Below, in pieces: positions 1-25,967 of a DNA stretch of 25,967 nt. Both the position numbers and the translations under genes were made by a program. Under the pieces are notes generated by a model. It made no database searches, was not told where the DNA came from, and saw nothing but the letters and a program-made list of their open reading frames with translations. Location: the IMG/VR virus record IMGVR_UViG_3300037608_000084, positions 1 to 25,967 of that record; one strand, written 5' to 3'. Each line of letters begins with the position of its first letter. The stretch's first letter is position 1. This DNA is from a virus. Taxonomy: Duplodnaviria > Caudoviricetes.

Positions 1-90
1 TATAATCGGCAACGGCGACAGAAGAGACTTGGATATCTATCTCCTGTTGCCTATTGGAGACAGTTTGCTATGTGGAAAGATGCAGCATGA
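1..90 (+). CDS. IS3-family transposase OrfB, C-terminal fragment (partial)
   Basis: Frame 1 reads YNRQRRQKRLGYLSPVAYWRQFAMWKDAA*. YNxxRxxxxLGYxSP is the hallmark IS3 OrfB C-terminal motif. Not in the ORF track. Confidence 0.88.
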   Translation, partial: YNRQRRQKRLGYLSPVAYWRQFAMWKDAA

Positions 91-126
91 AGATGTTTTC
101 GTATCCACGATTGACATCAGGGGTCA
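1..126 (+). mobile_element. Right end of an IS3-family insertion sequence (element continues beyond the left edge)
   Basis: Transposase C-terminus at 1-90 followed by a terminal repeat ending ...GTATCCACGATTGACATCAGGGGTCA (126). Read inward it is TGACCCCTGATGTCAATCGTGGATAC, matching the IS3-type TGA...CAATnGTGGAyAC end pattern. Confidence 0.85.
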
Positions 127-140
127 ATCCTCCTTTTATT

Positions 141-191
141 AGGCCAAGGTTAAGGTTGAGAAAAGCTTATCCTCAGCCTTAACCTTGGCCT
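141..191. repeat. 20-bp inverted repeat built from 6-mer units
   Basis: AGGCCAAGGTTAAGGTTGAG (141-160) / CTCAGCCTTAACCTTGGCCT (172-191), one mismatch, AAGCTT in the loop. Confidence 0.9.
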
Positions 192-197
192 GTAGTT

Positions 198-1274
198 TTA
201 CGCTGTTAAGAGTTTCTTCTTGTACTCTATCCACTGTGCGAGCATGATTACATCGTCGGTTCCAAGCGTGCCGTCTTTCGGTTTGAGGGTAAGCTCTATC
301 GCCGCCGGGTATGCTGTAAGGTTGGCCAGGGCAAGGGTCAGGGTGACTTCCTGCACGGTTTTTGCCACGGCATCTCCTGTCATAGCGCTACTATCTCCGC
401 CAAAAGTGTCATCCGCATCATAAGCCGCGGCTACATCGTTGTTATAAGCGGCAACCGTGAACTTTGTAGCGTCCCCTGCGGTCGCGCCTGTCTTTGCTGC
501 AAGTATATGCAAAACCATATTTGCTGTAACGTCTGCGTCGGGCGGAACCATAACTTTTGCCCCCACCGCTCCGGGTGTTCCATGATTGTTCCAGCGTATG
601 CCCAAGCCCTTTGCGGTTACGCAGTAACCGGGGACAGCGCTGTCACCGTTTGAGAATGCCGCCAAAGCAGCGCCTGCATCGGTTATGACCGGCATAGGTA
701 TAGGGATGATACCCTTTGCGCTTTTTAAGTGCTGATATATCTCCTGCAATGCCGCTTCAACTTCGGTCTGCGTGGTAAATGTCCCCGCGTCCAATATGCT
801 GATTGCCGATGCCGCGTGTGCGCCGGACCCGTCGGCCATATGTGTTGCCACATCCGCCTGCTTGACTGCCGGTTCGATATCCACCCATGCATGGGTTGTG
901 TCGATGTAGCCCGCTATGATGCCGACGAAGATATTATTTGACACATTGCCCGTAAGGTCAACCGATTCATCATCATAGATGAAGACGTTATCCCCGACGT
1001 TAGCGATGGTAATCGCCGTGTGAAGCAACATCTTGAAAAGTCCCCTGCGGCGCACAAGCACATTAATTGCAGCATCAAGGCCCAGTGTATTGTCTGCCTG
1101 CTCGCGGGCGATCCCCATGAATATCAGGTTGGCAGTGTCCGCGCCTACTACGGCGTAACCGGCGGCATTTACGCACACCATAGCCCCTGCGTAAATCTTG
1201 TCACCGTCGTCAACGGGTATGGAAATGTCCACGCCCTCGGTATATTCTGTTGTTTTGTCTGCTGATAAAGCCAT
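198..1274 (-). CDS. Head decoration/cement (DUF2190-like) protein with C-terminal extension
   Basis: 358 aa, strong RBS (AAAAGGAGG), directly after the protease. The N-terminal ~135 aa resemble Mu-like capsid cement proteins (IYAGAMV...G, GIA.E..DN, I..A.VG..V...DD.SV). A fibre-like HxAxAIS...VEAALQE motif follows. Confidence 0.65.
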   Translation of the reverse strand: MALSADKTTEYTEGVDISIPVDDGDKIYAGAMVCVNAAGYAVVGADTANLIFMGIAREQADNTLGLDAAINVLVRRRGLFKMLLHTAITIANVGDNVFIYDDESVDLTGNVSNNIFVGIIAGYIDTTHAWVDIEPAVKQADVATHMADGSGAHAASAISILDAGTFTTQTEVEAALQEIYQHLKSAKGIIPIPMPVITDAGAALAAFSNGDSAVPGYCVTAKGLGIRWNNHGTPGAVGAKVMVPPDADVTANMVLHILAAKTGATAGDATKFTVAAYNNDVAAAYDADDTFGGDSSAMTGDAVAKTVQEVTLTLALANLTAYPAAIELTLKPKDGTLGTDDVIMLAQWIEYKKKLLTA

Positions 1275-1290
1275 GTTATGCCTCCTTTTA

Positions 1291-1357
1291 TTAGCCGTTA
1301 GCTTTTAGCTGTTAGCCGTTAGGAAAACCTAAATGCTAATAGCTAATCGCTAATAGC
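1291..1357. repeat. Hairpin of tandem 7-mers
   Basis: TTAGCCG TTAGCTT TTAGCTG TTAGCCG TTAGG-AAAA-CCTAA ATGCTAA TAGCTAA TCGCTAA TAGC, filling the intergenic gap. Confidence 0.88.
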
Positions 1358-1359
1358 AT

Positions 1360-1887
1360 TTATTTGTTGTACTTCTTAAAGGTTTCTGTATCAATGCCGC
1401 ACTGCTTGTTGATCTCAAGCTGTGTCTCATCGAGTGCGCCCTCGGGCGCTTTCTCTCCGCCGGCAACCCTGCCCTGAACAACGATTACAGGCGCCTTTGA
1501 GACAAAGACCTGAAAACCTGCAAGGTCTCTTTTTGCATAGTCTGTTGCCCAGTCTTTCTGTGCCGGTGTTATCTTGCCGTCGTTTACTGCCTGTTCAACG
1601 GCATCCGATGCCTCTTTGTCCGTAAGTTTTGCCTTGATGCCGGCAAGCTCTGTCGAAAGAGTTTCAACCGTGCCGTGCGACTGTTTCATTGCCATGATAG
1701 TACCTGTGATTTCTGATTCTGTTGCCCCCTCTTTGAGCCCCAGGGCGTCAATAACGCTCTTGTTGGCTATGACCGCCGACTTCCCCTCTAAAGCCTGTTT
1801 GTCGGCAATGATCTTGTTGACGGCAACAATTGCCTGGTCTTCCGTTGCTTCCCCGGTTAATCCGAGAAGTTTCAACACATTCTTCAT
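1360..1887 (-). CDS. Nested scaffold protein (Mu gpZ-like), internal in-frame start
   Basis: Strong internal RBS AAAAAGGAGG before ATG 1887 (MKNVLKLLGL...GKITPAQKDWA), as in the Mu I/Z arrangement. Confidence 0.75.
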   Translation of the reverse strand: MKNVLKLLGLTGEATEDQAIVAVNKIIADKQALEGKSAVIANKSVIDALGLKEGATESEITGTIMAMKQSHGTVETLSTELAGIKAKLTDKEASDAVEQAVNDGKITPAQKDWATDYAKRDLAGFQVFVSKAPVIVVQGRVAGGEKAPEGALDETQLEINKQCGIDTETFKKYNK

Positions 1888-2366
1888 AATTGATTCCTCC
1901 TTTTTTATATTTGAGGTTTGAGCCTCTCCGGCTTTATTTACCAGCGGGATCATCCCGTCAATATTTGGTTGATTAGTTAAGGCCACATTGATAAGCCTCA
2001 TAACCTTGTTATCCGACACCTTTTTAAGAAAAACAGGCGACAGATAACGATACTCCCTGTTTGCCAAATATTTTTTTGCCTTTTCAGTCCATTCCACGCT
2101 TGCCCATATGCCCTCCTTGCCTTTGTTGATAAGTTTTTTGATCCACCCTGCTGCCGGAGCTTCCGTCCCTGCCAGTGTCTGATGTTCGTAGTCAACAACT
2201 ATGTCATTTTTTGTGCCTCGAATGCCTCAATAATGGCCTGAGCCCCTGCGTCATCGAGTTCAAATGCCCCTTTCGGCGTGTCATGACGACCAAAAGGGAT
2301 AACCTGAATCTCTGCCGGGATGTTTTCTTCAATCGCCTTGCATATAATAAACAGTGTGTTTTCCAT
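1360..2366 (-). pseudogene. Mu gpI-like head maturation protease, frameshifted at the A6 run (2207-2212)
   Basis: RBS and ATG at 2366 give MENTLF...IQVIPFGRHDTPKGAF...EAQK, then a stop. Adding one A restores NDIVVDYEHQTL...APAAGWI...VEWT...YRYLSPVF...VALTNQPN (335 aa), the Mu-like protease motifs. Confidence 0.88.
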
Positions 2367-2367
2367 A

Positions 2368-2802
2368 TTATTTCGCTCCTTCTGTCAGATAATCCGTCAA
2401 GGCTTGTTTGATTTCTACCCAGTCCTCATTCTGCACCATGAGATACGGGCGCGCCGGTATTCTTACTTTATGTCCCCTGCCTGCCATGCCGCCCAGTTGA
2501 TGTATTCTTCCATATGGTATTGACGCTGCAGGGCCAAGCTCAACCCTGTTTCGAAATGCCTTGTAATTGATGGAATTCTTTAATATCGCCCGGTCAATAA
2601 GTGTCTTGCCGCCTGTTTTAAGCGCCCTTTTTGATGGCTGCCATCTGTTCGGCCTGCCGCTTGCGTCGAAGTTTTTAAGAATCGAGCGGCGCACAATGCC
2701 GCCTATTGTCTCCATCACCGGACTAAGATTCCCTGTCCGGTTCATGAGGTTCATAAGCATTGTCCTAACTTCTCCGTCCTTGATCTCAACCTTTATCTGC
2801 AC
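2368..2802 (-). CDS. Phage virion morphogenesis protein (Mu gpG-like)
   Basis: 144 aa with F...G.P..W..S, L...L.NSI, YGRIHQLGG and IPARPYL motifs; lies between MuF and the protease. Confidence 0.9.
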   Translation of the reverse strand: MQIKVEIKDGEVRTMLMNLMNRTGNLSPVMETIGGIVRRSILKNFDASGRPNRWQPSKRALKTGGKTLIDRAILKNSINYKAFRNRVELGPAASIPYGRIHQLGGMAGRGHKVRIPARPYLMVQNEDWVEIKQALTDYLTEGAK

Positions 2803-2830
2803 TTGACAATCCCCGTTAAGGTGCTATAAT
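2803..2830 (+). promoter_or_regulatory. Consensus sigma70 promoter antisense to the late operon
   Basis: TTGACA (2803-2808), 16-bp spacer, extended TGc plus TATAAT (2825-2830). Confidence 0.85.
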
Positions 2831-2836
2831 GTAAAT

Positions 2837-2901
2837 ATCTCTGCTGTGGGCCATGTTCCAATACGGCAAAGACCGGTGGACTTTTACATGGGGAAGTGAC
2901 C
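2837..2901 (+). ncRNA. Putative structured small RNA: two hairpins with kissing loops
   Basis: Hairpin 1 (2838-2872) has loop CCAUGUU. Hairpin 2 (2875-2901) has loop ACAUGG. The loops pair over 6 bp, and G-U pairs favour the + strand. Starts ~6 nt after the -10 box. The 3' end is not defined. Confidence 0.6.
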
Positions 2902-2907
2902 ATCCTA

Positions 2908-4038
2908 TTATCTTTCATAGATCAAAATCCCTTTTCTGATACTGTCCAGATAATTTGCCTGTCCGACTTTCAAAAATGTATATGACAACCATTGGCCCCT
3001 TGCCCCTTCAGCGACAAATAACAACCTCTGATTCCTGCCGGTTTCCACAAAAGACACATACCTCTTTCTTAGTACAACCTTGCCGGTCTCGTTTTCTTTC
3101 TCTGCCTGAAGCCATATTTCGTAAGGAGATTTTACAACCTCTTCGATAAGAGGAAGGTATCTCTCCCGTCCGTCAATTTTCAGGTGGTTTATAAATTCAT
3201 CGTTAAGAATAAGAGGGTCGCCAACGACATCTTTAAGCGTCTTGCCCATCAAGTTTGCTTTGTATAGCTCAACCGCCTTTTCTCCTTTCGGCCACAACGC
3301 GGTATTGGATAGTATATAGTCACTTACTGTTTTTGCCGATTCCCGGCCATAGTTGTCAAAGGTCTCTTGAATAAGCGGTGTCCATCTGGCCGGATCACCC
3401 TTAAGTCTTTCAAACTGTTCGCCGGTAAGCATTCTCCCCATGCCTTCGCCGGGATTATTTTTGAACCCTGCATCGGCAATATCGGGCAGGTCGTTTTCTA
3501 CCTTCAGCCCATCCCGGTCAAGTTCGCTTTTCGAGACGCTCACCACTGTGCACCGGCAGTTAAAACCATTTGGCGGGAAGTTTCGTGTCCAGAAGGGATC
3601 GTCATGCGGCGCCACCTTCCCGTTCATCGCTGCATGAAGCGGCCTTGTCCTGCCGTCCATGACCGCCACATACTGCCAGTACGGCCTTGTTTGCGTTGTC
3701 CGCATCAGTTGCTGATAATGTCCCGCCTGAAACGCCGATTGTACGTTTGTCCGGAAAACCGTGTCGAGCCGGTAAGGTTGTTCGCCGCCCCATCCCCGCA
3801 GGGCTTCCGCTTCTTTCACCGACTTTTTAAAGTCTGCGAATGTCGTCTTCTCGGAAATGGCTTTATCCATGGCATTATAGAAGTCTCCCATTATATCCAT
3901 CCGTGTGATCCCGGATACGGTAAATGCCTTTGCCCGCGCTTCATCGGTCAGTAGACGGTACTTGTCCGGCGTAAGGGCCGTCTTGTCCTTGAAGGTCTTT
4001 ATCGCTTCATCAAATGTCGGTGTGGCAAACTCAATCAT
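2908..4038 (-). CDS. MuF (SPP1 gp7-like) minor head protein with C-terminal PBECR2-like nuclease domain
   Basis: N-terminal RLDTVFRTN, YWQYVAVMDGRTRPLH and PPNGFNCRC motifs. C-terminal RERYLPLIEEVVKSPYEIW...LRKRY...YTF...YLDSIRKGILIYER fits the PBECR2 pattern. Confidence 0.85.
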   Translation of the reverse strand: MIEFATPTFDEAIKTFKDKTALTPDKYRLLTDEARAKAFTVSGITRMDIMGDFYNAMDKAISEKTTFADFKKSVKEAEALRGWGGEQPYRLDTVFRTNVQSAFQAGHYQQLMRTTQTRPYWQYVAVMDGRTRPLHAAMNGKVAPHDDPFWTRNFPPNGFNCRCTVVSVSKSELDRDGLKVENDLPDIADAGFKNNPGEGMGRMLTGEQFERLKGDPARWTPLIQETFDNYGRESAKTVSDYILSNTALWPKGEKAVELYKANLMGKTLKDVVGDPLILNDEFINHLKIDGRERYLPLIEEVVKSPYEIWLQAEKENETGKVVLRKRYVSFVETGRNQRLLFVAEGARGQWLSYTFLKVGQANYLDSIRKGILIYER

Positions 4039-5624
4039 TCCAAAGACCGCCCCTTGATATCTGCCATAACCATTGCCACAGACATGACCTGCCTGAACTG
4101 TTCCATATTTATGTCCCTGTATATATCAGCAAGCCTTGCCTGCACGTCTTCATACGATGTTGACGCATTCAGAACCTTTTCTATAACTGCCAGGTCAGGT
4201 GTGCCCTGTTTTATTGCGATGTTAACAAGGGAATCAATATAATGCTGGGCTGTAACCAAACCGGCTATCCTGTCCGGGGCCTGTCCTGCCTTGTTAGCAT
4301 TTAGCTTAGATAAGGTTGAGGCTGAGTCTAAGCTTTCCTTATCCTTGACCTTAGCCTTATCCTCGGTCTCGTCCTTTTGCGGGCTTGTCAGCGTTTCTTC
4401 CCCTTTTCCTGGCTCCGGTATCCCGAAACGCTCCTGTATGTGTTTGATCCCGATTTTGTTATACCCCACGTCTTTAACCAGTATGCCGTAGACCTTTGCC
4501 GTCTTTTCCAAATCTTCCTCGCCTGCAAAGTGAAATACAAATTTCGGGACGGCTTTACCCGGACCATAGTTAAACGCTGCCCATGGCGCCAGCAATTGGA
4601 ATTTGATCGTCTTCATCAGCGCCTTTGCATCGGATTCGAGAAGATCCTGTCTGATCTCTTTCGCCTGTTCTTCGCTGCCCAGTCTACCCGGCGTCCCTTC
4701 TGTGCTGCCCGTGTGCCCGAGCACCGCCTTGCTCATCGCCTTGTCACAAAAACCTGCAAAATCGGCAAACGACGTATTGCTGCCCGTTACCTTTGACTCG
4801 ACAAGTTCGATGATTGTTGAATCGGAGATCACTGCCGCAGCGTCGACGCCGAGATTGAATACCGCATGTTTCAATGCCGTAATATCGGCAGGCGATGCGC
4901 CTGGCGAATATTTGCCGATCCGCATCGGCACGCTGAAAAGCTCGTTGAAAATCAGCCAGTCCTTAATGTCGTAGTTTTTAAACAGATACATATAAGCGGA
5001 CGGACGGAGCAACCCCCCGCGGGCCGTAGCCCCCGAACGGGCTCTGTATTTATGCACAATAAACTTGTTGGGTATCAATTCCTCGCCCCATACCGGATGT
5101 GCGTCGGTAATCAGCCGGGGGGATTCAAGCAGCGCTTCCGGTGAATTGAAGGTAAACCTTCTCTGGTGAACCCATTTAATGTCGTCAATCCAGACCATGC
5201 CTTCTGATATCTTCCACATGATCTCGCTCACCGCGAACCCCTTGCCGACTGCGTCAAGCATATCAGCAAGCGCATCGTCCCAGTTTTCTATATACCCGAT
5301 CATCTCTTCCGCTGCTGCGGCGATCTTCTTGTCTTCCGGCGAATCCGAGGCCGGGAGAATTTCCCATTCAAGCCCGGCCGCGGCAAGTTTCCGGGTCTGA
5401 AAAATACCGGCAAGATGAAGGTCTTTTTCCTCCATCTCCTCAAAAAGTTCGGCCTGCCTCGTTACATCGCCCTGATCCGCCTCCCTGAAAATGGCTGCAA
5501 GCCTCGCCGGGGTGAGCCCCGCCGACGGATATGATCCGTATCGGTCGCGTACCGTCTGAACCGCTATTTCCTGCATGATCGGTTTATTTGATTTTATTTC
5601 TTTGCCGTAGCGATCTATAATCAT
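4035..5624 (-). CDS. Portal protein (Mu gp29 / DUF935)
   Basis: 529 aa; GLTPARLAAI, LFEEMEEKD, DAVGKGF...EI.W, P.RIGKY and SKAVLG motifs. Confidence 0.93.
   Translation of the reverse strand: MIIDRYGKEIKSNKPIMQEIAVQTVRDRYGSYPSAGLTPARLAAIFREADQGDVTRQAELFEEMEEKDLHLAGIFQTRKLAAAGLEWEILPASDSPEDKKIAAAAEEMIGYIENWDDALADMLDAVGKGFAVSEIMWKISEGMVWIDDIKWVHQRRFTFNSPEALLESPRLITDAHPVWGEELIPNKFIVHKYRARSGATARGGLLRPSAYMYLFKNYDIKDWLIFNELFSVPMRIGKYSPGASPADITALKHAVFNLGVDAAAVISDSTIIELVESKVTGSNTSFADFAGFCDKAMSKAVLGHTGSTEGTPGRLGSEEQAKEIRQDLLESDAKALMKTIKFQLLAPWAAFNYGPGKAVPKFVFHFAGEEDLEKTAKVYGILVKDVGYNKIGIKHIQERFGIPEPGKGEETLTSPQKDETEDKAKVKDKESLDSASTLSKLNANKAGQAPDRIAGLVTAQHYIDSLVNIAIKQGTPDLAVIEKVLNASTSYEDVQARLADIYRDINMEQFRQVMSVAMVMADIKGRSLE
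4309..4373. repeat. 6-mer periodic hairpin embedded in the portal CDS
   Basis: GATAAG GTTGAG GCTGAG TCTAAG|CTTTC CTTATC CTTGAC CTTAGC CTTATC CTCGGT CTCGTC; encodes DETEDKAKVKDKESLDSASTLS. Confidence 0.8.
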
Positions 5625-5743
5625 GTCCTATATACCCTCTACAATCGCCGTTGACATAGTTATAACAGCTGTCAATAAAGTTATCTGAGTATTTGCCCTC
5701 ATCCGGGACATTGCATGCGGCACAAAGCGAAATCCGTAACTTA

Positions 5744-7456
5744 TCACCATAATCCCCTTGCCCTGGCCAGCCCTGATCGGGCGGGTCCGGATCTGTCGTT
5801 ATCCCGGCGATCATCGTCAGCCTGTTCATCCTTAAATGGCGAACGCCTTGCCACTGTCTCATATGTGATCCGCCCCATTCCGCTCTCAAGGAGGCATTTA
5901 AGCATCTCCAGCGCGTCGGGTCCATCGTCGTGTCCACCCTTGCCCTTCGGGCGGTAGTACATCAACTGCTTTTTTAATTCACCCATGCCATATTTCTTAA
6001 ACCTGATCCATCCATTCTTAATCCACGGTTGGAGGGTTATAATGCGCAAATCTTTATCCGTATTGGGCTTGATGCCCTTCACATTCATGGTGAGGCCGCG
6101 CTTGTGCGCCTCCTTCTCGAATACGTCCTTAAAATATTCCTGAAATTGAATCTCTTCGATTGCAAAGGCGTTAAATGGATCACGCCGGTGGTATTCAAGA
6201 ATGTCGTCAGCAATCTTGTCCGGGTGCCTCTTTTCAATATCCGCCACTGTCAGATAAATGATATTGTCCTTCATCCTGCCGCCTATAATTGCCGACGGGT
6301 CGGCATGTTTTGATCTCTTGCCCATGGACGGGTCGCATGCTCCTCCCTGGGGGATGTCCGCAAAATCAATTGCGTCTTCTTCATAATCCTGAAACCATTC
6401 TTCCAGAAAAACTGCATCCTCCGGGTTAATAGGTTCATTTTGTTTTTCCGAATTGAAATATGCCGGGCCCTCGGAGATATACATCTTCATAAGGTAATAA
6501 TAGGGCTCACGCTCCGGCCACAGTACTTGTGCGCCTGCCAGCATTGCAGCTTCATGCGCCTTGTAAAATGCGTCGGCCGAGGCCTCTGCATCCTCTTTAG
6601 AAAGGTTGCCATCCGTGAAGATCGACTCCCATGTTTCCCAGAGCTTCGAGGCCGAAAACGAAAGGACAGCCCTAAATTTCTGCCCCTTCCATCCGGGTTT
6701 GCGCAAAAGATTATTTAACAGGCTGTCATAATGCAGGATTGTACCTATAACGATATAGACCGTATCCGGCTGGCCGATCTTCATTAATGCTTTAAAAAAC
6801 CACTTCTCCAGCTTCTTTCTCTGGTCGGGGGATTCGACAGCTTCGTCATTTTCCAGATCATCCCCTATGACGAGATCGGGCCGTTTACTGCCGTGTCTCA
6901 TGCCTCTAAGTTTTTGCCCTGCACCTGCGCCCCGGATCTTCACGGCGTTTCTGGCAATGATGGTGTCCGCGCGCCACACCGGACCCTCTCCGCACATATC
7001 CGGGAAGTCCTGTTTTAAACGCTCGTTGTCTTCTAATTCTGCTTTAATGAACGAGATGAAGTCCTGGCTTTGCAGGGCTGTCTCCGAGACAACGAGGACA
7101 AAATGCCTGTGTTTATAGGCCGCGCACCACAGCGGGAGGATAAGTGTTGTCCAGGTGGACTTTGCGTTGCCCCTCGGTGCGGCATCGGCTTCTCTGTCGC
7201 CTTCCCCGGTTGCGATTGCCTTGGCAATCATTGCCGGGTATCGTTCGCAGAAATATTTATGCAGCGCAGAGGGCGGAGTATCTAAGTAATGAGGGAAGTA
7301 TGTCTTCCCGAAAAACTCCAGGTCTGTTCTTGCCCGGGCTATGCGCTCTTTCTGCGCCTTCTTGTCATCCGGGAAGGGCTTCGCCTTACTCTGAATCAGC
7401 GCCCTTAAGCTCTCAATCTCCCGGTCAAATCTTTTTTCTTTAGCGGTTATGGCCAT
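5744..7456 (-). CDS. Terminase large subunit
   Basis: 570 aa; APRGNAKST Walker A, IGDDLEND Walker B, GT coupling motif, DPS and HDDGPDALE nuclease motifs. Confidence 0.95.
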   Translation of the reverse strand: MAITAKEKRFDREIESLRALIQSKAKPFPDDKKAQKERIARARTDLEFFGKTYFPHYLDTPPSALHKYFCERYPAMIAKAIATGEGDREADAAPRGNAKSTWTTLILPLWCAAYKHRHFVLVVSETALQSQDFISFIKAELEDNERLKQDFPDMCGEGPVWRADTIIARNAVKIRGAGAGQKLRGMRHGSKRPDLVIGDDLENDEAVESPDQRKKLEKWFFKALMKIGQPDTVYIVIGTILHYDSLLNNLLRKPGWKGQKFRAVLSFSASKLWETWESIFTDGNLSKEDAEASADAFYKAHEAAMLAGAQVLWPEREPYYYLMKMYISEGPAYFNSEKQNEPINPEDAVFLEEWFQDYEEDAIDFADIPQGGACDPSMGKRSKHADPSAIIGGRMKDNIIYLTVADIEKRHPDKIADDILEYHRRDPFNAFAIEEIQFQEYFKDVFEKEAHKRGLTMNVKGIKPNTDKDLRIITLQPWIKNGWIRFKKYGMGELKKQLMYYRPKGKGGHDDGPDALEMLKCLLESGMGRITYETVARRSPFKDEQADDDRRDNDRSGPARSGLARARGLW

Positions 7457-7968
7457 TATTGATATTTATCCTTTGCCCACTTCACGAACTCGTCAAAGTT
7501 CTTCTCAATGGCTGCCACTGTATCCGGATCGTTCCTCGATAGCCAATCGATAAGGTCCCTCATAAAATCGACAAAAAGCGTCGCCTTAAATGCGCCAGTT
7601 TTCGCCTTGATCTCCATGATGGCTGTTATCACTCCCTTGTAGGCATGTACGTCCTGAGCATCGAGCTTGTCACCCGGGGACAGTTCATCAAAATACCGCT
7701 CATAGTTTTGTTGCAGTTTCTCCAGCCCGGAGATCGCCCTGTCTTCTGCGCCGGCGATTACATCGGCGGTTCTTTGCTGCTCCGCCTCTGCCCGCGCCGC
7801 ACGATCCTTCCAGTTGTATTTGTTCATCCACTCGTAAAGTGTAGGCTTGCTAATAATGTAGCCGGTCTTTTTCAGTTCCCTGACGGCAAGTTCCATATTA
7901 AACCCTGCTTTTTTACAGGCCTGATAAGCCGCCTCGTGCGTCTCGGGAAGATAGCTTTTTTTAGCCAT
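7456..7968 (-). CDS. Probable terminase small subunit (Mu gp27-position protein)
   Basis: 170 aa; HTH-like ISKPTLYEW...W; coupled to terL. Confidence 0.7.
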   Translation of the reverse strand: MAKKSYLPETHEAAYQACKKAGFNMELAVRELKKTGYIISKPTLYEWMNKYNWKDRAARAEAEQQRTADVIAGAEDRAISGLEKLQQNYERYFDELSPGDKLDAQDVHAYKGVITAIMEIKAKTGAFKATLFVDFMRDLIDWLSRNDPDTVAAIEKNFDEFVKWAKDKYQ

Positions 7969-8209
7969 TCAACTCTTTCTCCGCCGTCTCTATTTCTTTC
8001 AGCAGTTTAAGATATTCAGCCTGAATTTTTTCAAGCTCTTCCGCGATGTCGGCGACGAGCGACAGCCTTATATCCTCAGGTTTAGTAAAAGGATGCCCTG
8101 ACAGAACGTCCTTTATATCTCTTACCCGGCGGTCTATCTCGGCGGCGAGCACCGTTGCCCTGTATTTCCTTGCCTGTATTTCCGACTTTAACCGGGCAAT
8201 CTCACCCAT
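7961..8209 (-). CDS. Hypothetical helical phage protein
   Basis: 82 aa, GGAGG RBS, overlaps both neighbours. Confidence 0.75.
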   Translation of the reverse strand: MGEIARLKSEIQARKYRATVLAAEIDRRVRDIKDVLSGHPFTKPEDIRLSLVADIAEELEKIQAEYLKLLKEIETAEKELNG

Positions 8210-8543
8210 GCATATCCTCCATGCGCTGTTTTTTAATTCTGTTTAACGGGCAGAACTGATTCATGTCGATTTTATCTATGGCCTCGCTCCATTTTGCCGT
8301 GTTAAGACTTATGACGTCCTGCTGCATTTTTGTTAGCCTGTCGAACGACTCTGACAGCTTTGCGTTATTCTCATACATTTGTTTTACGGCTTCAAAACGC
8401 TTTTCATTCTGTCTGCTGATGATGTAAGAAAAAACCCAGGGGCCGATTATTGTCGCAAAAACGATTGTGCCTATCGGCCATGTGCCCATCCGTTCAAGAA
8501 GCGTGCTTATGGCGGCAAGAGCATGCAGCGCGTCGGGCGTCAT
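8202..8543 (-). CDS. Membrane-anchored coiled-coil phage protein
   Basis: 113 aa; one hydrophobic segment followed by a coiled coil; coupled to the holin. Confidence 0.75.
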   Translation of the reverse strand: MTPDALHALAAISTLLERMGTWPIGTIVFATIIGPWVFSYIISRQNEKRFEAVKQMYENNAKLSESFDRLTKMQQDVISLNTAKWSEAIDKIDMNQFCPLNRIKKQRMEDMHG

Positions 8544-8977
8544 TACCGGTTCCCTTCTGAATTCTTGTATTTTTCAAATGTCCTCATGCCGCCGATCCCA
8601 AGAAGTGCGAAGAGCACAGTAACAAGGCTCCCGGTATCCATCTCGGGAGCAGACACATTTTTACCGGCTATTTTAATAATCCACTCGAAAATAGGGCTTC
8701 CGATAAACTGCCAGCCCAAGGAGAATCCGCATACCCAGCCTACAAAAGGTCTCCAACCGGCAACAAATATTGACGGATGTTTTGCCTCTTCCAGGTTTAT
8801 ATCCGTCTGCGCCTTTGTCAGCGCATATTCAATTTCAAGAGCACGCTGCTCTAATTCGGCTTTTTTCTCCGGCGATATTTCTCCGGTTATCGCCTGGCGG
8901 ATGTCCTTTGCAAACTGTCCTGCGGAATTTAAAAGCCCGGAAACGCCCCCTGATAGAATATCGCTGATAACACTCAT
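8543..8977 (-). CDS. Holin (3TM, GTA-holin-like family)
   Basis: FVAGWRPFVGWVCG...LLGIGGMRTFEK motif. Confidence 0.88.
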   Translation of the reverse strand: MSVISDILSGGVSGLLNSAGQFAKDIRQAITGEISPEKKAELEQRALEIEYALTKAQTDINLEEAKHPSIFVAGWRPFVGWVCGFSLGWQFIGSPIFEWIIKIAGKNVSAPEMDTGSLVTVLFALLGIGGMRTFEKYKNSEGNR

Positions 8978-9261
8978 CGCAGTAATTGCCTCCAGTTGTT
9001 AATGATTATTGCTCCGTATCCGGTTGTAATAATGACCCCCGATGCGAGGGATGCTGTAGCATTTATCTGTGACCCCCATATCAAACTTATGACAGCAATG
9101 GCCGTAAGCGTGCATTTGGCCGGCGCAAAAAGCTTTTTTTCTATGCACCACCTCATTGCCGGGTTCAACTCGCGCCCTCCGGCGGCAATAATCTTTTTTG
9201 TTGTGATATAGTCCGCAACAGACAATGCTATGATAAGGATAACCATTAGATAAACAGCCAC
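8974..9261 (-). CDS. DUF5658-like membrane protein
   Basis: DYITT...GGRELNP motif with three hydrophobic segments. Confidence 0.7.
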   Translation of the reverse strand: MAVYLMVILIIALSVADYITTKKIIAAGGRELNPAMRWCIEKKLFAPAKCTLTAIAVISLIWGSQINATASLASGVIITTGYGAIIINNWRQLLR

Positions 9262-9286
9262 GTTGCGCCTCCTTGGACCCTGTTCT

Positions 9287-9748
9287 TTATATAAGTTTCA
9301 CTGCCGCATCATACGCGGCCATAGCCCGGTTTATCCATCCGCGCAGATATTTTGAGTATTTTGAGGGATTTCTTTTGCACAGGCGCTCATAGAATGCTAT
9401 CCTGCGCTCCCTGTAAAGCACCGGGTCGACGCTGCCGTAAAGAATAGTCGTTGCCGCCATAGGCCCCGCGTTGTACGCAAAGTCGGCTGCCTGGAGATCA
9501 ACTCCGGCAGGCAGGCTGTCCGCCTTTACGCGCCGCCAGTATTCCTTTTTGAACACATCCCGGACAACATCGGCGTTAACGAGTTTTACGTCGTGTTCGT
9601 CAATATTGCCGTCATAGTTCAGGTCAAGTTTCAAGGCACGCATTAACCCGATGGTAACGCCCATTTGCGTGGCGCCGGCGTGGTCTACGGTATAGCCCCC
9701 TTCGGCCTTCAGAATGAATGTTAGCGTGGGTTCGAAGTTTTCTTTCAT
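9287..9748 (-). CDS. Endolysin, glycoside hydrolase family 108
   Basis: EGGY, GATQMGVT, YW....D.LP.G, D.AYNAG and GWINR motifs; DLNYDGNID calcium-binding-like loop. Confidence 0.9.
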   Translation of the reverse strand: MKENFEPTLTFILKAEGGYTVDHAGATQMGVTIGLMRALKLDLNYDGNIDEHDVKLVNADVVRDVFKKEYWRRVKADSLPAGVDLQAADFAYNAGPMAATTILYGSVDPVLYRERRIAFYERLCKRNPSKYSKYLRGWINRAMAAYDAAVKLI

Positions 9749-9828
9749 GTGAGTATACTACTATCGATTGATTGAAATGCTAAATACTGAAGCATTTCAG
9801 CTTGAAGTGTTTCACTGATTTGATTTCA
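9749..9828 (-). promoter_or_regulatory. Putative Mor/C-activated late promoter with TGAA-N4-TTCA boxes
   Basis: TGAAGCATTTCA (9788-9799), TGAAGTGTTTCA (9803-9814) and degenerate TGAAATGCTAAA (9773-9784) at 15-bp period. TAGTAT lies 6 nt before the endolysin ATG; no RBS. Confidence 0.65.
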
Positions 9829-10144
9829 TTGATGTGAAGAAAAGAGGCAGCACAAGGTCGTCTTCCCCTTCGGGCTGTATGCCCAGAATATTATAAATCT
9901 GCCGACCCGTCAAGTCGTGTTGCCTTGCAAGGTCTCGCACTGCGGAAGTCTTGTCTGCCGCAGTGTCATACTGCCGCCGGATTTTGGTGTTTCTGACCTC
10001 CCTGCGCATATCGTCCAGCTTGGGTACGGATATCCATAGCCCGCCAAATTCATGCGATAGGCGCAGGGCGTTGTCCACGCCGATAATTTCGGCAACCCTT
10101 TTGAAATCACCTCCAAGACGTTTCAGTATGGTGTCATCATTCAT
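9812..10144 (-). CDS. mor: Mor/C family transcription activator
   Basis: AEIIGVDNALRL...FGG..I.VPK...RN..IR...LA....LT.RQIYNIL. Confidence 0.92.
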   Translation of the reverse strand: MNDDTILKRLGGDFKRVAEIIGVDNALRLSHEFGGLWISVPKLDDMRREVRNTKIRRQYDTAADKTSAVRDLARQHDLTGRQIYNILGIQPEGEDDLVLPLFFTSMKSNQ

Positions 10145-10620
10145 AACGCTTGCGCCTTGCTGCCGTTAAACCGGCAGTTGCATTTGTTCTGCGATTTCAA
10201 AAGTCCTTTGAGACCTTCAATCACGCGGGTTGCCTCAATGCTTGTCTTGATTATCGTCAATCCGTAGTACTTCATGAGCCAGCGCCGGAATCCGTCCCGG
10301 ACCTTCCAGTGGACATCGGCAACAAGGTGATCAATCATGTGCGTCTGCTGCGGGGAGACCATCAAAGTCACATTGCCCGGCAGCTTGTCCCGTCTTGGTC
10401 GTGGAGCGCATAGCGCACATGGAGGCCGGTTTGATTTCAGCTTGAAGCCCAGTTTTTTGAGTTCATCGATTAATTTGCCGGCCTGGTCATAGTCCAGTTC
10501 CTTGCACGACTTCGCGCCGAAACGGGCATGAAGCAGCAGCCGGTATGTGCTGTCGTTCATGCCGATCTGCGAGATTGCTACATGGATTAACTTTGTCTGT
10601 TTCGGGTCAATGGGTTTCAT
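10141..10620 (-). CDS. gemA: GemA / DUF1018 regulatory protein
   Basis: LIHVA..Q.G.....YR.LL...G..S.KEL...LI..LK.LGF motif; start moved to ATG 10620 (GAGG RBS). Confidence 0.88.
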   Translation of the reverse strand: MKPIDPKQTKLIHVAISQIGMNDSTYRLLLHARFGAKSCKELDYDQAGKLIDELKKLGFKLKSNRPPCALCAPRPRRDKLPGNVTLMVSPQQTHMIDHLVADVHWKVRDGFRRWLMKYYGLTIIKTSIEATRVIEGLKGLLKSQNKCNCRFNGSKAQAL

Positions 10621-10996
10621 GTTGTGCCTCTGCATTTATATATTTCAGATATGCCTGCCCCATTACATCAACCATTGCCTGTTTTTTAAGGTGAGATACC
10701 CTTACAAATATCATAATCCCCCTGTGTTCAAGGCTTCCCACTACTTCATCAACTTCTTCTTTTGTTACCGGCACGTAATAGCCCTTGCCGTTACTGCCGA
10801 TCAGTTTGTGGTGCTCGTTGATCAGGTGGGCGATCACAGCCCGGACGCGTGTGTAATCTATGCCTGTCCGCCGGGCGATTTCCGGACCGAGGATTTCGTT
10901 GCCTTTTCCTCTCCTGCATTCGATGATACGCCAAATGTCCTTTTCCTCGTTCGTCATCGGGTACCCGTCAAAATTAAGGGTTAATTGCTCCGGCAT
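10607..10996 (-). CDS. Winged-helix phage protein
   Basis: EIARRTGI..TRVR.VI..L......IGS..KGYY; GAGG RBS before ATG 10996. Confidence 0.75.
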   Translation of the reverse strand: MPEQLTLNFDGYPMTNEEKDIWRIIECRRGKGNEILGPEIARRTGIDYTRVRAVIAHLINEHHKLIGSNGKGYYVPVTKEEVDEVVGSLEHRGIMIFVRVSHLKKQAMVDVMGQAYLKYINAEAQHETH

Positions 10997-11007
10997 CAAT
11001 ACCTCAT

Positions 11008-11067
11008 AGAAGGTTAGATGTGTAGAGGCGTAGATGGTTAGCTAAACCTCTAATCATCCAATCCTCC
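11008..11067. repeat. 8-mer periodic hairpin
   Basis: AGAAGGTT AGATGTGT AGAGGCGT AGATGGTT AG|CT AAACCTCT AATCATCC AATCCTCC. Confidence 0.8.
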
Positions 11068-11190
11068 GGCCCTCTTCTTCGGCCCCATCTTCTCTTTCCC
11101 GCACTTTGAACACTTGTAATACCAATAAAACGTATCCTGGCCAAATCGCTTCATCTCTCCGTCACAGTTCCAGCAGGGTATGATATTCAT
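11050..11190 (-). CDS. Small zinc-ribbon protein (46 aa)
   Basis: MNIIPCWNCDGEM...YYKCSKCGKEK...; ATGA overlap with the HNH gene. Below the ORF-track cutoff. Confidence 0.7.
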   Translation of the reverse strand: MNIIPCWNCDGEMKRFGQDTFYWYYKCSKCGKEKMGPKKRAGGLDD

Positions 11191-11987
11191 GCCGCCACCC
11201 TTGCGAGGCCGTGTACCTTCACTTCCAATTTTGTTAATGCCAGCGCGCTGGGCTTTAATTCAACGGGCGTTTCGGCATACCACCGGTTCAGGTGTAGCAA
11301 CTCGGCACGGCTGACGAGCCTTAAATTGGCGATCCCGCAGTTACTTCTATTGCCGTCGGCGAAAATCACCACGCTGCCCGCGGGAACGGGCCCATGATGC
11401 TGCTCCCAGACCACGATGTGCTTCAGCTTATACCGCGTCGGAAACCCGGTGTAAGGGTCTTGCTCATTGATCTTTACCAGGACGTATCCTTGTCTGGGAT
11501 CTATCCGTTCCGATCCTACGGGCTTTCTGTTGGGCGGATTCGAGCCGGTCTTGAAACTCCCGGAATTGGGGACGGTGAGACCCTGGCCTTTGGTGCCGTT
11601 ATTCCACGGCTTGTGGCCTTTTTCAAAGCGCCCGGTCCGACCGGAGACAATACCGCGATTGTGCACAAAAGTCTTGATTTGCTGCTCTGTTCTGTCGGTT
11701 TGAAAGTGCTCGTTGAAAATTGCGGTCAGCTCGGCCAGGCTCCGACCCGGGTAATTGTCCCGGAGAAATTGCGCCTGATCGGGTGTGTAGAGCCGGGACA
11801 GCATCAAATGCTTGCCATACGGCCTGCCGCACTTAATGCCGTGGTTTTTGAGTGCCGCCCGAATTGAGCTCTCCGTATAGTCCGTGCCAAATTGAGCGTT
11901 GAATTTCGGCACGAGGTCTCTGATCAGCATTGCCACATATCCGGCTTTCAGAAACTCCAGATGCTCCTGTATATATTTATGTCTCAC
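11187..11987 (-). CDS. HNH endonuclease domain protein
   Basis: RFEKGHKPWN, KPVGSER and KHIVVWEQHHGPVP.G..V.F.DGN..N....NL motifs. Confidence 0.88.
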   Translation of the reverse strand: MRHKYIQEHLEFLKAGYVAMLIRDLVPKFNAQFGTDYTESSIRAALKNHGIKCGRPYGKHLMLSRLYTPDQAQFLRDNYPGRSLAELTAIFNEHFQTDRTEQQIKTFVHNRGIVSGRTGRFEKGHKPWNNGTKGQGLTVPNSGSFKTGSNPPNRKPVGSERIDPRQGYVLVKINEQDPYTGFPTRYKLKHIVVWEQHHGPVPAGSVVIFADGNRSNCGIANLRLVSRAELLHLNRWYAETPVELKPSALALTKLEVKVHGLARVAA

Positions 11988-12216
11988 TCTTGCCGTCTCC
12001 CAGCATAGCGGGCAGGTGTGGTATAATCCTGTCGGCTACTGCGATTTGAGCTTTCAGGGCCAACGTGGCGCCGCCTATAATCTGTTTGGCCACGCCTGCG
12101 ACGGCCTGCGCTCGGGCGATTTCTTCTTTTAATGCATCTCCCGCGGTTTCCTCGTCACACAGGCGCTCCATCTCAGTAAATAAATGGTCGTTTAAATCAA
12201 TTAATTTGTTTTTCAT
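11977..12216 (-). CDS. Conserved phage protein
   Basis: MKNKLIDLNDHLF.EMERL...EEIARAQAV; AGGAG RBS before ATG 12216. Confidence 0.8.
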   Translation of the reverse strand: MKNKLIDLNDHLFTEMERLCDEETAGDALKEEIARAQAVAGVAKQIIGGATLALKAQIAVADRIIPHLPAMLGDGKSET

Positions 12217-12509
12217 ACGTTCTCCTTCTGTATGCAAACATCCATAATAAACCTGAGCGCCATGGCTCCGACCTGGATGGCTTCTTTACGCATCAACTTA
12301 ATATCCCGGTCCGCCCTTTTTTTCCAAACCTCGGCTTTCAATTCATCTAATTCTTCCAGGATAACTGCATACCCTTCGTGGGCAGAATTAAATGAGCCAT
12401 GCAACCATGTCGCCTCCCTGTATTCCTGGACAATCCGCAATAGTGTTTCTTGCTCGTTGCAATATTTTTCCATGCCCGTTCCCTTTAATTCCATCGATAG
12501 CTTTTCCAT
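12213..12509 (-). CDS. MazG-like all-alpha NTP pyrophosphohydrolase-type phage protein
   Basis: FNSAHEGYAVILEELDEL...EAIQVGAMALRF; start moved to ATG 12509 (RBS). Confidence 0.6.
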   Translation of the reverse strand: MEKLSMELKGTGMEKYCNEQETLLRIVQEYREATWLHGSFNSAHEGYAVILEELDELKAEVWKKRADRDIKLMRKEAIQVGAMALRFIMDVCIQKENV

Positions 12510-12511
12510 AA

Positions 12512-12772
12512 TTATTCCCTTCCTTCCGGCAATCCTGATTGACGTTTCTGAAACGCGTCGCAAAGATTGTTAATGTTGATTGCATAGTTCCGGCCCATCT
12601 TTATGCCTACTACTCTGCAGCGCCAGTCTTTACGAAGCGGTTCGGTTACACCGAATGCGCAGCCAAAGATATCAATCCACACAATTGCCTGGCAAAACCA
12701 GCAGCATCTCTGCTCTTTTATCTCAGACTTTTTCGCTTTCTGATAATTCAATCCACGCTTATGTTTCAGCAT
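12512..12772 (-). CDS. Cys-rich hypothetical protein
   Basis: 86 aa, CCWFC...C...C; in the operon with tight spacing. Confidence 0.65.
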   Translation of the reverse strand: MLKHKRGLNYQKAKKSEIKEQRCCWFCQAIVWIDIFGCAFGVTEPLRKDWRCRVVGIKMGRNYAININNLCDAFQKRQSGLPEGRE

Positions 12773-12956
12773 GTTCCCACCGTGATCCTATTTTCCGGTA
12801 TCCGCGCAGCCTCAGCAAATCCCTGGCCTCCATACGTACCTTAAAATAGACCCGGAAGGTTGATCTTTCGTAAAAATCCTCAGCCAACAGCATCAGATAA
12901 TCATCCGGGACGCTTTCCACCCGCTGCCCCTTATATTGTCCAAACCTCAGGATCAT
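12759..12956 (-). CDS. DUF3820-like small protein
   Basis: LRFGQYKGQRVESVPDDYL motif; ATGA overlap with gam. Confidence 0.7.
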   Translation of the reverse strand: MILRFGQYKGQRVESVPDDYLMLLAEDFYERSTFRVYFKVRMEARDLLRLRGYRKIGSRWEHAET

Positions 12957-13486
12957 GCCGCTTCCCTCTCTTCTCCGTCCTCATCTTTCTCTTTGAGGAG
13001 CTTATCAACCAGCTTCTCGATCTGGCTGTCTACAGGTTTGATTACCACTACGTCCCCGGTATCCTCTACGGTAATGCCAAGTTTCTTCAGTTCGGCAACG
13101 GTCAGGTTTGCCAGCGCTTTTTTGACGGGTTTTTTCTTTGTCTGTATCAGCACATCGGCCTGATCGGAAAAGTGCTTTTCAATGAGTTTAACTACCTGGT
13201 CGTTGTCGGCGATTTCGATCTTGCCTTTGCCCTTCTCAAATCCCACTTTGATGCCGTGCATTATGAGCGTCCGGGGCTTCGCAAACATGCTTTTGCTGTC
13301 CTCAAGCTCCACCTTCAAGTGCGCTTCCATCTCCTTTGCAATCCCGACCTGAATCTTGATCCCCGGTAGATACTGCCGTTTCAATGTCTCGATCTGATCT
13401 TCAAGCTTCTGTAATGTGGCTGCCAGTTTATCCCTTGCGTCCGCGTATGCCTTTGTTGATCTTTCAATTTCTCCCAGTGTCGCCAT
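12953..13486 (-). CDS. gam: Gam-like host-nuclease inhibitor
   Basis: 177 aa; N-terminal coiled coil, F.KPRT...GIKVGF.KG, K.P.KKAL....L.KLGI; Mu early position. Confidence 0.75.
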   Translation of the reverse strand: MATLGEIERSTKAYADARDKLAATLQKLEDQIETLKRQYLPGIKIQVGIAKEMEAHLKVELEDSKSMFAKPRTLIMHGIKVGFEKGKGKIEIADNDQVVKLIEKHFSDQADVLIQTKKKPVKKALANLTVAELKKLGITVEDTGDVVVIKPVDSQIEKLVDKLLKEKDEDGEEREAA

Positions 13487-13500
13487 GTCGGCCTCCTTTT

Positions 13501-13686
13501 TTAATTTAAATGTGCTGTCGGGTTATCAACGTAGATGCCCCGCACCGGAGCAGGCATGACGCTGTTTCTGTCAACCTCAAGCCTTACATTGTTGTTTTCG
13601 ATTTCATACCTGTTGATTACTGTGTCATTGTTGCTGCATATCTTAATTACACATCCGTTTTTATACACTTCTATATACGCCTTCAT
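13501..13686 (-). CDS. Hypothetical protein
   Basis: 61 aa, GGAG RBS, TAATG overlap. Confidence 0.6.
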   Translation of the reverse strand: MKAYIEVYKNGCVIKICSNNDTVINRYEIENNNVRLEVDRNSVMPAPVRGIYVDNPTAHLN

Positions 13687-13877
13687 TATTCCACTCCCTG
13701 TTTATACGCAACATGCCATTCACCCGGCATCTTCGCGCCGTCCAGAAACTCCTTATATGCCAGTTGTCGCTTCAACACCTTTTCGTTATGTTCTTTTTTC
13801 ATGTCGAATTGCGCAACGGCGATAAAAATCACCAGAATTGCGATGATCACCACTATTATCTTTTCAAATCCGTCCAT
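13686..13877 (-). CDS. Small single-pass membrane protein
   Basis: MDGFEKIIVVIIAILVIFIAVAQ...; GAGGGGG RBS before ATG 13877. Confidence 0.65.
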   Translation of the reverse strand: MDGFEKIIVVIIAILVIFIAVAQFDMKKEHNEKVLKRQLAYKEFLDGAKMPGEWHVAYKQGVE

Positions 13878-13890
13878 GTTTCCCCCTCTT

Positions 13891-13980
13891 TCACACAAAT
13901 ATAATTAACAATGTGAAAAAAACGCCCACAAAAACCCCGGCCAAAAACATGCATGTCGCTAATGTTTTTCTGTCACACAT
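13891..13980 (-). CDS. 29-aa hydrophobic peptide
   Basis: MCDRKTLATCMFLAGVFVGVFFTLLIIFV*; GGAGG RBS; fills the operon gap. Confidence 0.55.
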   Translation of the reverse strand: MCDRKTLATCMFLAGVFVGVFFTLLIIFV

Positions 13981-14186
13981 TTCCCGCCTCCTCTTGGACA
14001 TCCCTTACATTTCTCCGGTTGCCGTAAATTCCTAACCATGCATACGCACAGTTGAATCCTGTCATTCCATCCCACACAATCCACATCACCGTTGGCATAC
14101 CTTCTTGGATGATTAGATGTTTGGATGTTTGGAGGGTTAGCTACACTTCCAACCTTCCAGCCCTCTAACCTTCTGTTTTTAATCAT
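13959..14186 (-). CDS. Cys-rich hypothetical protein whose N-terminus is encoded by an 8-mer hairpin repeat
   Basis: ATGA overlap with the ATPase gene; C...C.C...CKGC C-terminal part. Confidence 0.55.
   Translation of the reverse strand: MIKNRRLEGWKVGSVANPPNIQTSNHPRRYANGDVDCVGWNDRIQLCVCMVRNLRQPEKCKGCPRGGGKCVTEKH
14107..14174. repeat. 8-mer periodic hairpin
   Basis: GGATGATT AGATGTTT GGATGTTT GGAGGGTT AG|CT ACACTTCC AACCTTCC AGCCCTCT AACCTTCT. Confidence 0.82.
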
Positions 14187-15430
14187 ATTGCCATCACCAC
14201 ACCTTCGGTTACTTTCTCCTCACCCATCTCATAGGCAAGGTTCATAGCCTTGGCTGCATAGTTGTTGACGAGACCCGGATAAGCACGGCTGATCGTTTTG
14301 CCCGTCATGCCGTCCTTGTCTGTGAGCCGCCTTGACAGCGCCGCCAGGGCTTCATCGGCAAAGATATCGTCAACCTTTGCCCCTACACGCTTGAATTTCA
14401 GCGCCAGATAATCCTTAATATTTCCGTTCAGCCCTCTGATCTCAGCTATTTGTATCCGCCTGATGACCTCTCTCATATCCTGATGTCTATCTTCGTCCAG
14501 CTTTTCTTCCTTCAGCTCCGGCTGTCCGATAAGGATAATGCCGAGAAGTTTTGTATAGCCGTCCTCAAATTCATAAAAGCGCTTTAAGAGCTTGAGCACC
14601 CGGTAACTAAGATCGTGGGCCTCCTCGATAATGATCACGTGGCGGGAGCCCTGTTTGTGCCTGGCAAGGAGCAGCCTCAGCACCTGCCGCGACTTGTCTT
14701 CCAGTCTCTGCCTCGGTTTTTCTGATGATATATCGTGGACAATAGCATCACACAAAGATGACGCAGTAACGCGCTCCTTATCGACAATGACCGGAAATAT
14801 AACTCTGACGTTGCCTTCCTTTTGCAGGGCAATTGCGACCTTCCTTCTCATAATGCTCTTACCGCTTTGCACTTCTCCGATCACGGCCAGAAACCCTGCA
14901 TGTTTTGCCGCATCAAACATGGCCGCTTCGATATAGCGGTGCTCATCGGACATATAAATGTCCCGCTCTTCCAATACATCATTAATGAAAGGACTCTTAA
15001 ATAACTTAAAATGTCTTTTCGTCTCCTCGGTTATCACTTCCACCTCCTTAATAATGTTGATATATTCCGGGTTGCCGGACATAAAACCTCTGATGTGCAA
15101 CTTTTTTGTCGCTGATTCCCGTTCACCGTGGCCTATCGGGTGCAGCTTTTTTGTCCGCCCGCCCAGTGGATCCCAAATATTTTTGATGTTCATATTTTTG
15201 TTAATGAGCCATTCCCTGGCCTGTTTCAGGGAATTGATGTATGCCTCGACATCCGACTTAAAGTTAGGGTCGTGCTGCGGCACATATCCCCTGTTAACAA
15301 CATTGTGAATAGTGATCCTTTGGTACGTTGTCGCCTTTGCAAGCATCCCCTGGGATATGTCGCACTCAACCAGCAAAACCTTTAGAACAATAGGCTGTAT
15401 CTCCATCTGATATGCCCTTGATGCATTCAC
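14183..15430 (-). CDS. Transposition AAA ATPase (MuB-role, ExeA-like) with N-terminal HTH
   Basis: GEVQSGKS Walker A, IIIEEAH Walker B, IILIGQPEL; follows the transposase. Start likely GTG 15430 after GGAGGTG. Confidence 0.9.
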   Translation of the reverse strand: MNASRAYQMEIQPIVLKVLLVECDISQGMLAKATTYQRITIHNVVNRGYVPQHDPNFKSDVEAYINSLKQAREWLINKNMNIKNIWDPLGGRTKKLHPIGHGERESATKKLHIRGFMSGNPEYINIIKEVEVITEETKRHFKLFKSPFINDVLEERDIYMSDEHRYIEAAMFDAAKHAGFLAVIGEVQSGKSIMRRKVAIALQKEGNVRVIFPVIVDKERVTASSLCDAIVHDISSEKPRQRLEDKSRQVLRLLLARHKQGSRHVIIIEEAHDLSYRVLKLLKRFYEFEDGYTKLLGIILIGQPELKEEKLDEDRHQDMREVIRRIQIAEIRGLNGNIKDYLALKFKRVGAKVDDIFADEALAALSRRLTDKDGMTGKTISRAYPGLVNNYAAKAMNLAYEMGEEKVTEGVVMAI

Positions 15431-15448
15431 TTGTTTCACCTCCAATCT

Positions 15449-17164
15449 TTAGCCTACGGCAATATTGCCCGATGCGGCGCTAAACTGTGTCTGTCCGCCG
15501 TGTTCGCTCAGGCGGGAACCATTCTCCTCCAACTCCCTTATAATCTCCTCCGCCCTGGACGCCTCCACCGACTCTCCCAGTTCGGCACGCAGCGCCTTGT
15601 TTTGCTCAGTGGTAATCGTGCCCACGCGACCCCGGAGCTGCTTCAAAAACTCCGTAAAGGATATTCTCGTTTCGCCGTGCGGCCTTTCGATTTCCATCAA
15701 CGTGCCGCGCTTTGTGATGTATGAGATGTCAACCGTATCGGCCAGCCCGCCGTACACGTGGAGCCCCAGGAAGGGCACTGCATCCTTTTTCTTTTCTTCC
15801 CCGTAGGCCATATTGTCAAAGCGTTTTACGGCCTGCTGCGTGGCTGTTTCCGGCTGCGCCCGGTAACCCTGGCCAATAATGGCAGCATTAGCGGAAAAGG
15901 CGCCCATATGCGCCGGCAATATCTCTATGGGCGTGCATTCATAGAGTGCTTCACGGTATGCTACATCGATTCTCGGCCACTTCAAGGGCTTCTTGATCAC
16001 TTTTACCTCAGCGCCGGCGAAGAGATCGGGAATATGCTTCAATTGATATTCCTCACCCTTGAACGATATTGTATATTTTCCGCTAACCTGTCGGGTCTCG
16101 TCCGGATATGCAAAGACATCCCGGAGCATGTCCATCTCCGGCAGTTCCCGCAATTCCCCGGCCGCAGTGTTGATAAGCATCCAACAACCGGTTCTTGTCA
16201 TCCCGTGTCGGGTATGTTCCTTGGCGGCCTGGTGCCAGATCATAAAATCAAATGCCCAGGCGTTCATCTCTTCCACGGATGTGGCCGGCTGCAAGCGCAG
16301 GCCCGATTCGAACCATTCTTCAATGATATTGTGCGTCACCTCTACGGCCCCCTGACGGCCGGGATTGTATGGCAACCCCTTCGGGACGTTTACGTCAAGG
16401 GCATTAAGGAAAGTAATTATTGCCCGCGACGTATTGGCAGCGCCCGTGTCCATGAGCATATTAAAAGACACGCCCCTGAAGGGAAATTTGTCGTTATTTT
16501 TTTGAGCCCAGGCCTCCGTTAGGAAATCAAAAAGGTTTGCCTGCGTCTCACCTGTGGTGTTATAATATCTGAAATAGTAGGCCCCGGAAAAATGGTCTAC
16601 CAGAACATATCTGAGCAACCGTTCTTTAATCTTTTTAAAGTTATCCGGCTTGTTTTTGTAGAAATCCCGCTCGTCCATCATGCCCAGTTTGCCGTTTTTC
16701 AAATAATATTGGATGCAGACAGAGGAATCGAAAAGATGCGTGTGGTTCGGATGGAGCGAGCGCATCTCCGTGTATGGCGTGGGAGCCTTTTGGTGACGTT
16801 TTGAAATAAGGCGTTCCCGGAGGATCCTGTTTATGGTGGATGGCGTGACCTGACCGGGTTCGATGATGCCGTTCTGTGCGGCAATCTGCAAGGCGCGCTC
16901 TACAGGCATGATGGGGCCCTTGTTTTCTCGGCCAGTGACATACATCAGGGATGCTATGTGTTCGATCTGCTCATCGGTAAGAAGACAACCAAGTTTTCCT
17001 TTGTCGGATCGGGTCTTTTTCCCGGAGTCGTATCCGTGCTCTGCGGCAATCCTGTAAAGATGCTGATTGCTGTGCCCGGTCATATTTCGATATTGCTCAA
17101 GGATGGTTTTCCTCTCCCGCTGTTGTGCCGCTGTCAGTTCCCTTACCAGATCTTCCTGCCACAT
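15449..17164 (-). CDS. DDE transposase (MuA-role, integrase-core type)
   Basis: RSDKG, SLHPNH...DSSVC, MDTGAAN and GAVEV.HNIIE triad; start at ATG 17164 after GGAGGG. Confidence 0.93.
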   Translation of the reverse strand: MWQEDLVRELTAAQQRERKTILEQYRNMTGHSNQHLYRIAAEHGYDSGKKTRSDKGKLGCLLTDEQIEHIASLMYVTGRENKGPIMPVERALQIAAQNGIIEPGQVTPSTINRILRERLISKRHQKAPTPYTEMRSLHPNHTHLFDSSVCIQYYLKNGKLGMMDERDFYKNKPDNFKKIKERLLRYVLVDHFSGAYYFRYYNTTGETQANLFDFLTEAWAQKNNDKFPFRGVSFNMLMDTGAANTSRAIITFLNALDVNVPKGLPYNPGRQGAVEVTHNIIEEWFESGLRLQPATSVEEMNAWAFDFMIWHQAAKEHTRHGMTRTGCWMLINTAAGELRELPEMDMLRDVFAYPDETRQVSGKYTISFKGEEYQLKHIPDLFAGAEVKVIKKPLKWPRIDVAYREALYECTPIEILPAHMGAFSANAAIIGQGYRAQPETATQQAVKRFDNMAYGEEKKKDAVPFLGLHVYGGLADTVDISYITKRGTLMEIERPHGETRISFTEFLKQLRGRVGTITTEQNKALRAELGESVEASRAEEIIRELEENGSRLSEHGGQTQFSAASGNIAVG

Positions 17165-17186
17165 TAGACCGCCCCTCCCCGAATAG

Positions 17187-18128
17187 TTATTTGCCCGCCT
17201 CGAGTACAAAATCATCAGGCAGCTTTATACCCGGGCGCCAGGCTTCTTCCGGAGACATCACCGGGTTGCCGAACATATCCTGGGCTGTGTCAAAAGCAGC
17301 GAGGATCTGTTTGCGGGCATAGTCCAGGGTTGATAGATAGGCAGCGGTCATGCGGGATGTAGGCTCTGTATCTCCCAACTCTTCCCGGATATTGTCAGGA
17401 TCGAGATACATAAGCGCGCCGTCCAGGGAAACGCGGGCACGCTCCATGAGTTTTAGAAAGGCGTCATCCTCGGCGGGGATGCCGCGACGCTCGGCCTCAC
17501 GTTTGAACTTGTCCAGCTCCTTCTCCATCTTTGTGATGGTTTTGTGTGAGTCTTCCTGCACGCGGTCGAAGGCTTTCTTCTGGGCCTCGTGGTCTTCCTT
17601 TTGGAGGCGGTTTTCATCCTGGAGTTTGTCAATAACAAATTGAACTTCTTCGGGGGATAAGTTTACCTGTTGTCCATTACAATAAACTTCGCCGTTTTGG
17701 ACTTCAACTCCCAACTTTTGGGAGTCACCGTTTGTTAAATACTTGATATTATTAATTTCATACCCGCAATGTGCTCCAAAACTTAGAAGCAATTCGTCTT
17801 TGAAGTCTCCCAGTTTACTAATTTCATAGTCGGCATTTCTAATGTCGAGTCCTTCTTCCTGACAAAATTGAGTCCAAAGGCCATCCTGTTTTAATTTTTC
17901 CTTGGCATCACGTAAAAACATAACCCGGAGCAATCGGGAAAAATGTTCTCTCATTCTTTCACCCTTAATTTTTGTCCCGTAAGTAGCCTTTAAAACTCCA
18001 TATGCCAAATATGCCTTGGCCTCTTTTATTTTCTCATGATATTTTGCCTCTGTTTTTTCTTCAGCAATCCGGTATACTTCGTTCATCGCTATTACATCCG
18101 CATCGGTTGTTCTTGTTTTCCCTGACAT
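17187..18128 (-). CDS. Conserved early protein upstream of the transposase (DUF3102-position)
   Basis: 313 aa; W..FC...G motif and coiled coil; GGAGG RBS. Confidence 0.7.
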   Translation of the reverse strand: MSGKTRTTDADVIAMNEVYRIAEEKTEAKYHEKIKEAKAYLAYGVLKATYGTKIKGERMREHFSRLLRVMFLRDAKEKLKQDGLWTQFCQEEGLDIRNADYEISKLGDFKDELLLSFGAHCGYEINNIKYLTNGDSQKLGVEVQNGEVYCNGQQVNLSPEEVQFVIDKLQDENRLQKEDHEAQKKAFDRVQEDSHKTITKMEKELDKFKREAERRGIPAEDDAFLKLMERARVSLDGALMYLDPDNIREELGDTEPTSRMTAAYLSTLDYARKQILAAFDTAQDMFGNPVMSPEEAWRPGIKLPDDFVLEAGK

Positions 18129-18425
18129 TTATCCCTCCATATCCAAAGATTTAATTGCCTTTTCTATGTGTTCCTTTTCCGTTTCCAGACTGCTTCGAAC
18201 CCTCGCCCAGAACAACGATAACCCCATGCCCAGCTTGAACCTGTCCCCTACTGTGGAAACGAACCCCAGATCCTCCAGCGTAGCCAGGTGACACATCACC
18301 GTACCCACCGGCAGGTTCACGCCGGCCGCCACCTGAGGCCCGTTCACCGGCTCCTTCTGGTTCGCCAGATATTTCAGTATTTCGCCTGTCCGCGTTACAG
18401 CCTCGATCCGCTTATATGTGGTCAT
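18129..18425 (-). CDS. IclR-type HTH protein
   Basis: I.AV.R...IL.YLA...VA..VNLP.GTV..HL.TL.D.GFV. Confidence 0.85.
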   Translation of the reverse strand: MTTYKRIEAVTRTGEILKYLANQKEPVNGPQVAAGVNLPVGTVMCHLATLEDLGFVSTVGDRFKLGMGLSLFWARVRSSLETEKEHIEKAIKSLDMEG

Positions 18426-18922
18426 TTACTCCCTCCGTTTTCTATTTCCCGCAGATAAAATTTGCGTTTCATCTTTTCGTTTTTGATTCTGTGTTCTTCT
18501 TCGTCAAGGCGTTGAATCTCAGCCCGTAGCGCCTCCGGTCCGGGCAGGGCGAACAGCCCTGACGACCTGGACAGCAGCTCAAACGTCCTTCTCTGCCCTC
18601 CTGTTGCCAGGACAAACGCGGGGAGATAATCGGCAGGTATGTTGTGGGGATGGGATGTAGCCGTCCAGTTGTTCATCATGGAATCGGTAATCTCTTCCCC
18701 GATAAGGTCGGTCATCTTCGCGGCTACCTGCGCTCGTGAAAGTTCTCTGCCGCACTCTCCCCTGGCGTGTTTTATGTCTTCGGTTAGGGCCGCCTTGAAT
18801 GCTTTTCTAATGTCAAGTGCCCCGGCATGAGGATGTTGCGCCTGTCCCGTAAGACGTGCCGCCTCTTTCACCCACTCAAAAAGGTCTCCCTGACCTGACA
18901 AAACATTTTGTTTTTTAGTCAT
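18422..18922 (-). CDS. Phage regulatory (CII-like) DNA-binding protein
   Basis: LSRAQVAAKMTDLIG..IT..M.NNWTA.S....IPA.YLPAF..ATG. Confidence 0.7.
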   Translation of the reverse strand: MTKKQNVLSGQGDLFEWVKEAARLTGQAQHPHAGALDIRKAFKAALTEDIKHARGECGRELSRAQVAAKMTDLIGEEITDSMMNNWTATSHPHNIPADYLPAFVLATGGQRRTFELLSRSSGLFALPGPEALRAEIQRLDEEEHRIKNEKMKRKFYLREIENGGSK

Positions 18923-18950
18923 TGCAAACCTCGTTTTTTATTGCTAAAAT
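18922..18950 (+). promoter_or_regulatory. Sigma70-like promoter for the antisense gene
   Basis: TTGCAA (18922-18927), 17 bp, TGc TAAAAT (18945-18950); ATG at 18957. Confidence 0.65.
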
Positions 18951-18956
18951 CAAATT

Positions 18957-19631
18957 ATGTTTGATGGAATTAAATTGTTGTGCCTGGGGAATAGAAATGA
19001 CGGCAGGTTTTGGCAGATATGCGCATCCCCTGCTATCGTTACCCGGGAAAAATATCTGAAGATTGCGAACGAGGGATATAAGTGTATCGCGTGCGGCCAT
19101 AAAAGCGACTTCATTAAACCGTTTTTCCTTCGGCTCATAAATCTGCAGAAACTTGTCGCACAATTTGAGGATACCGGATTTACCGTAATTAATTACGGCC
19201 TTGGCTTTGAATTCTGTCATGAAGACGGATTTGATACGACACCATATGTTTTGGAACACAATGACTGGTTTCACTGGAACATGCAAATCAGTAATATTAC
19301 AATTGCATCTCTCAAAGAACCCGTAAACAAACTGGACATCACAGAAGACGCTTTTTTTAAGGCTGATCCGTATCCTTGTCCAGGGAAAACAGCGCTGACC
19401 TTCAATAAAGCCCTCAGAATCAAGTCTCTCTGTACCCTCGATCATGAGATTACAAACCTTCTTTTACTAAAGAATTTATTAAGAGCGATCCGCATATATA
19501 ACAGCGCCTGGGTGTCTTTACTGGGTTCATTTGTAAATGCTGTTCCAGTTGATCTACTACACGGCTTATACACTCATTTAAGTAATGTGAATTCTTTAAC
19601 TGAGCTTTTTCCCGAGGATTTATATGAGTAG
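18957..19631 (+). CDS. Hypothetical accessory protein, antisense to the early operon
   Basis: 224-aa ORF with CIACGH motif, protein-like composition and its own promoter; probably leaderless. Confidence 0.55.
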   Translation: MFDGIKLLCLGNRNDGRFWQICASPAIVTREKYLKIANEGYKCIACGHKSDFIKPFFLRLINLQKLVAQFEDTGFTVINYGLGFEFCHEDGFDTTPYVLEHNDWFHWNMQISNITIASLKEPVNKLDITEDAFFKADPYPCPGKTALTFNKALRIKSLCTLDHEITNLLLLKNLLRAIRIYNSAWVSLLGSFVNAVPVDLLHGLYTHLSNVNSLTELFPEDLYE

Positions 19632-19827
19632 CTCGAATAATGGGATCTATATATATGCCCTTCGTTCTCGATATAATACGATCGAAGGGGGTTGTATGGT
19701 GTGGGTTTCCCTTCGGGGCTGCGTCATATACTTCCTGCTGCCGGACATGTACGGCTTGTGTCTCTTTGGGAATACCCCGAAAGAGTGCACCGATTTTATA
19801 AAGCCTCAATTCTATTGCTGGAATCAT
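19450..19827 (-). CDS. Hypothetical early protein with C-terminal CxxC
   Basis: AGGAGGG RBS directly after the Ner-like stop; 125 aa; RCYICGS. Confidence 0.55.
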   Translation of the reverse strand: MIPAIELRLYKIGALFRGIPKETQAVHVRQQEVYDAAPKGNPHHTTPFDRIISRTKGIYIDPIIRATHINPREKAQLKNSHYLNECISRVVDQLEQHLQMNPVKTPRRCYICGSLLINSLVKEGL

Positions 19828-19835
19828 ATTCCCTC

Positions 19836-20054
19836 CTATGCCGCCTTCTTGCGCGGCTTCTCGTCCGACCAAAGGTCGGAAACCGACAATTCCAGGGCCT
19901 TGGCAATAGCCTTACGGCAATACCGCGACTTGGTTATGCCTCTTATTGTCTGGTGGATTGTTACCCGGTGCCGTTTGCATCTCCGGCCTATCTCTGCAGC
20001 TGACAAACCCTTTTTCCACATTTCCGTTCGTATTTTTAATTCAATGTCTAACAT
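19836..20054 (-). CDS. Ner/Cro-like HTH regulator
   Basis: 72 aa basic HTH ending IAKALELSVSDLW; divergent from the repressor. Confidence 0.85.
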   Translation of the reverse strand: MLDIELKIRTEMWKKGLSAAEIGRRCKRHRVTIHQTIRGITKSRYCRKAIAKALELSVSDLWSDEKPRKKAA

Positions 20055-20060
20055 GTATTT

Positions 20061-20116
20061 ATTATATTCACATTATTGGAATAGTTGTCAAGATAAAAAT
20101 ACACAAAATTGGAATA
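20061..20116. promoter_or_regulatory. Lysis/lysogeny switch region: early promoter and operator repeats
   Basis: Minus-strand TTGACA (20086-20091) and TATAAT (20061-20066) with a 19-bp spacer. CACAnnATTGGAATA repeats at 20069-20083 and 20102-20116. Confidence 0.6.
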
Positions 20117-20122
20117 TGTATT

Positions 20123-20821
20123 ATGAATATGGCTGATATTGTTTTAAACCGGGTTATCGAGGTCAAAAAACTAAAAAACGATGCGGCTCTTGCACGCTTT
20201 TGGCGTGTCAAACCAAACACCCTTTCTAATTGGCGCAATAGAAACGTCATACCATATAATGAAATAATCCAATTATGTGAACACGACAATATTAGTCTTG
20301 ATTATATTTTGGCAGGGGTTTTGCCTGTTTATAGAATTATGCCAGAAGCGAGCAAAGCAAAGGGTTTAACAACCGAACATATTGACATTAAGGAAGATGA
20401 CAGTACTATGTCCGGCGCGGTACATGGTGCTATTAAGGGCGACATATATTATAATGAATCAATCATAGAGCACGACATAAAAGGCTTTGTCGTAGGGGAA
20501 AACCGTAGCCCTACCCATGGCGCAGGTATAAAAACGAATATTCTTCGCTACCCCACCGAGCTCGAACCGGTTGTTGAAAGTTTTATGGCCGTTATGACCT
20601 CTGAAGATGAGGATGCAAAAGGATCCCTGGCACGAAATGTCTTTACCTTTCACCGTACCGTTACTAACGAAAGGAAGATTAAAAAAATGGAGGCGGAAAT
20701 ATTTGAACTCCGCAGTGAAATTAACAACATAAAACAACAATTATTAAGCATGGCCAAAACCGACTTTAAAACTGCGGAAGCAACTGGGGAGAAGCAAGGG
20801 GGCGGGAGAAATGGAGAATAA
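20123..20821 (+). CDS. CI-like phage repressor (HTH, no S24 peptidase evident)
   Basis: KNDAALA....VKPNTLSNWRNRN.IPY......ISLDYILAG. Start at 20123 or 20129, not 19946. Confidence 0.85.
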   Translation: MNMADIVLNRVIEVKKLKNDAALARFWRVKPNTLSNWRNRNVIPYNEIIQLCEHDNISLDYILAGVLPVYRIMPEASKAKGLTTEHIDIKEDDSTMSGAVHGAIKGDIYYNESIIEHDIKGFVVGENRSPTHGAGIKTNILRYPTELEPVVESFMAVMTSEDEDAKGSLARNVFTFHRTVTNERKIKKMEAEIFELRSEINNIKQQLLSMAKTDFKTAEATGEKQGGGRNGE

Positions 20822-21001
20822 TGGACGGAGAAAGTGGGCGGGGCGCTGATATCTGGGTTATTACGGTATATTGCACAAATGCCGCTGATCGCCGTCGCCG
20901 GGCGCATGAAGATTTATTATGCCGCCGCGGTTTTGTAGTAATATAGAAAAATTTATAATATAATAAGTACTGATTTTAATAAAAATGAAGCAGGAAAATT
21001 T

Positions 21002-21334
21002 GTGTTTCAAAAAATATTGGTAATTATTTTTTGTTGTATTTTTTTTCTTTGTTATTCTGTTATTGCTGAAAGTAATCAGAATACCAAAGAACGTCTGGCT
21101 CAAGAATATTCAAATTCTTGGCTTTTAAATAATCATATAGCAACTAAAATTAAATTTAGTGGCACTAAAAAAACAACTATGGTTGTTTATGTAAGTTTTC
21201 AACATAATAGCACTAACAAGGTAATTCATGACCCAACCTTAATTGATGCCGCAAAAAAAATAGGATTAAAAAGAATAGAATTTCATGACTGGAGTGGTTT
21301 CATAAAAGACATCATTTTTTACGACATTAAATGA
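21002..21334 (+). CDS. Hypothetical exported protein
   Basis: N-terminal signal-peptide-like stretch, AGGA RBS, AT-rich. Confidence 0.65.
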   Translation: MFQKILVIIFCCIFFLCYSVIAESNQNTKERLAQEYSNSWLLNNHIATKIKFSGTKKTTMVVYVSFQHNSTNKVIHDPTLIDAAKKIGLKRIEFHDWSGFIKDIIFYDIK

Positions 21335-21578
21335 TATTCCCTTAGAATTGAGAGTGGCATTCAGAAAAGACTGGATCAAACGCAAGGGAAGTCCGCAAAA
21401 CATGGTATGGATCATGAGGCCGGAGGATATTAAATAACTTATGTAATGTAACATATGTTATATGGGGGATGTGGTAAATGGAATTTTTGCTTATCTGGTT
21501 TCTGTTCGGTATGGTCGCGGCGACATCGCAAACTCAAGAGGGCTAAAGGCTTTCAATAAAATAAATAGGGGGATTACT

Positions 21579-22676
21579 ATGGACTTCAAAGATCAAATTA
21601 AAAGACTGGGAGAAAAAGTATCAAAACTGCGCGAGCAGATACAAACCGAAGAGGCCACAAAGAATGCGTTTGTTATGCCATTTATTAATGCCCTCGGATA
21701 TGACATTTTTAATCCTGAAGAGGTCGTCCCTGAGTTTGTGGCTGATATTGGTATTAAAAAGGGAGAAAAGGTTGACTATGCAATACAGAGAAACGGTGCT
21801 CCAGTCATTTTAATTGAATGTAAGTGGTGTAGTGATAGCCTTGATATTTATAATTCTCAGTTATTCAGATATTTTCATACAACACAAACCCGGTTTGCCC
21901 TTTTGACAAACGGCGTATTATACCGCTTTTATACTGATCTCGTTGAACCTAATAAGATGGATGAAAAACCGTTTTTAGAATTTGACATAACAGCCATAAA
22001 AGACACGGTAATAGAGGATCTAAAAAAATTTCATAAGTCGTATTTTGATGTAGACCAGGTGCTTTCGGCTGCCAGCGAATTAAAATACACAAATGAAATA
22101 AAGGCGATTATGGCTGCCGAATTGGCGGCACCGTCACAGCCTTTTGTCCGGTTTTTTACAAAAAAGATATATCCGAAATTGATTACGGAAAAAGTTGTGG
22201 CACAGTTTACTGAAATAATAAAGAAGTCTCTTCATCAATTTATAAATGACATGATTAATGACAGATTGAAATCCGCTCTTGCGCAGGAAAGCGCGGCCAC
22301 TAAGAAAAAGGAAACATCGGGGAAAATTGAGCCGGAGCCGGTTGTTTCGGAAGAAGCAAAGATCATAACGACCGAAATTGAGAAGGAAGGTTACTTTATT
22401 GTAAAGTCTATTTTAAGAAACACTGTTGATCCAACACGGATAGTTTACAGAGACACGCAATCTTATTTGAATATCTTACTGGATGATACAAACAGAAAGC
22501 AAATATGCCGCTTATATTTGAACGCACAGAAAAAGTATATAGGTATTTTTCAGGAAAAAAAGGAAACAAAACATGAAATATTGACCATTGACGATATATA
22601 TAAATATGCAGAAGCCTTAATAAGTATTATAAAGGTATATAATGGAGATGTGGAGGAAAATCTAAAAAGTTTGTAA
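21579..22676 (+). CDS. Standalone restriction-endonuclease-like protein (type I HsdR N-terminal PD-(D/E)xK domain)
   Basis: TEEATKNAFVMPFI.ALGYD.FNP.EV.PE..AD.G.KKGEKVDYAI...IECK...LTNG; AGGGGG RBS before ATG 21579. Confidence 0.88.
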   Translation: MDFKDQIKRLGEKVSKLREQIQTEEATKNAFVMPFINALGYDIFNPEEVVPEFVADIGIKKGEKVDYAIQRNGAPVILIECKWCSDSLDIYNSQLFRYFHTTQTRFALLTNGVLYRFYTDLVEPNKMDEKPFLEFDITAIKDTVIEDLKKFHKSYFDVDQVLSAASELKYTNEIKAIMAAELAAPSQPFVRFFTKKIYPKLITEKVVAQFTEIIKKSLHQFINDMINDRLKSALAQESAATKKKETSGKIEPEPVVSEEAKIITTEIEKEGYFIVKSILRNTVDPTRIVYRDTQSYLNILLDDTNRKQICRLYLNAQKKYIGIFQEKKETKHEILTIDDIYKYAEALISIIKVYNGDVEENLKSL

Positions 22677-22785
22677 ATTAATGGTTGTTGAAATATTTTT
22701 GCTGAAATACTTTAACTATCAAATCTTGTTTGATAATAAGATTATTCCTTCCTTCTTTTAAGTAACTGTAAGATTAAAAAAACCT

Positions 22786-22828
22786 ACTTATAACATTTTT
22801 AATGACTTAGTTATCACACCCCCCTTCA
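22786..22828 (-). repeat. Candidate prophage terminus with transposase-binding repeats
   Basis: Reads inward 5'-TGAAGGGGGGTGTGATAAC. TTATCACA (22811) and TTATAACA (22788) lie 23 bp apart. Confidence 0.6.
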
Positions 22829-23025
22829 GGACAGAACCTTATTGACATTTATTAGTTATAATATCAAAATAAAAACAAATGAATTGCATAAAGAGTTAAA
22901 AAGACTGGTTATAACATAGGAGTCAGCATGCCTTCCCTTTCCTGGAAAACGACAATGTTAATAGGATTTGGGAAATCGCAGCTTCCAGTGTAACGATTGT
23001 TCGAGAAATGTGAGGTTCAAAACAC

Positions 23026-23628
23026 ATGGATATATTGAGCTTTTTTGTTAGTGTTTGGCTGAAGTTCTTTTTTTTGTTCACACCATTTTTTGCATTGTCA
23101 ATGTTCTTAAGTATGACAAAGGGTTATACAGAATCCCGGCGCCGCAAGTTGGTATTTCAAATCAGCGGCGCAGCAGGCGTTTTTTGTCTGGCGATCTTTT
23201 TTTTCGGTGATGTAATCTTCTCGCTGTTCGGCATTACAGTGGACGCCTTCCGCATCGGCGCAGGAGCCCTCCTGTTCCTGTCAGCGGTAAATTTAGTACA
23301 AACAAACCTGACAACTTCAATGGCGTCACCAGAAGAAGACATAACTGTTGTGCCAATGGCTATGCCCATCATAGTCGGACCCGCAACTACCGGCACCCTG
23401 CTTGTGCTTGGAGCGGAAATATCCGATGCATTTTTTAAAGGACTCGGGTGTGCTGCATTGCTCCTTGCAGTTGCCAGTGTCGGCACAATCTTGCTTTTAG
23501 CATCGTTCATTGAGCGGGTGGTCGGAAAAAGGGGTCTCAATATCCTGAGCAAAGTAACGGGGCTTATTCTCTCTGCCCTGGCGGCCCAGATGATCCTCGT
23601 CGGAGTAAAACATTTCTTCTCGATATAA
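23026..23628 (+). CDS. marC: MarC family inner-membrane protein (host)
   Basis: FGITVDAFRIGAG.LL, VVP.A.P..VGP.T and G..GLN.LS...GLIL motifs. Confidence 0.9.
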   Translation: MDILSFFVSVWLKFFFLFTPFFALSMFLSMTKGYTESRRRKLVFQISGAAGVFCLAIFFFGDVIFSLFGITVDAFRIGAGALLFLSAVNLVQTNLTTSMASPEEDITVVPMAMPIIVGPATTGTLLVLGAEISDAFFKGLGCAALLLAVASVGTILLLASFIERVVGKRGLNILSKVTGLILSALAAQMILVGVKHFFSI

Positions 23629-23740
23629 GCAAGGCAGCATTGTCGAGTTTTCCCTTTTTGTCGTTCCAGACTTGATCCGGGAAGCTTCACCTGCGAAACA
23701 GCATCCTGTAATTTCAATTAGTTCTGGACAGGACATTAAC

Positions 23741-23768
23741 TTGCAAATCCGGATAAATGTGGTATAAT
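23741..23768 (+). promoter_or_regulatory. Sigma70-like promoter
   Basis: TTGCAA, 16 bp, TGg TATAAT; 9 nt before ATG 23778. Confidence 0.55.
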
Positions 23769-23777
23769 TATAGATAT

Positions 23778-24185
23778 ATGAGAAAGACTATCATTATTTC
23801 TATCATCTGTTTATTTTTTATCGTTGCTTCTGCAGGCTATTCCTGGTCTCGCGGGTACTACTACGGATGCGGCGGATATAATAACGGATGGGCTGTTGGT
23901 GCTGCAATTGCCGGTGGTATTCTTGTCGGTGCAGTTGTCACAAACATGATGGCCCAGAGCGCTGCCTACAATCCGCCTCCGCAGAGAGTATATGTATATC
24001 CCCAACCGAATGTTGTATACGTCTATCCCCGGACATCAAACGCAGCATCCGCCTATCCTGACCCTGAGTTTACAGCAAGATACAGTAAAAGTAAGCCTTC
24101 GGGCGAGTGGGTTGTTGTTCCGGGTCAAACAGTAAGCGGAAAGTGGGTGCCGGAGCATAAGGTCCTGGTACCTGCACAACCATAA
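23778..24185 (+). CDS. Exported Pro/Tyr-rich hypothetical protein
   Basis: Signal peptide, glycine-rich hydrophobic segment, GEWVVVPGQ...GKWVP.H C-terminus. Confidence 0.75.
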   Translation: MRKTIIISIICLFFIVASAGYSWSRGYYYGCGGYNNGWAVGAAIAGGILVGAVVTNMMAQSAAYNPPPQRVYVYPQPNVVYVYPRTSNAASAYPDPEFTARYSKSKPSGEWVVVPGQTVSGKWVPEHKVLVPAQP

Positions 24186-24413
24186 CAACATCTGCCGTTA
24201 TAAGCAATCTAAAAGATTTATCTTCATCATCTCAATATCAGGAAGAGTATATTTCCACAATACTGAATAACTTGAACCCTGAAAAGGTTACAGCACCTGA
24301 AAAAGCAGCCCCGGAGAAAAAAGCAAAAAAGATTAAAAATACAAATAGCAAGAAAGCAAAGAAAAAAGCTCCAGACAAACAATTTCCAAAGCCACCTGAA
24401 GTAGATTAACAGC

Positions 24414-24441
24414 AAGGGGGCGGCACTCAGCCCCCTTATTT
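24414..24441 (+). terminator. Putative intrinsic terminator
   Basis: AAGGGGGC-8nt-GCCCCCTT followed by ATTT. Confidence 0.5.
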
Positions 24442-24937
24442 CTGGCCACTATAAAAAATCTTTTACATCAGATTGATTATCTCAACACAATCTCCATTAA
24501 TCTGAAGGTCTTATCCTGTTTGCCTCAACTGTGATAGCGGAATAGAAGAGTAAATTAATTTCACGGGACAAATCTTGAGAATATTTGAATTATGGAGTAG
24601 GGAAGGCCTTACAAATGATGAAAGATTGCAGCTTATGTTAAAAGTTCATTTCGGTAGATCAGGGAATATTGAAGACTTCGTTACTAAACTGGAATGCAGT
24701 AAATGCTATGACTAAGGGAAAGTCCGGTACGACTATACTAACCATAAAAAAACAATCCATAGAAACTGTATCGGAAAAAACATGAAAGGTTGGGACGTTG
24801 TCGAGTTCATGAAAGAACAGGCGAAAGAACCGATAGATACACTTTATATGCCTGATACAAAATAAAGGAGGGAAAGGCTATGAAAAGAACAAAAGGGGGT
24901 ATAGAAGTAAAAAAACATCAGTGGAAATAAAAGCGTA

Positions 24938-25120
24938 ATGTACAAAACGTTTGATTTATTGCTTGAGGAAGGGGTAAAAAGAGCGGAAGGTTACTTGGTC
25001 GGTAAAGGCCTTATGAATAGCAATGAAAGGTTGTATTCAGCTAATCAGGTTATTGAATATGATGAAAACTTTGTAAGCTTCAATGTAACGCCGATAAGCT
25101 TTGGAGTGGTAAAAATATAA
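24938..25120 (+). CDS. Small hypothetical protein or gene remnant
   Basis: 60-aa ORF in an AT-rich stretch of short broken ORFs. Confidence 0.3.
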   Translation: MYKTFDLLLEEGVKRAEGYLVGKGLMNSNERLYSANQVIEYDENFVSFNVTPISFGVVKI

Positions 25121-25416
25121 AAATATTGTGAACTCCCTGCTGCACCTTGGGGTTGTAGGGCAAGACGTTAAAGTCCTGTAATTCTCAGACTCAATAAATG
25201 TAGAATGATTAAACATTGCAGTCGGTAATCGATAGATTCTCCCTTGAAAAATATATGAAATTGCAGGAAAATGATGAAATGAGATCAAGGGGGCCACTGG
25301 GGAAGAACTGGGAGAGATAAAAAGCAGGACTCCCGGCCTCCTTTAATTTCATTGAAGAACCTTCCCCTGTACCATATACTAAAGAAACCTGCAACTCGAG
25401 AACAAGGAGGTACGTT

Positions 25417-25967
25417 ATGAAACCGGTGAGATATCCTGCCGTTATCATGTTTTTTTTCCTGTTTCCGCTTTTTGCTGGTCTTTTTATCGTTGAGCCTCTT
25501 CGCGCCGCCCCTGTTACCTGTCCCCGCTATAGCGTTGTCATGGAAGGCACTACGGTGAAAATGGGCGTCAGCTACACGGAGCGTCTTGAGGCACACAAGG
25601 TCGGCGGCGACCCCGGCCACAATGGCAGGTGGAAAGTTGACCTCTTTGAGCAGATCATCACCTACCCATGGCCCATAAATTTCCCGATCGCCACCGATAA
25701 CATCGCTGACCTCGGCAACGGTATTATCATGCGCTCCCAGTGCACTGTCATGGGAAACATCATTAATTGCCGCAGCACATCGGAGAATATGTTCCTCGAG
25801 GTAAGAAACAACCAGGTGAGGATGGAAAGGACGGCTCCCTGGCACGGCAAGGTTGTCGGTGATACGATGAGCTGGAAATTTCACCTCGAGAGCCCCAACG
25901 AGCCCGTTATAAGCGGTGTTATTGCCGAGGGCCCGAAAGACTCGATTGAACTTACAATCATTGAACC
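25417..25967 (+). CDS. Exported hypothetical protein (partial, runs off the right edge)
   Basis: AAGGAGGT RBS; MKPVRYPAVIMFFFLFPLFAGLF... open to the window end; TTGAAG-17-TATACT promoter at 25352-25380. Missing from the ORF track. Confidence 0.8.
   Translation, partial: MKPVRYPAVIMFFFLFPLFAGLFIVEPLRAAPVTCPRYSVVMEGTTVKMGVSYTERLEAHKVGGDPGHNGRWKVDLFEQIITYPWPINFPIATDNIADLGNGIIMRSQCTVMGNIINCRSTSENMFLEVRNNQVRMERTAPWHGKVVGDTMSWKFHLESPNEPVISGVIAEGPKDSIELTIIE

What the first reader, a model, noticed from the sequence alone, without database searches (positions are those of the whole stretch)
2803..4038. MuF-PBECR2 nuclease with no immunity ORF, facing a kissing-loop small RNA: candidate RNA-antitoxin system in a phage head module
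Seen: the 105-bp gap after the MuF stop holds no plausible immunity gene. It is fully occupied by a perfect opposite-strand promoter (TTGACA-16-TGcTATAAT) and two adjacent hairpins: UCUcUGCUGUG-GG[CCAUGUU]CC-aa-UACGGCAaAGA (2838-2872) and GGUggACUUUU[ACAUGG]GGAAGUgACC (2875-2901). Their loops are perfectly complementary over 6 nt. Four G-U pairs work only on the + strand, the strand the promoter transcribes. Known: MuF proteins with C-terminal toxin domains are usually followed by a protein immunity gene, PBECR domains are predicted RNases, and type III TA antitoxins are pseudoknotted RNAs that bind their RNase. Inference: a lysogen-expressed structured RNA binds or decoys the virion-delivered nuclease, acting as RNA-based immunity.
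Basis: partly seen in the sequence, partly recalled or inferred. Interest (0 to 1): 0.88.

Follow-up and report, generated by a model that had tools for sequence, protein, structure and literature searches.

The report
Kissing-loop RNA guarding phage MuF nuclease
In many Mu-like phages a conserved DNA element predicted to make a small RNA with two interlocking loops sits tail-to-tail with a head protein that ends in a predicted RNA-cutting domain, and it likely acts as an RNA antidote to that domain, a job that in the papers read here on this toxin family is done only by proteins.

Summary
The structure is real and widespread; its function is inferred. The window alone is weak (folding z 0.03), but homologues decide it. 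In 88 distinct PBECR2 loci, fixed windows behind the stop codon pair over 6 or more bases in 40, against 7.1% of swapped pairs; a convergent promoter occurs in 45, against 3 on the other strand. The loop-loop helix shows compensatory changes in 6 of 7 and 4 of 6 pairs. None of 16 short MuF genes has it. MuF-metallopeptidases carry a small convergent protein gene in the same slot. Four loci hold extra copies without their own gene, including two from different clades in a prophage remnant with no MuF or PBECR2 nearby. That is how orphan immunity genes look. Against: transcription, toxicity and binding are untested; 13 of 15 domains lacking the predicted catalytic His keep the RNA; a 41-codon ORF crosses the gap. 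No Rfam match, no paper found in 10 searches. The scan noted a similar MuF-RNA pair on another genome. Verdict: new RNA family; RNA immunity about 55%.

The parts
2908..4038 (-). MuF minor head protein with C-terminal PBECR2 domain (376 aa); predicted active-site His285 and Thr354; family-conserved Glu307 and Arg368
   Evidence: Pfam; translation; conservation; residue numbers; AlphaFold2 model pLDDT 94.5
2914..3246 (-). PBECR2 domain coding stretch
   Evidence: E 5.4e-25
2803..2830 (+). Convergent sigma70-type promoter, -35 at 2803-2808, extended -10 at 2825-2830; overlaps the ribosome-binding region of the gpG-like gene on the other strand
   Evidence: conserved in relatives
2837..2901 (+). 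Predicted ~65-nt kissing-loop small RNA (start inferred 7 nt after -10; 3' end not defined)
2838..2872 (+). Hairpin P1 with a 2-3 nt bulge below the loop-closing stem; loop 1 at 2851-2856
   Evidence: helices 85% and 96% paired over 23 sequences
2875..2901 (+). Hairpin P2; loop 2 at 2886-2891, complementary to loop 1
   Evidence: kissing helix 86% paired, 4 of 6 pairs compensatory; P2 62% paired, partly misaligned
2793..2918 (-). 41-codon ORF crossing the gap, probably incidental
2368..2802 (-). gpG-like virion morphogenesis gene (next gene of the late operon)
   Evidence: PF05069
4035..5624 (-). Mu-type portal gene (upstream neighbour)
   Evidence: PF06074

Best explanation
The gap holds a conserved convergent promoter and a covarying two-hairpin kissing-loop element that is likely transcribed as a small RNA, and this RNA likely binds and blocks the predicted RNase domain PBECR2, so that it would serve as the immunity factor of a MuF toxin. 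Shown here: the element, its covariation, its strand, its fixed position just behind the PBECR2 stop codon, its absence behind short MuF genes, and orphan copies. Inferred: (1) the host-type promoter on the strand opposite the late operon keeps the RNA present in the lysogen; (2) the loop-loop helix locks a compact fold whose shape, not loop sequence, is read by the protein; (3) the RNA occludes the active site or acts as a poor substrate; (4) it protects the producer during virion assembly and protects lysogens from MuF-PBECR2 ejected by kin phages, while naive cells are hit; (5) copies from other clades are kept as cross-immunity.
For: Blind loop pairing 40 of 88 vs 7.1% swapped; promoter 45 of 88 antisense vs 3 of 88 sense vs 4 of 517 control windows. 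Compensatory changes in all helices. Loop 2 ends a median 16 nt from the stop codon in 56 curated loci. 0 of 16 short MuF genes reach 6 bp in the same test; Mu gp30, whose domain is predicted inactive (PMC5512222 section 19), overlaps gene G with no gap. Three MuF-HExxH proteins have a homologous 79-89 aa ORF converging from the opposite strand in the same slot, two with TTGACA upstream; two other MuF-CTs have an overlapping 119-aa ORF. Orphans: the extra copy in L098 best matches the RNA of L058 and is followed by a remnant of an L058-like gene end; the extra copy in L058 best matches the RNA of L098; the two proteins lie in separate subclades; L080 carries an L044-type copy. L190 holds two copies of two clades with intact loops in a Mu remnant (GemA, Mor, protease fragment) with no MuF or PBECR2 in 3 kb. 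Loop sequences vary freely (38 distinct loop-1 hexamers in 56 loci), which fits a structural lock, not a guide. The three longest end branches of the tree are RNA-less domains. Top fold matches are CdiA-CT and colicin D tRNases, weakly (Z 5.2, 4.7, 4.5).
Against: Transcription, toxicity and binding are all untested. The predicted catalytic His does not predict the RNA: 70 of 72 domains with it and 13 of 15 without it have an RNA; six of the 13 have another His a few residues later. L093 and L135 keep the His but show no RNA next to the gene or behind the inserted gene. In one tight protein clade (L044, L079-L081) the adjacent RNA differs in shape, so pairing is not strictly one to one. Orphan copies could be passive leftovers of recombination. 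The loci are related, so counts overstate independent events. Iyer et al. suggest PBECR domains may not attack host tRNA or rRNA at all (PMC5512222 section 19). Same-strand ATG ORFs of 30 or more codons are in modest excess (36 of 56 vs 26.4 +/- 3.6).
Confidence: 0.55

Rival explanations
1. The RNA is cargo or cofactor: PBECR2 binds it, MuF carries the complex into the head, and it is ejected with the DNA to act in the next host (decoy for host RNases or CRISPR effectors, or activator of the domain).
For: RNA kept in 13 of 15 domains lacking the His; the best conserved residues include Arg, Trp and Glu outside the predicted catalytic pair; Iyer et al. propose RNA binding for the inactive Mu domain (PMC5512222 section 19).
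Against: A host-type promoter opposite the late operon suits lysogen expression better than virion loading (inference); orphan copies without any PBECR2; Mu gp30 has no gap for an RNA.
Confidence: 0.17
2. Antisense silencing: the convergent promoter and transcript repress leaky late-operon expression of the toxic gene or of gpG; the kissing fold only stabilises the transcript.
For: The RNA is complementary to the late mRNA between MuF and gpG, and its promoter overlaps the gpG ribosome-binding region; only 21 of 56 loci have a U-rich tract after P2, so transcription may run on into MuF.
Against: An antisense RNA needs no conserved tertiary helix; some loci have a terminator-like hairpin before the stop codon (L030, L035, L044, L009); orphan copies have no cognate mRNA.
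Confidence: 0.1
3. Prophage defence sensor: MuF-PBECR2 or a fragment is held inactive by the RNA in the lysogen and is released when an incoming phage shuts off transcription, as in abortive-infection type III systems.
For: Same binding logic as type III TA, which act in phage defence (PMC12283969, passages).
Against: The toxin gene lies inside the late head operon between portal and gpG with no own promoter found, so lysogen expression is not expected.
Confidence: 0.07
4. The 41-codon ORF overlapping the MuF end encodes an immunity peptide, and the RNA structure is a separate element.
For: Overlapping ATG start as in coupled immunity genes; ATG ORF excess 36 vs 26.4 (1 of 200 shuffles); 16 of 33 substitutions among three close relatives fall on third codon positions.
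Against: The ATG arises from the conserved Tyr-Gly codons of the protein end (28 of 56); only 9 of these 28 share one frame over both loops; 17 of 30 changed codons are non-synonymous; any-start ORFs are not in clear excess (12 of 200); peptides of different clades are unrelated by eye.
Confidence: 0.06
5. A phi29 pRNA-like ring: the two loops pair between molecules and the oligomer helps the portal or packaging motor (pRNA features recalled, from no call).
For: Two complementary loops; position in the head module next to portal.
Against: Absent behind 16 of 16 short MuF genes and in Mu; follows PBECR2 onto an HK97-type portal-MuF-PBECR2 fusion (L139); kept in a remnant without portal.
Confidence: 0.04

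Closest known systems
MuF polymorphic toxins with protein immunity (Jamet 2017 PMC5576092; Apk2 and Bxa, PMC11699363; passages read)
   Same: MuF domain with a C-terminal toxin-like domain in the head module of a temperate phage; a small partner directly behind it; extra non-cognate partners proposed.
   Different: [quoted passage not shown]
Type III toxin-antitoxin systems ToxIN, CptIN, TenpIN (PMC12283969, passages read)
   Same: Predicted endoribonuclease paired with a pseudoknotted RNA that would inhibit it directly.
   Different: There: tandem repeats upstream, same strand, shared promoter, terminator before the toxin, H-type pseudoknot, ToxN-like toxin. Here: single copy, downstream, opposite strand, own promoter, loop-loop kissing fold, BECR-type domain fused to a virion protein.
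AbiF with its RNA RCd22 (bioRxiv 10.1101/2025.04.15.648962, abstract and section list only)
   Same: Prophage-encoded toxin neutralised in trans by direct binding of an associated ncRNA.
   Different: Abi_2/AbiD/F (Cas13-linked) stand-alone toxin, two abiF motifs; not a virion protein; other RNA fold.
DUF3800, drum and skipping-rope RNA motifs (Weinberg 2017 PMC5737381, passages read, supplement not readable)
   Same: Several unrelated RNA folds tied to one protein domain, in either orientation, function unknown.
   Different: Other protein domain; no Rfam model matched these loci.
PBECR domains (Iyer 2017 PMC5512222, section 19 read whole; BECR classification bioRxiv 10.64898/2026.08.28.747851, passages)
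   Same: This protein is a PBECR2 member with the His plus Thr configuration.
   Different: In the parts read neither paper mentions an RNA partner.

Membership tests
PBECR2 (PF18810) | Profile match above the curated cut-off | tested here: met
   81.4 bits vs 27.1
PBECR2 (PF18810) | [quoted passage not shown] | tested here: met
   His285 in helix H44-48 of the model, Thr354
PBECR2 (PF18810) | BECR fold by structure comparison | tested here: inconclusive
   Top VIA rows CdiA-CT Z 5.2 rmsd 3.4 over 80, colicin D Z 4.7 rmsd 3.1 over 78: below the tool's reliable range; no Foldseek match at E 0.001
PBECR2 (PF18810) | RNase activity | not testable with these tools
   predicted only (PMC5512222)
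MuF polymorphic toxin | MuF domain with C-terminal toxin-like domain in the head module of a temperate phage | tested here: met
   terminase, portal, MuF, gpG, protease; transposase-like, AAA_22, Gam, Mor genes in the window
MuF polymorphic toxin | Small immunity protein gene directly downstream | tested here: inconclusive
   Only a 41-codon ORF without conserved frame or family match
MuF polymorphic toxin | Toxicity neutralised by the neighbour | not testable with these tools
   needs expression tests
Type III TA (ToxIN, CptIN, TenpIN) | Antitoxin upstream on the same strand, shared promoter, terminator before the toxin | tested here: not met
   RNA is downstream and convergent
Type III TA (ToxIN, CptIN, TenpIN) | Tandem antitoxin repeats | tested here: not met
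   One copy in the window; tandem copies elsewhere are of different clades
Type III TA (ToxIN, CptIN, TenpIN) | Pseudoknotted RNA | tested here: met
   Loop-loop helix with covariation, but kissing type, not H-type
Type III TA (ToxIN, CptIN, TenpIN) | ToxN-like toxin | tested here: not met
   Pfam assigns PBECR2 and no ToxN family
Type III TA (ToxIN, CptIN, TenpIN) | RNA binds and inhibits the toxin | not testable with these tools
   no protein-RNA tool or experiment available
Any Rfam 15 family | Match at gathering score | tested here: not met
   0 in the window; none at this position in 40 PBECR2 loci or 6 further loci
phi29 pRNA-like packaging RNA | Tied to the packaging motor in all members (recalled) | tested here: not met
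   Absent in Mu and behind 16 of 16 short MuF genes

The most novel reading that the evidence does not exclude
Phage MuF-PBECR proteins form a polymorphic toxin class whose immunity factors are structured RNAs: each toxin clade has its own RNA fold (kissing-loop for most PBECR2, other folds for other PBECR2 clades and PBECR3-like tails), the RNAs travel with the toxin 3' end, and phages and bacteria collect orphan RNAs into small poly-immunity arrays that exclude rival phages.
Probability: 0.4. Interest if true: 0.92.

Novelty: new variant of a known kind. Interest (0 to 1): 0.85.

Why it matters
In the papers read here every tested immunity factor of a MuF toxin is a protein, and RNA antitoxins belong to stand-alone intracellular toxins. 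An RNA antidote to a virion-borne nuclease would join these two kinds, add a third RNase fold controlled by RNA, and explain why many MuF-PBECR genes lack an immunity ORF. It also gives a direct handle on the open question of what MuF toxins and PBECR domains do. The RNA family is new whatever its job, and cultured phages carry it (Thermus phage Riverbug on T. thermophilus HB8, Meiothermus MMP17, Leptolyngbya Lsp-JY19, Rhizobium RR1-B), so the test is cheap.

Tried and rejected
Single-sequence folding energy: not significant. Rfam: nothing at the element; the one hit, sRNA-Xcc1 in L087, lies 1.8 kb away and was set aside. Expression: no RNA holder listed; the one run laid does not cover the gap; neither is evidence. 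RNAalifold on the first 50-row alignment found only 3 pairs because of misregistration. Model R1 had an off-by-one structure and was dropped as a model; it did first flag the extra copies in L058 and L098, which R2 and direct reading confirmed. The automatic hairpin detector scores both strands alike (34 vs 35 of 88), so it says nothing on strand, and it misses many clear cases. Whole-genome model scans scored only about 60 candidates per genome and missed known copies (G029, G210), so they do not prove exclusivity: 5 hits in 160 genomes, 2 beside PBECR2 genes (training rows), 1 beside a degraded PBECR2-like frame (L191), 1 orphan (L190), 1 false positive inside a coding gene (L189). Plasmids: no PBECR2 relative. 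Foldseek PDB: no match. PBECR3 genome search gave 3 matches, one MuF-fused. A structure prediction of the 41-aa peptide with PBECR2 was not obtained. The His-less clade could not be widened by a collection scan. Literature: 10 searches found no description of this RNA; the library lacks most subscription papers, and the supplement of Weinberg 2017 could not be read and may bear on novelty.

Full report
Setting. The window is a 25,967-base linear virus record, about 51% complete, of a Mu-like phage: terminase, portal, MuF, gpG-like gene and protease on the minus strand, with transposase-like, AAA_22, Gam, GemA and Mor genes upstream. Close relatives carry source names in Syntrophorhabdus, Syntrophobacterales, Spirochaetota and a deltaproteobacterial MAG. 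The 376-aa MuF ends in PBECR2 with the predicted His285 and Thr354. Its AlphaFold2 model is confident (pLDDT 94.5); the best structural matches are CdiA-CT and colicin D tRNase domains at Z 4.5-5.2, which is weak, and Foldseek gave nothing.

Observation. Promoter, both hairpins and the 6-nt loop match are as described. The fold alone is ordinary (z 0.03).

Homologues. Of 137 loci held, 130 had a domain hit and 92 had distinct flanks; 3 ended at the contig edge and one weak hit (L049) was dropped, leaving 88. They are not independent: several are near-identical. By eye (labels) 62 have the plain two-hairpin kissing fold (four imperfect: L089, L097, L098, L104), 8 a kissing helix with one bulge, 3 a variant, 8 a larger multi-stem RNA, 3 another fold and 4 none (L034, L046, L093, L135). 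Blind tests agree. An automatic detector found loop pairing of 6 or more in 34 of 88, against 144 of 1760 shuffles and 32 of 517 control windows. Fixed windows behind the stop codon paired over 6 or more bases in 40 of 88, against 7.1% of swapped pairs. A promoter of at least 9/12 lay on the antisense strand in 45 of 88, on the sense strand in 3, and in 4 of 517 controls; the antisense strand folded more stably in 44 of 56 curated loci. On sequence-only MAFFT alignments of hand-picked rows, the kissing helix was 92.7% paired with compensatory changes in 6 of 7 pairs (16 rows) and 86.2% with 4 of 6 (23 rows including the window); slid controls were 41-50% paired for the whole structures; P2 was only 61.5% paired in the second alignment, where five rows are out of register. 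RNAalifold recovered both hairpins unaided on the 16 rows. Geometry is tight: 34-40 nt between loop starts in 54 of 56 loci, loop 2 ending a median 16 nt from the stop codon. Loop sequence is free: 38 distinct loop-1 hexamers in 56 loci (anchors hand-chosen). The element reaches phages of Thermus, Meiothermus, Leptolyngbya, Rhizobium and Ralstonia and an HK97-type portal-MuF-PBECR2 fusion (L139).

Controls. From 30 MuF loci of a 301-genome sample I examined 23; 7 were PBECR2 loci already held and 2 of the 23 ran off the fetched DNA; 8 more MuF loci came (one, L144, a frameshifted PBECR2 relative, was not scored). None of 16 short MuF genes reached 6 bp in the blind test and 2 had a promoter match; model R3 hit none. 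Mu gp30 overlaps gene G. Three MuF proteins with an HExxH tail have a homologous 79-89 aa ORF converging from the opposite strand, two with TTGACA upstream, and two with another tail have an overlapping 119-aa ORF; that these are immunity proteins is inference. Six MuF proteins with PBECR3-like or unassigned tails show convergent structured stretches of other shapes; I did not test these for covariation. So the slot is empty when there is no tail, holds a small protein gene for some tails and an RNA fold for PBECR tails.

Orphans. L098 has, behind one promoter, an extra copy that best matches the RNA of L058 and is followed by a remnant of an L058-like gene end; L058 has an extra copy that best matches the RNA of L098; the proteins fall in separate subclades; L080 has an extra L044-type copy. 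A genome scan found L190, where two copies, one of the window's clade and one resembling the L095 clade by eye, both with intact loops, stand in a Mu remnant with GemA, Mor and a protease fragment and no MuF or PBECR2 hit in 3 kb. Orphan immunity genes are described for polymorphic toxins and proposed for MuF clusters (PMC11699363, passages). Passive leftovers remain possible.

Against the reading. Nothing shows transcription, toxicity or binding. The His does not predict the RNA (70 of 72 with, 13 of 15 without; L026 partial and Mu left out), though six of the 13 have a His nearby. L093 and L135 keep the His without a visible RNA. Three of the four RNA-less domains have the longest end branches (2.63, 2.11, 1.36), but L035, with RNA, has 1.34 (85 rows, three partial rows left out). 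One clade has two RNA shapes. ATG ORFs across the gap are in modest excess (36 of 56 vs 26.4, 1 of 200 shuffles), but the ATG comes from Tyr-Gly codons and only 9 of 28 share a frame. Only 21 of 56 loci have a U-rich tract after P2, so the 3' end is undefined and antisense run-on is possible. Genome scans were too shallow to prove that the RNA occurs only with PBECR2.

Mechanism. I commit to direct RNA immunity (0.55): a lysogen-expressed compact RNA, read by shape, blocks the PBECR2 RNase of its own and kin phages. Rivals: cargo or cofactor RNA (0.17), antisense silencing (0.10), defence sensor (0.07), immunity peptide (0.06), pRNA-like ring (0.04). That the element is a real structured RNA I put at about 0.95.

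Comparison and novelty. It would work like a type III antitoxin but fails the operon, repeat and toxin-family criteria given in PMC12283969 (passages). It sits where MuF toxins have immunity ORFs (89.4% of 191, PMC5576092, passages). Iyer 2017 (PMC5512222, section 19 whole, other passages) and the 2026 BECR preprint (passages) mention no RNA partner in what I read. AbiF-RCd22 (abstract only) is the nearest functional precedent. Rfam has no match. Ten literature searches found no description; subscription papers and the Weinberg 2017 supplement were out of reach. PMC12189769 and bioRxiv 10.1101/2020.03.17.996009 were read as passages for sRNA-Xcc1 only. pRNA features are recalled. Verdict: new RNA family with very strong comparative support, likely a new variant of toxin-antitoxin control; interest 0.85.

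Noticed in passing
L045, L057, L079, L083 (MuF domain, about codon 165): An in-frame TGA stands exactly at the first Cys of the conserved MuF CxC motif in four loci: candidate selenocysteine MuF. It would also explain the ~240-aa 'solo PBECR2' proteins in databases as gene-calling artefacts. No SECIS search done.
   Followed up: partly
L145, L147, L148, L149, L150, L160, L161, directly behind the MuF stop, opposite strand: MuF proteins with PBECR3-like or unassigned tails also have convergent, strongly folding stretches of other shapes; L145 and L160 share a motif, L148 and L150 resemble each other, L147 has a tRNA T-loop-like heptamer. No Rfam match for the four tested.
   Followed up: partly
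L157, L166, L168: MuF with an HExxH metallopeptidase-like tail and a homologous 79-89 aa ORF on the opposite strand: unannotated candidate toxin-immunity pair.
   Followed up: partly
L182:1401-1760, L183: MuF with an unassigned ~130-aa tail followed by a homologous overlapping 119-aa ORF with a Trp-rich motif: candidate toxin-immunity pair.
   Followed up: partly
L118-L122, L125, L127, L131, L134; L079-L081: Larger multi-stem RNA class and a third fold behind other PBECR2 clades; each deserves its own model.
   Followed up: no
L029, L088, L091, L092, L107, L111, L112: An extra two-hairpin unit lies 5' of the kissing RNA in one protein clade.
   Followed up: no
L087:34-119 (-): sRNA-Xcc1 (RF02221, 63.6 bits) upstream of the MuF gene, unrelated in place to the kissing RNA.
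   Followed up: partly
proteins P0032, P0092, P0136, P0152: MuF-PBECR2 proteins with inteins inserted just behind the MuF domain.
   Followed up: no
L047, L052, L053, L193: Weak PBECR2/3 hits are small stand-alone proteins followed by a short same-strand ORF (DUF2283-like by recall) and show no RNA.
   Followed up: no
L033:1812-1907: GenBank annotates a 31-aa hypothetical protein over the RNA in Thermus phage Riverbug.
   Followed up: no
window 21462-22676 (+) and 11187-11987 (-): An HSDR_N-domain gene on the opposite strand near the early region, and an HNH endonuclease gene.
   Followed up: no
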